A stretch of DNA of 64,000 nt from a virus (lineage: Duplodnaviria > Caudoviricetes): the IMG/VR virus record IMGVR_UViG_3300037418_002116, one strand, 5' to 3'. Position 1 is the stretch's first letter. Every line of letters starts with the position of its first letter. Below, piece after piece: positions 1 to 64,000 of this stretch. The notes below the pieces were generated by a model. The model made no database searches. It saw only the letters and a program-made list of their open reading frames with translations, and was not told where the DNA came from. The position numbers and the translations under genes were made by a program.

Positions 1-201
1 CAAGCTCGCTGAATCTTTGGCGGCTTGCGCTTCAAGAACCTTGATTTTTCGGCTGGACTCTGCTTCGGCAAATTTCGCCTCGCCTTCCATCCGTTGCTGA
101 TACACGTTGTATTGCGGTGCGTAATAGGTGCAACCACCGATACCGGCGACCACGACAATGCCGATGGCCAAGCCGAATCCAAATCCAAATCCAGATGACA
201 T
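1..201 (-). CDS. Membrane-anchored phage protein (partial, runs off window)
   Basis: ATG at 201; MSSGFGFGFGLAIGIVVVAGIGGCTYY (N-terminal TM) followed by an Ala/Glu/Lys-rich coiled-coil-like segment; frame open to position 1. Confidence 0.7.
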   Translation of the reverse strand, partial: MSSGFGFGFGLAIGIVVVAGIGGCTYYAPQYNVYQQRMEGEAKFAEAESSRKIKVLEAQAAKDSASL

Positions 202-272
202 AAAAAACTTCCCAAAGAGTTGATAATTTCTTACCATTACTCTTTGGGAAGTGTGATTGTCAAGCTGTATTT

Positions 273-728
273 TTAGTCTATCCTGCTTTCCATGTAGCAA
301 TTGATACCAGCTTCACGGATCACGGCGGCGAACGCACGAGCATAAATTTCCTTCTTCTGCATCGACTGATTATAGTCGCTCACGCCGATGTAGTGGGAAC
401 GATTGTACTCGGAATAACGACCGATGTTGTTCTTCTTACACCACGCTGCGAACCCACCGGTTGAGGGACGAATGTGGATGTAGGCGAAACCGCACACACC
501 ATCCGGCTCAAAATACGTCTTTTTCGAATAGTCGATTTCGTTGGAAAACAGCGACTTGGCTTCTCCAACAATCATCGGCTGAATCATGTTCGCCCGCATG
601 GCGGCATCGACGGCGGCCTTACCAGCCGCTACGGCCTTGAGGTAAAGCGCCTTGGCGGCGGTATCAGTGATCTTGACTGACTTCTCACGAGTCTTCTTCA
701 CCTTGCCGAACTGATTCATATCGATCAT
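273..728 (-). CDS. Hypothetical phage protein
   Basis: 151-aa ORF with GGAGG RBS, directly downstream of a sigma70-type promoter. Confidence 0.8.
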   Translation of the reverse strand: MIDMNQFGKVKKTREKSVKITDTAAKALYLKAVAAGKAAVDAAMRANMIQPMIVGEAKSLFSNEIDYSKKTYFEPDGVCGFAYIHIRPSTGGFAAWCKKNNIGRYSEYNRSHYIGVSDYNQSMQKKEIYARAFAAVIREAGINCYMESRID

Positions 729-761
729 GCGGAATTCCTCCGTTTGGTTTCTACAATCACG

Positions 762-789
762 AATATAATCCGAAATTAGAAACTGTCAA
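762..789 (-). promoter_or_regulatory. Early sigma70-type promoter
   Basis: TTGACA (784-789), 16-nt spacer, TATATT (762-767) on the minus strand. Confidence 0.7.
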
Positions 790-807
790 CGGGAAATTTT
801 CATTATA

Positions 808-1233
808 TCAATTTTTTTCGGGTTTCCGGGTTTCCATAAGGTCGATCATCACCGCAATGCAGCCGTCATAAACTTCATCGGACGTTTTCTGGAATTTGTT
901 GCACATGTATTGCAGAAATTCGCCTCGATTGAAATTCGGCTTGTCGTGTTTCCAATGCTCATATTCGATGAAGCATTTGAGCGGGAAAGGATCATTGGAA
1001 AAATATGTGAAATTCTTCGATGTGTACTTGATTCGAACATAGTCAAAAAACAGAAACCATTTCCAGTAGACAGTCATATTTTGAATGATGCGCCCGTCCA
1101 AATCGTATGTCTTGCGCTTCTTTTTGCGCCAGCCAAACATTGGCATACGCAGATACTTCAATTTACGAAAAATTCGCCAACTAAAAATGAATTCCAGATA
1201 TGAATTTCTTATCGTAAATGAAATGCTCTTCAT
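808..1233 (-). CDS. Hypothetical protein
   Basis: 141-aa ORF, ATGA overlap with the upstream gene. Confidence 0.7.
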   Translation of the reverse strand: MKSISFTIRNSYLEFIFSWRIFRKLKYLRMPMFGWRKKKRKTYDLDGRIIQNMTVYWKWFLFFDYVRIKYTSKNFTYFSNDPFPLKCFIEYEHWKHDKPNFNRGEFLQYMCNKFQKTSDEVYDGCIAVMIDLMETRKPEKN

Positions 1234-1532
1234 GTTATCTTTTGGTATCGTTTATTAAACCGTTCATCGGTCATCAGTTTCAGACCATCATCTGTATATA
1301 GCAGCCATCCACCGGGTTGAACGATACCAAGCAATTCAGATTCTTCATAAATGAAAAGATTTCCTCCAAACCAGAAAACTTCCTTACCTTTGACCTTGTT
1401 TGTCAGCCATTCGGGGAATTTGGTCGTATTGAAAATAGGCTTTTCATTCTCGGAACCAATGAATTGGATGGCTTCGACGGTTTGCGGTTTCTCTTCATAA
1501 ATCATGAACTTGTCGCTTTCCCTGTGAACCAT
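1230..1532 (-). CDS. Hypothetical phage protein
   Basis: 100-aa ORF in a coupled minus-strand run; VEAIQF...PGGW pattern seen in small phage proteins. Confidence 0.7.
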   Translation of the reverse strand: MVHRESDKFMIYEEKPQTVEAIQFIGSENEKPIFNTTKFPEWLTNKVKGKEVFWFGGNLFIYEESELLGIVQPGGWLLYTDDGLKLMTDERFNKRYQKIT

Positions 1533-1822
1533 GGGCGAGTGATGTTGCGTTCATCCTCGATATCGGTAAGCCCATGCACAATCAGAACACCTTGGATGAA
1601 ACCAAGCCATCTGGACTTTTTGTCTATCGAGTGGTGAGCCTGTGCCGGATGCATCTGATATTGCGCCATCCACCGGCAATGCGCTATCTGTTGCGCCTTG
1701 GTGAGCTTCGAAAATTCCTTGTCACTGAAATTTTCTGGTGCGATGCCTTTGGCATCGATCATCATGTTGTAGCGGGCGAAAGCGGCCTGTGTGGCTTGGT
1801 CAATTGTTAGGTGTGTTGTCAT
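1502..1822 (-). CDS. Hypothetical phage protein
   Basis: ORF from ATG at 1822 (alternative TTG at 1840), overlapping its neighbours. Confidence 0.65.
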   Translation of the reverse strand: MTTHLTIDQATQAAFARYNMMIDAKGIAPENFSDKEFSKLTKAQQIAHCRWMAQYQMHPAQAHHSIDKKSRWLGFIQGVLIVHGLTDIEDERNITRPWFTGKATSS

Positions 1823-2225
1823 TGCCAATTGAATTAACAATTTCCTTTGTCCCGTCTGTATAGGTGACGGTTATTGGTAAATCATCCCTGTACAGTCTCG
1901 GATTATATTTGATCCGATCAAGAATTGTATTCTTTCGTTCGGTTATCTTGTTGTTCAGATATTCGACCATCTCGAATGGACCGGGCTTTTCAGCCGAAAT
2001 CATCTCAAATGAGACAATCTCACATTCAGGATATTTGCGGAATTCCGAACGGACTCCAATATTCTTTGGATTCCAATAATTATCAGTGGCAAAATTGAGA
2101 TGGTTTTTCAGAGCGCCAAGCGAATTCCAAACCTTGCCTTTGGTGGTAAAGGTCGGGCTCATGCCACCGGTAGAAAAATGACCAGTTGGCTTGTGTCGGA
2201 TCATGTAAACAATTTTGGTTTTCAC
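1800..2225 (-). CDS. Hypothetical phage protein
   Basis: 141-aa ORF, ATGA overlap with the upstream gene. Confidence 0.75.
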   Translation of the reverse strand: MKTKIVYMIRHKPTGHFSTGGMSPTFTTKGKVWNSLGALKNHLNFATDNYWNPKNIGVRSEFRKYPECEIVSFEMISAEKPGPFEMVEYLNNKITERKNTILDRIKYNPRLYRDDLPITVTYTDGTKEIVNSIGNDNTPNN

Positions 2226-2572
2226 AGATCGTCAATTCCTACGATCTTGGGTTCGATGGTCGGTTCAACAACCGACTTCGTTTCAATCTCTGCATCGGTG
2301 GCCCATTTCCATGGGTCGATTGTTTCGACTCCTATGATCGAGTCCTTTCGGAATGAGCGCCAAGCGTTCTTTTCCAGATCAAAGGCCCGGATCACGTCAT
2401 CAGCGACATATTCTTTGTATGGTTGTGGGTTAGGCAGCTTGTCGGCAGGAATCAGTAAATGATTTGTGGTGCATGTCATCCGACGTTCTGTGCCGTCTGC
2501 CTTTATAAAAATCACGGTAAGAGGCGTCGTGTTGTGCAGATGCAACGACACGTAATCTGATAGAGTTGTCAA
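2222..2572 (-). CDS. WYL_2/DUF2693-like SH3-fold phage protein
   Basis: FIKADGTERRM...FDLEKNAWRSF motif; TTG start with AGGA RBS. Confidence 0.75.
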   Translation of the reverse strand: MTTLSDYVSLHLHNTTPLTVIFIKADGTERRMTCTTNHLLIPADKLPNPQPYKEYVADDVIRAFDLEKNAWRSFRKDSIIGVETIDPWKWATDAEIETKSVVEPTIEPKIVGIDDL

Positions 2573-2581
2573 ATGAATTTC

Positions 2582-2656
2582 CTAGAGGGAATAAATGAGA
2601 TAAGCTATAAAGACGATGGAAAGCAGAAACACGACAACGGGGAAAACCCTAGTCAT
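2582..2656 (-). CDS. 24-aa single-pass membrane peptide
   Basis: AGGAGA RBS; MTRVFPVVVFLLSIVFIAYLIYSL*. Confidence 0.65.
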   Translation of the reverse strand: MTRVFPVVVFLLSIVFIAYLIYSL

Positions 2657-2683
2657 GGAATCTCCTGTTTTTGAGAAAATTTT

Positions 2684-2760
2684 TGGTCTGGATGGTTCGA
2701 TTTGAACGAACGGCCCCCGCATTCCAAGTGCGGTACTCTACCAGACTGAGCTACACCCAG
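2684..2760 (-). tRNA. tRNA-Pro(TGG), A37 variant
   Basis: Cloverleaf: acceptor CTGGGTG/CATCCAG, anticodon arm CCGCA-CTTGGAA-TGCGG, TTCAAAT T-loop, encoded CCA. Confidence 0.93.
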
Positions 2761-2776
2761 ATAGACCAAAAATAAG

Positions 2777-2854
2777 TGGTCGGAACGGCAAGATTCGAAC
2801 TTGCGACACTCCTGTACCCAAAACAGGCGGGATACCAGACTTCCCTACGCTCCG
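2777..2854 (-). tRNA. tRNA-Pro(TGG), G37 variant
   Basis: Cloverleaf: acceptor CGGAGCG/CGTTCCG, anticodon arm CCTGT-TTTGGGT-ACAGG, TTCGAAT T-loop, encoded CCA. Confidence 0.93.
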
Positions 2855-2860
2855 ATCCAC

Positions 2861-2891
2861 TATTTATACACAGTATCTATTACTTTGTCAA
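2861..2891 (-). promoter_or_regulatory. Composite sigma70 / T4-late promoter for the tRNA-Pro pair
   Basis: TTGACA (2886-2891), 17-nt spacer, TATAAATA (2861-2868, the T4 late consensus). Confidence 0.75.
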
Positions 2892-3418
2892 CCCTGTTCC
2901 CAAAATTCTTTGGGCTTCCGATTGACAAATTCATTACGCAAGGTCCGATACACGAACTGCCACCTAGCGCCGTGGTACTGTTTTTGTATTTCATATTGCG
3001 CCTCTATCAAATCCACAGACCACGTACAGTACATTTCCGGTATCGTGTGACCATGAACCTTATAGTTTTCGTGCATCATGTCGATAGAGTGCGCCATTTC
3101 GTGACAAATGACAAGGGCAACGGTGTGTCGCCAAGAGCAAGGCTTAGGAATAGAGCCTATTTCCTTGTCATTGCATATATGCGTGTACTCTATAAACCCT
3201 GTGAGGGTATAGTCCGTAATATATGGAGTGCTTATTTCCATATAGGGCACGACGACACCGCTAATCGTCTTTATGCCACCTTGACAACCCGTCAATTCAC
3301 GGTGAATCCTGATTTTTGTGGTAGGAAAATCACGATAGATTGACGTTTCGTGTATGTAGCCTCTCATTCCTTTCACAAGTTGGGTTATGTATGTTGCCAA
3401 GACTGAGTCATCGAACAT
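2888..3418 (-). CDS. SprT-like zinc metalloprotease-motif protein
   Basis: HEMAH (HExxH) plus distal HGARWQ, the SprT-type HG..W pattern. Confidence 0.6.
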   Translation of the reverse strand: MFDDSVLATYITQLVKGMRGYIHETSIYRDFPTTKIRIHRELTGCQGGIKTISGVVVPYMEISTPYITDYTLTGFIEYTHICNDKEIGSIPKPCSWRHTVALVICHEMAHSIDMMHENYKVHGHTIPEMYCTWSVDLIEAQYEIQKQYHGARWQFVYRTLRNEFVNRKPKEFWEQG

Positions 3419-3654
3419 TCTTTCCTCGAAAGTACTCTTTCTTATTCGCCATCCGGTTTATGCCAAGTCCCCAGAGGTCACTTTCGCTTGTAGCGCCGGA
3501 AATGGTCTTGTCAAATCGATTTTGGTCCTACCAAGACGAATTTATTACAGTGTTGTAAGGAAATTTCTCTTGACACGATTTTCCGGGTATTTGAGTGATT
3601 CCGTATACATTAGGGGAGACTAATTAACAAATGATGTCATGAGACATTTATGGG

Positions 3655-4770
3655 CTAAATGCTTCTTTTTCCTTCATATAAGTGCTTAACCACGCCAAAT
3701 CTCGGAATGCCGTCTGGCGTGTAATTCTGGAACCGGCAGGCGGCATCGCCGCCGATATAGCGGGTCTTTTCAGCCAATCGTTCACGATTTTTATCCATCG
3801 AACCGTCGATGCCGGACTTGAACGTTCGGCCATCGGGGAGCTTCAAAACGACCTTTTTGGCGATTCCATCCCAATTGCCGATACCTGATTCGATATCCAC
3901 CACTTCAAATTCCTCTGTCTGGAAATTTTTGTGCTTGAAAAGGAATTTCGAGCGCTTATGCTCATACTCGCCATCCGGATTGCGGCCCATGATGCCTTCA
4001 TAGCCATCAACGATGTACTCGCCGTGCTTGTCTTCCAATTCTGCCAAAGAGGCGATCTTAGGCGTTGGGACCAATCTGATGTTGTCGCCATCGAAAGTGC
4101 CTTTGGCAGCGAGTTCAAGAATGAGCGCACGGCGTTCAGAGAACTTCAACTTGGGCTGGTCCGGAACAAACACGTCATAGACGTGATATTGAACCTTTTC
4201 ACGAATTTCCGCCTTGTCGGCTTCCGAAAGCTCGTCATATTTCTGTTGCCGGATCATCGATACCAGCTTGTCGAAATCGTCTTTCAAATCGTGGTTGTAA
4301 AGCTCACCATCGAAAATGATGGTATCGGATGACAGTTGCGCATGGATGTGCGCAATCGTAAAGAATGGCTTTCCCTCTCGGGAAAACCCGCCTTCCGGCT
4401 TCAAGATGCAGCGAACGCCGTCTAGCTTGGGCTGAACGTAATAGTCCCGGTCTTTGGTCTGGCCGGGCTTGTAAGTTGCCGCCAGCATGGGTTGAAAAAT
4501 GTTTGACCGCTTAGCCTCTTCGATTTTATCGGAATATTTCCGGGCAAGCTTCTTTTCGTATTGGGATTCGACTTCCGAGATGGCTTGCTGTTCAGGCGTC
4601 GTTTCATTGGCCTTGCCTATGTTCTTGCCTTCGACGGTCGTCCATTCGGACGTGACCAATTGGCCGTCTAGGATGCCAGAGATTGTGCGGTACTGATTTC
4701 CTTCGGATTCCATGTACCAGACACGAGTCTTACCCTTGGAATCGATATTGTAGAGTTGTTTATGTAGCAA
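3655..4770 (-). CDS. lig: ATP-dependent DNA ligase (T4 gp30-like)
   Basis: QPKLDGVRC adenylation motif, FDGELY, YHVYDV, EGIM, C-terminal OB domain (GIPRF); TTG start. Confidence 0.95.
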   Translation of the reverse strand: MLHKQLYNIDSKGKTRVWYMESEGNQYRTISGILDGQLVTSEWTTVEGKNIGKANETTPEQQAISEVESQYEKKLARKYSDKIEEAKRSNIFQPMLAATYKPGQTKDRDYYVQPKLDGVRCILKPEGGFSREGKPFFTIAHIHAQLSSDTIIFDGELYNHDLKDDFDKLVSMIRQQKYDELSEADKAEIREKVQYHVYDVFVPDQPKLKFSERRALILELAAKGTFDGDNIRLVPTPKIASLAELEDKHGEYIVDGYEGIMGRNPDGEYEHKRSKFLFKHKNFQTEEFEVVDIESGIGNWDGIAKKVVLKLPDGRTFKSGIDGSMDKNRERLAEKTRYIGGDAACRFQNYTPDGIPRFGVVKHLYEGKRSI

Positions 4771-4779
4771 AAATTGATC

Positions 4780-4932
4780 CTAACAAAGACCGCCGCATGG
4801 AACGCCAGCCATTTCAGCGGTGAAAAATAACAGAAAATAAAATGAAAATGGTAAAGTGATAACAAAAACTAGAAGAGCTAAGAAGATTGTCCAACATAGA
4901 CATACAAGAGCAATGTGGAATACATTCTTCAT
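4780..4932 (-). CDS. Small hydrophobic membrane protein (50 aa)
   Basis: MKNVFHIALVCLCWTIFLALLVFVITLPFSFYFLLFFTAEMAGVPCGGLC*; TGATG overlap with the upstream stop. Confidence 0.55.
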   Translation of the reverse strand: MKNVFHIALVCLCWTIFLALLVFVITLPFSFYFLLFFTAEMAGVPCGGLC

Positions 4933-5636
4933 CAACATTCACCACATATTGTTTCTATGCAAATCATGTTCGATGGATTGGAAATCTTCGATTCAACGCC
5001 ATTCTTGTTGACGACAATCGTAAAAATTTCTGTCTTGCGGGAATCGACTACGGCCTTAAATTCTTTGATCGTGCCGTGTTCAAGCTCCATGCCGGAACCG
5101 TATCGAGCATTGATGTACAGAACCTTGTCGCCAACATCCAAACGGTTGCCGTCAATATCGTATTGATTCGGTGCTTTTAGAGCTTCGGCCTTGGCGGCTT
5201 TGTGATCAAAGAGAGCCCACACGGTCGGGCCGGTATAATTCGGTAGGAAAACTACATCTCTGTCAGGAAGATTGACCTGAACTTGGTTCTTACGTTTGAT
5301 ATCGGCCCAAGTGGCAATCGTATAGAAACGATCATTTTGGATAAAATATGGTGCGTCTCTATTCCAGCCATTGTAACGACGAATAACTCTCGCCTTTTCG
5401 GCAGCATTGTCACCAAATGTCTTACGATTTGGAATAACTTTGGCGATTGCGTCCTTTCGATCACCATCAATCCATTTGATGTATAGAGTATCTTCTAGCA
5501 ACTTGTCGATTAATGTATGTTGTGCTAGAATATATTCTACTACCTTTGGATCATTTTCATCGGCAAACCCATTATAATATGGTGATTTTAGTTGAAATTC
5601 ATCTGGTAGTTGCAGTTTTACGCTCATATTGTTCAC
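4932..5636 (-). CDS. Hypothetical protein
   Basis: 234-aa ORF in the operon. Confidence 0.75.
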   Translation of the reverse strand: MNNMSVKLQLPDEFQLKSPYYNGFADENDPKVVEYILAQHTLIDKLLEDTLYIKWIDGDRKDAIAKVIPNRKTFGDNAAEKARVIRRYNGWNRDAPYFIQNDRFYTIATWADIKRKNQVQVNLPDRDVVFLPNYTGPTVWALFDHKAAKAEALKAPNQYDIDGNRLDVGDKVLYINARYGSGMELEHGTIKEFKAVVDSRKTEIFTIVVNKNGVESKISNPSNMICIETICGEC

Positions 5637-5802
5637 TGTAAAAAGGCGTTACCTCAAAAAGAGTAATACCGCCACGTTTGTCAAACCAATTATTGGTCTT
5701 GACATATTCGATTGCTTCTTCTCTTGTTTTAAGAGTATCTGGTAGTGAAATATCGGAAGACCAAGTTTTCACCATAAATTTGTGACGCTGATCAAGACTC
5801 AT
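5599..5802 (-). CDS. Hypothetical protein
   Basis: ATG at 5802 overlaps the upstream TGA (ATGA). Confidence 0.65.
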   Translation of the reverse strand: MSLDQRHKFMVKTWSSDISLPDTLKTREEAIEYVKTNNWFDKRGGITLFEVTPFYSEQYERKTATTR

Positions 5803-6005
5803 TTGCAATTCTTTGCTGCAAGATCATTATTTAAATCGGAGTATGATCGTGTTACGACCACAGAATTTCCATCATAAAAAATATGTGAACTAGAGCCTCC
5901 ATGCACAGGATAAATGGCGTTAATGGAGTTTGTATTGATGGTGACTTGTGTATCGTTGTTTGTAGTCAGAATCAAAAATTGTGGTGCAAAAATTTGTGCA
6001 GCCAT
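5799..6005 (-). CDS. Hypothetical protein
   Basis: 68-aa ORF right after the tRNA-like RNA. Confidence 0.65.
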   Translation of the reverse strand: MAAQIFAPQFLILTTNNDTQVTINTNSINAIYPVHGGSSSHIFYDGNSVVVTRSYSDLNNDLAAKNCK

Positions 6006-6026
6006 TTAAAATCTTTCAAAAAGGAT

Positions 6027-6158
6027 TGGTGATAGAGGCGGGAATCGAACACCGCTTGGGAGCTTTCCTAGACTTTATCCGGAATATTGCGCTAGTACTT
6101 ACTTGATCCGCCGTCACCCCATTATCTTAGGGCCGCTGTACCAATCAGCTACTCTATC
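6027..6158 (-). ncRNA. 132-nt tRNA-like RNA with about 61-nt expanded variable region
   Basis: Acceptor GATAGAG/CTCTATC + A + CCA; D-arm GCTG-ATTGGTA-CAGC; T-arm GCGG(T)G-TTCGATT-CCCGC; imperfect arm GCCCT-AAGATAA-TGGGG; long insertion before the T-arm. Confidence 0.8.
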
Positions 6159-6170
6159 ATTTTAGAAAAT

Positions 6171-6247
6171 TGGCTCTAGCCGCAGGGATCGAACCTGCCA
6201 TGTACAAGTTAACAGCTTGTCCCGTCCACCCTGTTCGGCTGGCTAGA
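6171..6247 (-). tRNA. tRNA-Asn(GTT)
   Basis: Acceptor TCTAGCC/GGCTAGA, anticodon arm ACAAG-CTGTTAA-CTTGT, encoded CCA. Confidence 0.93.
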
Positions 6248-6307
6248 AAAACAGGAAGAAGGCGTTAGCGAACCCGGTTCGGCAACTTCCTGTGGGTAAT
6301 AATACTG

Positions 6308-6336
6308 AATGTATGTTATTTAGACACGAATGTCAA
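6308..6336 (-). promoter_or_regulatory. sigma70-type promoter with embedded late-like CTAAATA
   Basis: TTGACA (6331-6336), 17-nt spacer, TACATT (6308-6313); CTAAATA at 6317-6323. Confidence 0.7.
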
Positions 6337-6352
6337 GAAAGGTTTATAAAAA

Positions 6353-6466
6353 AGAGGCGAATATTTCAGCATCGGACGCTATGCCTAGCTTATTTCATCG
6401 CCTCTAGGTGAAAGTGAGACAACATCGTGTCAGCATCGGCACTTTGCCTAGCTATCCCGTCGTCTC
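6353..6466 (-). ncRNA. Tandem duplicated structured RNA motif ending in a terminator-like U-tract
   Basis: Two hairpins (6353-6405, 6416-6466) share identical cores AGCTAGGCA and CCGATGCTGA but have different, each complementary, outer stems; U-run follows the distal copy. Confidence 0.65.
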
Positions 6467-6571
6467 TTTCTGGCCATCGCCACGAAGCTTCTTTCAAGCA
6501 CTCCCGTTTTATTCCGGGGAAGAGATTACATCCTAGATATAGGTGTTCTTTTCAGAACTTCAAGGGCCTTC

Positions 6572-6838
6572 TTACAATTCCCGAACCTGAATCGATTTGC
6601 TAGGCTGGAAATGCACACGACTGAACTTTTTGTTCGGGTCAAAATCGTCATAATATGGCGAAACATGCATGTTCTTTGGAACATATGGACAATAGAACAT
6701 ACCGGCGTCATGCAACTGCTTACCCTTGTAAGGCATAAGCAGAGGATTGGACGGCTCATTCGGCCTTACAAACGCCTTGGCGGCACTCGGAAAGGCTAAA
6801 ATGGACGCCAGACCAGCAAGAAAGTCACGCCGTTTCAT
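6572..6838 (-). CDS. Tat-signal protein carrying a major-capsid (gp23) C-terminal fragment
   Basis: MKRRDFLAG...AAKA signal; YKGKQLHDAGMFYCPYVP matches gp23 YKG...DAG.(F/Y)Y.PYV. Confidence 0.8.
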   Translation of the reverse strand: MKRRDFLAGLASILAFPSAAKAFVRPNEPSNPLLMPYKGKQLHDAGMFYCPYVPKNMHVSPYYDDFDPNKKFSRVHFQPSKSIQVREL

Positions 6839-7244
6839 GTTCGATCACCTTGGTTCGATCCTTAACCAGCTTATAGCTCTTGTCCGGCATTATCACAGAC
6901 ACCTTATCGGCAATGTAAGTTGCCGGATAATATTTGGTTTCCGTGATTCTGACGGCCATATCTCGCATATCGACATACATATGAAGGTTTTTACCTTCGA
7001 GTCGTGATTGTTCCCAATGCCGTTCCAAAACTGACTTCATAGCCCTTGCACGGGCAGTGATATCAGGATTCGGATACGACGCATTGTAAGTTTCCCACAA
7101 CAAATCAGAATAGCGGACGTTGTAGTCCTCTTTCTCGACCGATTTCAGGATTTCCGCAAGAGTTGTATCGGCCATCGCCGGAAATGACAGAGTAGCCGCT
7201 ACAGCCGTGGCAACGGCACCTACAAGGAATTCACGCCGTTTCAT
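6825..7244 (-). CDS. Tat-signal protein of unknown function
   Basis: True start at ATG 7244 (AAAGGA RBS); MKRREFLVG...PAMA signal. Confidence 0.8.
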   Translation of the reverse strand: MKRREFLVGAVATAVAATLSFPAMADTTLAEILKSVEKEDYNVRYSDLLWETYNASYPNPDITARARAMKSVLERHWEQSRLEGKNLHMYVDMRDMAVRITETKYYPATYIADKVSVIMPDKSYKLVKDRTKVIEHETA

Positions 7245-7644
7245 TATAGAATCCTTTCGTCGGATTGTCGGGATCATATCCATAATCAATCATGCGTTGC
7301 CGAACATTTTCGGATGCTTTCGGATGCTTTCGGGAAATCAAATGCATTTCCCGATGATCCTTACCATAACAGATTGAGAGAGCTTTGATTCGCTCTATGT
7401 CCGAATCTGTCATCTTGACCACTCGGGCAAACGATTTGGTTTCTGTAGGGAATTTGGCTTCTTTGAAATCCAATCGCCAGACCAAATAATCGTTTTTATC
7501 CGGAAGAATGCGGGCGGTAGATGTCCCATTGGTCCAGTTCACGAACAAGACCCAATGTTTCTTCTCTTCGGCCTTAGCCAAAGCAGGAAGCATTGCAGTA
7601 GCGGCGGCAATTCCTACACCAGCAAGGAATTCACGCCTCTGCAT
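7231..7644 (-). CDS. Tat-signal protein of unknown function
   Basis: True start at ATG 7644 (TAATG overlap); MQRREFLAG...LAKA signal. Confidence 0.8.
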   Translation of the reverse strand: MQRREFLAGVGIAAATAMLPALAKAEEKKHWVLFVNWTNGTSTARILPDKNDYLVWRLDFKEAKFPTETKSFARVVKMTDSDIERIKALSICYGKDHREMHLISRKHPKASENVRQRMIDYGYDPDNPTKGFYNETA

Positions 7645-8237
7645 TAGGTGTTCACCTTCAATGGAACATACGGATAATTTGCGTTGGCAAATCTCGTCTT
7701 GAATCCAAATGTTGCCGGACCAGCTATGGTCGGACCAGAGATTTTCATTGGCAAAACGGGTATATAGAATGCTTGGTGCATCCATTCCCGTTCATCCTGA
7801 AATTGGGATAACTCGGCGGCAATTTCCGTCGTATAGATGTGCACCAATTCTGTTTCGGCATCCAAACCACAAACAAGCATCAAATCATTTCGAATTTCGC
7901 ATGTGTATTGTGAGCGCAGCGCTCGGGACATGGCGACTATCGAATATTTGTCCCTCCCATAGTCACGCAATTCCGTGACGTTGAACATCGGCTGATGTTT
8001 GAACAAATAAGGATGTTTATCGACCAGATTGGCGTTAACATCCGTCACCATCTTGGAAAATTGCTTGTCGAAGCCTTCCAAATAGTGTGGCAATTGCTTT
8101 TCCAGAAGGTAGCTTTTCCAGTTCTGCAAATCGAACTTCGGCTTCGACGGCATAAGCGCCGGAAGCGCCAGTGCTGGCTTGGCGATGGCAACAGCGGTCG
8201 CCGCTACCGAACCAACAAGAAAATCACGCCTTTTCAT
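7644..8237 (-). CDS. Tat-signal protein with condensed major-capsid (gp23)-derived domain
   Basis: MKRRDFLVG...PALA signal (ATG 8237, GGAG RBS); NWKSYLLEKQLP, HQPM, AMSRALRSQYTCEIRNDLMLVCGLDAETELVHIYTTEIAAEL and FGFKTRF correspond to successive gp23 motifs. Confidence 0.8.
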   Translation of the reverse strand: MKRRDFLVGSVAATAVAIAKPALALPALMPSKPKFDLQNWKSYLLEKQLPHYLEGFDKQFSKMVTDVNANLVDKHPYLFKHQPMFNVTELRDYGRDKYSIVAMSRALRSQYTCEIRNDLMLVCGLDAETELVHIYTTEIAAELSQFQDEREWMHQAFYIPVLPMKISGPTIAGPATFGFKTRFANANYPYVPLKVNT

Positions 8238-8415
8238 TATCATGCTCCGGTCTGTTCCATTCGATAGTCATGGTATCGAGTGTCGTTTGAATGTGCTTGA
8301 TCTTACCGATTCGGAGGCGGCAAACACCATCAACATTGACCCATAATTTTCCGAATTGGTCAAGAGTCACTTCAACCACTTCGGCGTCCAACATATCTAC
8401 CATTTTATCGGTCAC
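8224..8415 (-). CDS. Hypothetical protein
   Basis: 63-aa ORF; GTGA overlap upstream; its stop lies inside the Tat module of the next gene. Confidence 0.7.
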   Translation of the reverse strand: MTDKMVDMLDAEVVEVTLDQFGKLWVNVDGVCRLRIGKIKHIQTTLDTMTIEWNRPEHDNEKA

Positions 8416-9212
8416 AGACGACTCCCGTGTTCATTGAAGGCTGATTCTAATTCGAATACTAATTTTTGCACATCAGCCGCATAAAATCCAGAGGAATTTA
8501 TAGTGTTGATTTCGACAATTTTGATACCGTCTGGCGTTTCGCAAACGTCCATCACATATGCTTCGGCGGGTTGCCATCCACTTTCTAGCAAAGAGGAAAC
8601 GAACCAATGGAAGCGGTAATCCACATCGTTGGAATACATCACTGTATCGCCCATCTTGTATCGAGAGGCAGTGACAATGCGACGTTGAACAATCCAGAAC
8701 CGGTATTCGGACCAGATTTCTTTGACAGGCGAGACTTGGACCAGCGTATCTGGCGATAGACTGATAGCTGACATTCCGGCGCTGGCAATGCATACCTTCC
8801 GTTGCCAATCGTCAAAATATTCAGCTTCGAAAACGCCACCGGAAAAAAATTTGGAATCATCAACCGGGCGGATGAAGGTTGGTTTCGAAATCTCGACTTG
8901 CTGGAATTCCATTACTTCGGAATCAGCGTTCAGCATTAGATCGCCCCAATTCGATTTCTGAATGGTGAAATCCATAGGTCCGACATCGAACACACCCGGT
9001 TTCCAGCCATACAGTTTGGCAGCGTGGCGCATTGAGTAGGAACCGAAACAAATGACGTTATCGTGGCCTATCTTTGGTTCAGGCGATAACGTACCGATGA
9101 ATGGAGTGACCTTATGCTTAGAATGTGGCACTCCAAATGTGCCAAGCGTGGTCAAAAGTGTATCCCAACCACGCTCACTGAAATCTGTATCCTGTAGAAT
9201 CCAATGCATCAA
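8412..9212 (-). CDS. ATP-grasp protein (R2K/DUF4343-like)
   Basis: FIRP...KFF.G, EYRFW, AYVMDVC...KIVEIN.INSSGFY pattern. Confidence 0.8.
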   Translation of the reverse strand: MMHWILQDTDFSERGWDTLLTTLGTFGVPHSKHKVTPFIGTLSPEPKIGHDNVICFGSYSMRHAAKLYGWKPGVFDVGPMDFTIQKSNWGDLMLNADSEVMEFQQVEISKPTFIRPVDDSKFFSGGVFEAEYFDDWQRKVCIASAGMSAISLSPDTLVQVSPVKEIWSEYRFWIVQRRIVTASRYKMGDTVMYSNDVDYRFHWFVSSLLESGWQPAEAYVMDVCETPDGIKIVEINTINSSGFYAADVQKLVFELESAFNEHGSRL

Positions 9213-9333
9213 ATAGGAACAATCATCATAGCATGATGCGACGGTTCAAATATAGAACAAACAATTGCCGCATGAATAACGAAAAATTTTGCAGTAAAAA
9301 CTAATATCATTTTGTTTCCATAATAAAAATCTT

Positions 9334-9409
9334 TGGCAGGGGCAGCAAGGATCGAACTCGCAACCTTTGGTTTTGGAGACCAACGCTCTACCAATTGAGC
9401 TATACCCCC
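9334..9409 (-). tRNA. tRNA-Trp(CCA)
   Basis: GGGGGTA/TGCCCCT acceptor, TTGGT-CTCCAAA-ACCAA anticodon arm, encoded CCA. Confidence 0.93.
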
Positions 9410-9418
9410 TATGAAATT

Positions 9419-9640
9419 CTATTTAGCAGATTTCTTTTTCTTGTCCAGTTCACGTGCCTGCATAACACGTAAAAATTCTTCGAATGCATCCGGATCATCG
9501 TCCAGATATTCAATGACCAGCCTACAAATATATGGTCCGGTGCCGCCGATGATACCAGAATTGATTTCTTGGTTCGCATATGACTGAATATGCGCCTTCA
9601 CTTCATCCGGCGTGATTGGATATTGCGCAATGTTACGCAT
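9419..9640 (-). CDS. Hypothetical protein
   Basis: 73-aa ORF in a coupled run. Confidence 0.7.
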   Translation of the reverse strand: MRNIAQYPITPDEVKAHIQSYANQEINSGIIGGTGPYICRLVIEYLDDDPDAFEEFLRVMQARELDKKKKSAK

Positions 9641-9845
9641 GGAATATTTCCATCTTTTCGTCTTCCCATGTCATGAAGACTTCTTCATAGACAATTCCCA
9701 AACGGCCCTTGGTATCCGGCCAATCGGTCTTGACTCGAATTGCGTCTGCATCAAAGGCGACTGTCAATTCTCCGTCCAAACCGGAACCGTCTGCATCCTC
9801 GAATTCGATAGTGACTTCCTCGCCCGGCTTCAACACTACTTTCAT
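9633..9845 (-). CDS. Hypothetical acidic protein
   Basis: 70-aa ORF, ATGA overlap, AGAAGG RBS. Confidence 0.7.
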   Translation of the reverse strand: MKVVLKPGEEVTIEFEDADGSGLDGELTVAFDADAIRVKTDWPDTKGRLGIVYEEVFMTWEDEKMEIFHA

Positions 9846-10033
9846 GGCGTCACCTTCTTTATGTCTCTGTAGCTCTTGAATGCTTGCTTAACCCGTTGTT
9901 TCAGCTTTTCCGGATCACTTGATAGATCAAAATAGCTGACCTGTGAGCTTACCGAACGGACTTTATAGATGGTTCGATCCTTCTGCACAGACCCATCGAA
10001 ACATCGGCTTATTTTCCAACCTTCTAGAAACAA
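9842..10033 (-). CDS. Hypothetical protein
   Basis: 63-aa ORF, TTG start with GAAGGA RBS. Confidence 0.6.
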   Translation of the reverse strand: MFLEGWKISRCFDGSVQKDRTIYKVRSVSSQVSYFDLSSDPEKLKQRVKQAFKSYRDIKKVTP

Positions 10034-10052
10034 TTTGGTTCCTTCAAAAATA

Positions 10053-10090
10053 AATGGGAGCGGAACGCTTGACCTGTTTCCGCTCCCATT
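10053..10090 (-). terminator. Intrinsic terminator after the Mot-like operon
   Basis: 13-bp stem AATGGGAGCGGAA/TTCCGCTCCCATT followed by TATTTTT on the minus strand. Confidence 0.7.
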
Positions 10091-10177
10091 GGGGCTGGCC
10101 TAAAGCCTTGCCTCCACCACCAGTTTTTTAAAGAAGCTGGAAACTTGTGATCAATGTATTCCAGATTCGCATATTTG

Positions 10178-10657
10178 TCAAGGCACCTGAATGTCGGAAT
10201 GTGGTTTTTCTGTCATTCCATCGTCAACTTGTAATGGGAAAGTTTGTGGTGTACCCGGATGGAACACACCTTTAGCGCCGCCTTCAAGCTCCATTCCAAG
10301 CTGCATTTTATTGTTCTTAGCTTCCTGCAAATCATTGGCCGTTTTGTCAGACCAAGGAAGTGAGCAAACCCGTGAACCGAAAATGGGTTCGGAAAAGAAG
10401 ATATCGATCTTTTTTTCAGGATAAGCGGCGAAACCCAAAACCGTAAATTTATCACGTGGTGCATTGATTCCCGGTACGCACTGCATAGAGGCACCAGAAC
10501 CGACAAACAGAACGGCTAGGCTGAGTGCAGAGCCTATAAAGAAGCCGATTACCGACAAGGCCCGTGGTTTGTGTGATCCGGTTCTAGCCCAAATTGCGAT
10601 ATGGGCTATGATACCAAAAATCAGGGATAGAAAAATCCAAGAGGCTGTAAAAATCAT
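10178..10657 (-). CDS. Membrane protein (2 N-terminal TMs + soluble domain), third gene of the Mot-like operon
   Basis: Two hydrophobic segments, two Cys in the soluble part; TAATG coupling. Confidence 0.75.
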   Translation of the reverse strand: MIFTASWIFLSLIFGIIAHIAIWARTGSHKPRALSVIGFFIGSALSLAVLFVGSGASMQCVPGINAPRDKFTVLGFAAYPEKKIDIFFSEPIFGSRVCSLPWSDKTANDLQEAKNNKMQLGMELEGGAKGVFHPGTPQTFPLQVDDGMTEKPHSDIQVP

Positions 10658-11214
10658 TATTCGTTTCCATAGACCAGAGGATGATAGAGTTTCAGGATTG
10701 AGCCCGGAACCACGTTACCCTTGTCGTCCAGTTTGAAGGTCACTGCCGTGATTTCCTCTTTCGGACGGGATAGCGTCACGGGGCCTTCAAAAATTTTGGT
10801 TACGACACCATTCTTACCGTTCAAACGAACTTCCACCTTGACTTCTTTGGGAAATCCAGTCGTGATGTTGAAGGCAAAAACATTGACAACATATTCGCCG
10901 GGCGGTGTGCCTCTCGAAAAGGCATTTTCATAATTTATGCCTACATCGTCGGCGGCGGTTCCTAGATCGTCTCGCAAGAGATTCCAATTTTCGCCGTCTT
11001 TGTGAAGAAAGCCGATTGGCTTATTTTCGTTCGGTCCCATAAGCCAAAGGTCAACGTCATCTTGTCCGTTTGGCCATGTGATTGTGACAATAAGATTGCC
11101 TGCCGGTTTCATATTGTCTTGAATTACCGGAGGATTTTGGTTAGAAATGATGACCAAACTAATCAGCATGATAAGGATAGTCAGCATCAAATCTCTGAAT
11201 ACCCAATTTATCAT
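10657..11214 (-). CDS. MotB/ExbD/TolR-like single-TM protein with YfaP/DUF2135-like periplasmic domain
   Basis: WVFRDLMLTILIMLISLVII: TM with the conserved Asp; TITW...DDVDLW and ENAF...PGEYVVNV resemble YfaP-type domains. Confidence 0.6.
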   Translation of the reverse strand: MINWVFRDLMLTILIMLISLVIISNQNPPVIQDNMKPAGNLIVTITWPNGQDDVDLWLMGPNENKPIGFLHKDGENWNLLRDDLGTAADDVGINYENAFSRGTPPGEYVVNVFAFNITTGFPKEVKVEVRLNGKNGVVTKIFEGPVTLSRPKEEITAVTFKLDDKGNVVPGSILKLYHPLVYGNE

Positions 11215-11789
11215 GCTTGGTTCGTCACATCCTCGATATTATAGTGCAACAACCAAGCTTTGTGCTTTACATCTTCAATGTACAGGCTTGTAGCTGTTTC
11301 GATGATGTGGAAGTTTACCCATAGCCACAATCCAGCCAGCGCCCCAACCAAGGTAGAGCCGAAGGCAGTACCCAGACCGGCCAAAATTTGGTGAGAAAGT
11401 GCCGCTGAATCAGCCGAATCGCCAAATTTCAGCATGACATACATTCCTATCAGATTGCCCACCAGTCCAAGCAGAGCAAGCCATTCCGACATGACGAACA
11501 CGATCTTATTCAAGATCGGCAATTTGAATGCCTTTAGACGGGCATCAGGAAGCGTTGTGGGAATAATATTTCCGAGATTGTGAATGCCGTCGCTGATTTC
11601 TCCAATGCGGCGGTAGCAGATGTACAAACCGCTTGCAAAAACGGCTAACAAAACATAGGTGAAATGGGCCGGATCACGATGGAAAACTTCGGCGGCGTAT
11701 CCGAGAAAATATAGCCCAAGGAAAATTACAAATCCGATTCCATTGGCCAAGAGAAATCGGTACAGCAATAGATTATGTAGTTTATTCAA
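11211..11789 (-). CDS. MotA/TolQ/ExbB proton-channel family protein
   Basis: Several TMs; LALLGLVGNLIGM and ILAGLGTAFGSTLVG match the family signature; TTG start. Confidence 0.75.
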   Translation of the reverse strand: MNKLHNLLLYRFLLANGIGFVIFLGLYFLGYAAEVFHRDPAHFTYVLLAVFASGLYICYRRIGEISDGIHNLGNIIPTTLPDARLKAFKLPILNKIVFVMSEWLALLGLVGNLIGMYVMLKFGDSADSAALSHQILAGLGTAFGSTLVGALAGLWLWVNFHIIETATSLYIEDVKHKAWLLHYNIEDVTNQA

Positions 11790-11819
11790 TGATGGTTCTT
11801 TCGGGGTTAGATAAGCAAA

Positions 11820-11863
11820 AGGCCCAGAAACGCCAAGGATAGAGTCCTTGCATTTCTGGACCT
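11820..11863 (-). terminator. Long hairpin between tRNA-Met and the Mot-like operon (terminator or processing site)
   Basis: AGGTCCAGAAATG-CAAGGA/TCCTTG-G-CGTTTCTGGGCCT followed by TTTG. Confidence 0.55.
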
Positions 11864-11897
11864 GTGAGAGCCAGCATTAGCGCTGTAGGTAAAAATT

Positions 11898-11975
11898 TGG
11901 TTGCGGGGGTCGGATTTGAACCGACGATCTCTACGTTATGAGCGTAGCGAGATGACCAGACTTCTCCACCCCGCA
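11898..11975 (-). tRNA. tRNA-Met(CAT), initiator-like body without the three G-C anticodon-stem pairs
   Basis: TGCGGGG/CCCCGCA acceptor (U1-A72), A11-U24, GTCGG-TTCAAAT-CCGAC T-arm; anticodon stem CTACG/CGTAG. Confidence 0.9.
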
Positions 11976-11985
11976 ACAAACATGG

Positions 11986-12102
11986 TCAATACCATGTTAT
12001 TCCCCAAAGCCTCTCAAAGTAGTCATCCGACGTGTGGTTGAAGATTGCATTCTTCTTTGTGTCGGGCTTCTTTGTGGGCTTCGGCTTCTGTGTGTTCTTC
12101 AT
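11986..12102 (-). CDS. 38-aa basic peptide, probably leaderless
   Basis: MKNTQKPKPTKKPDTKKNAIFNHTSDDYFERLWGITWY*; ATG 7 nt after the -10 box. Confidence 0.5.
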   Translation of the reverse strand: MKNTQKPKPTKKPDTKKNAIFNHTSDDYFERLWGITWY

Positions 12103-12109
12103 ACTTTCT

Positions 12110-12138
12110 GTTATAGCTGACTTTATTTAGCCTGTCAA
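12110..12138 (-). promoter_or_regulatory. sigma70-type promoter with embedded CTAAATA
   Basis: TTGACA (12133-12138), 17-nt spacer, TATAAC (12110-12115). Confidence 0.75.
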
Positions 12139-12170
12139 GCTGAACTTTCAGAAAAAAATCTGAACTTTTG

Positions 12171-12830
12171 TCAGGGAACACCGATAGATTCCAACCATTG
12201 GTGCCGGGCAGTGTACTCTTTGGCAATGCCGATGGCATTTTCGCCAGACTGCACGGTATATGGATTGCCGGTAAAATAAGCGAGGGCAAAAATGTTGGCG
12301 TCCAATTCCTGTGGCGACATACAATAGGCGAGATTGGATGCAAATTCCATTGGACTACACCGGATAGGACGGCCCTTCCAAAAGGTTTGGAAAGGAGCAG
12401 TATTATGAGTAAGCCAACCACGCTGAACTTGTTGAATGTGGCGAAGCTCATGTAGAATCACGAACTGGATTGTATTGAAATCCAGCGAAACGTCGATATT
12501 CAAAACTTGACGGCCATCTTCCATGAAGCCAGCCGAAGATCGAACTCTGTTGAACCGCAAGACGACATTCCGCATATTCATGCCAAGTTCTTTGATGGTG
12601 GCATACAGGAAATTTTCGATCTTTTCGTCAGCACTGTTTATGACCGTGTGGAAGATCGATGCCAGCTTGGTCGATTTTGCTGTAGGATTGGAATTGGCGG
12701 TGAAAATATCGGCCAATTCCCGAAGGAAATCCGTCAAATTGACGGCATCGGTAAGGGTTATAACGTCATCAAAACCCGAAGTTCTTGGTAGGCTTTCTGC
12801 ACTTAGCTTGCCAGTCTGCATTTGTTCCAT
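12171..12830 (-). CDS. HExxH metallopeptidase-like protein
   Basis: ILHELRHIQQ plus distal PQELDAN. Confidence 0.6.
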   Translation of the reverse strand: MEQMQTGKLSAESLPRTSGFDDVITLTDAVNLTDFLRELADIFTANSNPTAKSTKLASIFHTVINSADEKIENFLYATIKELGMNMRNVVLRFNRVRSSAGFMEDGRQVLNIDVSLDFNTIQFVILHELRHIQQVQRGWLTHNTAPFQTFWKGRPIRCSPMEFASNLAYCMSPQELDANIFALAYFTGNPYTVQSGENAIGIAKEYTARHQWLESIGVP

Positions 12831-13332
12831 CCTTATAACAGAATTTCAGCCGGGCGTTCGGATTCTTGAAAACGAGTCCTTCGTCCAGAGGATCATCGAG
12901 GGAGTCAAAAATTTGCAGAAACTTTTTTGTATAAGTTTTTGCAAACGTTATACCTTTAGATTTAGGAAGTTCATAGAGCATTGTCAAGCGCTCTTTGAGC
13001 TTTGTACCAACCAAATCATTTCCTTTAAAGATCAGGATATCGAAAAGGTACAAGGTATCCTTTACCGATGGACCCTTGTTATGGAGCAATTCACCCACAA
13101 AAACGGATTCCGGAAACTGCTTGAAATACTCCACAATGTGGTTTGGTGCAGTCCAAGCCTTGTGCAATTCGTTGTGGCGATTCCAGAAAGTCGGAACACC
13201 ATCCTTGTCAACGTCAATGACGGTGCATGTTCCATTTTTCTTAAGTTGAGCGATGGAACCGTTCTTTTCATAGAACGGGATTAGGTCACGAGGAATCGCC
13301 TTTTCCGGGCGTGGTGGCCATAGGAAGGGCAT
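12769..13332 (-). CDS. Minimal ATP-dependent ligase/nucleotidyltransferase (adenylation domain only)
   Basis: QLKKNG, FVGELL, LFDIL, DEGLVFK, WQAKCR correspond to ligase motifs I-V; no OB domain. Confidence 0.7.
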   Translation of the reverse strand: MPFLWPPRPEKAIPRDLIPFYEKNGSIAQLKKNGTCTVIDVDKDGVPTFWNRHNELHKAWTAPNHIVEYFKQFPESVFVGELLHNKGPSVKDTLYLFDILIFKGNDLVGTKLKERLTMLYELPKSKGITFAKTYTKKFLQIFDSLDDPLDEGLVFKNPNARLKFCYKDGTNADWQAKCRKPTKNFGF

Positions 13333-13541
13333 TAATCATTCTCCACCGACTTGCGACCGTTTTCGAAAGCAAGTTTGATGATTTGCGACAACCAAAGAAC
13401 ATCGATGGAGCGCAATTTTCCTTCTTTTTCGAGCTTTTCTGTCCACTCGAAAATTTTGGTTTCATCAAAGCCTTGACCGGATTGAAAGGCTGGAAGCTCA
13501 TACAGTTCCAGCCAATCGTTTTCGTTCCGAGCCCGTGGCAT
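13332..13541 (-). CDS. Hypothetical protein
   Basis: 69-aa ORF coupled on both sides. Confidence 0.7.
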   Translation of the reverse strand: MPRARNENDWLELYELPAFQSGQGFDETKIFEWTEKLEKEGKLRSIDVLWLSQIIKLAFENGRKSVEND

Positions 13542-14224
13542 CAGCCCTTGGCCTTCTTCGCCTTCTTTTCGGCTTCCGCATCGACCAGACCGGCAAGCGA
13601 CTTGGCGGCTTCAAGAGCCTCCACCAGCGTTCCCGTATAGGTCGGCTTGATCGCCGGAACCGTGACAATCGGCAGAAGCAGTTCGGAAAGGCCCTTTTCG
13701 AAGACCTTGCTAACCGTTTCGTCGGTCACGACCTTCTTTTCTTCCTTTTCCTGAACAAGGATGAAGTCAGCCGGAAGACCGGCAACCTTTTCGAGCGCCT
13801 TCGAAACCTTTTCGAGCAAGGCCGAGTCGTTGAAGTAGGTCGGATTGATGATGTATGCCGCTTCCTTGGTCACGATGGAACCCACCGGGATTTCATTCTT
13901 GGACAGAAGCTCGACTTCTTCGGGCGAGAGCGGCGAAGATGAAGCACGGTTCCGCAATTCGCAGGAAGCCGACGCCTTGCCGTCGATACCCCGGAAATTG
14001 TCCGGGCGGGCCTTAAGCTGCTTGCCGATGCCGACGAAGATCGAATTCATGTCGCCCTTGACGCTTTCGCCAACGGTTTCCATGATGGCCTTAAAGCCCT
14101 TCAAAACCGTGTCGATGGCGGCATAGTTTTCAAGGCCGGTCAAAGCGATCTTGGCCTTGTCATCCTTCTTCGCAGAAGTCTTTGGCTGGCTTTCGATCTT
14201 TTTGGCATTGGAAAAAATGGACAT
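13541..14224 (-). CDS. Early hypothetical protein
   Basis: Start ATG 14224 with AAAGGAAAG RBS, below an early promoter; strongly biased codon use. Confidence 0.85.
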   Translation of the reverse strand: MSIFSNAKKIESQPKTSAKKDDKAKIALTGLENYAAIDTVLKGFKAIMETVGESVKGDMNSIFVGIGKQLKARPDNFRGIDGKASASCELRNRASSSPLSPEEVELLSKNEIPVGSIVTKEAAYIINPTYFNDSALLEKVSKALEKVAGLPADFILVQEKEEKKVVTDETVSKVFEKGLSELLLPIVTVPAIKPTYTGTLVEALEAAKSLAGLVDAEAEKKAKKAKG

Positions 14225-14252
14225 ACCGCTTTCCTTTCTCGTTACATTCATC

Positions 14253-14280
14253 AATATAATGAGAATGTAGAGGAAGTCAA
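14253..14280 (-). promoter_or_regulatory. Early sigma70-type promoter
   Basis: TTGACT, 16-nt spacer, TATATT; shares a 20-bp identical block with the promoter at 28172. Confidence 0.75.
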
Positions 14281-14484
14281 GCGGTATTTTCAAACCATCG
14301 TGGTTAGAAGCCCAAAACAGACCGGACATTGGGCGGAAAGCCAGTCACCTTCCCTTTGATCGGCATGGTAACGTGCCTCTTTCCGCTTAAATTTGATGAC
14401 GGAAGAACAAGATCGGCACGTTACCCGATATTCCTTTTCGGCGGGCAATTCGCCTCTTTTTTCGATTTCTATGACTTTATTCCT

Positions 14485-15618
14485 TTAAAATTTCATAAGT
14501 TGTTCAAGGTCATGGCGCTTGAACGATTGAACTTCGATAACGCATTGAGCTTCGGCATTTTTGAAGAACAATTTGCCATCGTGGACCTGATAAAGATCGG
14601 CTGGCCCAAATTTCAGATACACATTCTTCTGCTTGCCGTCTGATGTCGTTCCGGTTTCGTCCGGATCATAGTATGCATCATCATCCTCAAGCTCTTCGAT
14701 TTTCTGGCCTTCCTTGAACTCATAGACCGTGAAATTGAAGCTGTCGGTATATGGATTGATTCGCTGGCCATATGACACGTCGCTAACCAAACCGGGCTTG
14801 AATGTGGGGTTGGTGAGCTTGTATTTGACGACACGATAAACGTTTCGATTGTCCATCGGGGAAGCGTTCAGATACTTCACCGCTTCCAAAAGCGGTTCCT
14901 TATACCGATTCATTTCCTCGACAATGGCTTTCAAAATGTCAAAATTGAAGCTCTTGAAAGAGGCGGCGAACGCCACAATGGCGTTGATTTGATCTTTATC
15001 TTCAAGAACATCCTCGCAATAGTCTCGAATAAAATTTTCTTCCAAGCCATCATAAATGAAGTTGTAGAAAAAACGACCGGGACGGTTCTTCATGAAGTCT
15101 GAAACCGTTATCCAATCATTACACGTGACGACAAAGAGTTTCTTCGATGAAATCGAACCATCGAAGAGCGTCAACATTGCGTTTTGATCTTTGGTATCAG
15201 GGAAAACTTTTTCGAATTCGTCAAAAAACACCATGCAAGGAACCTTGATTGCCTGCAAAAGTGAATTGAAACCATCGCCCTTGTGGTTCTGATTGACCAG
15301 AATCACAGGCATATCAAGCTTAAGGGCACGTTCCGCCAAAACCTTGGCAAATAAGGTCTTTCCAGCGCCCTTGTCACCTTGTAATAGGACGCCGGTATTA
15401 GCGGGCCGGGAATTGAACGTGTTTATAACTCTGGTGGCTCGTTTTGCCACATCGCCATAAAGTTTTGTGCCGACATGCATTGTCTCTGACTTTTGAAAGA
15501 ACAGAGCGCCAAATGCGTCCCTCATGACCGTGTAGGTTCCGGCAGGCAATCTTTCGAGAACTTCGGCATGAGTGGACGGGTAAAAATTATCACCCGTCTT
15601 CAAAAAATGTTCAGACAT
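14485..15618 (-). CDS. AAA+ ATPase
   Basis: Walker A GDKGAGKT, Walker B VFFDEFEK, NRPGRF sensor/Arg region. Confidence 0.9.
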   Translation of the reverse strand: MSEHFLKTGDNFYPSTHAEVLERLPAGTYTVMRDAFGALFFQKSETMHVGTKLYGDVAKRATRVINTFNSRPANTGVLLQGDKGAGKTLFAKVLAERALKLDMPVILVNQNHKGDGFNSLLQAIKVPCMVFFDEFEKVFPDTKDQNAMLTLFDGSISSKKLFVVTCNDWITVSDFMKNRPGRFFYNFIYDGLEENFIRDYCEDVLEDKDQINAIVAFAASFKSFNFDILKAIVEEMNRYKEPLLEAVKYLNASPMDNRNVYRVVKYKLTNPTFKPGLVSDVSYGQRINPYTDSFNFTVYEFKEGQKIEELEDDDAYYDPDETGTTSDGKQKNVYLKFGPADLYQVHDGKLFFKNAEAQCVIEVQSFKRHDLEQLMKF

Positions 15619-15681
15619 AAATTTCCATTCATCATTTAAATATTTAAATTTTCACCAACATACTGAAATTAAATCGATTTG

Positions 15682-16233
15682 TCAAGCCTCATTGGTCGAA
15701 ATTGGACCAGTAGCAGACAACTTAATTGGTCGAACATTTGCAGGCTGTTGAGTGTAGAGCGGGCGTCTAGCCTCATAGAGGCGGCTTTTGGCAATTCTTG
15801 TGATATTCACCGAATCCGACTGATTTCCACCAAGGCAATGATAATTTGCAGCATCTTCACCGATGTACATTGTCACGTGACCGCCACCATTTCTTTTAAA
15901 AGTGAGAATATCACCCAAAGAAACGTTACGGGGATCGACTTTTGTTCCTACCTTGGCCCAATTCAATGCCCAAAGCATGTTTTCTGGCTTCAAAGAGGAA
16001 GGCAGTTCCTTACCAGCACGTGTGTAGATTGTCAACATGAACAAGCCGCACCAAGCGATAGAATCGTGAGAATAGACACGGTTCAGGCCCAATTCCTTAG
16101 CCCATCCGAGAATGACCGGGGAATCACGATCATTCGGCATTTCGATGGTCCCATAGAGCTTCAAAGCCTCTACAAGCATCTTGGGACCGGGCTCTTGCGC
16201 TAGAAATTGGTACTGTTTTGGTAAGTCAACCAT
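15682..16233 (-). CDS. TIGR02594-like (NlpC/P60/CHAP-type) peptidoglycan hydrolase, probable endolysin
   Basis: IAWCGLF, GGGHVTMY, LGGNQSDSV motifs; late promoter upstream. Confidence 0.85.
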   Translation of the reverse strand: MVDLPKQYQFLAQEPGPKMLVEALKLYGTIEMPNDRDSPVILGWAKELGLNRVYSHDSIAWCGLFMLTIYTRAGKELPSSLKPENMLWALNWAKVGTKVDPRNVSLGDILTFKRNGGGHVTMYIGEDAANYHCLGGNQSDSVNITRIAKSRLYEARRPLYTQQPANVRPIKLSATGPISTNEA

Positions 16234-16259
16234 TTGTATCTCCTATGTTTTTGTATTTT

Positions 16260-16266
16260 TATTTAG
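16260..16266 (-). promoter_or_regulatory. T4-type late promoter (CTAAATA)
   Basis: Variant of TATAAATA about 27 nt upstream of the endolysin start. Confidence 0.55.
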
Positions 16267-16284
16267 GCGATACGATTTTTGGCG

Positions 16285-16312
16285 TTGACACTCCCAAAAT
16301 TTTGATTATATT
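16285..16312 (+). promoter_or_regulatory. Early sigma70-type promoter
   Basis: TTGACA, 16-nt spacer, TATATT. Confidence 0.75.
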
Positions 16313-16331
16313 AATGACTGTAACGCACGTG

Positions 16332-16426
16332 CCCCAAGTTGGAGTGGGATTCTCCAACCGCTACCATGGGAGCGAAGAGCCCATGGCCCGAGTGGAAGCG
16401 GGGTTCTTCCACAACTAATTCAGGGG
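16332..16426 (+). ncRNA. Structured leader / candidate sRNA with three perfect 7-bp hairpins
   Basis: GTTGGAG/CTCCAAC, CCATGGG/CCCATGG, GTGGAAG/CTTCCAC; flanking CCCC and GGGG (the latter is the RBS) can close a cloverleaf. Confidence 0.6.
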
Positions 16427-16432
16427 AACGAA

Positions 16433-16696
16433 ATGTTTGATTCAGTTCGTGATTTCATCCAATTCTTCGATAATCGAAAGAGTATGGAACACGATTCATA
16501 TGATCGTTCCCGCACCGTCGAAATGGCCTATGACCGTTGGGTTCGTGGCGGGAACGAAAAGTTCTATCTGACAGAAGTTCAGAAGCGTGGTCGTTTCGAT
16601 ATTTTCGAGCGTTTCCGCCTTCTGTTCAAGAACGATGTCATGGACAAGTACGACTTCGATAAGGTCGCCATGCGAACCGTCGAAGGGATATGTTAA
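16433..16696 (+). CDS. Hypothetical protein
   Basis: 87-aa ORF with AGGGGA RBS after the structured leader. Confidence 0.75.
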   Translation: MFDSVRDFIQFFDNRKSMEHDSYDRSRTVEMAYDRWVRGGNEKFYLTEVQKRGRFDIFERFRLLFKNDVMDKYDFDKVAMRTVEGIC

Positions 16697-17289
16697 TCCG
16701 GTCTGTGTGAATACCGGACAAGCGGTTTATAAGACAACCGTCTGTCGAACGGCCCCCATGTGTACCACGCATAGTTGTGCCTTGGGGAGCCTGTAGAATC
16801 TGCGATCCAACGTGGACGCCAAAGAAGAATGCGCTTTTCTCGGAAGAGCGGATTTCCACCAAAGAATTTATTCCGGCCCTTGGCACAATCAAGCTCGTTT
16901 CGAGCAAGAATCGATGCATAGCACTTATGATCCTGAACGAAATACAACATTCGTTCAATGAATTTATCGGCTTCCTCACCATATGGCGGATTGGTGATAA
17001 TCCAATCGATTTTTTCTTTTGGCTCTTCCGTATAGAAATTTGCCTTATGGGCATTTTCCATTAGCGGAACGATATCCGAATTGATGACTTTCTTAAATCG
17101 GGTTGCCAGCACATTCGACATGGCACCATCGCCACATGCGGGTTCCCAAACAGTCATATTTTCAGGTTCAATTTCTAATTCGGTAGCAGTATCGAAAATT
17201 ATTTTTGTGGCATCTTCCGGCGTTGGATAGAAGTCACGTTCACGTCTCTCATGTTCCGACACCCCCAACATAGAGGGATCGTTTTTCAT
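16693..17289 (-). CDS. DNA amino-methyltransferase (N6A/N4C type)
   Basis: RDFYPTP, VWEPACGDG (SAM-binding), IITNPPY (catalytic). Confidence 0.9.
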   Translation of the reverse strand: MKNDPSMLGVSEHERRERDFYPTPEDATKIIFDTATELEIEPENMTVWEPACGDGAMSNVLATRFKKVINSDIVPLMENAHKANFYTEEPKEKIDWIITNPPYGEEADKFIERMLYFVQDHKCYASILARNELDCAKGRNKFFGGNPLFREKRILLWRPRWIADSTGSPRHNYAWYTWGPFDRRLSYKPLVRYSHRPD

Positions 17290-17531
17290 TTACGGATGTA
17301 TTTCTTTCTCTTGGCCTTTTTGACTTGTGCAAGATCGGCTGGTTTCAGGTTCGCATAGCGTCCAGCCTCGATATCACGCTTGATTTGAGCGAGCCTCCAA
17401 AGCTCGTCATCACACACTTGCATCCGAATGTTTCCGAAATTTTCTGTGTGGATTGTTCTGACTTCCGGAGATTGGGAATTTCCAATATCGTATTTTGGAT
17501 TAATTGATTTTATTGAACTATTAGGTTTCAT
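17286..17531 (-). CDS. Hypothetical basic protein
   Basis: ATG 17531 overlapping the upstream stop region. Confidence 0.6.
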   Translation of the reverse strand: MKPNSSIKSINPKYDIGNSQSPEVRTIHTENFGNIRMQVCDDELWRLAQIKRDIEAGRYANLKPADLAQVKKAKRKKYIRK

Positions 17532-17835
17532 TATGCTCTTGATTGCCACGCTGATGATGCGTGTATCGGTGTACTTTGTAATGTTTCTTAGAGGCGAAAT
17601 CGTTGATATCTATTATCGACAAATCCGCACAATCGTCCATGATTTCCATGATGCATGTCAAATCGCCAAGTTCTCTTTCGAGATGTTCCCGATTGTCGGG
17701 ACCACCGTCCGGATGATGCGATTCATAACCATGGCGCAGAATTTTTCCAACAATTTGGATGACTTCGCTGCACTCTTCGGCAAGCATCGCCAACCGTTCT
17801 GCTTCGGCTGGCGATAGTTTATTTGAAAATGTCAT
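17521..17835 (-). CDS. MazG-like NTP pyrophosphohydrolase
   Basis: LAEECSEVIQ...LERELGDL (EExxE / ExxD). Confidence 0.8.
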   Translation of the reverse strand: MTFSNKLSPAEAERLAMLAEECSEVIQIVGKILRHGYESHHPDGGPDNREHLERELGDLTCIMEIMDDCADLSIIDINDFASKKHYKVHRYTHHQRGNQEHNET

Positions 17836-18623
17836 TTATTTTCCTGTGTTTTTATAGCTGTATACCCTTTGTATTTTCCTTTTCCCAAAGAGGCAGAATC
17901 TCCACGACTGTTCATACCATTATCTCTACAAAATTTAGCTAAGTTAAAAACCTCTATTTCTGTACCATCTGGTGTTGTAACCAACCAATGTTTAGACCAC
18001 CGCAAATGATTACTCATAGCATTTCCGGGATGTTTTCTTCCAATATTAAAAAGACGAAGTTTTTCTTTCTGTTCTTCTGGCATTTTGCGACCAGATCGAA
18101 ATCCCGGATTTTTTTTACTAAAAGCTTTCAACCCTTGGCTTATTTTTTCCCTATGCTCTTTGGAGAAATTCTTACCGAACATAGGATTATCTTTACCCGT
18201 TCTTTTTCCAAGATTAGCAATACGAAGTTTTTCTTTTTGTTCATCGCTTAGAGGCTTTTTGTAATTCCAGTGGTTTTCACCAGTTATAGCGTCTCTATGA
18301 TAATGCCTATGTTTGGCGTATAGATTCGATGTATATCTCTCTTGGTATGATCTTTTTGCGCCCATTTTAGAAAATGCAAAATACATTTTTCGTTTTGCCA
18401 TGCCTTCTGTCATTTTAAGTAATAGAAGATGACAAATATAGTGTTCCTTAGCAGTTAAAAGAACTTTATTCCATTTTTCTTTATCTAATTCTGGCCATAA
18501 AGACCTTGGATATATGTGATGAGACTCATAATAAGCCCCATCAGTTTTTGTTCTACTCTCAGTTTTCGCTTTGTAAATAATTCCATAATATTTTTGAGTG
18601 TATTTGTTACTCAAAAATATCAA
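17832..18623 (-). mobile_element. Free-standing HNH homing endonuclease with NUMOD3-type repeats
   Basis: ESHHIYPRS...LTAKEHYICHLLL; repeated (S)xE(H/Q)KEK(L/I) and NPMFGK motifs; markedly AT-rich versus neighbours. Confidence 0.85.
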
Positions 18624-18626
18624 ATG

Positions 18627-18875
18627 TTATTTTCCAATGAGAGATTTAACTAGATCGTCATGACCGCCGATGTGCTGGTGAAACCCATCACCTTCATTCA
18701 AAAAGATTTGCGGGACGGTTCGTGCGCCCGGTACAAGAGCCTGTAGCTCTTCGTAAATTGCCTTGTCCTTGTCGATGTACTTGACATCGTAATCCTTGCC
18801 TTGCTGCGTCAAAAGGTTCTGTGCAGCGGTGCACCATGAACACGTCCCTGTAGCGTAAATAGTATATGTACTCAT
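18627..18875 (-). CDS. Glutaredoxin
   Basis: CSWC active site, RTVPQIF, IGGHDDL. Confidence 0.92.
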   Translation of the reverse strand: MSTYTIYATGTCSWCTAAQNLLTQQGKDYDVKYIDKDKAIYEELQALVPGARTVPQIFLNEGDGFHQHIGGHDDLVKSLIGK

Positions 18876-19087
18876 TAAAATCCTCTTCTTATTCTTCTTG
18901 TTCTTGCTCTATCTTCCATAATTGTAGACCATAATAAAATCGCAACATAAAAACCAAATATCACCAAAAAGATTGCAAAACCAATCCATAGTGGTGAAAG
19001 TACCCAAAACCATGACCAAGTAATAATACCGGCAAGTTTCAATCCAATAAAAAGTATTGCCAGTAGTGTTGGAAAACCAATTCTCAT
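18875..19087 (-). CDS. Small membrane protein
   Basis: LFIGLKLAGIITWSWFWVLSPLW hydrophobic pattern. Confidence 0.8.
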   Translation of the reverse strand: MRIGFPTLLAILFIGLKLAGIITWSWFWVLSPLWIGFAIFLVIFGFYVAILLWSTIMEDRARTRRIRRGF

Positions 19088-19266
19088 TCGTCGCCTGTCT
19101 CTATTACAAATTGTGTGTCATTCTTGCCAGAATCTGTAAACATGATGGCATCCTCACCATAATTTGCAATGAGTGCTTCAATGTCTTCTTTCCATGCCCA
19201 AAGCCGGGCATGGTTATTTGTCATTCTTTCAAGAGTCTTGTCTTTATCGAACCGGACTTGCGTCAT
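19084..19266 (-). CDS. Hypothetical protein
   Basis: 60-aa ORF, ATGA overlaps on both sides. Confidence 0.7.
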   Translation of the reverse strand: MTQVRFDKDKTLERMTNNHARLWAWKEDIEALIANYGEDAIMFTDSGKNDTQFVIETGDE

Positions 19267-19487
19267 CTTGCGGCAATCTCCAAAGCTTCAATCTGCTTGC
19301 GAATATAGCGCATGAACAACAGAGCCTTGTCTTTGGCAAGGAACGTGGCATCACCGATATCCGAGACAGGAACCGGGAATTCCAAACCGTTTTCGCACTT
19401 GTACCAAAGCTCATTCGCCTTGTAGCGAACGAATTCGACTTGCTGATTGTTGTTCACGCACTCTTTGACAGTTGGGATATTAGTCAT
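19263..19487 (-). CDS. Hypothetical phage protein
   Basis: 74-aa ORF, coupled. Confidence 0.75.
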   Translation of the reverse strand: MTNIPTVKECVNNNQQVEFVRYKANELWYKCENGLEFPVPVSDIGDATFLAKDKALLFMRYIRKQIEALEIAAR

Positions 19488-20476
19488 ATTCCGAGTTTCC
19501 TGTGTAGAATATTGGTGAATTGTTTATAATCTTGTGTGTCCAATGTATGATCATTCAGAAAATCATACAAAAATGAGGCATACTCTAACACATCAGGAAG
19601 CTTTTTGTCAAGCGTTTTATTGAAGTTCACTACATTCTGATATTCACTTCTGCCAAAGGTGAAAATAGGTTTACTATGTAGCATTGCTTCGAAGCCGACA
19701 CCGGAGTTAACCATTGAAACAATATCGCAAATTTTGATCGCTTCATGGATAGAAATGTCTTCTGTCCACTTTGCATTAGAATACTTTTTCGTGATCTTTT
19801 TCAGAGGTTCCATTGAAGCCGGATTGATCGGATGTCCCTTTACAAGCACTGTCCAACCTTTGCTTTTTGCATCTTCCAATGTAAGCGTGAGAGCAAGTTC
19901 AACAGAAATATCAGAATGATATTTGATGGTTTCATCATGTGGCAACTGACATACGAAAAGAACATCATAATGTTCCTTTGGATGTATCCGGCCTTGATTG
20001 GGTTGATCGAATTTCGATACGTTAGTTTCGATACGTTCTTGCATTTGGCGATAAAATGCCAATTGTTCTTCTGTGCATTCCGTGATCGGCATGGGCAGGA
20101 AGCTCATGTTCGCTCCCCAACCTTGGCGATCTAGCGTGAATCGTTCAGGAAAGACCGTCTGCATGAAGAAAACCATGCGGTCTGTAATGTTCGATCCTAG
20201 ATGCTCGAATTGAATTTTCTGGCGATGTGGAACGAAAACAAGATCGTAGTGTTCAGCATGGGTCTGAAAAAAATCATCGTTCAATTCCCACATCGGCACG
20301 ACGGCTTCGTCAAGCTCAATGTCGCTTGACAGACCGTCCCGCATACATTCGTAGAATCGTGCCCAATGTGTGCGGATAGCAGGGAGATTGGAATAGTCGG
20401 CTTGTGTCGGGACATGCCCGCCAAAGTTCTTAAAAGGAATATCAAGTCTGCCGTGGCACAGAAGGGCTTTTGTCAT
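19484..20476 (-). CDS. Capsule-biosynthesis (KpsS/KpsC, PF05159-like) glycosyltransferase
   Basis: VCQLPHDETI, VKGHP, VNSGVGFEAML..KPIFTFGRSEY motifs. Confidence 0.75.
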   Translation of the reverse strand: MTKALLCHGRLDIPFKNFGGHVPTQADYSNLPAIRTHWARFYECMRDGLSSDIELDEAVVPMWELNDDFFQTHAEHYDLVFVPHRQKIQFEHLGSNITDRMVFFMQTVFPERFTLDRQGWGANMSFLPMPITECTEEQLAFYRQMQERIETNVSKFDQPNQGRIHPKEHYDVLFVCQLPHDETIKYHSDISVELALTLTLEDAKSKGWTVLVKGHPINPASMEPLKKITKKYSNAKWTEDISIHEAIKICDIVSMVNSGVGFEAMLHSKPIFTFGRSEYQNVVNFNKTLDKKLPDVLEYASFLYDFLNDHTLDTQDYKQFTNILHRKLGI

Positions 20477-20678
20477 TCAATAGTCTTTCTTGGGCTTCCT
20501 GTTTCTCTCGCTTGGCTTGTTCATCCATTTGGGCTTGAATAAGCTCCACCAATTCGTCATAGTCGGTGGTCGGAACAGGATAGTTATTTTTTAGAAGGAA
20601 ATCCGCCTTATCTTCTGCGGTGACAACCTCACCCGTTATTCGGGTTGTCGTCTTGGGATGTAAGTAGACTTCTGCCAT
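20442..20678 (-). CDS. Hypothetical protein
   Basis: 78-aa ORF. Confidence 0.65.
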   Translation of the reverse strand: MAEVYLHPKTTTRITGEVVTAEDKADFLLKNNYPVPTTDYDELVELIQAQMDEQAKREKQEAQERLLNDKSPSVPRQT

Positions 20679-21297
20679 TAGGTAATGTCCAGTGTTGATT
20701 GCTTCTGGCTTCGTATTTATCGAATGCGCCTAGTTCTACAGAGTCGCCAGACTGTGAAACTTTGTAGGTTTTGGATGCCGGAAGACCGGACACAAAACAA
20801 TTCGCTTTCAGTTTATGCACTGCATCAGCCATGGCACAAAGCTTTCCCGTCACTTCAAACGGATTACCCTGCCAATCCATATCCAGACCGGAACAGAACA
20901 CATCGATTTTTTTGTGCAGCAAATATTGAATGCTTCGAACGATATCGCCGTAAAAATACGGTTCAGTGAAAAATTGAATTTCATCGAACACGGCAAGATC
21001 GACGTAATTTTCTATCTTGCCTTCAACACCAAAAGCCTTGGCGACAAATTCATCCATAGGATCGACGCTAACAATACATTTTTTACCAACGTCAATATCA
21101 TTGGTTACAGCATGTGCAGAAGTTTTCAGGCCATCATGTGAGACAATCTCTATTTCCGAGTACCTGTTATCGAATGATGGCTTGAATACAACGACGTTTT
21201 TATTGAATAGACTTCTCGAAATCAGAACTTTTTTCAAACTTTCGGTGGTCTTACCCGAGAACATAGGACCACAAGCTACCTCTAGTGTACCGTACAA
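20629..21297 (-). CDS. tk: Thymidine kinase
   Basis: GPMFSGKT, FDEIQF, GLDMDWQGNPF, YEARS; TTG start. Confidence 0.93.
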   Translation of the reverse strand: MYGTLEVACGPMFSGKTTESLKKVLISRSLFNKNVVVFKPSFDNRYSEIEIVSHDGLKTSAHAVTNDIDVGKKCIVSVDPMDEFVAKAFGVEGKIENYVDLAVFDEIQFFTEPYFYGDIVRSIQYLLHKKIDVFCSGLDMDWQGNPFEVTGKLCAMADAVHKLKANCFVSGLPASKTYKVSQSGDSVELGAFDKYEARSNQHWTLPNGRSLLTSQDDNPNNG

Positions 21298-21308
21298 AAT
21301 ATTCCTGT

Positions 21309-21992
21309 TTAAATGTCTAGATTAGAATAATATTCCACAAGCGATCTATATTCCGCCCAATTTTTTCTTTCACCCTTGGCAGTCAGGATCAAACTGTGTT
21401 TCAGATTGTCCTCGCTGAAATCCCAATTCATAAAATGTTCATCGTCTGCAAAATTGTGAACATTGATCGCCAGTTCAAATTCATCCATGGTTTCAGCCAA
21501 AGCAACTTGATCGACAAACCAATATTGAGGAAGCGTTCTAATCTTGTTCTCGACACGCTTGGCGAACAACCATGCCGTGGAATCGTACATCACAGCACCA
21601 GCGGCGACACGTGTTCCTCTCAATTCCCATTCATTGCCACCGAAGGGCTCACGAATGAACAGACCAACCGCTGCATCCGGTAATTTAACCTTACCCATGA
21701 TGACACAATCGATATCGAGTATGAGCATCTTGAAATCCTCCCCTTGGCTGTTCAGAAGGATTTCCGGGGCTACCAAGAATCGATTGATAGCGTAATATTC
21801 CCGTGTCGTCGGGGCATTCTCTTCAAAGCTATAGGTCACCATTGGATGCTCAATCCGCTGTAGACCAAGCTCGGGATTGATGATGTGAACGTGAACGAAA
21901 TTACCGTGATGGATAGCCGACTTCACGAACGCCTTTGCGTATTTGTTGAAATACTGAACATCACAAGAGGCGAAAAGTACTGTTTTATCCAT
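21309..21992 (-). CDS. GT-A fold glycosyltransferase-like protein
   Basis: LILDID (DxD), WFVDQVAL, TAKG.RK. Confidence 0.6.
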   Translation of the reverse strand: MDKTVLFASCDVQYFNKYAKAFVKSAIHHGNFVHVHIINPELGLQRIEHPMVTYSFEENAPTTREYYAINRFLVAPEILLNSQGEDFKMLILDIDCVIMGKVKLPDAAVGLFIREPFGGNEWELRGTRVAAGAVMYDSTAWLFAKRVENKIRTLPQYWFVDQVALAETMDEFELAINVHNFADDEHFMNWDFSEDNLKHSLILTAKGERKNWAEYRSLVEYYSNLDI

Positions 21993-22815
21993 GAAATTCC
22001 TTGTATGCGAACTCTGACACTCTGTTGACTACAATGTTCTTGTCAAGCGCATACAGTCCGGCACAGGCGAATGAATTCAATTCGATGATCTTCGGACCTT
22101 GCTCTGTCAAAGCAACATCACATGTATATATCGAATCTGGTTGCCAAGAATGCGCCGACATTCGTTGTGCCAGCTTAAAACAATCGGCGTCGTAGTCATG
22201 GCGAATATCTAAAACGTTATCCCAACGATACTCGGAACCATCCACCACATCACCATCGACAACTAGAAAGCGGAATTCCGCTTTCAGCGGCTTAGCCTCT
22301 GCCACCATACAGATTGTCTCTGGAATTACAGAAGTCAGTTGTTGGCTGGCGCTCAATTCGTGCCGATAGTTTTCATAAGTCAACACCATTCCGGTGAACG
22401 TCTTGAATCCGGAATTTGGGCGAACAAACACTTTGTCGTCATCGAAAAGGTTCAAGATCGCTTCAAAATTGCGCTTGATATGCTCGAAAGGGAGCATAAT
22501 GAATTGACCGTTCAACATCCACTCTTCCGGAATATAGGAATAGTAGACGTTACACATCATATTGTTGTTTAGGCCATAGGCACCCGGATTGAACGGGCGC
22601 TTGCACTTCCGGAGATATCCGTGAGAACCATACAAGATTGTAGGTTCATCATCCCACTCTTTGGGACCGTAATCTTGTTCATCAGAACTGGCAAAAGGTA
22701 TGTATTTTGCCAGATTGAGATTGTGTCCGGCGTCTCGAATAGCCTGTGCTAGATCGCCAACTGTCGAACGTGAATCCAAAATGTTCCCGTCTACAGCCCA
22801 ATTTACTTTAGTCAT
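21985..22815 (-). CDS. ATP-grasp protein (R2K/DUF4343-like), second paralog
   Basis: FVRPNSGFKTFTG, EFRF, YTCDVA...KIIELNSFACAGLY. Confidence 0.8.
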   Translation of the reverse strand: MTKVNWAVDGNILDSRSTVGDLAQAIRDAGHNLNLAKYIPFASSDEQDYGPKEWDDEPTILYGSHGYLRKCKRPFNPGAYGLNNNMMCNVYYSYIPEEWMLNGQFIMLPFEHIKRNFEAILNLFDDDKVFVRPNSGFKTFTGMVLTYENYRHELSASQQLTSVIPETICMVAEAKPLKAEFRFLVVDGDVVDGSEYRWDNVLDIRHDYDADCFKLAQRMSAHSWQPDSIYTCDVALTEQGPKIIELNSFACAGLYALDKNIVVNRVSEFAYKEFHG

Positions 22816-23274
22816 TTATTCCTTGTAGAATGAATGCCTCCCGATGCGCTTGACGAATTCCAGCTTCCGAAAGAATCTGGTGATTGGTCCAGCATGATAG
22901 TATGTGATTTCGGGATCGATTTTAATATGTAGATTGCCACTATAATACAATTCTACAAGTTTGTCAATCTGAAACCAAGCCTTTCTATCCCTAATTTCGT
23001 TATCTATAATCTTGTCAGCCGTCCAAGAAAATTGGGCGACTGGCTTCTGTTGCCAGACAACATCACAGATTGAGCGTGGAAATTCTGGGCTCATGGTTCG
23101 GGCAAGCGTCACTTTCATGACTTCGATCATCCCTCGCATCTTTTCGCCTCGGCTTTCATGATACATGTTCAGTTTCAAACATGTTTTGTCATCCATGAGC
23201 GCCGCAATCGGATCAATTTCGAACGCATGGGCCGAACTAGTGAAGAGCATAAAGAACACAAACAGATAACGCAT
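22816..23274 (-). CDS. SleB-like cell-wall hydrolase (Hydrolase_2) with signal peptide
   Basis: CLKLNMYHESRGE, ICDVVWQ..QFSW, IGRHSFY. Confidence 0.88.
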   Translation of the reverse strand: MRYLFVFFMLFTSSAHAFEIDPIAALMDDKTCLKLNMYHESRGEKMRGMIEVMKVTLARTMSPEFPRSICDVVWQQKPVAQFSWTADKIIDNEIRDRKAWFQIDKLVELYYSGNLHIKIDPEITYYHAGPITRFFRKLEFVKRIGRHSFYKE

Positions 23275-23322
23275 GGCTACATTCCTTTCTATGATGGGAG
23301 TGTAGCCGGAAAGTGTTAAATT

Positions 23323-23592
23323 TTACTTAAAGGGTAGCGAATTTGCGTTGGCATATTTTTCGATCACGTCGCCGTGGCAGGCAAGGGGAGCGCACCAGCA
23401 CACCAAATCCTTACCTTTGAGTCCTTTGACGGCTTCCATCAGTTCAGCATTCGTGCACAGATATTGCTCGAATTTTTGAATGACTTCGCCTCGGGTTCCA
23501 TCTTTTCCGATAATGAAAGGATTGCCGAATTTGGTCGTGCGATCTATCAGAACGGCACCAGCCGGATAGCCGGTTCTTTTGTTATAGATCAT
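23323..23592 (-). CDS. DUF4326-like protein
   Basis: IDRTTKFGNPF, LKGKDLVCWCAPLACHGDV. Confidence 0.85.
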   Translation of the reverse strand: MIYNKRTGYPAGAVLIDRTTKFGNPFIIGKDGTRGEVIQKFEQYLCTNAELMEAVKGLKGKDLVCWCAPLACHGDVIEKYANANSLPFK

Positions 23593-24395
23593 TCACCCTG
23601 TGATACGTCGTAACCGTTGTTAGACGAATATTCTTTCTGCGATTGTTTCTTGTATTCAATGCGGCGATTTGGGATGTAATCCGCAACCGAATAGCCAGCG
23701 GCTATGGCCTCGTCATAGTACTGCTTGAAAATGTCCACACAATCGGGCCTGCGATGGCGTACAAGCGGTCCATCGTACCAATGCTTAGCTTGACCGCCCA
23801 AACGTTCGACGGCCATGTGAACGCCCGGATTCGAGCGCATATCAGTGAAGTGTAGCAGCCCCATATCTTCGATCTTCATGTTCTCGCCGTCATAGCAATT
23901 CCAGCGATCATCAACGATTGTGGTCTTTGGGAAGGTCTGTTGCTTCATCCATTCCGTGAAGAATGGCTTGGTGATCACGTCTCGAATCGATGCATTGCCT
24001 TGCTGGATATCCGCTCCAAACTTGGCGCAATCGATCACCGACACACAATGGCGAATTTCGAAGTTCGGGAGCTTCTTCCCGGTCATCACATCCTTATCGG
24101 CTATCGTGCTGTTCAGAAGCTTGACCGGATCATCCAACCACAATTGATCATCGTCGCAATAAATTGCTCGACCTTCGAAATTGCAATATTCGGCAATTCC
24201 ATAACGAAAACCCGAGAATGGAGTAGACCAAGTTTCCGTGTTCCAACCAAACCAGAACGACTCCGGATCATCTGAAATCTTCATCCATTCGATATCAACG
24301 GGTTCAGACGAATGCTTTCGCACCGAATATTCAAATACCATCTGACATTCGGCACAGCCGCCATTAGCATCAGTTCCTACGAATATTTTTACCAT
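23589..24395 (-). CDS. Glycosyltransferase (GT8-like)
   Basis: WSTPFSGFRY, RAIYCDDDQL, WNCYD, LLHFTDM. Confidence 0.8.
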   Translation of the reverse strand: MVKIFVGTDANGGCAECQMVFEYSVRKHSSEPVDIEWMKISDDPESFWFGWNTETWSTPFSGFRYGIAEYCNFEGRAIYCDDDQLWLDDPVKLLNSTIADKDVMTGKKLPNFEIRHCVSVIDCAKFGADIQQGNASIRDVITKPFFTEWMKQQTFPKTTIVDDRWNCYDGENMKIEDMGLLHFTDMRSNPGVHMAVERLGGQAKHWYDGPLVRHRRPDCVDIFKQYYDEAIAAGYSVADYIPNRRIEYKKQSQKEYSSNNGYDVSQGE

Positions 24396-24529
24396 TTACT
24401 CTTGTTACCCAAAGTTGATCTTCGACACATGTTGATACAGTGTTACTAAAATACTTGTCCATTTCTTCTAGAGTCATAGCTCTTCCGAAGTATTCCACAA
24501 ACTCTATTTCATCTTTTATTTGGATGATT

Positions 24530-25123
24530 TCAGTGTTTGCCATTTATGAACATCTTTCCGGTTCGTTTGATGAAACCTTTCCTCATAGTGGAAGCGGCAC
24601 GTATTTTATCGGTTCCCGCTTTGGAATACGTGAAACCGTATTTCGAAAACATCTCAACCCAATACTCTTCCGTCTGTAGATTGACATGGTGATGACCCCA
24701 CGTTTCACCCGGTAAACCGTGTGTGCAGATAACGATCTTGCATCTCTGGAATGTATCCATGATGTTTGGAATGTATTTTTCTTCGACGTGTTCTAGGAAT
24801 TCTGTCGAAAGCCCTACCTCGAATCGAGTGAGGTTTAAATCCCACCGGTCATGATCGCCGTCATCCCAACTCATCTGCGGGGGAAGCCTGCCCTTGGTGT
24901 AGTCGTGTGGGGCAATGAGAGGCATATTAGGAGCATTCAAACGCAATAACTCGGGATCACCATCGATGCCTATAGCCTCCATCCCAAGCTCACGGGCAAG
25001 CTTCACGTTGCCTGCCGGGCCGCAACCCACATCGATAAGGGTCTTATACCCACAAAATTGCAGAAGCTTCAAAAGCCCTTCATCGATATGCGTAATCCAT
25101 TGATGCCCGCCAAGATGGTTCAT
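24530..25123 (-). CDS. Class I SAM-dependent methyltransferase
   Basis: LIDVGCGPAG, STEFLEHVEE, HHVNLQTEEYW. Confidence 0.85.
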   Translation of the reverse strand: MNHLGGHQWITHIDEGLLKLLQFCGYKTLIDVGCGPAGNVKLARELGMEAIGIDGDPELLRLNAPNMPLIAPHDYTKGRLPPQMSWDDGDHDRWDLNLTRFEVGLSTEFLEHVEEKYIPNIMDTFQRCKIVICTHGLPGETWGHHHVNLQTEEYWVEMFSKYGFTYSKAGTDKIRAASTMRKGFIKRTGKMFINGKH

Positions 25124-25801
25124 TTATTTCGATTTTCCGAGAACATCAATAAGATTGTTGATATCAGATGGAGCCGTTGTCTTGGCCTTCGTTATGTTGG
25201 GGAATTCCTCGAATTGGATATGACCAATGATGTTTTCGAACAACTTACCATCCACAAAGACCTGAACAGAGTAAGCACCATTTTCCTTAAGGGAAGTTTG
25301 TAGGTCAAACCATGGACAATCTTCAAAATCTTTGAAGAACGAATCAATTTCGGTCAAATTCACATTGGCTTCCATCTGCGTTCGCCAACGCATACCAGCC
25401 GATATTTTGCGGAAGTCTCCCATCGCCTTTGGGAATTTATTTCGCAAATCTTCGGTGATAGATGTGCTCGTTTTCTTCGGTTCCTTTTTCTTAAGCTCAC
25501 CATTAATGAATTCGAATGCCGTCTTAGGGCCATTACGAATTTTTTCCTGTTTGGCGTGTTCTGCAATTGCGGCAACTGCCGAAGAAATTACAGACTTATC
25601 TAGTTCAAGCTTTTCAACATCATTGGCAAACTTCAACCAAAGTTGAATGTAGTCACCAATACGATTGAGCGTGGCAGTCGGAAATTCTTTGGAAGAATTG
25701 TATTGTTTTTCACGAAAATGTGTGAGAACAGTTTGACCATAGAGATTTGCCAATGCTTCTGCTTGATCTCTAAGGTCTTTCGATGTGGGTAGTTTAGTCA
25801 A
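25124..25801 (-). CDS. Hypothetical protein
   Basis: 225-aa ORF in the operon. Confidence 0.75.
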   Translation of the reverse strand: MTKLPTSKDLRDQAEALANLYGQTVLTHFREKQYNSSKEFPTATLNRIGDYIQLWLKFANDVEKLELDKSVISSAVAAIAEHAKQEKIRNGPKTAFEFINGELKKKEPKKTSTSITEDLRNKFPKAMGDFRKISAGMRWRTQMEANVNLTEIDSFFKDFEDCPWFDLQTSLKENGAYSVQVFVDGKLFENIIGHIQFEEFPNITKAKTTAPSDINNLIDVLGKSK

Positions 25802-26513
25802 TATCTATTATTCCTATCTTATATTCTAATGGGTCTTTGTAAATCTCTCCGGGATATGCCAAAGGGTTACATACCACTTTCGTGTTACCTATGGTGTATT
25901 CATGCTTGTGGTGAACGTGCCCGCATATCCAAAGCTTAATGCTCGATTTCGCAATCTCGTTACCAAGTTCTGGAATGAATATCTTGTTCGATATCTCTTC
26001 CCCTTGAAATTTTGGTCCTACAGAAAGCCATGACGGCGGGTTGTGCGTCATCACTACATCATAGATTCCGTCGAAGATCAGCCTTTTGTGATTTTGGAAA
26101 ACTTCCTTGATACCGGCAACCGAAATGTTTCGGACGGCTCGTGCATCAGACATGTAGCTTTTGAACGCATATTCGGCTCGGGAATCATTATGGAAATCGG
26201 TCCAGAGAGTCCCACAAAAGACGTTTAGATGTTTCCCCATTAGATTGTTGACGGAATGATGCTCGTCAAAGAATTCTTCATAATAGAAATCGTGGTTACC
26301 CAGAGTTTCCATGTACCGAATTCCCGGTAGGTTCTTGAACGCTTGCCGGGCTTCGTATCCAGCGATACGAAAAAGACTGTTGCACATATCGCCAGCAAAC
26401 ATCAGCAACTCCACGCCTTCACTTGTGGCTTGGTCGCAAATGTTCTGAACTATTTGGGTTGCTTGTCTCGGATAGAAGTCAAGATGAAGGTCTGAAAAAT
26501 AGCCTATACGCAA
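25794..26513 (-). CDS. Calcineurin-like metallophosphoesterase
   Basis: SDLH, AGD, GNHD, THNPP, GHVH motifs; TTG start. Confidence 0.92.
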   Translation of the reverse strand: MRIGYFSDLHLDFYPRQATQIVQNICDQATSEGVELLMFAGDMCNSLFRIAGYEARQAFKNLPGIRYMETLGNHDFYYEEFFDEHHSVNNLMGKHLNVFCGTLWTDFHNDSRAEYAFKSYMSDARAVRNISVAGIKEVFQNHKRLIFDGIYDVVMTHNPPSWLSVGPKFQGEEISNKIFIPELGNEIAKSSIKLWICGHVHHKHEYTIGNTKVVCNPLAYPGEIYKDPLEYKIGIIDID

Positions 26514-26515
26514 AA

Positions 26516-26779
26516 TTAACCATTCAATAGAGAAAGCTCCAATTCCTTATCGGCATCACTCTTGTTGCGCCACTTGGTATAAAGGTCCAAGTAGAGAGCG
26601 TATAAATCTTCGATTTTGGAGCTATTAGATTCATAGAAGAATATACAGAATGTTGGACCAAAAGTCAAGTAAATTGATAGTTGACCGATGCTTTTTTCAA
26701 AACGGATGTAGGCTACATCTGAAAGATTAAGAGTTACACACTGACCACCATACTCTACTTTGATAATATTCGAAGCCAT
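26516..26779 (-). CDS. Hypothetical protein
   Basis: 87-aa ORF with AAGGA RBS. Confidence 0.65.
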   Translation of the reverse strand: MASNIIKVEYGGQCVTLNLSDVAYIRFEKSIGQLSIYLTFGPTFCIFFYESNSSKIEDLYALYLDLYTKWRNKSDADKELELSLLNG

Positions 26780-26845
26780 TTCAGTCCTTTAAGTTGTATA
26801 TTTCTATATATAGCAAGATAGTTTGTACTAAACATAAGGATACAC

Positions 26846-27019
26846 ATGACAATTTCACACAAAGGGGCTTGTCCCTGTGATGATTTCGAATTCACTTTGA
26901 GATACACCAGCCCATCCGAAGAAGCTGTAACGCTCTTCTGTCCATTCTGTGGTGTGGAAATCGAACAAGAGGAACCGGATACAGAGGACGAAGAAGCCAG
27001 CATTTATGACGACGAATAA
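26846..27019 (+). CDS. Small Zn-ribbon protein with acidic tail (57 aa)
   Basis: AAGGA RBS; MTISHKGACPC...FCPFCG...EEPDTEDEEASIYDDE*. Confidence 0.75.
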   Translation: MTISHKGACPCDDFEFTLRYTSPSEEAVTLFCPFCGVEIEQEEPDTEDEEASIYDDE

Positions 27020-27461
27020 TGTCTGGGAATTCGAAGGGCAAGAATTTGATGGTGACGTGAGCGCCTATGTCGGCTTCATCTATCGGCTGACAAATCTCGA
27101 TACCGGAAAAAAATATATTGGGAAAAAAACTTTCTGGACTCCGAAAGTTTCCCAAAAAAAGAATAAGAAGACCGGGAAGGTCAAGAAAACCCGTACCAAG
27201 GTTCCATCCGACTGGAAAGAGTACGTATCGTCTAACGATGAAATCAAAGCACTAGCAGCATCCGGCGTTCAGTTCAAAAAGGAAATTCTTCACTTCTGCA
27301 AATCCAAGGCAGAAATGACCTATTATGAATCGAAAATCCAATTCGAATTGGATGTTCTGCTACGGGACGATTATTATAACGGATGGATTATGTGTCGAGT
27401 GAGAAAGGCTCATTTGAAGAGCCTTCAAGCTTCATCCTCGATTGGTTCATCAGCCCAATAA
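27006..27461 (+). CDS. GIY-YIG (Seg-like) endonuclease
   Basis: GFIYRLTN...KKYIGKK, YYES, YYNGWI; likely start ATG 27006. Confidence 0.85.
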   Translation: MTTNNVWEFEGQEFDGDVSAYVGFIYRLTNLDTGKKYIGKKTFWTPKVSQKKNKKTGKVKKTRTKVPSDWKEYVSSNDEIKALAASGVQFKKEILHFCKSKAEMTYYESKIQFELDVLLRDDYYNGWIMCRVRKAHLKSLQASSSIGSSAQ

Positions 27462-27604
27462 TTCGGATTGGTGAGAACGTCCGGACGGTATTTCGAGAGT
27501 TTTTCTTTCTCGCAATCCTCACAGACACGGGCAAGCTCAATGCCACGGGCATCCTTTGCCCACCAGCTAGGCTTGCCCGAACCACATGAACATGGCTTAG
27601 TCAT
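27425..27604 (-). CDS. Small Cys-motif (Zn-binding) protein
   Basis: MTKPCSCG...VCEDC; ATG 27604 overlapping the upstream stop. Confidence 0.7.
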   Translation of the reverse strand: MTKPCSCGSGKPSWWAKDARGIELARVCEDCEKEKLSKYRPDVLTNPNYWADEPIEDEA

Positions 27605-28148
27605 AATCGTTTTCCTCACCAACCTTGAACACCGCAACAAAGGCATTGGCGCAACCGGACAGACCGGTTGACTTGCGACCGCCCGTGGTGATCTTGGCGA
27701 TGGCCGGGAACCACCGGCTTTCCTCATGCAGACCCATTTGCTTCTGAATTCTCGACTTGCCCGAGTATCCAGCGACCGGAATCCACTTCCGCCCATACTT
27801 GGCGGCATCTTCGTCGGAAAGCTTCCACTTCCGAACCATCGGCGCATTCCACTGGTCGGGACGGAACTTGTCCGCAAACCGGTAAATCTTGGAAGCGAGA
27901 ACCTTCCCTTCGGCATCACACAGGACCGGGAACTGACTGTATCCGCCCGTCTTAAGAAGGTTTGCCTTCTCACGATTCAAGTCGGCGGTAATGCCACTCG
28001 CCCACTGCGAAAGGAAGCCATCCGTATCACAACGCTGGAAAGACTCTTCCTTCATTTCGAGAGCCCGCTTGCCTTCGGCAGTCAAAGCCTCAATCTGGGC
28101 AATCTGTTCAGCGGTCGGGGCGGGAGCTTCGGTCAAGAACATCGTCAT
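27597..28148 (-). CDS. Early hypothetical protein
   Basis: 183-aa ORF with AGAGGA RBS directly under an early promoter. Confidence 0.85.
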   Translation of the reverse strand: MTMFLTEAPAPTAEQIAQIEALTAEGKRALEMKEESFQRCDTDGFLSQWASGITADLNREKANLLKTGGYSQFPVLCDAEGKVLASKIYRFADKFRPDQWNAPMVRKWKLSDEDAAKYGRKWIPVAGYSGKSRIQKQMGLHEESRWFPAIAKITTGGRKSTGLSGCANAFVAVFKVGEENDYD

Positions 28149-28171
28149 TCCTCTTTCTCTCTACATTCATC

Positions 28172-28199
28172 AATATAATGAAAATTTAGAGAGTGTCAA
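28172..28199 (-). promoter_or_regulatory. Early sigma70-type promoter
   Basis: TTGACA, 16-nt spacer, TATATT. Confidence 0.78.
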
Positions 28200-28208
28200 C
28201 ACCTTTTT

Positions 28209-28463
28209 TCAACCGGGATAATGTTGGTCGATCAAAGAATGATCAATTATGCAGACAAATTCGTCACCCGGCTTATGAGCGGCGTTCCAATATTCTAAAC
28301 AGGAATGGCCGTCGTCATTCACCAGTGAAATAATATCGGATTGCGGACATTTGAGCCCCTGTGCACATTGGCGCACAGACGGCCATTCGGTCATGCCAGA
28401 CCGAATCCAGAACTTACAGGCGTATTCCTGTAGACGTTCAATCGTCAAATAGCTCGTCTTCAT
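28209..28463 (-). CDS. Hypothetical protein
   Basis: Likely start ATG 28463 (MKTSYLT). Confidence 0.6.
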   Translation of the reverse strand: MKTSYLTIERLQEYACKFWIRSGMTEWPSVRQCAQGLKCPQSDIISLVNDDGHSCLEYWNAAHKPGDEFVCIIDHSLIDQHYPG

Positions 28464-28605
28464 CGATTTCACGGAGTCCCTTCTCGATATCATCGGCTTC
28501 GTCCCGACGATTGTAGGGTTCGAAATACGGGTTGCCCACGCCCTTCTCACGGAAGAGCTTGCTTTCAAACATTGCCTTGGCAATGGGATTTCTGGAACCA
28601 CGCAT
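28438..28605 (-). CDS. Small hypothetical protein
   Basis: AGGAGGG RBS, ATG 28605 (MRGSRNP), acidic C-terminus. Confidence 0.65.
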   Translation of the reverse strand: MRGSRNPIAKAMFESKLFREKGVGNPYFEPYNRRDEADDIEKGLREIDEDELFDD

Positions 28606-28633
28606 TTTTATCCCCTCCTTCAATTCTCCCTTT

Positions 28634-28662
28634 TATATAATCAGAATATTTATCAATGTCAA
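28634..28662 (-). promoter_or_regulatory. sigma70-type promoter with embedded GATAAATA
   Basis: TTGACA, 17-nt spacer, TATATA. Confidence 0.65.
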
Positions 28663-28726
28663 CAATACAAACGGAAAAAGGCGACATTGCTGCCGCCTTT
28701 CACCTACCGAAGTGCGCTTGGGAGGA

Positions 28727-29392
28727 TTACGCTTCGATGGTGATTTCCGTCTTGGCATCACGGATCAGGTTCGCAACGCCGGTCTGGCCATTTTCTTCCA
28801 AGATGGTCAGGGCGAGAGCGAGCTTGTCGTTGGCCCGGTCGATGTTGGCACGTGGCGGCATCGATGCAGCAAGCTGCATTGTCTCACGTGGTTCCTGCAC
28901 GACCGGCGCTGGCGGTGCCGGCTGTTCCGTCACCGGAGCTTGCTTGGCCTTGCGGTTGTAGACACGCACGTCCACATGATAGCCGAACACTTCGGCAATC
29001 TTGTTGCGAAGCTGGTAGCCGAACGTCTTCATGTTCTTGTCGGCATCGGCATCCACATTGCGGTAGATGTTCTGTGCGATGTCGAACATGGTCTTGGCTT
29101 CCTTGTCGGTGACCGAAATTTCCGGTCCCCATTCACGTCCACCAGCCTTGGTGATGCCAGCCTTGTTGAGCTTGGCCTGAATGCCCTTGGGGAACTTTTC
29201 AAGGAACTTCTTGTCCTTGAAAATTGCCAAGGGAAAACGGACCAACTTCGTTTCCGGCAGTGTGGCATTGCTGTTGTCGGCCTTCGCCTTCGGCGTTGCC
29301 TTCGGGGCCGGAGCCGACTTTTCCGATACATTTCCCTGTGCCGCATTGATAGCGGCTTCGGATGTACCAGCTTCGTGGTTCAAGTTTTCCAT
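28727..29392 (-). CDS. Hypothetical Ala/Lys/Pro-rich protein
   Basis: 221-aa ORF, AGGAAGG RBS, GC-rich third positions suggesting high expression. Confidence 0.85.
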   Translation of the reverse strand: MENLNHEAGTSEAAINAAQGNVSEKSAPAPKATPKAKADNSNATLPETKLVRFPLAIFKDKKFLEKFPKGIQAKLNKAGITKAGGREWGPEISVTDKEAKTMFDIAQNIYRNVDADADKNMKTFGYQLRNKIAEVFGYHVDVRVYNRKAKQAPVTEQPAPPAPVVQEPRETMQLAASMPPRANIDRANDKLALALTILEENGQTGVANLIRDAKTEITIEA

Positions 29393-29586
29393 TGTTGCAC
29401 CTTCCTACTCATTACAAACTTTGCTTTTTCAGAGCAATTTTGGTTCCCCGAACGATTTCGGTTAAGGGGTGATATAGATCGACCACTGAACTTTTGCAAG
29501 AGAAAAATTAGAAAAAACAAGGCGATTCCATCGAAGCTTTTGAAAACTCCAATGGAATCAACAGGTTAGCAGATGCAAATTTTTGG

Positions 29587-31530
29587 TTATTTCGCCACCA
29601 AATCCACGATTTCGCAGTTTCCAGCCACACAAGAAAGCTCTTGGCTACCGGTAGTTTTATCTTCCGTCTCATATTCGGACAGTTTTGACCAGTCAACATC
29701 AGTCGGCATTTTGGCCAAAAGGGCTTCATAGTCTTCTCTAGAGCATTCCTGATACGGAGCTTGCTGATACGTATGATCAGAATGCGGCAGGAACGATACA
29801 CCACCAACATGGTCGAAGTTGTCATAGACCCAAGCACCAACTTGGAACCACTCGTCTTCCTTGACCGTTATGGTGATCGACGGATTATGTTCCGTCCAGA
29901 AAGTTCGGTAGGTTTTCCAAATTTCCAAATGCTGTATGGCAGAAAGCGAGTCTCTGAAAATTGCATGATCCGGCGATTTGATGGGGAACGAAAACACATA
30001 ATTATGGTTTGGGTTCATCACATCATCTTCGAAAACAAAGCCCATGTCAACCATCATTTGCGCCAATGGGTCTTTTTTATCCGCTCTTACGGTACGAATA
30101 TAATATGGAGAGTGGCGGGTATGGATTCCGGAGCTTGCGTCCGTCAATTGGGAGATTGTACCCGATGGCTTGACGGTTGTAATCGCAGCGGATGCCGGAA
30201 TTCCGAGAAATTCTGCAAATTCCTTGTTGACACGGATGGTTTCATTTTTTAATTCCGTCAACCACTGTTCCAACACGGCCAAACCGTTGGAACCATTCAT
30301 GGTTGCATTATCCATAATGCCGGTTAGCGAGACGCCAAGCAAACGCTCTTCGTCACAGTTCTGTTTCCACTTACGATTAATATATTTGAAATCTGTAAGC
30401 GTTGATTGAAATGTTCCGAGAATGGTTGCCAGACGAACTTTGCGTTTCAGGCTTTCTAAATCGTCTGTCGCACGGACAACGACTTCCGATAGATTGCAGA
30501 ATTCATATGGACGGAGGATAATTTCGCCACAAGGGTTAACACCCCAATCCTTTCCGACTTCACGGCGACCAATCTTTTCAACCTGTTTGTCGGCTGCTAC
30601 TCGATTGAAGATGCCACGTTCACCGGACTTGGAACGATAGAGCGCAAGCCACTCTTCCATAAAAATGCCAATTTCTGGCTTTTCTGTATAGGCAGCGGAA
30701 TTGTTCGCAATGGAGCGTTGTGGGTTGACTTCCCACCACTGTCCCGACTTCGCATTGCGCATACGGTCATCAGACAGATTGGAAAGCGAGATAAGGGCCG
30801 AGCGGCGAACACCGCCGACAACCACGATTTGAGCGATCTTACACACCAAGTCGTGACATTCGACGGAAGTCAGCTTGCGTCCCGCTGCATTGCGGAATAG
30901 GCGCACGGCGAAACGGAAAAGGTCTTCCAATGGTCCCGGCCCGGAAGAGCGACCACCGAAGGTCTTAAGGCGGGCACCAGCCGGACGGAGCTTGGACGTG
31001 TCCCACTTTGGAATCTGTCCACCATATAGAAGGTGGATAAGCTCTTTCAGTGCCTTGGCCCAACCAAGCTTGGAATCCGAAACGACAATCGTTGTGTCGG
31101 TTGGGAAAAAATCGTCCGCAATCTCGGGAAGCTTGGAAACAAATTGGCGTTCAACAGAAAAGCCGACGCCAGTACCATTCATAAGAATGTAGAGAATTTC
31201 GTCAAATGCCGTAGTTCTATCAATAGGCAGGAAGGAACAGTTATAACCGGCGATGTTATCACGCTCTAGAGCCGGACCAGCGGTCATGAGCGCTCGCATG
31301 GAAGGCATGACTTCCAAATTCAAAATTGCTTCTTCAAGCTCATTACGGATTTCGCTGATATCGTAGTTATGCAGCTTGCTCAAATGGCCAGAAAAGAAAT
31401 CAAAGTAACGATCTACAGTTTCAGACCAGCTTTCACGTCTATTCTCTGTTTCAAGCCATCTTGAATAGCGTGAAAGGAAAATAAATTGCTGATAAACGTC
31501 CATTCCGTAGTTATTTTTAGTACTAAGCAT
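29587..31530 (-). CDS. nrdJ: Class II (adenosylcobalamin-dependent) ribonucleotide reductase
   Basis: SRYSRW, MPSMRAL, YNCSF, GVGFSVE, NPCGEI, FCNLSE, TTVKPSGT motifs. Confidence 0.93.
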   Translation of the reverse strand: MLSTKNNYGMDVYQQFIFLSRYSRWLETENRRESWSETVDRYFDFFSGHLSKLHNYDISEIRNELEEAILNLEVMPSMRALMTAGPALERDNIAGYNCSFLPIDRTTAFDEILYILMNGTGVGFSVERQFVSKLPEIADDFFPTDTTIVVSDSKLGWAKALKELIHLLYGGQIPKWDTSKLRPAGARLKTFGGRSSGPGPLEDLFRFAVRLFRNAAGRKLTSVECHDLVCKIAQIVVVGGVRRSALISLSNLSDDRMRNAKSGQWWEVNPQRSIANNSAAYTEKPEIGIFMEEWLALYRSKSGERGIFNRVAADKQVEKIGRREVGKDWGVNPCGEIILRPYEFCNLSEVVVRATDDLESLKRKVRLATILGTFQSTLTDFKYINRKWKQNCDEERLLGVSLTGIMDNATMNGSNGLAVLEQWLTELKNETIRVNKEFAEFLGIPASAAITTVKPSGTISQLTDASSGIHTRHSPYYIRTVRADKKDPLAQMMVDMGFVFEDDVMNPNHNYVFSFPIKSPDHAIFRDSLSAIQHLEIWKTYRTFWTEHNPSITITVKEDEWFQVGAWVYDNFDHVGGVSFLPHSDHTYQQAPYQECSREDYEALLAKMPTDVDWSKLSEYETEDKTTGSQELSCVAGNCEIVDLVAK

Positions 31531-31623
31531 ACAAAATCCTTCTTCTTATTATTGTTCATAGGGAGTCTATGTAGCCAACCGGAAATCGGCTACTCTAGAT
31601 TCCAATTCTTTATTGTTAGGTGA

Positions 31624-32559
31624 TTAAGAAATATTTTCCCAAGAATCTGGGATATAATTGCCAGAAATCATCTTTCTGTGCTGTATCCAGCCAAGAAAAT
31701 TCCCATGCTTTTCCGGCGATTCCCACGATTTTCTACCGAAGTGGACATTGCCACCAACGACAATTCGCTTGTCTGGCGTGGCTTGGTGTTCGGCGGGAGA
31801 GGCATGAACTGGCGTCGATCCGACAAGATCGTGGTAACGTTGAAATTCCTTTTCATGGGATGCGTTGCCATCGAACGGTGTATAAGATACACGGGCGGAA
31901 CGGGCGACGGAAAGTTTGATAAGACGTGAGACTCCCTTGGGGACTGATGCTTGTGGCCCTAGGGGAGCTTCCACCAACGTTTCCCATTCATCACGCTCTT
32001 CCTGTGAGACATAAGGAAGATGCCATTCGCCCGGCTTCAACAGCTTTGGTGTCGAATCGGCACGGGCTTCGATGATCTTCTTTGCCAATAGCTCGATTTC
32101 GGGTTGGGCATCCTCATGATCCCGCAATCCGTCGAAATTGGCCCAATGTGTGGAGGAAAGAAGAGCGTCAACATACATGAACGGTTCAATAATGCGACCG
32201 GCCCATTGCTTGTGGAGTCCAAGCTCGAAAAGCTTCGCTGCATAAAGAGCGGCGGATTTAGAAGCCGCTAACCAAAGATTCAAAGCTTCGGCGGCATCTT
32301 CGTCGGTCATAGGTTCCGACGACTGCATTCCCGGCTTATTCTTCTGCCATTTAAGCGGCACAACCGGATTATCGAGAACTTCCTGAATCAGTTTTTTGGT
32401 AGGAACAGCCCGAGTGGAGCGGGCATTTCGTGAAAATTGTCTATGAGTATTGAATTCCGCCAAAATGAAGCGGGGAAATCTTAATTGAAGAGTGGTAAGT
32501 CGAATGCCTTCGTCTGAAATGCTATCTTCGATGACTTGTGCTGAAATTTCCGTTTGCAA
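31624..32559 (-). CDS. thyX: Flavin-dependent thymidylate synthase (ThyX/Thy1-like)
   Basis: FNTHRQFSRNARSTRAVP, HKQWAGR.IEPF, AQPEI, HASPAEHQA; TTG start. Confidence 0.8.
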   Translation of the reverse strand: MQTEISAQVIEDSISDEGIRLTTLQLRFPRFILAEFNTHRQFSRNARSTRAVPTKKLIQEVLDNPVVPLKWQKNKPGMQSSEPMTDEDAAEALNLWLAASKSAALYAAKLFELGLHKQWAGRIIEPFMYVDALLSSTHWANFDGLRDHEDAQPEIELLAKKIIEARADSTPKLLKPGEWHLPYVSQEERDEWETLVEAPLGPQASVPKGVSRLIKLSVARSARVSYTPFDGNASHEKEFQRYHDLVGSTPVHASPAEHQATPDKRIVVGGNVHFGRKSWESPEKHGNFLGWIQHRKMISGNYIPDSWENIS

Positions 32560-33589
32560 CTTCTAATTTTTTCCAGTCTGTAAGTTTTAATTTTAGGGTC
32601 ATGCCACGGAAAGTATTATCATCAATAAATTTCTTCACCTTTTCAGGGGCAATTATACCATCTTGAATGTTCGCATTGAAGTCTTTCTTCAAAGCTCTAT
32701 TCGACGGCCAAACGAACATCGGAAAACCAGCATCAGCGGTTTTATCGATGCGTTTTATCAGTTCTTTATTTCGGGGCTGATTATCAAAAATGATAACAGT
32801 CTGTTCCTTCGGTATGATTTGACTCACTTTGGAGAAATCGGCACCGGAAACCGCAATTGCATTGTCCATAAACATGGAATCGATTGCGCCTTCGAACGTA
32901 TAGACTGTCTGTCCCACGTTAATGCGTTCAAGATTGAAAATCAGCGGTTCATCGTCTGATTTTCGAAGCATAATATAACGGAGAGGGGAAGGCTTGATTG
33001 CACGTGCAGTGACGCCAACCAATTCCTTCTGCCTATTGTATATAGGAATTACGATTCTTGGTTCATTACCAAATTTCGTATCATCATACCGGCCCGGAAA
33101 CAGGCTCGCTATGGATTTCATGTCTTCTGTATAGAAGAGACGATCAAACCAGATAAATGGTATCTTACGAGATTTCAGATACCGATAAGCCTCATGACGC
33201 TCGTCAAGCCTCGAAACCTTCGTTGCCAGACGATCTATGGCGTTGGTTTGCAGAGAAAAGAAGGCTTCTTTGGCCTCCACTTCCTCTGCCACCGCTATGT
33301 CCTGTGCCTCTTGTTCCTGTCTATCACGGAACCGCTCGAAACGGTATTCTCGATACAGAATCGGGTTCACATGTTCCAAAAACGTGCCAAAATGCATACC
33401 AGCGCCGCAATTATGGCAGGCATACTTGTATTTTTGGCCTCTTAGGTAGATATATCCTCTAGCACGGCGTCTATTGGTTGTGGAATCACCGCATATGGGA
33501 CAACTCATCTCCCATACATTATTTTGTTTTTTCTTGAAATTTCTTACGGATGAAGAAAGTAGAGCGATATATTTTTGTTCAATCCACAT
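32522..33589 (-). CDS. 61: DNA primase (T4 gp61-like)
   Basis: CPICGDS...ACHNCG zinc finger, TFEGAIDSMF, FDNQPRN, KKDFN TOPRIM motifs. Confidence 0.95.
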   Translation of the reverse strand: MWIEQKYIALLSSSVRNFKKKQNNVWEMSCPICGDSTTNRRRARGYIYLRGQKYKYACHNCGAGMHFGTFLEHVNPILYREYRFERFRDRQEQEAQDIAVAEEVEAKEAFFSLQTNAIDRLATKVSRLDERHEAYRYLKSRKIPFIWFDRLFYTEDMKSIASLFPGRYDDTKFGNEPRIVIPIYNRQKELVGVTARAIKPSPLRYIMLRKSDDEPLIFNLERINVGQTVYTFEGAIDSMFMDNAIAVSGADFSKVSQIIPKEQTVIIFDNQPRNKELIKRIDKTADAGFPMFVWPSNRALKKDFNANIQDGIIAPEKVKKFIDDNTFRGMTLKLKLTDWKKLEVANGNFSTSHRR

Positions 33590-33598
33590 TATCAGTAG

Positions 33599-33627
33599 AT
33601 AGTACCAACTCTATATCAAAATGTCAA
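33599..33627 (-). promoter_or_regulatory. sigma70-type promoter for primase
   Basis: TTGACA, 17-nt spacer, TACTAT. Confidence 0.7.
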
Positions 33628-33634
33628 CCAAAAA

Positions 33635-34840
33635 TCAAACCGGTTCGTAAATTTTTATCCAATCGAGAATCATATCGCATGGGAAAACTGTATTCGTTGT
33701 AGGTGAACCCGGCCATGAGCCGCCCATAGCAATATTCAATAGAATATACCAAGACTGTCCCGGCGATCTATTTTCCATAACGGCAGTTTTAACACCATCG
33801 AAATCAAAAATTATTTCTTCGTCCGTTACGGTAATTCCATATACGTGGAAATTGGTCAAATCTGTAACATTTGGAATACCTAGCAAACGAATATCCAAAG
33901 GATAGCCAAGAGCTTGATTTGCACCCGTGGTCGAAGTCCAATGTTGTGTCGAATAATATGTCCAAGCATTGGCGTTCGAATTTATCGGCCATTCCATCAT
34001 ATCGATTTCAGGTGGCCACGCACCATTAGTCGGCATTAGCCAAAACGCTGGCCACGCACCACGCTTCCCAAGCACTGGCATAGCCAAACGGCATTCGACA
34101 CGATCACCGGGCGAGATGTTGCGAAGCTTCTTTGTCGTGATCATGGAAGCCGTATAGTTCCATGAACGATTGTCGTATGTAATTGGCGTCGTCAATTTTT
34201 CCGAGCGCAACACACGCTTTCCATCAACAATAGGGAATGGATTCGTGCCGGGATAAAGAACCGGATCGGCATATAGACCCAATTCCTTGTTGCCGTCTTG
34301 TGTGCGCCCATGGGCCGGTCTGGATTGCCAACATGGGGTTCCATCTGGCAGCAAACCCGAGTCGCTGAATTGAAACCCGTTGATGAAATCGCTTTGGAAA
34401 ACCAGCTTGTAACCGCTTGCCACGGTCTGTTGTGGGTCTTGGCTGAAATTAATCCATCCGCTCGACTTGGCTATGATAGCGCCAGTAACCGCTTTCAGAT
34501 AGATTTCAATTGTATTACCTACAATATTGTTACCTCTAAGTTGGATAACAATTTCTTTTTCGGTTTTATCGCCCGGTTGGAAAACATAGGTGCCGGATGC
34601 AGCAATGTAATTTGTGCCTTGATTTGTACCGGTGCCATTTCTTGTTTGAAATGAGCCTATTACTGTATCACGGGGTTCGCCAGAAAGACTTAGTTTAAGT
34701 CTAGCTTCCGTTGCGTTTGGAAGCACAGTAACATCGGACAGGATAATTTGGATTGGAGCGACCGATTTGGTCAGAAAGTCCATCAATCTTGGATTAATAT
34801 CTATTAGTTTACGAGCGTCTGTGGTTGCGAGACGTGTCAT
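33635..34840 (-). CDS. Calx-beta-like domain + glycoside hydrolase family 16 (ExsH/laminarinase-like)
   Basis: YIAASGTYVFQPGDKTEK (Calx-beta); GAWPAFWL and WPPEIDMME (ExDxxE catalytic motif), FHVYG, DWIKIY. Confidence 0.88.
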   Translation of the reverse strand: MTRLATTDARKLIDINPRLMDFLTKSVAPIQIILSDVTVLPNATEARLKLSLSGEPRDTVIGSFQTRNGTGTNQGTNYIAASGTYVFQPGDKTEKEIVIQLRGNNIVGNTIEIYLKAVTGAIIAKSSGWINFSQDPQQTVASGYKLVFQSDFINGFQFSDSGLLPDGTPCWQSRPAHGRTQDGNKELGLYADPVLYPGTNPFPIVDGKRVLRSEKLTTPITYDNRSWNYTASMITTKKLRNISPGDRVECRLAMPVLGKRGAWPAFWLMPTNGAWPPEIDMMEWPINSNANAWTYYSTQHWTSTTGANQALGYPLDIRLLGIPNVTDLTNFHVYGITVTDEEIIFDFDGVKTAVMENRSPGQSWYILLNIAMGGSWPGSPTTNTVFPCDMILDWIKIYEPV

Positions 34841-34870
34841 ATAGAAATCCTTCTGATGGTGGCTATCCGA

Positions 34871-34878
34871 TATTTATC
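34871..34878 (-). promoter_or_regulatory. T4-type late promoter (GATAAATA)
   Basis: About 30 nt upstream of the GH16 start. Confidence 0.5.
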
Positions 34879-34900
34879 ATCTAGGATATTTCAGAAGATT

Positions 34901-34976
34901 TGGTGGAGCCAGTCGGAATCGAACCGACAACCTTTACCTTGCAAGGGTACTGCTCTCCCAATTGAGCTATGGCCCC
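34901..34976 (-). tRNA. tRNA-Ala(TGC)
   Basis: GGGGCCA/TGGCTCC acceptor with G3-U70, CTTGCAA loop, encoded CCA. Confidence 0.93.
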
Positions 34977-34982
34977 AAATCA

Positions 34983-35019
34983 TTGACAGTTGGTAACACA
35001 TATTTATACCAACTGTCAA
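34983..35019. repeat. Perfect 13-bp inverted repeat overlapping a late promoter
   Basis: TTGACAGTTGGTA, 11-nt spacer, TACCAACTGTCAA; TATAAATA on the minus strand at 35001-35008. Confidence 0.8.
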
Positions 35020-35026
35020 GCGGAAA

Positions 35027-35164
35027 TCAATTTTCCGAATTAATAACCACTTCTTCGATGACCACTACCTTGTGTGCAGCAATATAATTAGAAATATTGT
35101 ACAACCCAATCGCTAGAAGAATACCAGCGATAGCGACATACACCGGTTTTGCGATGATCTTCAT
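35027..35164 (-). CDS. Small membrane protein (45 aa)
   Basis: MKIIAKPVYVAIAGILLAIGLY... Confidence 0.55.
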   Translation of the reverse strand: MKIIAKPVYVAIAGILLAIGLYNISNYIAAHKVVVIEEVVINSEN

Positions 35165-35167
35165 GTT

Positions 35168-35383
35168 TTATTTCATCAACCCTTGAAAGAATAGTTTGAT
35201 AGAATCCCAAAACACGAATAGGGAAATGAACCCGCCAATAGCAACCAAGATAACATTACGGAAATATTGGCCAAGCCATCCAAGAGCTTCCTGTTTTCTA
35301 ATCATGTCACGCATGATTTCATAGTCTTTTCGAGGAAGTTTTACATCAATAATTTCATCATCTTTGTTAAGATCGTCTGCCAT
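35168..35383 (-). CDS. Small protein with C-terminal TM (lysis-associated?)
   Basis: 71 aa, AGGGGG RBS, one hydrophobic segment. Confidence 0.7.
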   Translation of the reverse strand: MADDLNKDDEIIDVKLPRKDYEIMRDMIRKQEALGWLGQYFRNVILVAIGGFISLFVFWDSIKLFFQGLMK

Positions 35384-35395
35384 TTAATGCCCCCT

Positions 35396-35731
35396 TTATT
35401 TCTTTTTTAGTTCTTGTGGTGTTGGTGGTTTTATTCCTTCTAACTGTTGATCACGGAACCGTATAGCGTCTCCCAAAAATCCATGTCTCTTTGCACAGAT
35501 AAGAAGGCTTTCCCTGTCAACACTCCAATAATATTCCACTTCCGCCCTTGTCAAAATTCTTTCGGGTATCTTAACTGGCAAATTGCATTTAGCGAGAAGA
35601 GACGAATCGATCCCATTAAGGATTGGATGTCCCGGTCTTAGATCGACCGGACCTTGTGGCCCGGAACAATCAGTAGCGCCCATGCAGGCGAGCGCTGAAA
35701 TTGCTATTCCGAATACTGTTGCTATTTTCAT
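35396..35731 (-). CDS. o-spanin (Rz1-like lipoprotein)
   Basis: Lipobox-like signal (ALAC / GATDC), Pro-rich, LLAKC...LLICAKRH; follows the i-spanin. Confidence 0.7.
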   Translation of the reverse strand: MKIATVFGIAISALACMGATDCSGPQGPVDLRPGHPILNGIDSSLLAKCNLPVKIPERILTRAEVEYYWSVDRESLLICAKRHGFLGDAIRFRDQQLEGIKPPTPQELKKK

Positions 35732-36084
35732 TATCGTATTCCGTTTAGTCTTTTTGCAGCATCAGCGGACAAGCCCGGTTCGTTTGCATCCGGAGCCGCC
35801 AAGGCCAACAATCTGTTACGTTCTCTCAATTCAGCAATTTGCTTTTCGGCTTGATCAAGCTGGTCGGCAAATTGTTTCTGTTGTTCTTCCGCCGCTCTAT
35901 TAGCAGCAATTTGGCGGTTCATTTCTTCCGTGGCTTTCTTTTCGAGACTCAATGTCAATTCAGAAATCTTCAAATCAGCACGGGTATTTGCATAATCGTA
36001 ACCAACACTATATGATTTTACGATTGCAAGACCGAAGATTACGGCACCGGCTACGGGTGCAACCCAACTTGGTAATCCAAACAT
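35731..36084 (-). CDS. i-spanin (Rz-like)
   Basis: N-terminal TM, coiled coil, C-terminal GLSADAAKRLN; likely start ATG 36084. Confidence 0.7.
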   Translation of the reverse strand: MFGLPSWVAPVAGAVIFGLAIVKSYSVGYDYANTRADLKISELTLSLEKKATEEMNRQIAANRAAEEQQKQFADQLDQAEKQIAELRERNRLLALAAPDANEPGLSADAAKRLNGIR

Positions 36085-36085
36085 T

Positions 36086-36475
36086 TTATTCTGTATCCCC
36101 TTTACTATTCGCTCTACCATCCGGAATTTGACTTGTTGAACCATCTTCACTTGTGGAGTCCGTTACGGACGTTTCTTCCAAGCTTGATTCCGAGCCCAAA
36201 GTTTCATTCTGCCGGTTCAAAGCCGACATGTAATTCTTATCATCCCATGCCGCACCAAATACGTATTGACCAAGCAAAGCCACACCGCCTGCTATGAGAG
36301 CGATAGATACTTGTTGGTACAAGACAGTATCTTTATTCAGAAATATAATCCAAGATACCCAAACGAGAATAGCGATTAAGGCCAAATCTAGCCTTAATCG
36401 CCTCTTAGCCCAAGGTCTTGGGGTAATTTTCTCTAAAGAGGCTCTTTTGTTCTTATTTTTTTGATTTAGAGCCAT
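36086..36475 (-). CDS. Holin-like membrane protein
   Basis: Basic N-terminus, two TMs, hydrophilic C-tail; first gene of the spanin cassette, CTAAATA late promoter upstream. Confidence 0.55.
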   Translation of the reverse strand: MALNQKNKNKRASLEKITPRPWAKRRLRLDLALIAILVWVSWIIFLNKDTVLYQQVSIALIAGGVALLGQYVFGAAWDDKNYMSALNRQNETLGSESSLEETSVTDSTSEDGSTSQIPDGRANSKGDTE

Positions 36476-36532
36476 AATACCAATTCCTATTACTACTTTA
36501 TGTAGTATTTAGAAAATTGGTGTATTTAAGTG

Positions 36533-36931
36533 TTATCTCACTACAAGAGCGGGATCAGGAGACATGAAATTCTTTTTACGCATAACAGTCTTGGCTACAA
36601 TTTCCATCATTCTTTTTACTGGATTCCATTTGAATACAATTGGAGAATTCACGTCTGTAGACATATCTTTCAACACAGCTTCCGAGCTTGGTTTCATGAA
36701 CTTCATCTTTTGACCAAATTTTTCAAAAGAAAGTTTGAAAAGACGGTTCAATTCAGCAAGAGTAATCTGTGTTTTGTTGCGAGCATCGTTCACACGTTCC
36801 CAAAAATGTTTGGTGAAACTCACGTCCATATTCAGCGTGTTGAAGAACTTATCAAGATAATGTTCCAACGATTTCAAGGCATCCCATGAAATTGGCGCTG
36901 CTTGTTCTGTCAAATATTGTTTGAAACTCAT
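36533..36931 (-). CDS. Putative internal head protein (capsid-targeting N-terminus)
   Basis: MSFKQYLTE; contains FTKHFWERVND. Confidence 0.7.
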   Translation of the reverse strand: MSFKQYLTEQAAPISWDALKSLEHYLDKFFNTLNMDVSFTKHFWERVNDARNKTQITLAELNRLFKLSFEKFGQKMKFMKPSSEAVLKDMSTDVNSPIVFKWNPVKRMMEIVAKTVMRKKNFMSPDPALVVR

Positions 36932-36933
36932 TT

Positions 36934-37320
36934 TTAATACCCGTGTCTCTGTCTGCCTTTTTCATCGGTCCAATGGATGTTTGCGGCTGGCCTTGGTCTG
37001 TTCTGCATCGCTTCATGTTCTTCCGGACGCATACGCTTTGGCATACCACGGCGAAGTACTTCACTTTCCAATTCATCACGACGTTTGCGTGTGTCATCGG
37101 TATGGTGATGTTCTGGAATGTTGTTGTGCTTTTGATATTCGGATTTCAACAAATCTCTGGCCATGGTGCGAACCGGACCATGTTTGTCCCGAGACGTGAA
37201 ACCATGTCTGACGAAATCCGTCTTAGGGGCGGTTGGTTTTGCCGGTTCAGGAGCGGGCGCTGGTGCGGGCTTGCGCTTGAACGGGTTCCATTCTGCTAGA
37301 TATTCCTTGAATGATTCCAT
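36934..37320 (-). CDS. Putative internal head protein (capsid-targeting N-terminus)
   Basis: MESFKEYLAE; Pro/Ala linker, basic. Confidence 0.7.
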   Translation of the reverse strand: MESFKEYLAEWNPFKRKPAPAPAPEPAKPTAPKTDFVRHGFTSRDKHGPVRTMARDLLKSEYQKHNNIPEHHHTDDTRKRRDELESEVLRRGMPKRMRPEEHEAMQNRPRPAANIHWTDEKGRQRHGY

Positions 37321-37821
37321 CTATATGATCCTTTGTGTCATTGCGCTCATCGACATGCGACGACGCAACATGTTCTTTTTTACCTTCTTCGGATTTGCAG
37401 GCGGATTGTCATCCAACCCGGCCATTGCCGATGCATCACCAACTGAATTCGTAGGAGCGTCTTCCGTCAACATAGCTTGCGCTTCCTCGAAATAGGTCTG
37501 CATTTTTTCCCACAAAATATCGTCATCGTCTGGGTCTAGCTCTTCCCCTTCACGCAAAAGCATGATAGCGGCGGCATAGGAGGCGATACGGGACTTTCCG
37601 CCCGGAACCTTCCCCAATAGTTTCTTCAAATTCAAAAGCAGAAGATCATACATTTTAAATGATCGATTCTGCACTTCCGTTCTTTGTTTCTTCGGAACAA
37701 TAATGTCGCCATTGGCGTTTATAACGCCAGTTTTGAAAGCATTCCACTTTTTGAAAGGCGTGACTAAACGTCTAATGAAAGAATACAATAGAACAGAGTC
37801 GAAAACGCCAAGCGATGCCAT
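37321..37821 (-). CDS. Conserved T4-like late hypothetical protein
   Basis: FIRRLVTPFKKWNAFKTGVI...SYAAAIMLLRE pattern recalled from T4-like phages. Confidence 0.75.
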   Translation of the reverse strand: MASLGVFDSVLLYSFIRRLVTPFKKWNAFKTGVINANGDIIVPKKQRTEVQNRSFKMYDLLLLNLKKLLGKVPGGKSRIASYAAAIMLLREGEELDPDDDDILWEKMQTYFEEAQAMLTEDAPTNSVGDASAMAGLDDNPPANPKKVKKNMLRRRMSMSAMTQRII

Positions 37822-38015
37822 TATTTTGGTTTCCTTTTAGAAACAACAAATTTCTTATTTGGTTCATCTTTATGAAATATAGCCAACCATTGTTCTTTAG
37901 TTTCTGGTGTTACTTCCCTTTCCACTTTCCACAAACCAGAAATTGGGTTCAAACTCCAAATATATTGTTTGTCGCCAACTTGTTCTAACAACGCTCTTAT
38001 CTTTGTGTCTTTCAT
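37821..38015 (-). CDS. Hypothetical protein
   Basis: 64-aa ORF, coupled. Confidence 0.7.
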   Translation of the reverse strand: MKDTKIRALLEQVGDKQYIWSLNPISGLWKVEREVTPETKEQWLAIFHKDEPNKKFVVSKRKPK

Positions 38016-38407
38016 TTCAATCTTTCCTCTTCCATTCTTCTAAGTGCTTTGACCACGCCATGATTAATCACAATTTCCTTTGTCTCAATAATTATTTCAT
38101 TGATAAAGACCATCTCTGGCAAATAACCAAGATACATCAGAAATGGCGCTAAGCAATCATGATATTCTGCTAGTTTATAGAATAAAAGTCTGGTACAAGC
38201 CTTTGGTTCAAAGACATTGTAGAGAACGACAAGATGATTGATTATCAATCGTTCTCTTAGTACACCTTTGTTCTTGTATGCATAAAACAGCTTTTTCAAA
38301 TACTTTATTCTATTCAAATCTTCCAAAAATTCCTCTGGCGAGAGACAGTTTGGATTGTCATAAAATTTGGCCGCATAAAATGCGAAATTAGGTTCGTTCA
38401 AAATCAT
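38012..38407 (-). CDS. Conserved T4-like late hypothetical protein
   Basis: YAAKFYDNPNC...EFLEDLNRIKYLKKL...RLIINHLVVLYNVF pattern recalled from T4-like phages. Confidence 0.8.
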   Translation of the reverse strand: MILNEPNFAFYAAKFYDNPNCLSPEEFLEDLNRIKYLKKLFYAYKNKGVLRERLIINHLVVLYNVFEPKACTRLLFYKLAEYHDCLAPFLMYLGYLPEMVFINEIIIETKEIVINHGVVKALRRMEEERLK

Positions 38408-39130
38408 TTACTTGTTGCGCTCATTCCCGATTGCGTCACCATAGGCAGTCAAGAGTTTCAGCACAGTTTTCAGTGGCAAATCGATAACCAATGTGGACAT
38501 CTGGATATTTGGGTCGGCTAGGACCGCAAAAAGCCATCTATGGTGTCCGTCAATGATAAAATCATCAGAACTGGATATCATGAAACTATTTTCCACCAGA
38601 TTCTTGAACTGTTCTGGTGTATAACGAAGTCCGAATGATATCGCCTTGTCGAGATAGATTTGCTTCTGAATTGGCTTTAGGCGTCCGGCTGCTTTGCGTT
38701 CAGCGTAAACCTTCACCACGTCATCGGAAACTTTTCCATCACGAAAACCATTTGTCAAAAATCTTTGCGCTTGCGCTCCGGATAATCCTTGCGGAAAAGG
38801 ATTCTCTGGATTGGTTCCCTTTGCGAAAGGTGCCTTAACGTCCAAAGCGCCTCGTGTGAGGCGCTGTTGAAGCATGTAGGCATCGACACGGCGGATAACC
38901 GGCATGTCCTTTCGTTGGGTCGATCCGAGCTTAGCCATGTTCTGTGCGAACTTGAAATTTCTGGTGAAGTTCGGAAGCGCCATTTTTGGTGACTTTGTGT
39001 GATCATGATGATAAATGTGGTTCAACAGTTGCACGGCTTGTGGCAGTGGAGTTGACACTATCTCAAACTGGCCCGCTTCCTCTCCGGGCATTTTCTTTGT
39101 ATATTCCAATAGAAACTGCTTGAAACTCAA
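38408..39130 (-). CDS. ParB/Srx-like domain protein with capsid-targeting N-terminus
   Basis: MSFKQFLLE; LKPIQKQIY and IIDGHHRW; TTG start. Confidence 0.75.
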   Translation of the reverse strand: MSFKQFLLEYTKKMPGEEAGQFEIVSTPLPQAVQLLNHIYHHDHTKSPKMALPNFTRNFKFAQNMAKLGSTQRKDMPVIRRVDAYMLQQRLTRGALDVKAPFAKGTNPENPFPQGLSGAQAQRFLTNGFRDGKVSDDVVKVYAERKAAGRLKPIQKQIYLDKAISFGLRYTPEQFKNLVENSFMISSSDDFIIDGHHRWLFAVLADPNIQMSTLVIDLPLKTVLKLLTAYGDAIGNERNK

Positions 39131-39140
39131 AGTAAATTCC

Positions 39141-39554
39141 TTAAAACGAAGCGAGTGCTACTCTCTTGATACTATTAGTTGTGTTGTTTGATACTCTTAT
39201 ATATAAGTAATTGTCATCATAGAACAATTTACCAGCAACGATACTTGTTACAGAAGAGTTAGAAGGTGTCAGTTGTTGTTGAATAACAATACCATTTGAT
39301 GAAATTGTTGTCGAACCTAGAGTCGATGGTCCTGAAACTGTCAACTTCTGTGCTGATGTGTTTGCAAGATTCGTCTGACCAGTAACCGTCAACACCTGTG
39401 AAATATTGGTGTTGCATGGAACACTGCCAAACAGAGTGTTCAAAGACATCTGTTTGCCAGTCGGCGTTCCTGTGGTATCAACGATAACGTAAATTACATT
39501 AAGGCCATATGCAGTCGTAGCTGTTTCTAGTTCTGTTACTTTCTTGCTTGGCAT
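39141..39554 (-). CDS. Virion structural protein (Ser/Thr-rich, fibre-like)
   Basis: KKVTELETA N-terminus, GKLFYDDNYLYI...KRVAL C-terminus. Confidence 0.6.
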   Translation of the reverse strand: MPSKKVTELETATTAYGLNVIYVIVDTTGTPTGKQMSLNTLFGSVPCNTNISQVLTVTGQTNLANTSAQKLTVSGPSTLGSTTISSNGIVIQQQLTPSNSSVTSIVAGKLFYDDNYLYIRVSNNTTNSIKRVALASF

Positions 39555-41441
39555 TTAGCATTCCTTCTTCTTCATCATAGCTCTAGCCAAAGCTAAACCT
39601 CTTTCACGCTTTCCAATGGTCTTGGTTGCATTCTTTCTGGCCTTGTCATCGTCAAGATAATCTGCACCACCACGATCAATGTGTGCATTTGCCTTTGAGC
39701 GCCAAGCTCTATCACCGTACTTTGTCAATGTATCGGCTGACAATTCATCAAGACGTTCTTCTTTCAGTCTATCCTTTTTATTCAAAGCTCTTTCCGCAGC
39801 ATCCATACCATTATTTCTATTTTTAAACTTGCGTTCCAATCTAGCGGTTTTGTCAGAAGGAATACCCCAATCTCTATCAACTTGTCTTGACTTGTTCAAA
39901 TCAGGTTCAATTGAGTGAGTTTCTTTTTGAGATTTTCTAATGTAACGGCCAAGTGTAGACGCATTCAGTTCATCAATCTGTTCTACTTCCTCTTTCATTC
40001 CCAAATGCTTCTTAAGACCTTTCCAAATAGTAGATTTTGGTTTTTCATTCACTCCATCTGTAACAGGTTCACCAAATTGTAGATTAGCGTCTTTATCCAA
40101 ACCGACAGTATAAACTTTCTTGACATGAAAATTTCTACCCTTATCTACAGCTTGATAGTGTTCTCTTGCGGCCTTTGCGGCTGCGACGTGATCGGCTTTA
40201 CCATTAATTTCAATGATTTGCTTCTTACGTTCACCCTTGGCATTATCGTATTCAAGATGAACGTTATGACGATTGCGACTTACATCTTCATTCAAAGATT
40301 CACGCAAACCGCCACGTTCCCAACCGTCGTTGTACTTGTTCCAACGTTCCAAATGACGATCTAGCTGGCCTTTCGTATCGCCATGACCGGGAGCCAAGAT
40401 GCCATTCGTCTGCTTGTGGCGAGAATGATAGGTATCGGCAGCACCCTTCTGTTGCCAGACATGAACCTTGCCACCAGTCTTTGGATGTTCATAGTTGTGC
40501 GAAGGGAAATCATGATCACGACCACCAAGGCTCTTTTCTGTGTGTGAGCCCTTGTACACGTACCCGTGCTTTGCAAGAACCTTATTGAACTTGTGCTTTG
40601 GTTCGGTTTCTTCGTTCAAATGTTCCACTTCTTCTTTGTGAAGAATCTTCTGTAGAACGGCACCAGCCACACGCTTTCCAGCGGCCTTGGAACCATATTC
40701 CTTGGCAGCTTTCGCAGCGACTTTCTTGAAGTTCAGACCGGGTTTGCCGATATCTTCACCCTTTTTGAATTCGTCAAGCTGTTCAACAGATTCAGCGAGC
40801 TTCGAAACGATGGAAGCTACTTTCTTGTGTGGAACGACATGACCACGATAGTTTTCCATTGCAGCACGAACACCGTTTGTCACCAAACGATACTTTTTGC
40901 CGCCATGGGAAATCACATGTTCAGACCATCCATCACGACGCTTGTTGGTAGCACCGGCATGAATTTTCTTTAGGTATTCGTGCGAACCTTCCTCGAAAAG
41001 AGATAGTTCACTTTCAAGGCGTTCTACCTTTTCTTCCAAAGATTCCTTACGGGCTGGACGCCATAGGCGCTTGCCTTGGTTTGTGAGAACACCAGCAATC
41101 GAGTCGGTTGACTCGTTGATGATCAAAGGCTTTTCTTCGACCTTGTTCAGGCGAACGGTTGAAGCGATTTCCTTTAGCGTCTTCTGTGGAGCCTTCGATT
41201 CAACAATCACCGGAGCGACTGGTTTCTTCTCTTCAACGATTTCCCATGGCTGTCTTTTTGGTGTCAAAGCAGACGCCACACCAGAAATATCCTTGACGGT
41301 TTCGTTCGATGGTTCCTGATAGGCAGCAAGGCGAGCGGCAAGATTTTCGCTAATCACCGGATCATCCTTCTTAGGACGTGCAGTTTCCAAAAGCCCTTTC
41401 TTAAGGGCTTCTGCCAATTTATCTTTGCCTCTATAATTCAT
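39555..41441 (-). CDS. Large internal head (poly)protein with repeated prohead-protease-type sites
   Basis: Repeated EQLDE, EEVEHLNEE, SLNE, EEVEQIDEL, EERLDEL separating basic segments. Confidence 0.65.
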   Translation of the reverse strand: MNYRGKDKLAEALKKGLLETARPKKDDPVISENLAARLAAYQEPSNETVKDISGVASALTPKRQPWEIVEEKKPVAPVIVESKAPQKTLKEIASTVRLNKVEEKPLIINESTDSIAGVLTNQGKRLWRPARKESLEEKVERLESELSLFEEGSHEYLKKIHAGATNKRRDGWSEHVISHGGKKYRLVTNGVRAAMENYRGHVVPHKKVASIVSKLAESVEQLDEFKKGEDIGKPGLNFKKVAAKAAKEYGSKAAGKRVAGAVLQKILHKEEVEHLNEETEPKHKFNKVLAKHGYVYKGSHTEKSLGGRDHDFPSHNYEHPKTGGKVHVWQQKGAADTYHSRHKQTNGILAPGHGDTKGQLDRHLERWNKYNDGWERGGLRESLNEDVSRNRHNVHLEYDNAKGERKKQIIEINGKADHVAAAKAAREHYQAVDKGRNFHVKKVYTVGLDKDANLQFGEPVTDGVNEKPKSTIWKGLKKHLGMKEEVEQIDELNASTLGRYIRKSQKETHSIEPDLNKSRQVDRDWGIPSDKTARLERKFKNRNNGMDAAERALNKKDRLKEERLDELSADTLTKYGDRAWRSKANAHIDRGGADYLDDDKARKNATKTIGKRERGLALARAMMKKKEC

Positions 41442-41453
41442 TTGATGCCTTCC

Positions 41454-42032
41454 TTAGACGATTGTAAACGTCGAAAGTGTGTTAGAAACTGTGGCTGAAA
41501 TGTTTGTGTTAACGGTTTCGGTTGTTCCCGAGAACGTACTATAAACTTTTGCCTGTGCAGTGTTTGAAAGATTCTGTGCCTGAATTTTATATGTACCGGC
41601 TGTTGCCACCTTGAACTTGAATACCAATGTGTTGTTTGCATTGGTGATCGAAGCCTTGTTGGTGTTCGATGTAGCAACCACGTTGTTACCGCCAGCGGTG
41701 TTGGCCACTGTCAAACGGAGTGGTGATGCCGAAGAAGCGATAGAAAGTTCTTCTGTGTAAACAACGTAAACAAAGTTAACCTGATTTCGCTTAAGTGCTG
41801 TACCACCAGTGTTGTTCGCAACATATACCTGTGCGACACGTGGCTTACCCATCGTCACTTCACTTGGAAGATTTCCAAGAGCAATGAGCGGTTCGTACTT
41901 ATTTCTAACGTTACCGTGAACGTCTGTGTATGTGATTCTGCGAGTCCAACCGTATTTGGTTGCGACGATATTTCTCTTTTGGTCCTGTGCAACATAAAGT
42001 GGCACCTTACCTGATTTATTCCAAAGTGACAT
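41454..42032 (-). CDS. Virion structural protein
   Basis: MSLWNK start (ATG 42032), Thr/Asn/Ser-rich beta protein, TATAAATA upstream. Confidence 0.7.
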   Translation of the reverse strand: MSLWNKSGKVPLYVAQDQKRNIVATKYGWTRRITYTDVHGNVRNKYEPLIALGNLPSEVTMGKPRVAQVYVANNTGGTALKRNQVNFVYVVYTEELSIASSASPLRLTVANTAGGNNVVATSNTNKASITNANNTLVFKFKVATAGTYKIQAQNLSNTAQAKVYSTFSGTTETVNTNISATVSNTLSTFTIV

Positions 42033-42085
42033 GTAATTGATTCCCTTTTCGTTTTTGAAACTACTCGACATGATATAGACCCCAA

Positions 42086-42093
42086 TATTTATA
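42086..42093 (-). promoter_or_regulatory. T4-type late promoter TATAAATA
   Basis: Exact consensus heading the late virion-protein run. Confidence 0.75.
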
Positions 42094-42104
42094 AAATTCG
42101 GGTA

Positions 42105-42133
42105 TTGACACGAGACAGGGAAACGACCATATT
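42105..42133 (+). promoter_or_regulatory. sigma70-type promoter, divergent from the late promoter
   Basis: TTGACA, 17-nt spacer, CATATT. Confidence 0.65.
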
Positions 42134-42156
42134 AGAATAAATGAGAGATTATATGA

Positions 42157-42846
42157 ATGAAGTTGTATCACGGGACGAATGAGACGGTTGCCAGAAAGGC
42201 AATGATCGAAGGGCTCAAGCCCCGTTCGATGACCAAAACTTCAAACTGGAATCATACGGTCATGTCCAACAAAGACATGATCTATCTCACCGACACATAT
42301 CCGCTCTATTTCGCTCTATGCGCAATTCAGGGGAAAGAGCGGGCGGCGGTGATCGAAATTGATACGGATTTGCTTCTTCCGTGGAATTTCATGCCGGATG
42401 AAGATTTTCTAGAGCAAGCGACTCGGCATGTTCCCGATGATCCTAAGACAGATTGGGACATGAAAAAGCGCAATCGCTGGTATCGTGCAAGAATGCAACA
42501 GTACGCCACATATTGGCAGGACTCGCTATCGAAGCTTGGAACGTGCGCATATCACGGTATAATCCCGGCACATGCAATCACTCGGGTAGCTTTTATCGAC
42601 TCAAAGAAACAATTGGCGCTGGCCATGCGGGGAATGGACCCTTCCATTTCTCTTATCAATTTCGGCTTTTGCGCAAAGGATTACCAATCTCTCATTCCAT
42701 GGGTGTTCGACGGCACGTATGCGCCGACTGAACGTGATGGAATGTTGATGCAACTTGGCGTACCTTCCACCAAGGATGTTTTAGAAAAGGAAGGGAGAGA
42801 GGGGATTTCAATCGAAACTCCCAATTTACAAAAGGAAAAAGTATGA
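42157..42846 (+). CDS. Putative ADP-ribosyltransferase-fold protein
   Basis: MKLYHGT...GLKP...IYLTD strand pattern typical of HYE-clade ART/Tpt1-like folds. Confidence 0.5.
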   Translation: MKLYHGTNETVARKAMIEGLKPRSMTKTSNWNHTVMSNKDMIYLTDTYPLYFALCAIQGKERAAVIEIDTDLLLPWNFMPDEDFLEQATRHVPDDPKTDWDMKKRNRWYRARMQQYATYWQDSLSKLGTCAYHGIIPAHAITRVAFIDSKKQLALAMRGMDPSISLINFGFCAKDYQSLIPWVFDGTYAPTERDGMLMQLGVPSTKDVLEKEGREGISIETPNLQKEKV

Positions 42847-43562
42847 GCATGAGAAATTTTGGATTGGCCATGGCAGCAATGGCGCTGCTATCGGCGGGAC
42901 ACGCATATGCGGCTGATGCCGTAGTCGAACAGCCGGTCGTGGCCACGACCTATGATTGGTCTGGCTTCTATGTGTTGGGCGAAGGTGGCTATGGTTGGGG
43001 CAACTCGGATCATGAACACCTGAACGTGAACACGTTCGGCGGGCCGGGCGGAACTTATTCCAATGATGGAAATGGTTTCGTCGGCGGTGTGGCTGTCGGC
43101 TACAACGTGGCGTTCACCAACGGTTTCGTCGTCGGCATCGAAGCCGCTCTTCGTTCCGGTCAAAAGCTGGACGACGGCGGGGAATTCGAGATTTACAATA
43201 ACTCGACCACGACCAAATCGAAGTATGTCGCTTCGGTCGCCGGGCGGGCTGGTTACGCATTCGGCAGCTTCCTCCCTTATGTCAAGGCGGGATGGGCTGG
43301 TGCGGACGTGGAGTCGACTCAGAATTATCATCCGGGCGGCACCCCCACAACGTGGAGCGACTCGAAGTTCATGAATGGCTATGTGGTCGGCGCTGGCCTC
43401 GATTATGCTGTCACCGACAACATCTTCGTTGGCGTCGAATACGCCTATATGAATTTTGGCAAGAAAACGTTCAACGGCCTCGACTCCAATGGAACCTTGA
43501 CCCAGATTTCCGGTAATTTGCGGGAACAAAGCGTCATGGCCCGCATTGGTATGAAGTTCTAG
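42843..43562 (+). CDS. Omp25/RopB-like outer-membrane beta-barrel protein
   Basis: Signal peptide (HAYA|AD), YDWSGFY, alternating beta strands, GAGLDYAVTDNIFVGVEY.Y, C-terminal Phe. Confidence 0.9.
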   Translation: MSMRNFGLAMAAMALLSAGHAYAADAVVEQPVVATTYDWSGFYVLGEGGYGWGNSDHEHLNVNTFGGPGGTYSNDGNGFVGGVAVGYNVAFTNGFVVGIEAALRSGQKLDDGGEFEIYNNSTTTKSKYVASVAGRAGYAFGSFLPYVKAGWAGADVESTQNYHPGGTPTTWSDSKFMNGYVVGAGLDYAVTDNIFVGVEYAYMNFGKKTFNGLDSNGTLTQISGNLREQSVMARIGMKF

Positions 43563-43589
43563 GGTTCAGGCAACGCCTTGGAACGAATG

Positions 43590-43641
43590 ACCGTCCGGTG
43601 ATATAATGGGCCTCCCTCCCCCCCTATAATCACCGGACGGT
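43590..43641 (+). ncRNA. Hairpin with C-rich anti-Shine-Dalgarno-like loop (cuckoo-like)
   Basis: Stem ACCGTCCGGTGAT/ATCACCGGACGGT; loop CCTCCCTCCCC. Confidence 0.55.
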
Positions 43642-43644
43642 TAT

Positions 43645-43675
43645 AAAAGAAAAGGGGCTCTAGAGCCCCTTTTTT
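43645..43675. terminator. Bidirectional intrinsic terminator
   Basis: A-tract, GGGGCTC-TA-GAGCCCC, T-tract between convergent genes. Confidence 0.85.
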
Positions 43676-43842
43676 CGTATCGTCATAACCTTTTCAACCA
43701 AGTCTTTGACAGACGGATGGATGACCACCGTGTCGGGTTTGGTTTGAACCAAATCCTGTTTGTCTTCCTTGGAAAAGTCTTTGAACGATTGTTCCTTGTC
43801 TGACTTTTCCTTTGCTGGCTGGTATGGCTTGTTTCCGAACAT
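43660..43842 (-). CDS. Small late hypothetical protein
   Basis: 60 aa; AGGGA RBS; CTAAATA upstream at about 43867. Confidence 0.65.
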   Translation of the reverse strand: MFGNKPYQPAKEKSDKEQSFKDFSKEDKQDLVQTKPDTVVIHPSVKDLVEKVMTIRKKGL

Positions 43843-43869
43843 TCCGAATTCCCTTACTGTTTCATATAT

Positions 43870-45075
43870 TTAGTGAAACAGCTTGTTCATCGATTCTTCG
43901 TCCGGTGCCGGAAGCTTCTGGCCATTGGAAAGCGTCACGTTCGTAAAGCGAGTCGGGTATTGGAAGAACGGCGTTCCAAGGTGAGAAACCTTGTAGATCG
44001 TCTGACTGTACACCGTGAAGCGAGCGCCATCCTTGAAGGTCACCAGCAATTCGTTTTCCAGATGACCACCATTCAGACGATTATAGACGATCTTGATATC
44101 ATCCATATTCTGCTTTTTGTCCACAATCGCACCAAGCTTAGCGGTGTTCTTGGTGACGAAGCCTTCAAGAATTAGATTAACCGTGCGAACGGCATCGGCA
44201 TGACAAATTTCCTTCCAATTCGCCTTCATCTTGGCGTGTGGAACTGGCGAGTTGAAATCAACGCAATCCTGAACAAGTTGTCCCGAACCATTGGGAGCCG
44301 CCATCCACCATGCCTGCCCATGAGACTTAGTTCGACTCTTGGCAGAGGCGGTAGCAGAAGCGATGATCGCAGATTCATCTTCATGCATCCTGCGGAAGCG
44401 CTTGCGGCTTTCCACTTCCTTATCGATCATGTTCTTTTCCATGATCGCAGTGAGCTTGTCAACGTTGTCAAATGCCCACGTCACTTGCTTGATGTTGCGT
44501 TCTTCGAAAAGCTTCTCATATGTCGGGCGAACTTGCTCCACCAGCTTGCGGAGAATGTCAGCCATGCGCTTGGCAGCGCCATGGGAAACCATGGCCTGAA
44601 ACTGTGCCTTGGCAGCTTCCTTCTTTTCATCCGGCTTGCGGCCCGATTTGATATAGCCCTTAAGCTCTTTCTGCATGTCAGGGAATCCCTGCATACCGGC
44701 CAGAATGGCATATCCCTCGGGGAACACATTCTTGTATGGCGCAATTTCCTTGAAGGTCTTTTTGATGCCTACCGGACTTTTGTTGGCATAATAGATATCG
44801 TTGTATTTCTGACGCTCTTCGCTTCCGTGCGGAAAAGCGAGATAGACATCATTGATCGTCTTCTTCAACGCTTCTTCCAGCCCACGGGATAAACCGTAGG
44901 AGTAATGATCCTTGTATTCAGCGTTGTAAATTTCCTTGTTTTCAATGCCCTTCTGAAAAGCATCGATAGCGGCAAGGTAACGATCCCTGCTACGGCCTTC
45001 AAGATATTCGGCTGGTTTGCGGAACGCATTCCAGTCATATCCGGCTTGTTCGACTAGGAAAGATTTGAAACTCAT
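43870..45075 (-). CDS. Putative internal head protein (capsid-targeting N-terminus), unknown function
   Basis: MSFKSFLVE; 401 aa. Confidence 0.75.
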   Translation of the reverse strand: MSFKSFLVEQAGYDWNAFRKPAEYLEGRSRDRYLAAIDAFQKGIENKEIYNAEYKDHYSYGLSRGLEEALKKTINDVYLAFPHGSEERQKYNDIYYANKSPVGIKKTFKEIAPYKNVFPEGYAILAGMQGFPDMQKELKGYIKSGRKPDEKKEAAKAQFQAMVSHGAAKRMADILRKLVEQVRPTYEKLFEERNIKQVTWAFDNVDKLTAIMEKNMIDKEVESRKRFRRMHEDESAIIASATASAKSRTKSHGQAWWMAAPNGSGQLVQDCVDFNSPVPHAKMKANWKEICHADAVRTVNLILEGFVTKNTAKLGAIVDKKQNMDDIKIVYNRLNGGHLENELLVTFKDGARFTVYSQTIYKVSHLGTPFFQYPTRFTNVTLSNGQKLPAPDEESMNKLFH

Positions 45076-45077
45076 TT

Positions 45078-45566
45078 TTACCCCTTTTGATTCTTGACCA
45101 CAATGGTATCGACCGTCACCTTGAAATCAGGAAGGCTCACTTTGCTAAGCACGGGCTTTCCCTTGTAGCTGTAGCTCACTGAAAGATGCGGTTTCCATTC
45201 CGGCCATGAGTCCTTAAGGCCCGTTGTCTCGTATATCTTCCTTATATTAACAAGTTCGTTGGTTTTGTCAATGAGAATTGTCGGCACATTCTTTTCTTGG
45301 CCCAAAAGTTCGAACCGCTGGAATTTCAGTTCGATAGGGTCAATAGGGAACGTGCCGTTAGCTACGTATTTTTTGTTATCTGAATAGAATACTGTGATGT
45401 GAAAATCGAATTCGTCAGGATCAATTTCTTCCCCTGCAAATGATGTGGTAATATTAAATCCGGAAGCAATACACCATTCTCTCATTTTCTTTTGAGAGTC
45501 TTCCGAAAGTATCAAGGAAACGTATTTTTTATTATAGTTGTCTAGGAAATGTTTAAAAGATAACAA
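45078..45566 (-). CDS. 2H phosphoesterase, T4 gp57B/Acb1-like
   Basis: YVSLILSE, FHITVFYS and KPHLSVSY (two HxT/S motifs) parallel T4 Acb1 YVAAKFSE, IHSTICYS, TPHITLSY. Confidence 0.75.
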   Translation of the reverse strand: MLSFKHFLDNYNKKYVSLILSEDSQKKMREWCIASGFNITTSFAGEEIDPDEFDFHITVFYSDNKKYVANGTFPIDPIELKFQRFELLGQEKNVPTILIDKTNELVNIRKIYETTGLKDSWPEWKPHLSVSYSYKGKPVLSKVSLPDFKVTVDTIVVKNQKG

Positions 45567-45570
45567 AAAA

Positions 45571-45936
45571 TTATGTTGCTTTCTCGGAGTCTACCATCTT
45601 GACGTGAGGGAAACCGCCGTGTTGTTTGCCAAGCTTGATCGCTTCTCCCTTATCGTCATGTGATCCGAGAACCTTACCGGTTCCACAATGCACAATGCGA
45701 TAGCGGTTCAACATAGTTTCGTCACGTTCCATAACAAGTTCCTCTTTGAAGAGTTTACCTAGAGCTTGCTCTTTCTTTCGCTCTTGGTGGGTGTCAAGAT
45801 TGGTTTGAAGGAAATCCATGTGATTTTTCAAACCTTTAATCTGTCGCTTCAATGATTCAATTTTTGGATCATTCGAACCGACTGCCTTGTTTTCTGACAA
45901 GACTTTCTGCACAACTTTCGTGAAATCGAATGCCAT
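45571..45936 (-). CDS. Late hypothetical (probable head) protein
   Basis: ATG 45936, AGGA RBS, CTAAATA at 45958-45964; LSE and EELVME motifs. Confidence 0.7.
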   Translation of the reverse strand: MAFDFTKVVQKVLSENKAVGSNDPKIESLKRQIKGLKNHMDFLQTNLDTHQERKKEQALGKLFKEELVMERDETMLNRYRIVHCGTGKVLGSHDDKGEAIKLGKQHGGFPHVKMVDSEKAT

Positions 45937-45955
45937 TTTAGAGTCCTTTTTGACT

Positions 45956-46495
45956 CTATTTAGCAAATTTCAGATTGTTGAATAGATATTCGTGAGTATC
46001 GTCTGATATCGTAATGGGTAGACCAGCCCTGAACATTTCTTCATTGTCTTCTTTGGCCCATTTTCGCATCATGGTTGAGGACAGAGTTTCAATGAATTCA
46101 CCATCCTGCTTTCGAGCGCCACCGGATATCACGGAAAGTTTGAGCGGCAAGGGTGATTCAGCCGCATAGATCGGGAGCATCCTTTGGAAATCCGCCAATC
46201 GATCTTCACCGATGACCATCACCGCAGACTCATACTCGGAATCGATGATGAAACTGATTACATCACAGAAGCGTCGAAAGATGAATGTCATCTCCCCGAA
46301 TGCCTCTCTAAGCACCTTTAATTTTTCGTCGGTCGGCAGCGGATACCCCTTCGATTCCGAAGAGAACACATATCCGTCACAGTCATTCTCGATAGCCAAC
46401 TGATGAACCAAATCGACAATTTTCTGATGACCCCTGTGTGGAGGTTGAAATTTTCCCCACGTGAAAAAGAGCTTAGACAAAATCGGGAACCTCAA
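45956..46495 (-). CDS. HIGH-superfamily nucleotidyltransferase (cytidylyltransferase-like)
   Basis: FTWGKFQPPHRGH, MVIGEDR, SGGAR...LSSTMMR. Confidence 0.85.
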   Translation of the reverse strand: MRFPILSKLFFTWGKFQPPHRGHQKIVDLVHQLAIENDCDGYVFSSESKGYPLPTDEKLKVLREAFGEMTFIFRRFCDVISFIIDSEYESAVMVIGEDRLADFQRMLPIYAAESPLPLKLSVISGGARKQDGEFIETLSSTMMRKWAKEDNEEMFRAGLPITISDDTHEYLFNNLKFAK

Positions 46496-47252
46496 TCCAA
46501 TATTTGATTTCCATCGGGATATCGAGCTTGGCCGAAGTCAATGTTTCCGTTGTCTCTTTGAGGATTGCCAAATACGTTTTTCGATCATCCTTTTCCCTAT
46601 AGAAGTGACGGAAAATTTCCTCATGAAGCGTCTCGAATGAATCGAGCTTGGCCATTGTCACATTCGGAAGAAACTGTTTGACGATTTCAAGGAAATTAAA
46701 AGACAAGGGAAGACGGTCGATTGTCGTGTACCGTTGTGCGGTCTTGGTCTTTTTTTGGACCAGATACACAAGCCCTTCGAACAAATCCAAATGCTTGCGT
46801 GTCCGGATATATCGGTCATTGCCAAGATTAAATTCCTTGGCCGTCAAAGTTTTGATCATCGACATGATCAAAATATTGCGATGGGCACTCTTATATTTCG
46901 AAGTCTTCGAAGAATGATAAACATCGACTGAATAAGTAATGTCCTTCGATTGCATGAAATCGACTTGGTGCCAATTGTCTGTGTATGGTGAGTATACACA
47001 GACTGAATAGCACTGGCTTGTGATCTTTTTAGTCACAAACATATCTGTCAAAAAGCGAACAAAAGCCGCCCATTGCATATTGTCTGCTTCGAAAACAAAA
47101 TCAAGATCGTTGTATTCTTCTTTTACAAGATTAGAAGAACCGACGACACGCATCTTGATCAAATCTGGAATATGTTTAGAAAGTTCTGTATAAAAATCCT
47201 GAATATGTTCGGATTTCAGAGGAACAGTTTCCTCAAAGACGTTGCCGCCCAT
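46473..47252 (-). CDS. Pol-beta-superfamily nucleotidyltransferase
   Basis: VVGSS...YNDLDFV (GS..DxD) and HQVDFM. Confidence 0.7.
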   Translation of the reverse strand: MGGNVFEETVPLKSEHIQDFYTELSKHIPDLIKMRVVGSSNLVKEEYNDLDFVFEADNMQWAAFVRFLTDMFVTKKITSQCYSVCVYSPYTDNWHQVDFMQSKDITYSVDVYHSSKTSKYKSAHRNILIMSMIKTLTAKEFNLGNDRYIRTRKHLDLFEGLVYLVQKKTKTAQRYTTIDRLPLSFNFLEIVKQFLPNVTMAKLDSFETLHEEIFRHFYREKDDRKTYLAILKETTETLTSAKLDIPMEIKYWIEVPDFV

Positions 47253-48157
47253 TAGCGTTCTCTATTGAAGTTTCTTGCGGAAAATTTAATTCTGTTGACC
47301 AACTTAACCAATCTATCACCCGTGTCAACAACGATTCCTTCATCCGTTTCATTTTTTTCTGGTACAATATCGGAAGAGTAGGTTATAGAATCCAACAAAT
47401 CATCCTTAAAACGAGCTATCTGTTTGTAAAAGCTGATTACTCTTTCCCACTCATTCATATAAGTGGAAATATGGCGCTGAATTTTCTCATTTGGCGCAGC
47501 GTCATAGAAATCTGCCACGTTCAGATTGAAATGACCGGCCCGCACACAGGAATTCGCATATTTCTTGAATGCATCCTTTTGGGCGCTGGTGAGCCCGTCC
47601 GTGTTGTCCACTTCCGGAGGGACGGCAGACCGATAACTGACGTTCGGATTGGTATCGAACATGACCATGTGGAAGGTATTTTCCAACCAACTGTCTCGAT
47701 AATTATGTGGTTTGCCGTCCAGCGTATGCATGGCCACGCCGAGTGTCACATCCTCACGACCACCTTTGTAGGCATAGCGAACCGTATTCGGTTGGAATGT
47801 CATGTTGGTTCGGTCAATATCGGCACAGAACATAAGATCGCCACCAAGAATTTGACCTTTCATGAGTGGTTCGCAATCATGAAATACCAAAAGCAGGAGC
47901 GCCATCTTGGTTGCCAAGGATCGATCCGTGATCTTGTCATAGACTTCCTGTGGCGAGTGGTAAAGCTCTTGATTTTTCTTTAGGAACCCATTTTTGAATG
48001 CAATCCATGACCCTTGGCTATCTCTTCCGAGAACAAAGGATGGGTTTCCATCATATTTCAGAGAAATCGGGTATGTCTTGCGAACGATACCATTTAGAAT
48101 CGCATTCACATTAACGCCATTCTCAAAAATCAAATCTTCAAGGTGACAGATTCTCAT
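47252..48157 (-). CDS. Ligase-like nucleotidyltransferase (DUF6267-like)
   Basis: HLEDL, SLKYDGNPS, GGDLMF, FQPNTVRY, DEGIVV, VKLVNR. Confidence 0.7.
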   Translation of the reverse strand: MRICHLEDLIFENGVNVNAILNGIVRKTYPISLKYDGNPSFVLGRDSQGSWIAFKNGFLKKNQELYHSPQEVYDKITDRSLATKMALLLLVFHDCEPLMKGQILGGDLMFCADIDRTNMTFQPNTVRYAYKGGREDVTLGVAMHTLDGKPHNYRDSWLENTFHMVMFDTNPNVSYRSAVPPEVDNTDGLTSAQKDAFKKYANSCVRAGHFNLNVADFYDAAPNEKIQRHISTYMNEWERVISFYKQIARFKDDLLDSITYSSDIVPEKNETDEGIVVDTGDRLVKLVNRIKFSARNFNRER

Positions 48158-48330
48158 ACCCTACCACACGTGCAGAACAAACCGGGAGTTGAACAACCGT
48201 GTTCGTAACCATTATTGTATGCGGCTTCCCATGCTTTTTCAGCCACTTCCTTGAAGGCGAGACGAAGTGCGCCGCCGACATTAGAGAAAGCAGCTTCATA
48301 ATGTTCTTGCCACCATTCTTCAAATGTCAT
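48154..48330 (-). CDS. Small hypothetical protein
   Basis: MTFEEWW...; ATG 48330, ATGA overlap downstream. Confidence 0.6.
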   Translation of the reverse strand: MTFEEWWQEHYEAAFSNVGGALRLAFKEVAEKAWEAAYNNGYEHGCSTPGLFCTCGRV

Positions 48331-48952
48331 CTTCACCATCCATATAATGAGAAATTTTGGGCAAATCCGTATTGTATGATGAATCGTTTGCAGATTTCTG
48401 AAAAAATTCATGTAGATAGGGATCGGAAGCCAACACCTTTTCCATTTTGTTCGTGACAATCTCATGGATTGCAGGAAGGCTTAGCGTAGCTTCCGTTTCC
48501 CACGGGAGCATGGCGTACAATTCATACTGCTTGTCTTTGTGCAATCTAACCAATGAAGACAAAGGCATGTAGAAGTGATCTTCCCAATAAACGGCATTCG
48601 CCGCTCTGTCGATTCGGAAACCATCTTCCAAGTATTGCTTGACGTGCACAAGTTCATGGGAAAGGGTAGAAACCATTGTCTTCAAATCGCTGGAATATAT
48701 CACGATATTGAAGCGACCTTTCATATATTGGTCAGTGAACCCATTGGTTTCCTTGTACAAGGCATCCGTTTTGCTTTTCAAAAAGATGTGGACAATTACA
48801 TTTTCGTGTTTGTCCTGCAAAATGGTTTCAAGAAACAATCGAGTGTAACAAATCAATCCGTCTTGCTGTAGTGGAGTACAAGATTCGGGATCACATAAAT
48901 CTGTAACTGTTATCAAGCAGTCAATTCCAGTAGAACGAAAGCTGGTGTCCAT
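48320..48952 (-). CDS. HExxH metallopeptidase-like protein
   Basis: TLSHELVHVKQY plus distal LPWETEA. Confidence 0.7.
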   Translation of the reverse strand: MDTSFRSTGIDCLITVTDLCDPESCTPLQQDGLICYTRLFLETILQDKHENVIVHIFLKSKTDALYKETNGFTDQYMKGRFNIVIYSSDLKTMVSTLSHELVHVKQYLEDGFRIDRAANAVYWEDHFYMPLSSLVRLHKDKQYELYAMLPWETEATLSLPAIHEIVTNKMEKVLASDPYLHEFFQKSANDSSYNTDLPKISHYMDGEDDI

Positions 48953-49090
48953 CCCTCAAATCCAATCCCGTCTTTCAAACGACGGTAAAAACTATTTGCT
49001 TCGTCATGAGTTTTGAAAGACTTCATCAAATTACCGGAAGCAATTTCGATAACATCAAAGGTATTTTTCTGTTTTTGAAGCTTGTACATT

Positions 49091-49363
49091 TCAATCCTTT
49101 GTCATGTAAGTTGGTATCATTTCATGCTTGGTGCAGTTTTTGCCGCAAGAATGTTCCCAAGATGTCGTCACTGTTCTGTCTGAACATCGGACAAAATAAA
49201 CACGTTCGCCGCCATCTTTGAAACGATAGACAGAGCAACCATCGATAACAGCGATCATGCCGCCTTCGATTTCGACGTTGCCCGTGTCCTTCCTTTCGAT
49301 GAAATCCGCACCGCAGCCGGTTAACAGAAGAATTGAAAATGCAATGAGTAGTTTCTTGATCAT
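49091..49363 (-). CDS. Small lipoprotein
   Basis: MIKKLLIAFSILLLTGC lipobox; GCSVYRFKDG. Confidence 0.75.
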   Translation of the reverse strand: MIKKLLIAFSILLLTGCGADFIERKDTGNVEIEGGMIAVIDGCSVYRFKDGGERVYFVRCSDRTVTTSWEHSCGKNCTKHEMIPTYMTKD

Positions 49364-49536
49364 ATGGTTTCTTCCCAACTTACGATGGCAGAGTATTTTC
49401 GATCTTCCGGTATCATAGTCATGTGGGCTTTCTTCACTCTTAGAAGTTCATACTTGACATTGTTCATAGAGAGGGTTCGAAGAAGTTCAGTCAAATTAGG
49501 GTCGTTCGGTTTGAAAATTCGTGTGCAGTACATATC

Positions 49537-50937
49537 TTACTTAAAGTTTAGGTTACTGAATTTTTGTAATGTTTGGCCGGGCTTTTGTGGAGCCGCTGTA
49601 TTGGCCACTTTGGAGGTTGGCGGCGATATCGCCTCTTGGATTCCCTGTAGGGGATCATCCAAATCATAATATCGCATCTTTGGAATATCGACGCCAACGA
49701 AGAACATTGGAATATTGTTCTTATGATCATAGCGAGATTTCAATTGCTTGATTAGCAAAAGATTCTGCTTGGCTAAATCTTCTGTCGAGATAAGCGCAGC
49801 CACAAAGTCAGCCGTAAAATTGATGCCAAAAGCTTCGGATGTATCATCGATATCCGGATTCGAATTTGCGTGACCGCCACGGTTAAACTGTGATGCCGAC
49901 ACAATCGGCACGTTCATTTCAACACCAAGGCCCCGCAATTCTTCGGAAATGGCCTTGTAATAGGTGTTGGTGTTCGATATCTGTCCTGCTTTGAAACGAG
50001 TAGATATCAAAATGTTCAGATAGTCAACATAAATTATGTCCGGAACGAAATGTTTTTTCAGGAGAAGTTCATTCAACAAACTTCTAATATGCGTTACGGA
50101 AGCCGACGACGTTGGATATTCCTTGATAACAAGGCGTCCGTGTGTTTTCTTTTTGGCACGGGCGATTCTATCGTCAAAGTAGCTCTTTGAAATCGTTTGA
50201 AGATTCTTGATTTCAATATCGAGGACGTTAGCGTCGATACGCTTGGCGATTTCCTCTTCCTTCATTTCGGCAGTAATATAAAGAACATTCTTGCCGTCTA
50301 TGAGATTGTTCGCAGCCATGTTGCACATGGCCAGCGACTTACCGACGTTCGTTCCCGCCAAAAGCAGATTGAGCGTCTTTTTCGAGAAACCGCCGTTGGT
50401 CACCTTGTCGAGGTAGGCGATGCCGGTAGAGATTTTTTCCTCTTTTCGGTTATAATATTCGTATCGGTCGTCGGCATTCTCGAAATAGTCGTGACCAATG
50501 GTCGTGTCGAAGCCAACCGCCAAGGCTGATGACAGGATATCGGGAATCGCACCCTTGGCCTTATCCTTACTCTTCCCTTCATAGATCGAAATTGCCTCAT
50601 GCAGAGCAATTTCTAGAGCCCGGTCCTTACAAAATTTTTCGGTTGTGGTTAGAAGCCATTCGATTTCCGGAGCCTTGATTTCCTCTTTGACCGTGTTCAT
50701 CACCGTGTCGATATCGGAAAATGTGTCCTCCACAATCGTATTGTCATTCGACATTTCGATCATGAGAGCTTCGACGGTCGGCGGATTGTTGTAATTTTCG
50801 ACGTAGTTTTTGATATGGTGAAAGATCGTTTGTTCACCTTTTGAGACGAAGTATTCCGTTTTCAGGAATGGGGTTACTCGTCTCATGTAATCATCATTAT
50901 CAATCAGACTTTTGATGATGATTTCTGATACTTGCAA
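49537..50937 (-). CDS. 41: Replicative DNA helicase (T4 gp41-like)
   Basis: LAGTNVGKS, IKEYPT, VDYLNI, SASQFNR, DTSEAFG, QLKSRY; TTG start. Confidence 0.95.
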   Translation of the reverse strand: MQVSEIIIKSLIDNDDYMRRVTPFLKTEYFVSKGEQTIFHHIKNYVENYNNPPTVEALMIEMSNDNTIVEDTFSDIDTVMNTVKEEIKAPEIEWLLTTTEKFCKDRALEIALHEAISIYEGKSKDKAKGAIPDILSSALAVGFDTTIGHDYFENADDRYEYYNRKEEKISTGIAYLDKVTNGGFSKKTLNLLLAGTNVGKSLAMCNMAANNLIDGKNVLYITAEMKEEEIAKRIDANVLDIEIKNLQTISKSYFDDRIARAKKKTHGRLVIKEYPTSSASVTHIRSLLNELLLKKHFVPDIIYVDYLNILISTRFKAGQISNTNTYYKAISEELRGLGVEMNVPIVSASQFNRGGHANSNPDIDDTSEAFGINFTADFVAALISTEDLAKQNLLLIKQLKSRYDHKNNIPMFFVGVDIPKMRYYDLDDPLQGIQEAISPPTSKVANTAAPQKPGQTLQKFSNLNFK

Positions 50938-50976
50938 ATTGTTACCTTCTTTTTATTATTTTTAGACAAATAGAAT

Positions 50977-50998
50977 CCCTACCGGTTGCCCGGTAGGG
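50977..50998 (-). terminator. Hairpin terminator between uvsX and gene 41
   Basis: CCCTACCGG/CCGGTAGGG stem followed by ATTCTATTT. Confidence 0.6.
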
Positions 50999-51030
50999 TT
51001 AAAACATTTAAATGTTTGGGAAAACGCAGC

Positions 51031-52119
51031 TTATTCGGCTGAATTGTTTTCCAATGTATCATCTTCTTCGGATGCTGTCAAGTCCATTTCTTGTGAAGAT
51101 GAACCAAGACTAAAGTAAGCTTTAGCAGCTACTTCAAGCTTTTCAAGAATATCCTGTGTGAAATACTTAGCAGGGTCTTCATTGATATGCTTTTCAAAAT
51201 GCTTTGAACCATCCGGCATTTGATATTGTGTGGAAACTTTCTTGATAATACCGGAAGATGCCGCCAATGGCAGCAAACCGTAATAGCGATCCACACCCTT
51301 TTGGAAGTGGAGCTTGATTGCGATCTTGCGGCCTTCACGGGAGAATCGGGACTTCTGCACGTTCACATGGATGATATTGCCATCATGAACGGTCACGTCC
51401 TTACCACCGATCTTGACCTTTTCGGTATCCTTTTCCTTGGTCAAACCAAGGATGGTCGATGCAGCGTATTCCAGACCGCCACCACCAGCCATTTTCTGTG
51501 GTGCACCATAGCTCATAATGTCGGTATATGAGTGAGCGCATACGAACATTGGGATGTTCAGCTTACCAAGCTTCTGTGTCGCCGTGCGGAACAGTGAGCG
51601 AACGCCTTGCTGCTTGGTCATGTCACGCACATCTTTGCCGTTCAGGCCATCCGTGTCTTCCTTGATCGATGGCAACATGCCAAGCGAATCGAGAACCATG
51701 ATCACACGCTGGCGTTTGTCTTCCGGCAGAGTGCCATAGGCATCCAAAAATTTGAGCGCCTTGGTCTTGAATTCTTCGATGGTTGCCGGTTGCTGAATGA
51801 ACACACGGTCGGGATCGATATCACGACGGAGCAAGAAATCTTCGTCAATGGCAAATTCGGTATCGAAAAAGAGAGCCTGTGCAATCGGATCACTCTGCAA
51901 AAGAGCTTTGACGGCTGACATGGCCAAGTAGGTCTTGCCTACACCCGCCTTTGAGTGGACGGCGGTAATTCTGTTGTTTGGAATGCCGCCCCATATGGAT
52001 GTTGAAACAGCGGCGTTTAGGATGTATGAACCGGTATCGAGAAATCCGGTAGTGACGACTGGACCAGAATATTCGGGGTCAGCCTCTTGAATAAGCTTAA
52101 GAAAGGACTTGTCCTTCAA
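51031..52119 (-). CDS. uvsX: UvsX RecA-like recombinase
   Basis: DTGSYILNAAVS..IWGG, GVGKT, FFDTE, LDSLGML, MAGGGG..YAAS; TTG start. Confidence 0.95.
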   Translation of the reverse strand: MKDKSFLKLIQEADPEYSGPVVTTGFLDTGSYILNAAVSTSIWGGIPNNRITAVHSKAGVGKTYLAMSAVKALLQSDPIAQALFFDTEFAIDEDFLLRRDIDPDRVFIQQPATIEEFKTKALKFLDAYGTLPEDKRQRVIMVLDSLGMLPSIKEDTDGLNGKDVRDMTKQQGVRSLFRTATQKLGKLNIPMFVCAHSYTDIMSYGAPQKMAGGGGLEYAASTILGLTKEKDTEKVKIGGKDVTVHDGNIIHVNVQKSRFSREGRKIAIKLHFQKGVDRYYGLLPLAASSGIIKKVSTQYQMPDGSKHFEKHINEDPAKYFTQDILEKLEVAAKAYFSLGSSSQEMDLTASEEDDTLENNSAE

Positions 52120-52239
52120 ATGTATTACCTCTTAGTTGTATCGTGTGGTGAAATGTCGTTAATTTTACGTCGCCCATTTCTGTGAAGCGACATAAGTATT
52201 TAGACACTACGACCAACTAAGAGGTTTAGTCAGAATCCT

Positions 52240-52602
52240 TTATTTACTTAGTAGTTCTTTCTCTTTCTCTAAGAGTTCTAACCATAGTTCTTTCAGAGCG
52301 AAATAAGCGTTCAACTCACATTCATATCGAACGACGTTATACAGTTCTTCTTCGATAGGAATTCCATACAATTCTTTGATTCGTTCTTCTGGTGGACGCA
52401 GAGACTCTATAGCCATAGAACGTGCCACATAGGCTCTATATCCAGCTTCTAAATCTTTTCTTGGGTTATCCAATTCATTTACGATTCCACCATCATACAT
52501 GTAATTTTCGAGTAGATTCTTATCAGAATTCATCTCTTCTATAGGTCTATCTTTGTATGCGGTAATATCGGCAAAAAGCCTATCGTAATCCCATCTGTTC
52601 AC
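52240..52602 (-). CDS. Hypothetical protein
   Basis: Likely GTG start at 52602 (GTGA overlap); a longer TTG start at 52662 is possible. Confidence 0.6.
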   Translation of the reverse strand: MNRWDYDRLFADITAYKDRPIEEMNSDKNLLENYMYDGGIVNELDNPRKDLEAGYRAYVARSMAIESLRPPEERIKELYGIPIEEELYNVVRYECELNAYFALKELWLELLEKEKELLSK

Positions 52603-52862
52603 CTTGTCAGTGCCAGAAATTCCTTGATCTTCTTTTCCAATGTCTCTGTTCTGTTCGGCCAATAGATATAGTCATCCTTCCCGGTTGAATGAAGATTGGC
52701 GAGCAAAGGCATCACCAATTCTTCAATCTTTTTTAAACGATCTTTGTATTCTTCAATAGTCACTGTTTGTTCCTCCACCACACTCTTTTGCGTGGTGGAG
52801 AAACCGAAATCGTTCTGTGTAGAGTAATCTTTGATTATGGAATTGATATCCGAAACAGCCAT
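52599..52862 (-). CDS. Conserved T4-like hypothetical protein
   Basis: DFGFST...LLANL...YIYWPNR; TAATG coupling to the polymerase. Confidence 0.8.
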   Translation of the reverse strand: MAVSDINSIIKDYSTQNDFGFSTTQKSVVEEQTVTIEEYKDRLKKIEELVMPLLANLHSTGKDDYIYWPNRTETLEKKIKEFLALTR

Positions 52863-55393
52863 TAAACCCAGAGTCCTTCCAATGTACTAATCTCTTCCTC
52901 TCGCCAGCCAATGACCTTGTTCATTGTTTGCACCGGACCCAAGAAAGTCTTTTCAAATTGTACGTCATAATCTATATATTCGTCCAAACCCAATTCCGGA
53001 GGAAGAGAGCGTGGCGCACAGATGACGTTTTCACCAATTGGGTTCGGTAGTTTCAAATAGCACTGCTTGATCTTTTCGCCTTCGAAGATAGGTTCGACTT
53101 CCAAAAGACCGTGCTTGGCCACGTAATGATTGTACAGAAGCGCACCACGCACGTGCATGGGCACCGCAACACCCTTTGTTCGGTTGTAAATGAAGGTTCT
53201 ATCACCATACTTATCCAAGCCCTTACAACCCTTGGGAGCCGCAACCTCTTCAAAAGGCAGAGTGTAGAATTCTTCCCTAACTTTTTTGACGAAATCACGC
53301 ATGGTGGCTTCGTCTTTTTTCAGAACAATCTCATAGTATGCTTTGAGCTTGTTTCTACAAAATTCCGGAGTGGTTGTCTTGACGCCTTCCAATCCGGTGA
53401 TTTCAATAGAAGGCTTGTCGTATTTGATCTTTTCGTTAGCCAGAACGTGATAAAGATATCTCTTCTTCGCCTGAATAACCATCGTATCGCAGATTTTCTC
53501 TTGCTTCATGAAGAGCTTATCTTGATACGAATTCATCATTTTGCCGACTTCCTTGAAGGCGACATCCAACGCAATCTTTTGGATTTTTTCTTCTGCAAAT
53601 TTGATAAGGAAATCTACAATTTTATCCTTATCGGTTAAGCCAAGCTTTTGGATGAACGGATCAAAATTCACAATGCAAGAGTCGGTATCGGAAGCGATAA
53701 CCCAATCCAGATCGAAACCCGTGATTTTGTTCATGTAACCATTAATCGCTCTTTCAGCGGCCTTAATGATCATTTGACCAAATTTGGTGATCGACTCCGC
53801 AATGCGAAGGTCATAGAAGCGGAACCCCTTGTTTCCGGACGCTCCATACAAAGCATTGATCGAAATTTTCTTGTTCTGTTGAAACACGTCGTATTTCAGA
53901 ACTTCACTTTCAAGCTTGGCAATCAGCGCCTTGTCTTTTACAGCCTTGGCGTGTTGTAGATCGTCCTTTGCCTTGTTCATGAGCTTCTTATATTTTTGAC
54001 GATCATCAAAGAAGCTTTGGACGATTTCAACCATGAAGGACGTGAAATTTCTGGTGAATGTCACACCAGATGCCGACATGGAGAGATTGTTCTGTTTTAA
54101 ATACTCTTCGTAGCCATGCGATTGTCCTAGAAGCAGAGCGTCGAGCGACACGTCCAGTGTGTCACGGATGGTATCCGGGCCGATGTTCGCTTGTAGGTAG
54201 ATCGATGGATACAGGGACGTGATATCGAAGCCCATGACCCATTTGTGGCGCTTGGGTTCGGGTTCCTTGACCAGAGCGCCCATGAACTGGCCTTCGTCGC
54301 CAGTCTCTTCAATTTTGGTAATCGGAACGATAATGTCACGATCTTTGAGATATCCATAGATGATGGAATCCCAAAGCTTCGTCGGCATGAAACATTCAGA
54401 CATATTGATCTTGGCAGAATATGCCATATTGTAGATCAATCGCAAAATGTTCAACTTACTTTCCATTCGTTGAACAAGATTGGCGTCTTTGATGTTGTAC
54501 TCATAGAAAAGTTGTGGATTCTGTTCATACAGTCCGGCGAGCGAACCATATGCCTTGTAATCCACCTTCTTTTCACCAAGAACGACATGCGCAACGGTAT
54601 CGAGCTTGTTATCGTCTGGATTTAGGTGTGGAGGACGGAACTTTTTGAAGGAAAGCAGATAATCAAGATCGATGATACCATAGATATCAAAAATTTCGAT
54701 TTCCTTGCCACGATAGGATTTGATGTTTCGTGGTTTGATGATTCCCCATGGCGACAAACGCTTCGCCCAACTCCAACCAAGCACCGCTGTTATGCGTCGA
54801 ATCATGTAGGGCAAGTCGAAGGCGGTCGTATTCCAGCCGGACACGGCGTCCAAGGCGAGCTTTTCCCACACCTTGACGAAGTGCCGAAGCATCTCGTATT
54901 CATTCTCAAACCAGAAAAACGTCGTGCCATCCGGAGCCTTGAAATCCTTCATGCCCCAGAGATACGTTTTGTCGCCAACCACCAGACCGATTGCGGTCAC
55001 TTCCTTGGTCGCTTGGCCTTCTTCCGAGTGCCCGCCTCTCGAATCGGTTTCGATATCGATAAAGCCGGTCTTAATCAGACTGTCGTCATAATCGATTTCA
55101 TCGGGAAACTCTTCATGGATGAAGGCATTAACCCAATTCTGTTGTCCATAAACTTGGAAATTTGCAGCGGCTTCGAAATTTTTCAGGAAATCTCGGGCCT
55201 TGCCAATCGATGCAAATTTGATTGGAGCAAGGGATACACCATGGTATGATTTCCGAATGGCGTTTTCTGCTTTGGAAGGCGTATAGAGAGTTGGCTGATA
55301 TTTCAGGCGCTTCTTAAATGGTTTGCCGTCTCTATAGCCACGAACAAGAATGTCATCGAACTGCTGTTCGACTTTCGTATAGAACGTTGAAAT
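52862..55393 (-). CDS. 43: Family B DNA polymerase (T4 gp43-like), ATT start
   Basis: DIET exonuclease motif, FDITSLYPS, KISINALYG, ASDTDS, KKRY; frame open 131 codons upstream of the tracked start with no ATG/GTG/TTG; GGAG, 7 nt, then ATT gives MSTFYTKV...VRGY..G...KY.PTLY. Confidence 0.93.
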   Translation of the reverse strand: MSTFYTKVEQQFDDILVRGYRDGKPFKKRLKYQPTLYTPSKAENAIRKSYHGVSLAPIKFASIGKARDFLKNFEAAANFQVYGQQNWVNAFIHEEFPDEIDYDDSLIKTGFIDIETDSRGGHSEEGQATKEVTAIGLVVGDKTYLWGMKDFKAPDGTTFFWFENEYEMLRHFVKVWEKLALDAVSGWNTTAFDLPYMIRRITAVLGWSWAKRLSPWGIIKPRNIKSYRGKEIEIFDIYGIIDLDYLLSFKKFRPPHLNPDDNKLDTVAHVVLGEKKVDYKAYGSLAGLYEQNPQLFYEYNIKDANLVQRMESKLNILRLIYNMAYSAKINMSECFMPTKLWDSIIYGYLKDRDIIVPITKIEETGDEGQFMGALVKEPEPKRHKWVMGFDITSLYPSIYLQANIGPDTIRDTLDVSLDALLLGQSHGYEEYLKQNNLSMSASGVTFTRNFTSFMVEIVQSFFDDRQKYKKLMNKAKDDLQHAKAVKDKALIAKLESEVLKYDVFQQNKKISINALYGASGNKGFRFYDLRIAESITKFGQMIIKAAERAINGYMNKITGFDLDWVIASDTDSCIVNFDPFIQKLGLTDKDKIVDFLIKFAEEKIQKIALDVAFKEVGKMMNSYQDKLFMKQEKICDTMVIQAKKRYLYHVLANEKIKYDKPSIEITGLEGVKTTTPEFCRNKLKAYYEIVLKKDEATMRDFVKKVREEFYTLPFEEVAAPKGCKGLDKYGDRTFIYNRTKGVAVPMHVRGALLYNHYVAKHGLLEVEPIFEGEKIKQCYLKLPNPIGENVICAPRSLPPELGLDEYIDYDVQFEKTFLGPVQTMNKVIGWREEEISTLEGLWV

Positions 55394-55417
55394 ATGGGGA
55401 CTCCGAATGAATGGTCT

Positions 55418-55487
55418 ATTATATAGAATCTCGCTCTTCGAGTCAAGCGAAACAATCTATTGACTTCTGTATGATTTTGATTATATT
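55418..55487. promoter_or_regulatory. Divergent sigma70-type promoter pair
   Basis: Minus: TTGACT (55441-55446), 17 nt, TATAAT (55418-55423); plus: TTGACT (55460-55465), 16 nt, TATATT (55482-55487). Confidence 0.8.
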
Positions 55488-55510
55488 AATTATGAATATG
55501 GAGAGAGAAC

Positions 55511-55711
55511 ATGGATGTAATGTTGATGGATGATGCAAGGCGCATAGCTCTTGCTGCCGTGGAAGTGAAGTCGGCCAAAGCCTTTCGACAAGCATTGATC
55601 ATGCTTGGCAAGGAAGGCGGCGAACCGGCCATGGCCCAACTTGCCGCAATCAAACTGGCCTTGAAGGAAAAGGACTATTCCTTGGCCGAATCAATCGGAA
55701 ATCGATCATGA
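55511..55711 (+). CDS. Early hypothetical protein
   Basis: GGAGAG RBS, first gene after the plus-strand promoter. Confidence 0.75.
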   Translation: MDVMLMDDARRIALAAVEVKSAKAFRQALIMLGKEGGEPAMAQLAAIKLALKEKDYSLAESIGNRS

Positions 55712-56109
55712 AACGCAATGATGTGGTAATGATCGCCAAGCCAGATTTATACCGACTCTATGGGCGCATCGTGCGCATCATTGACGATAAGGCTTTGTGG
55801 ATATGTTGCGGTTTACACATCCATCTCACACCAATTTCAATGCTCGAAAAGGTCGATTATGTCGGCACGTGGGAGTGGTGCCACAGTGATGAAGTGGTCA
55901 ACTATTATCACAAAGATAAGGATGGTTACCCCACGTCATGGGTTCCCCGTTGGTCACGTCCACCGCATTTCCAGTACATGCCTACTTTGCGCAAGCTGAA
56001 ACAGATGGCTTCCCGCTATCACAAACGCAATGTCTGGAAAACACCACTCGATTATGAATTTCTAACGAAAGAGGATCAGGATGAAAACAGTGACGGAGAG
56101 GCAGATTGA
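55708..56109 (+). CDS. Hypothetical protein
   Basis: 133 aa, ATGA overlap. Confidence 0.75.
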   Translation: MKRNDVVMIAKPDLYRLYGRIVRIIDDKALWICCGLHIHLTPISMLEKVDYVGTWEWCHSDEVVNYYHKDKDGYPTSWVPRWSRPPHFQYMPTLRKLKQMASRYHKRNVWKTPLDYEFLTKEDQDENSDGEAD

Positions 56110-56248
56110 AAAGGCACTCGAATGGATGAAGAATCATCCGGAAAAGGGTTCATCCGTCTCTGAACGGGCACAACAAGCCTCTTGGCGCTTTCATGTCGAT
56201 CAAATAGACCTATTGGAAGCATGGAGAATTAAGAACGGGGGCAGTTAG
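56081..56248 (+). CDS. Small hypothetical protein (55 aa)
   Basis: GAGG RBS; MKTVTERQIEKALEWMKNHPE... Confidence 0.6.
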   Translation: MKTVTERQIEKALEWMKNHPEKGSSVSERAQQASWRFHVDQIDLLEAWRIKNGGS

Positions 56249-56262
56249 CCCCCGTCTTTTTT
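56235..56262 (+). terminator. Intrinsic terminator
   Basis: ACGGGGGC/GCCCCCGT stem followed by CTTTTTT. Confidence 0.8.
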
Positions 56263-56264
56263 CG

Positions 56265-56360
56265 TCACTGTGTGTCGGTCGGTGTCGTGTCGACATACTT
56301 TTTGTAGGCCCAATAGCCCACGGCGACAACGGCGACAAGGATTACGATATCCCAAAGCAT
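56265..56360 (-). CDS. 31-aa single-pass membrane peptide
   Basis: GAAGGA RBS; MLWDIVILVAVVAVGYWAYKKYVDTTPTDTQ*. Confidence 0.7.
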   Translation of the reverse strand: MLWDIVILVAVVAVGYWAYKKYVDTTPTDTQ

Positions 56361-56377
56361 ATTTGCATTTCCTTCGT

Positions 56378-56791
56378 TTAGAGGTTAAGTACTTTCTTGA
56401 CATCAGCCGGTCGGTATAGGTCCGACTTCATGACTTTGCCAAACTCGTTATAAACGGGCTTGCCATCTTTATCGAGTTTGGACATGTTGGAAGAATGAAC
56501 TTCCTCAAATACCTTGTCGATATCGATTCCAAAATCAACAGCCATTCCATAGCAGACATATAATAGGTCTGCAAGCTCTTTCGCAAGGGCAGAAATGTTA
56601 ATTTCTTCTGCATCTAATGTGTTGAGATATGGGTCGATTTCAGCCATCAATTCTTTGTATTCTTCCGCTATCAGCCTCTTTCGAAGCACTACAGACGAGT
56701 ATGCAGGAATTGTGGGCGTATCATTTTTTAGAAGGTTGAAAACTTCATGGAACTGCCTAACTTGTTCGAAATTGGTCAAGCGGCTTCCCAA
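56378..56791 (-). CDS. MazG/PRA-PH-like NTP pyrophosphohydrolase
   Basis: VRQFHEVF, LIAEEYKE, KELADLLYVCYG, EVHSSNMSKL, GKVMK. Confidence 0.9.
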   Translation of the reverse strand: MGSRLTNFEQVRQFHEVFNLLKNDTPTIPAYSSVVLRKRLIAEEYKELMAEIDPYLNTLDAEEINISALAKELADLLYVCYGMAVDFGIDIDKVFEEVHSSNMSKLDKDGKPVYNEFGKVMKSDLYRPADVKKVLNL

Positions 56792-56976
56792 TACAATTCT
56801 TCGTCTTCCTGAATTGCTTCAAGCGGCGAATAATCTTCGTTATAGTAATCATCCCAATGTTCGGGAGCGCCATAACGAGCGATGGTTTCTGCCGAAAGGC
56901 CATAGACAGCTTCCATAATTTCATGGAGTTCAGTCAGCCAATTGGCGAAATCGTTTGTGTGGAGGGTCGTGGTCAT
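56776..56976 (-). CDS. Small acidic hypothetical protein
   Basis: 66 aa, ATGA overlap with regA. Confidence 0.7.
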   Translation of the reverse strand: MTTTLHTNDFANWLTELHEIMEAVYGLSAETIARYGAPEHWDDYYNEDYSPLEAIQEDEELYWEAA

Positions 56977-57425
56977 TGTGTAGTCACCTGTTTTGATTTT
57001 CCGATTGTATATTTTGCCGTCAAGGTCCAGTCCTTCTTTTCTTTGTAGGAAATAACCTTGATCTTCCCAAGCGGGCAGACCGGCTCTTTTGTCTTTTCGG
57101 GCTCAACGATCTTGATCAATCCCCATTGTGCCAAGAGGTTGGCAATCGCATTGCGACGGGCTAGATCGTCTTCCGAGAAATTCGTTGGCTTTCCATCCAA
57201 CAAGAACATTTCCTTGAAATGAACCAAGGCGTATTTTCCCTGCTTATGCAGGATGTGGCAGGATTGAAACAACTCTTTCTTGGTAGAGGAAGCGGAAGCT
57301 ACGCCGATTCTGGTAAGAGTTTCTTTTACTTTCAAAAAGTTATCCGGTTCCGGAAGTTCAATCCACACAAAATTTTCAGTTACATTACTGTAATCTTTTT
57401 GTTCTGGTACATTCTCTGTAGTCAA
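56973..57425 (-). CDS. regA: RegA translational repressor
   Basis: PDNFLKVKETLTRIG, LFQSCHILHKQGKY..VHFKE, RRNAIA.LL.QWGL, KYTIG; TTG start. Confidence 0.96.
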   Translation of the reverse strand: MTTENVPEQKDYSNVTENFVWIELPEPDNFLKVKETLTRIGVASASSTKKELFQSCHILHKQGKYALVHFKEMFLLDGKPTNFSEDDLARRNAIANLLAQWGLIKIVEPEKTKEPVCPLGKIKVISYKEKKDWTLTAKYTIGKSKQVTTQ

Positions 57426-57435
57426 TAGTATTTCC

Positions 57436-57810
57436 TTATTTCGCTCCCCCTTGGTCGAGGGAATCCATTAAATTTTTCAATTCAGTTTCAGTCAATATAT
57501 CCATAATTTCCACCGCCCTATCATAGCGAATGCCAAGCTTTTGTGCCAAAAGGACGGTATCAGCGTCTCTTTGCGGCTTGACCCACTTACTAAACCGACG
57601 TTTCTTAGACGTGGCATAATAAAGGAATTCATAATGTTGTTTTGCAGAAATTTCCGGGCACATGTTCAACTCGTTAGCGAGGAATATCGTGTCGGGAAAA
57701 AATGAGAAAGCCTTGTTGATAATGTACTCTGAATAATCCTTTTTGTCAATATCTTCGTTGAAGGAATATTCCTTGTCGTTGATGCTCTTGACGAAATCCC
57801 AAGGGTTCAT
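57436..57810 (-). CDS. 62: Clamp loader small subunit (gp62-like)
   Basis: Y..YIINKAFS...DTI..ANELN, QHYEFL...KKRRFSKW.K; TAATG overlap with gene 44. Confidence 0.9.
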   Translation of the reverse strand: MNPWDFVKSINDKEYSFNEDIDKKDYSEYIINKAFSFFPDTIFLANELNMCPEISAKQHYEFLYYATSKKRRFSKWVKPQRDADTVLLAQKLGIRYDRAVEIMDILTETELKNLMDSLDQGGAK

Positions 57811-58742
57811 TATGCGTAGCAATCCGCCATTATTTCTGTCAGCATCGCAGCCGTGTTGATTTCACGGTTCGATACGAACGCATTCTGGTAATCATACTTT
57901 GAAAGAATGAGAATCAGATATGGGATTTTTTCCGGTTGGATGGAAGCTGGAATCTGATTGTACAAGTCTTGGATGAACAATGAGAAATCCAGATCGGCAT
58001 TTTCCGCTACCCATGTGCGCATATCCTGAAACTTCTGTGATTTCAGAATCTTGATCACGTCGGCGGCACTCGACTTTTGCGAGAGGATACCGGCATCAAT
58101 AGGTCCAGTCTTGGCATATTTTTGAAGCTGATTGATCGTCTTGCGAAGATCAGGGAAGTTTTTGTTGACAAGGCCAGCGACCGCCTTGATATCGTGCTGA
58201 ACGTTTTCCGCCACCAGAATGTCACGAATGCGACGAACAGCGCCTTTCAGAAGCTCGGGCTTTTCATCAGCCGGAAAGACGAAATCCACCGTAGCGCAAC
58301 GGCTCTTCAACGGATCGATGATCCGATTTGAAAAGTTGCAAGTCAGAATGAAACCACAATTCACGGAATATTCTTCCATGAAGTTTCGCAGCGCCGGTTG
58401 GAACGAATTCGGGTTCAAATAATCCGCTTCGTCAAGGATCACGACCTTGCGGGAGTCACCGAAAACCGAAATGGTGGAGGCGAACTGCAAAATGTCGTTT
58501 CGCAGTGTGTCGATGCCGTTCGACATAGAGCCGTTGATAACGGTATAGTCGATACCCATTTCTTGGCACATCGCCTTGGCAACCGTCGTCTTGCCTGTAC
58601 CGGATGGGCCGGTAAGCAGCAAATCCAACATTTCTCCCGAGGCAACGATTCCGGCAAATTCTTTTTTGATATGAGTAGGCAACACGCAATCTTCAATGCG
58701 TGTTGGACGGTACTTTTCCGTCCACTTTACTTGATTAAGCAA
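57810..58742 (-). CDS. 44: Clamp loader large subunit (gp44-like)
   Basis: WTEKYRP, GPSGTGKT, ILDEAD, SRC; TTG start. Confidence 0.96.
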   Translation of the reverse strand: MLNQVKWTEKYRPTRIEDCVLPTHIKKEFAGIVASGEMLDLLLTGPSGTGKTTVAKAMCQEMGIDYTVINGSMSNGIDTLRNDILQFASTISVFGDSRKVVILDEADYLNPNSFQPALRNFMEEYSVNCGFILTCNFSNRIIDPLKSRCATVDFVFPADEKPELLKGAVRRIRDILVAENVQHDIKAVAGLVNKNFPDLRKTINQLQKYAKTGPIDAGILSQKSSAADVIKILKSQKFQDMRTWVAENADLDFSLFIQDLYNQIPASIQPEKIPYLILILSKYDYQNAFVSNREINTAAMLTEIMADCYA

Positions 58743-59429
58743 TTATATTTCTCCGGAATTATTCGCTTCACATGGAATGATGTATGTCAAATCCATATTC
58801 TTGGACTTGAACGTCAATAGTTTGTTTTTGGAGATAGCCACATCGTATGAGTGCATCAAAATTTTTAAATTTTCGACCTTCACCACATACCGAAATTTTT
58901 GATCGGACTCGCCAATCTTATAGCTCATGCCATCCTGTAGCCCGGCCTTTGCCGCCGCACCTTCCTTCATGTTCACGGTCTTGACATAGATTGACTCGCC
59001 ATCAGCTTCGATGGAAAGCTCTTCATGCGAGTAAAGGCTTACCGCCTTCATGATCGTTTTGAGATTTTCAGCCGTGAATTCGAACGAATAGATCGTCTCT
59101 AGGACGTTTAGATTTTTATCCTTTGGTGGCCAGACAAAGAGGGAAGGATTGCAGTAGCGATACGTCGCTTTGTGCGAACCTTCCTCGATTGTCACTTTGG
59201 TATCGTCAAATGATAGATCAGGGTCTTTGAAAAGAGATAGAATGCCAAGGAACATGGGCAAATTATAAACGCCGCAGTCCTTTGGGAATTCCTCTTTCAC
59301 ATTCGCTTCCGCATACACCACGTTCAATGGCGTGATGATGCGTTGGCGATGACCGGCAAGAAACATGATGGATTGGTTGATAGTCGAAAAATTCTGTAGA
59401 ATTTCCACAGTTTCTTTAGATATTTTCAA
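58743..59429 (-). CDS. 45: Sliding clamp (gp45-like)
   Basis: MKISKETVEILQNFSTINQSI, GVYNLPMFLG.LSLF..P; TTG start. Confidence 0.93.
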   Translation of the reverse strand: MKISKETVEILQNFSTINQSIMFLAGHRQRIITPLNVVYAEANVKEEFPKDCGVYNLPMFLGILSLFKDPDLSFDDTKVTIEEGSHKATYRYCNPSLFVWPPKDKNLNVLETIYSFEFTAENLKTIMKAVSLYSHEELSIEADGESIYVKTVNMKEGAAAKAGLQDGMSYKIGESDQKFRYVVKVENLKILMHSYDVAISKNKLLTFKSKNMDLTYIIPCEANNSGEI

Positions 59430-59432
59430 TAC

Positions 59433-59936
59433 TTACTTCTTTTCCAATGAAAAATGATATAGAATGACCAGATAATGGATGGCCTTTAAAATGTCTTTTG
59501 GATTATGACCTTCCTTTTTACCATATCTTGCGGTATATTTCAAGACATTTCCTTTGAGGAAATCATATGAATCCGAATTTGCCATGATGAAATCGAGCGC
59601 CTGAATGCCGTCTTTCTCGGAATAGTGTCCAGCATACGTCGAATCGATATATGCTTTTGCCTTTTCAAGGATTGCAGATTCATTGAACTTGTAACGAACC
59701 GCTGGAATACTCATTTGGGTAATGGAAATTGTTCCATCCATCGGAATGCCACCGAAAGTCGCATTAGGAGCGCCAGAGGTCGTTGGTGCATATGGATAAC
59801 TTGCGGTAGGTGGCAAATTCGGATAGATACCAGTTCCCAACGGAGCGCCAGCGGTTGTAGCATGGGTAGAGAACGACGACAGGGTGTTTGAATTGCCCGG
59901 AACAGTTTCTAGTTCGGTTATTTTACTTTCTGCCAT
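59433..59936 (-). CDS. DUF3310-like protein with low-complexity N-terminus
   Basis: YIDSTYAGHY, FLKGNVLKY.ARYGKKEG...DILKAIHY. Confidence 0.75.
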   Translation of the reverse strand: MAESKITELETVPGNSNTLSSFSTHATTAGAPLGTGIYPNLPPTASYPYAPTTSGAPNATFGGIPMDGTISITQMSIPAVRYKFNESAILEKAKAYIDSTYAGHYSEKDGIQALDFIMANSDSYDFLKGNVLKYTARYGKKEGHNPKDILKAIHYLVILYHFSLEKK

Positions 59937-60781
59937 TACTTCAACCCCTTCACTTCGTTCTTGTCGGCGGTTGGGCTCATGCCCGTGGCCGCAACGGCAG
60001 GAAGGTTACCAACGAATTTGGTTGTTCCGATGTGATGAACTTGCATCCATGGGCAAAGCGTGACGTTGATACCCATGGCACGGGATTCCTGACAGAAGAA
60101 ATAATCTTCCGAAAGATGCCGTTCATTGATGATAGGGTCTTGGAAATAAGCCATGATCCTACGGTCACCGTCAAAGTTCTTCGAACGGACATGATCCGGC
60201 TTGTAGAGATATTGCGGACGCTGGTCATTCCACACTTCAAAGATGGAGCGATTAATCAGCATGAAGCCAGTTCCGATTTCCAACACGTCAATCGGTTCAT
60301 CGATCTTGTATTCGCCATCCTTGGCAGGATTGAACACAAAGTCGCCAGCATAGTTTTCTAGGACAAATGGGTTCTTTTCGGCATAGCCGAGTTCAACAGC
60401 CCGCTTGACCTTTTCCCAAGCAATAGATTTCTTTGGATAAGCAGCGCCTATGATACCCTTCGAAGGGTCGTTCTGGGTGATTTGGAGCATCCCAAAAACG
60501 TCCATAGGGCTGAATTCAATGTCCGAATCGATGAACAGCAAATCCGTAAAGCCAGATCGCATGAATTCATCAGCGCTATAATTTCTCGCTCTTGTAATGA
60601 GCGATTCATTGAATAGTGCGAAAAAGGTATTCTTGATACCATATTGGGTAAGCATACCCGTCAAATCGAGGACGGATTTCATATAGAAACCCGAATTGTT
60701 TCCGCCATACATTGGCGTGGCGATAAAGACGGAACGTTCTTTTGATAGTGTTTCTACATCTATATTAATTTTAGTATTCAT
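59936..60781 (-). CDS. Glycosyltransferase-like protein (GT-A)
   Basis: FIATPMYGG, NESLITRARN, LFIDSDI, IGTGFMLI, LSEDYFFC. Confidence 0.8.
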   Translation of the reverse strand: MNTKINIDVETLSKERSVFIATPMYGGNNSGFYMKSVLDLTGMLTQYGIKNTFFALFNESLITRARNYSADEFMRSGFTDLLFIDSDIEFSPMDVFGMLQITQNDPSKGIIGAAYPKKSIAWEKVKRAVELGYAEKNPFVLENYAGDFVFNPAKDGEYKIDEPIDVLEIGTGFMLINRSIFEVWNDQRPQYLYKPDHVRSKNFDGDRRIMAYFQDPIINERHLSEDYFFCQESRAMGINVTLCPWMQVHHIGTTKFVGNLPAVAATGMSPTADKNEVKGLK

Positions 60782-60793
60782 TAATTCCCTTGG

Positions 60794-61684
60794 TTACCAT
60801 GCGTTCCATGAACCTAGTACATCTTTTCCATCCTCACTTTTTCCATCATCTATAGTTCCTTCGATTGCATCAAATCTTATTTTGAATGTATCTAAGAAAC
60901 CGTCTCGGGTGCCTGCATCAAAGCGGCTAAAGCAAATGCTTACTGCCTTATCGATATCTTTCCAGATACCGACTGCTTTGATAATCTGTACAAGTCGTCT
61001 TGTTGAAATCGTATGCTCTATCATCCCATTTTCATAGGATTTGCGGGCGTCACCGGCAAATTCGACAAGAGCTTTGATTAGATTGGCTGTATTCTCGATA
61101 TTATAATGTTTTGCAACATTTGTCAATATCTTTTTTTCGGTTTCTTTGTCCGGATACGAACATTCGAATGTGGAAGGGAAGCGCTCTAGGAAAGCTTCAT
61201 TCAGAACTTGTGTTCCGACGAATGAGCCCGAGGCATCACCGGTTCCTTTCGTATTGGCAGTCGCAAAAATCTGAAAACCGGGCTTGGGCACAACCCATTC
61301 GCCGGTCTTCTTCATAAGGTATCCCTCGCCTTCAAGGATGCTCTGTAGACACATAATCAGCATCGGGGATGCCAAGTCCACTTCGTCAAGCAGAAGCACT
61401 CCACCAGCCTCCATTGCCGCCAGAACCGGCCCTTTCTCGACAACGGTGTTACCGTCTTTCAAGCGCATACCGCCGATCATATCGTCTTCATTGGTTTCGA
61501 AGGTGATATTCAACCGGTAATATTCTCGCTTGGCGGTAGCACATATGTGCTTGATCATTTCCGTTTTGCCGCAACCGGACAGTCCTGTCAGCATACAGGG
61601 ATAGAAGTAGCCAGATTTCAGAAGTGTGGCCACATCGTCATAAACCCCAAATGGAATGAAAAGAGGATCGACTTTAGGTATCAA
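60794..61684 (-). CDS. cobS: MoxR-type AAA+ ATPase (phage CobS-like)
   Basis: GLSGCGKT, LLLDEVD, TANTKGTG, NEAFLERF, ISTRRLV; TTG start. Confidence 0.9.
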   Translation of the reverse strand: MIPKVDPLFIPFGVYDDVATLLKSGYFYPCMLTGLSGCGKTEMIKHICATAKREYYRLNITFETNEDDMIGGMRLKDGNTVVEKGPVLAAMEAGGVLLLDEVDLASPMLIMCLQSILEGEGYLMKKTGEWVVPKPGFQIFATANTKGTGDASGSFVGTQVLNEAFLERFPSTFECSYPDKETEKKILTNVAKHYNIENTANLIKALVEFAGDARKSYENGMIEHTISTRRLVQIIKAVGIWKDIDKAVSICFSRFDAGTRDGFLDTFKIRFDAIEGTIDDGKSEDGKDVLGSWNAW

Positions 61685-63360
61685 ATTGAACCACCAAAAA
61701 CAGACATTTTTTCTGTAATGTCATCAATAAAAATCTTAGGATTATTCTTCATTAAGTCTCTGCCAATGAAGAATGCACCAGTGCACGTATCGGTTTTCCT
61801 ATACTCATATTCGCCGCCATTTCCAATATGATAAACCCACACATTGGAACCGGTTCGATGGCGAAGAATTTTCATAAGCGGTCCTACAGAATTTCTATAA
61901 CCAAGATAATTTTCGCACATGTCAACCATGAAATTCGATTTTTTGTCGGTGTAATTGTCGGCATAAATCGTGTCTGTGCAACCTCCGTCCGTGATGAAGA
62001 TCGTATTCATGATATCGATCCGGTTCCTCTCCATAAAATCCAGAACCATTGTTTTGGCATAGTGGATTGTGGAGCTTAGTGGAGTTGATGATTCCGGCGT
62101 CCTGTTTTTCAGTCGCAATGCCCTCGAAAGAATTTTCGAAGCGGGATCAGCCGACGAAAGCAAAGGAACCAAACCAAAATCGCATTCAATAAGTTCACAT
62201 GTATGCGGTGAATCCTGAAATCCGTAAGCTTCGAATGGCATCGACAACTGCTTACAGAACATCGTCAAAAGGTACAGATGTTCCACAACATTCTCCCATA
62301 CTCCCTTCATGGAGCCGGACATATCCACATAGATGACAAATCCGTGATTTTTCTGTCGATCTACAATCGTGCGGCGAAGCATCACATCATCGTTGTATCG
62401 GTAAGTATGCAGCTTTAATGGGTCCAGCATACCAGTATCAGCCATCAAATTTCTGGCATACAGCCGGGCATTCTTTTTCCTCTGAAATACCGAAACCATC
62501 CGATTAATAAGTTGTTTGGCTGGCATGACCGTATCTTCCGGAAGCTCTTCTTCAAACGAATAAGCCTTGGTCAACACACGGTTAAAATCAGAATCCGGAA
62601 CCACGACATGGCCACGATTATACCACTGGTTTTGTGGAGTACTTTCGATAACCGCTATCTTGATACCAAGTTTTTCAAGAGCTTGAAGGGTCTTGACTTG
62701 GCATTTCTTTCCTTCGCCTTCACCACCAAAAACACCGACTTGTAGAACAATCTCAACATCAGATGTTTTTTCTTCTTCCGGTAACTTCTTAAAGAAATCA
62801 TCGGCAATCTGTTTGATTTCGTCAAACGTCTTGGCAGCGTTTGTTCTATCTATCCATATTTGTTCATCTGATGTGAACCGCAATTCATATGGATTGCCAA
62901 TTGGCATTGTCTTGAAATACAGATTGAGCCGGTCAATGAGCGACATAGCTTGCGCCGCTACCAGATCACCTTGCAATCGCCAAAGATCAAGCTCATAGAT
63001 CAATTCATGAATGCCTTCCGCATACCATTTTTTCATGGCGACATAGCGTTGTGGCATCAACCGATCAATTCTCGCATCCTCGAAAACGTTCAGGATATCT
63101 CGATAGACGGCACGACTGTTTTTTGGACGACTACGAATCGCATTAAGCCATTCTTCGGCAGGCGTGAAGATCGCATGAGAAATCTCATGACAAAGAAGAA
63201 ACCGCTGCAATTGACGGGAGCCATCCCATGCCGGAAGGTATAGGACTCTGGCTTCAAGATCAAAGCAGGCGGTTTCTAGGGAGGCGTCTATCGAAACCCT
63301 AATGTTTTCCTTGGCAAGTATATTAGAGAAAACATTAGCATACTCAATAGAAAATTTCAT
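61681..63360 (-). CDS. Metallopeptidase-VWA protein (phage CobT-like partner of CobS)
   Basis: LCHEISH (HExxH), NVFEDARID, YVDMSGSM (MIDAS), STPL, FITDG. Confidence 0.85.
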   Translation of the reverse strand: MKFSIEYANVFSNILAKENIRVSIDASLETACFDLEARVLYLPAWDGSRQLQRFLLCHEISHAIFTPAEEWLNAIRSRPKNSRAVYRDILNVFEDARIDRLMPQRYVAMKKWYAEGIHELIYELDLWRLQGDLVAAQAMSLIDRLNLYFKTMPIGNPYELRFTSDEQIWIDRTNAAKTFDEIKQIADDFFKKLPEEEKTSDVEIVLQVGVFGGEGEGKKCQVKTLQALEKLGIKIAVIESTPQNQWYNRGHVVVPDSDFNRVLTKAYSFEEELPEDTVMPAKQLINRMVSVFQRKKNARLYARNLMADTGMLDPLKLHTYRYNDDVMLRRTIVDRQKNHGFVIYVDMSGSMKGVWENVVEHLYLLTMFCKQLSMPFEAYGFQDSPHTCELIECDFGLVPLLSSADPASKILSRALRLKNRTPESSTPLSSTIHYAKTMVLDFMERNRIDIMNTIFITDGGCTDTIYADNYTDKKSNFMVDMCENYLGYRNSVGPLMKILRHRTGSNVWVYHIGNGGEYEYRKTDTCTGAFFIGRDLMKNNPKIFIDDITEKMSVFGGSI

Positions 63361-63737
63361 ATGGCGTTTTTAAAGTCTTCCAAAAATGATTTCAATTTAA
63401 CAATGCGGGCGACACGTTCTTTGCGAGCAAGAAGCTCATTCTCTACTTTTAAAAGGGCTTCTTGACGTTCCATATCAAGTATGGCTGTCTGCATTACGAA
63501 ATCATGGAAATCTTGATCAAGTTTAATTCTATTTGAGTGGAAAGTCTTACCACCTGTCCCCAATCCGAGTTTGAAACAATGACTTCCTTCGGATACGGTA
63601 ACACTAATATCTTTTCCATAGTGTACCGTAGCATATCCACTATAGTAGTCAGTACTAGTCACATGATGACGAATACAAGTATTAACTAGCTCTTCATAGA
63701 TTTTCTGATGTTCAATATCAGCTTCTTCTCTGGTCAT
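63357..63737 (-). CDS. Hypothetical protein
   Basis: 126 aa, coupled. Confidence 0.7.
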   Translation of the reverse strand: MTREEADIEHQKIYEELVNTCIRHHVTSTDYYSGYATVHYGKDISVTVSEGSHCFKLGLGTGGKTFHSNRIKLDQDFHDFVMQTAILDMERQEALLKVENELLARKERVARIVKLKSFLEDFKNAI

Positions 63738-64000
63738 TTACGGAGTCCCATTAGTTTGTTTGTGGAATAGGTGATGCCAGTACGCTTAGCGCACTTCTTC
63801 ACCATCATGTCGATTTTCAGTTTGGAAAAACCAGCAAAGAATGGCTTGCCATCGATATGGCACATTTCGTGCTGGATAATGCGAGCGGTCAAACCGGAAA
63901 GTGTGGACTCTTTCTCGTCACCGTCAATGTTCTGATATTGTACCGTGATTGTCTTGTGTCGCTCCACCTTGGCGATAAGGCCGGGAAAGCTCAAACATCC
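63734..64000 (-). CDS. def: Peptide deformylase (partial, N-terminus outside window)
   Basis: GCLSFPG and QHEMCHIDG motifs. Confidence 0.88.
   Translation of the reverse strand, partial: GCLSFPGLIAKVERHKTITVQYQNIDGDEKESTLSGLTARIIQHEMCHIDGKPFFAGFSKLKIDMMVKKCAKRTGITYSTNKLMGLRK

Follow-up and report, generated by a model that had tools for sequence, protein, structure and literature searches.

A T4-type DNA polymerase gene with a probable AUU start codon in a subclade of soil phages

The polymerase gene and its 5′ region

The window, that is, the whole stretch of 64,000 nucleotides that was analysed (IMG/VR record IMGVR_UViG_3300037418_002116), carries a gene for a T4-type family B DNA polymerase (gp43), as its domains, motifs, N-terminus and neighbourhood all indicate (Table 1). 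The product contains the Pfam domains DNA_pol_B (PF00136, 2e-26) and DNA_pol_B_exo1 (PF03104, 2.7e-16), the latter a 3′-5′ exonuclease domain, matches the RB69 gp43 structure 1clq over three stretches (6e-102), and has in its palm region a DTDS motif that varies little or not at all in the clade alignment. PHROG matches to gp45, gp44, gp62, RegA, UvsX and a gp41-type helicase flank the gene and make up a T4-like replisome neighbourhood, in which 45-44-62-regA lie upstream of gene 43 and uvsX and 41 downstream.

Table 1. Features of the polymerase gene and its 5′ region, in coordinates of the window
Feature	Position	Strand	Evidence or remark
gp43-type family B DNA polymerase CDS, 843 codons plus stop, counted from ATT	52862..55393	-	Pfam, RB69 1clq, tblastn
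First in-frame canonical start, GTG, codon 132, without Shine-Dalgarno sequence	54998..55000	-	ATG/GTG/TTG ORF call begins here
ExoI motif D-I-E, residues 113-115	55049..55057	-	Invariant in clade alignment; aligned to RB69 D114-I-E116
Predicted mRNA hairpin GUCGAAC-AGCA-GUUCGAU, +22 to +39 from AUU	55355..55372	-	Predicted fold; tentative
ATT, proposed initiation codon	55391..55393	-	Sole near-cognate in-frame triplet at Shine-Dalgarno working distance
Shine-Dalgarno GGAG, 7 nt 5′ of ATT	55401..55404	-	CGGAGT and equal spacing kept in relatives G001 and G002
Sigma-70-type promoter TTGACT-17-TATAAT	55418..55446	-	11/12 consensus matches
In-frame TAG closing the frame 5′, beyond the -35 box	55457..55459	-	Sequence

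As the preliminary description had stated, the polymerase frame is open from a TAG upstream of the promoter to GTG 55000, and no ATG, GTG or TTG occurs in between, over 152 codons. A start-less opening of more than 60 codons is found in this ORF only among the 106 ORFs in the window; the runner-up has 58 such codons, and these overlap the gene upstream of it. ATG, GTG and TTG account for 7.2% of the polymerase's remaining codons, at which rate the probability of finding none in 130 codons is ~6e-5. Because the stretch is unique among the 106 ORFs and has so low a probability, it exceeds what chance would give. Codons 2-131 contain no in-frame canonical start codon in the window, the outgroup mean being 3.5 and only 1 of 125 outgroups having none. 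Depletion of canonical codons downstream of a weak start was considered as a trait of the clade and ruled out, as the relatives G002 and G003 have five each.

The GGAG and the ATT stand exactly where the preliminary description had placed them, separated by the spacer TCCCCAT, and the promoter is 25 nt upstream of the ATT. Judged from the promoter, transcription is predicted to begin at ~55412, which would leave a 5′ UTR of ~19 nt. Translation from the ATT yields (M)STFYTKVEQQFDDILVRGY, and the earlier claim that this is the usual gp43 N-terminus is borne out: F3 aligns to F3 of RB69 gp43 in 1clq (query residues 3-148 against RB69 residues 3-151), residue 1 pairs with Met1 of cyanophage gp43 in a full-length tblastn alignment, and an M-x(1-2)-F-Y-T N-terminus is common to outgroup gp43 loci. 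The explanation that we favour, and consider highly probable, is that AUU 55393-55391 is the codon at which translation of the phage DNA polymerase begins. On its sequence, the gene would belong among those with a natural AUH start, having an AUH codon (AUU, AUA or AUC) behind a Shine-Dalgarno sequence and no canonical alternative giving the conserved protein.

An N-terminally shortened polymerase, starting at GTG 55000 or at another canonical codon downstream, is the product of an ORF call for the window that admits only ATG, GTG and TTG, and public calls for the relatives also begin at downstream canonical codons. Such a start is nevertheless extremely unlikely. It would forfeit the N-terminal domain, which is conserved, together with the ExoI D-I-E, which lies upstream of GTG 55000; no Shine-Dalgarno sequence precedes this GTG; and the first canonical codon of the three relatives varies in position (codons 57, 28 and 43). 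The 131 upstream codons are, moreover, under purifying selection (dN 0.093, dS 0.876 and hence dN/dS ~0.1 over codons 2-131 between the window and G001). This ratio, the alignment to RB69 and the position of D-I-E uphold the earlier assignment of these codons to the N-terminal domain and the first exonuclease motif, and their conservation contradicts a protein start at 55000, which had been named there as the opposing outcome.

The same N-terminus might also be reached by other routes, if ribosomes shifted frame after starting at a canonical codon out of frame, if translation were coupled to that of an upstream gene, or if it began at a second in-frame ATT (55408-55406), five codons 5′ of the proposed one. 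The presence of that triplet in the window speaks for such a route, as does, in G003, a short ORF that begins with ATG in another frame and overlaps the polymerase start (L004 1470-1520). We regard these routes as very improbable. No frame contains an ATG, GTG or TTG between the predicted transcription start and +36; the neighbouring gene on the upstream side is divergent and thus offers nothing for the polymerase to couple to; and ATT 55408, which lacks a Shine-Dalgarno sequence, would be ~5 nt into the predicted mRNA. In G003, the codon immediately preceding ATC ATT is a TAA, which closes the frame there, and the short ORF is not conserved.

Start codons in related phages

Three relatives (G001, G002 and G003), whose polymerases are 62-93% identical at the protein level, likewise have no canonical start. 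The start region reads GGAG-7nt-ATA in G001 and GGAG-7nt-ATA-ATT in G002, where in-frame TAG codons close the frame 7 codons upstream; in G003 the TAA is followed by ATC-ATT, with CAGG 6 nt before the ATC. Promoters occupy the equivalent place in G002 (TTGACA-17-TATAGT) and G003 (TTGACA-17-TAATGT). In the tree, nine members form one subclade (support 100/98), the sister of which, P0006, starts with Met. The start was read at the DNA level in four of the nine (this phage, G001, G002 and G003), and the start codons of P0003 and P0005-P0009 were taken from protein calls only. The P0005 protein has Ile-Ile at the conserved start place, and P0003, P0122, P0007 and P0008 are N-truncated gene calls. 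Every public gene call in the subclade is truncated or over-extended at its 5′ end, six being cut by ~43-62 residues and one extended by 25.

Across 123 distinct gp43 loci, the aligned N-terminus carries ATG in 110, TTG in 7, GTG in 3 and no canonical start in 3; these last three are clade members, and none of the 120 distinct outgroup loci lacks such a codon. A comparison of the codon in related phages, which had been proposed as a check, therefore agrees with the ATT reading, with ATA in G001, ATA-ATT in G002, ATC-ATT in G003, Met in the sister group and canonical codons throughout the 120 outgroup loci. Cultured relatives of the polymerase found by tblastn are all less than 60% identical, and blastn against cultured phages gave no match. 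A scan of metagenome contigs found relatives of at most 43% identity among the matches listed, and genome contig scans found nothing.

The window is a metagenome assembly, and a single base change (G to T) would give such a picture, with ATG as the true codon or, if the mutation were recent and inactivating, a pseudogene. A sequencing or assembly error or an inactivating mutation of this kind is, in our assessment, exceedingly improbable, since three different Ile codons occupy the site in three independently assembled relatives and the 843-codon frame is intact, with the low dN/dS given above. Six further runs contain 0.99-1.00 of the stretch's sampled words. A contig from another soil run (X7), a run without a flag as a possible source and the only one among the runs compared (X7-X10) to cover the start region, spans 55126-55700 and shows 0 differences. 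Among the sequencing runs listed as containing the stretch, there are no RNA runs with the region. The AUH codons of the relatives, the canonical codons of the sister and outgroups, the purifying selection and the exact X7 match together indicate that the start is real and conserved. As ATT, ATA or ATC has been retained at the equivalent spot in the closest relatives, the ATT start is almost certainly an inherited feature that gene finders have missed, and not an error.

Initiation at AUU and comparison with known systems

In the mechanism that we propose, the near-consensus sigma-70 promoter would give a short early mRNA with the short leader described above. The 30S subunit would bind GGAG and so place the AUU, 7 nt downstream, in the P site, where the initiator tRNA would read it as a near-cognate codon, giving an fMet-Ser-Thr-Phe-Tyr N-terminus. 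An initiator tRNA of the phage's own for reading AUH was considered and rejected; in the tRNA(CAT) of the window, U1:A72 is paired and the three G:C pairs of the anticodon stem are missing, which marks it as an elongator type.

AUU, AUA and AUC are codons that IF3 rejects. Owing to this rejection and to the poor initiation of these codons in E. coli, the weak codon behind a strong promoter most likely keeps synthesis of the polymerase low. The E. coli values are 1-2% of AUG, which may not hold in the phage's host, and infC and pcnB are the only confirmed AUU starts in that species (10.1101/063800). A low yield from AUU is not guaranteed, since an AUA mRNA with an optimised initiation region can equal the activity of AUG in vitro (PMC5499595). 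Polymerase synthesis may also depend on the initiation state of the host (IF3, ppGpp and nutrients), and nutrient limitation and ppGpp are known to strike non-AUG mRNAs hardest (PMC5499595). A tie between polymerase dose and initiation fidelity or IF3 is thus plausible by analogy with work in E. coli (10.1101/063800; PMC5499595).

The gene resembles infC and pcnB of E. coli in having an in-frame AUU (AUC in some infC) behind a Shine-Dalgarno sequence with no canonical alternative, and in that this start is phylogenetically conserved on a dose-sensitive gene (10.1101/063800; PMC5499595). It differs from them in encoding a phage replicative polymerase and in that all three AUH codons occur among its relatives; a feedback loop is not apparent either, since the polymerase is not an initiation factor. 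Laboratory changes of AUG to AUA or AUU cited in PMC5499595 include an AUA mutant of T4 rIIB with ~15% yield at 25 °C and an AUH mutant of the phage HB-3 murein hydrolase with 5-7.5% yield, and, as reported there, AUH can initiate phage proteins at lower yield. Those are engineered or selected mutants, whereas the state described here is natural and kept across a clade. In our literature search, no published case of gene 43 with a non-canonical start came up.

In T4 and RB69, gp43 represses its own translation through an upstream hairpin, and some T4-like phages do not have this control (PMC3014915). The gene and its replisome neighbourhood are shared with the present case, and here, too, the polymerase level would be set at translation initiation (PMC3014915). 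In the mechanism proposed above, the weak codon would take over the task that the upstream autogenous operator performs in T4 and RB69. The T4/RB69 type of translational operator was not found in the leader of this gene: the predicted ~19-nt 5′ UTR is unstructured in the centroid fold and has no upstream hairpin, and an Rfam scan of the leader gave no family near threshold. The sole conserved hairpin lies instead in the coding sequence, from +22 to +39. It appears in both predicted folds (MFE and centroid) in 4/4 genomes, with 28/28 cells paired and one compensatory C:G to U:A change. In a shuffle test on the four sequences, 106 of 500 shuffles matched this result, which is not significant, and an equally stable fold occurs at this place in 13-25% of outgroup genes, so that the energy of the hairpin is not unusual. 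On the strength of the shuffles and the outgroup fold energies, we dropped the idea that this hairpin and the AUH start belong specifically together.

The history that we envisage is that an ancestral ATG changed to ATH once, at the base of the nine-member soil T4-like subclade, and that ATH has since been kept, drifting among ATT, ATA and ATC with no return to ATG, GTG or TTG. It is possible, though we think it unlikely, that the AUH start is real and has no regulatory meaning; the change would then have been fixed by drift, a strong promoter and an adequate Shine-Dalgarno sequence would suffice, and reversion would bring no benefit. The polymerase is needed in small amounts, and the in vitro parity of AUA and AUG within a good initiation region fits this account as well. 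The third position is T, A or C and never G in four or five lineages, a pattern that is not significant alone (~0.3 under neutrality), and neighbouring replisome genes interchange ATG and TTG freely within the four genomes, which shows that start-codon turnover is possible on such a timescale. Against neutrality, the start has been kept across the subclade although identity between its polymerases falls to 54-62% and synonymous sites are saturated, a single transversion could restore ATG, and no non-canonical start is tolerated at the 120 outgroup loci.

Returning to a start under selection, this phage also has TTG starts on uvsX, 44, 45 and regA, and the TTG start of gene 41 is kept in 4/4 genomes. 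The AUH start of gene 43 and the TTG starts of 41, uvsX, 44, 45 and regA might together form a selected regime of weak initiation at the replisome, which would couple the synthesis of replication proteins to the translational state of the host (IF3 occupancy, ppGpp and nutrients). Such a regime would then replace the autogenous gp43 operator of the T4 type in its role, and the +22 to +39 hairpin might serve in it as a new operator. We offer this wider proposal tentatively and consider it doubtful as a whole.

Meaning for annotation and for phage replication

For the window, a gene call restricted to ATG, GTG and TTG drops 131 residues, and the catalytic motif ExoI is lost with them. Where homology demands it, ATT, ATA and ATC should be permitted as starts by gene finders and in phage annotation pipelines. 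Conserved in a clade and placed on the gene of an essential enzyme of phage replication, a weak start of this kind provides a natural system in which to ask whether such a codon sets dose or senses host physiology, and it would offer an alternative to the classic autoregulation of T4 gp43.

Anatomy of the gene 43 start site

The product read from the ATT codon is an 843-residue family B DNA polymerase, which matches Pfam DNA_pol_B and DNA_pol_B_exo1 and, with E = 6e-102, the RB69 gp43 structures. Gene 43 lies in a T4 replisome layout: gp45, gp44, gp62 and RegA are encoded on its upstream side, and UvsX plus a gp41-type helicase follow it. The stretch was found in soil and rhizosphere metagenome runs, and no relative closer than 60% identity was returned when cultured phages were searched with the polymerase by tblastn. 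The N-terminal alignment is collinear, with residues 3-148 lying on RB69 gp43 residues 3-151 (TFYTKVEQ over EFYLTVEQ), and thus the ATT codon is the counterpart of RB69 Met1. In the tblastn search, residue 1 of a cyanophage gp43 also aligned with residue 1 of the window protein (38% identity). The preliminary description had recognized here the usual gp43 N-terminus, had assigned the N-terminal domain and first exonuclease motif to the 131 codons above GTG 55000, and had reported a frame open from an upstream TAG without ATG, GTG or TTG, and GGAG 7 nt before ATT; each of these claims is borne out by the alignments and coordinates (Table).

Table. Features of gene 43 and start codons of neighbouring replisome genes
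Feature	Coordinates	Strand	Remarks
Gene 43 frame	stop end 52862; open up to TAG 55459-55457	minus	window sequence
ATT, proposed start codon	55393-55391	minus	gene 43 frame
GGAG (Shine-Dalgarno)	55404-55401	minus	7-nt spacer TCCCCAT to ATT
Promoter TTGACT-17-TATAAT	55446-55418	minus	sigma-70-like; 11/12 consensus positions matched
ExoI motif D-I-E	55057-55049	minus	residues 113-115; upstream of GTG 55000
Hairpin (predicted)	55372-55355	minus	7-bp stem, 4-nt loop; +22 to +39, codons 8-13 of gene 43
Gene 41	49537-50937	minus	TTG in 4/4 genomes (window, G001-G003)
uvsX	51031-52119	minus	TTG in window and G001; ATG in G002 and G003
regA	56973-57425	minus	TTG in window, G001 and G002; ATG in G003
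Gene 44	57810-58742	minus	TTG in window and G001; ATG in G002 and G003
Gene 45	58743-59429	minus	TTG in window and G001; ATG in G002 and G003

GTG 55000, the first canonical codon in frame, stands 152 codons past the TAG. Given the 7.2% frequency of ATG, GTG and TTG in the remainder of the gene, 130 codons free of them have P ~6e-5, and gene 43 is the sole ORF among 106 in the window with more than 60 start-less open codons. Outgroup gp43 genes hold on average 3.5 such triplets in codons 2-131, and just one in 125 holds none. Depletion of these triplets from codons 2-131 (55001-55390, minus strand) was rejected as a trait of the clade, the counts being 0 in the window, 1 in the related genome G001 and 5 each in G002 and G003.

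Transcription is likely to begin near 55412, as predicted from the promoter, so that the 5' UTR would measure some 19 nt; between this position and +36 there is no ATG, GTG or TTG in any frame. The upstream neighbour is divergent (plus-strand promoter 55460-55487, plus-strand ATG 55511), so there is no same-strand upstream gene for coupling. The stretch 55418-55510 consists of back-to-back sigma-70-like promoters, their -35 boxes 14 bp apart, one serving gene 43 and the other a group of small plus-strand ORFs (55511-56248); it is nearly identical in G001, despite a synonymous dS of ~0.9 in the flanking polymerase gene.

Between the window and G001, dN is 0.093 and dS 0.876 over codons 2-131, in the same regime as the remainder of the gene (0.042 and 0.997). 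Since dN is far below dS, the 131 codons are coding and constrained. Synonymous sites are saturated against G002 and G003. From 55000 to 55700, 0.99-1.00 of the sampled words were present in each of six soil or rhizosphere runs, and a contig from X7, a run not flagged as a possible source, spans 55126-55700 with zero differences.

Conservation among related phages

The suggested check of related phage genomes, which covered three from IMG/VR, found AUH (AUU, AUA or AUC) and no canonical codon at the start. G001 (153 kb, gp43 93% identical) has the same promoter and CGGAGT, 7 nt before ATA. G002 (196 kb, 66%) has TTGACA-17-TATAGT and CGGAGT, 7 nt before ATA ATT, with in-frame TAG codons 7 codons upstream, and in G003 (242 kb, 62%) a TAA directly abuts ATC ATT, with CAGG 6 nt before ATC. 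No canonical start occurs before codon 57, 28 or 43, respectively. The occurrence of three different Ile codons in three independent assemblies leaves, in practice, no room for a sequencing error or a recent pseudogene. In G003, a 16-codon out-of-frame ATG ORF (L004 1470-1520) near the predicted transcript 5' end overlaps ATC ATT; it has no counterpart in the window, G001 or G002.

The seven public calls for the protein-database relatives P0002-P0005, P0007, P0008 and P0122 all misplace the 5' end; six lack ~43-62 residues (P0003, P0122, P0007 and P0008 start ~60 residues late) and one runs 25 residues too long, across the promoter region. The P0005 call extends through the site to an upstream ATG, with Ile-Ile immediately ahead of TFFYTKVEQQ. 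These mis-called relatives appear to fit the same picture as the three genomes. P0006 begins with Met (MSHKLEFYTKVE). In a maximum-likelihood tree, all nine members without a canonical start (as read from DNA in four and judged from protein calls in the remainder) form one subclade (support 100/98), sister to P0006 plus P0009 (whole group 100/100). The simplest history would be one ATG-to-ATH change, afterwards retained. Among the matches listed from IMG/VR and metagenomes, 123 distinct gp43 loci with an aligned N-terminus carried ATG (110), TTG (7), GTG (3) or no canonical start (3), the last confined to clade members. In one group of outgroup gp43 loci from IMG/VR (L029, L032, L046-L053, L070), the conserved position is occupied by GTG or TTG ((V/L)K-x-FYTH), after a poor SD-like region.

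Of the replisome genes in the Table, uvsX, regA, 44 and 45 interchange TTG and ATG among the four genomes, and hence start codons turn over in the group. The PHROG alignments place gp45 residue 1 (TTG) at profile position 1 and gp44 residue 3 at profile position 7. Despite such turnover, gene 43 seems never to have regained a canonical start, and its AUH start appears to predate the frequent TTG starts of the window's own lineage and to be retained more broadly. The TTG:ATG ratio of 8:6 in 45-64 kb vs 4:15 in 20-45 kb (counting ORFs of 80 codons or more whose first start is unambiguous) is no more than suggestive.

Leader and initiator tRNA

In T4 and RB69, gp43 acts as translational repressor of its own gene via a hairpin upstream of the start, a control that some T4-like phages do without (PMC3014915). 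A T4-type operator is ruled out here: the predicted ~19-nt UTR leaves no room for it and is unstructured in the centroid fold, and the leader has no Rfam match. The hairpin within the coding region is predicted in all four genomes (28/28 cells paired, with one compensatory C:G to U:A change in G003); its pairing is not distinctive (equalled by 106/500 shuffles) and its stability is ordinary, 13-25% of outgroup genes folding as stably at the same position. The phage tRNA(CAT) (11898-11975, minus strand) was rejected as an initiator, having a paired U1:A72 and an anticodon stem without GGG/CCC, and is an elongator Met or Ile2-like type.

Probable weak initiation and polymerase dose

AUU, AUA and AUC are near-cognate codons that initiator tRNA decodes and IF3 selects against. 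The gene 43 start is solid and conserved, and it shares with the AUU starts of infC and pcnB an AUH codon behind an SD, the lack of a canonical alternative and conservation, features at the sequence level; it would work as they do. These two are the only confirmed AUU starts in E. coli, where AUU, AUA and AUC gave 1-2% of AUG (10.1101/063800), a yield that may differ in the host of the present phage. Values of ~15% for a T4 rIIB AUA mutant and 5-7.5% for HB-3 hydrolase are cited in a further source (PMC5499595), according to which nutrient limitation and ppGpp hit mRNAs with non-AUG starts hardest and AUA is, in vitro, as active as AUG in some contexts.

The best reading is that a weak AUH start behind a near-consensus early promoter sets a low polymerase dose, which may depend on host state; the dose and the role of IF3 we infer. 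A serious rival, possible if rather unlikely, is that the weak start is neutral and merely tolerated. Drift among ATT, ATA and ATC would follow from the functional equivalence of the three codons. No account of a non-canonical gene 43 start turned up in the literature searched. The AUH start is useful for annotation and opens start-codon-based dosage control in a phage replisome to experimental test.
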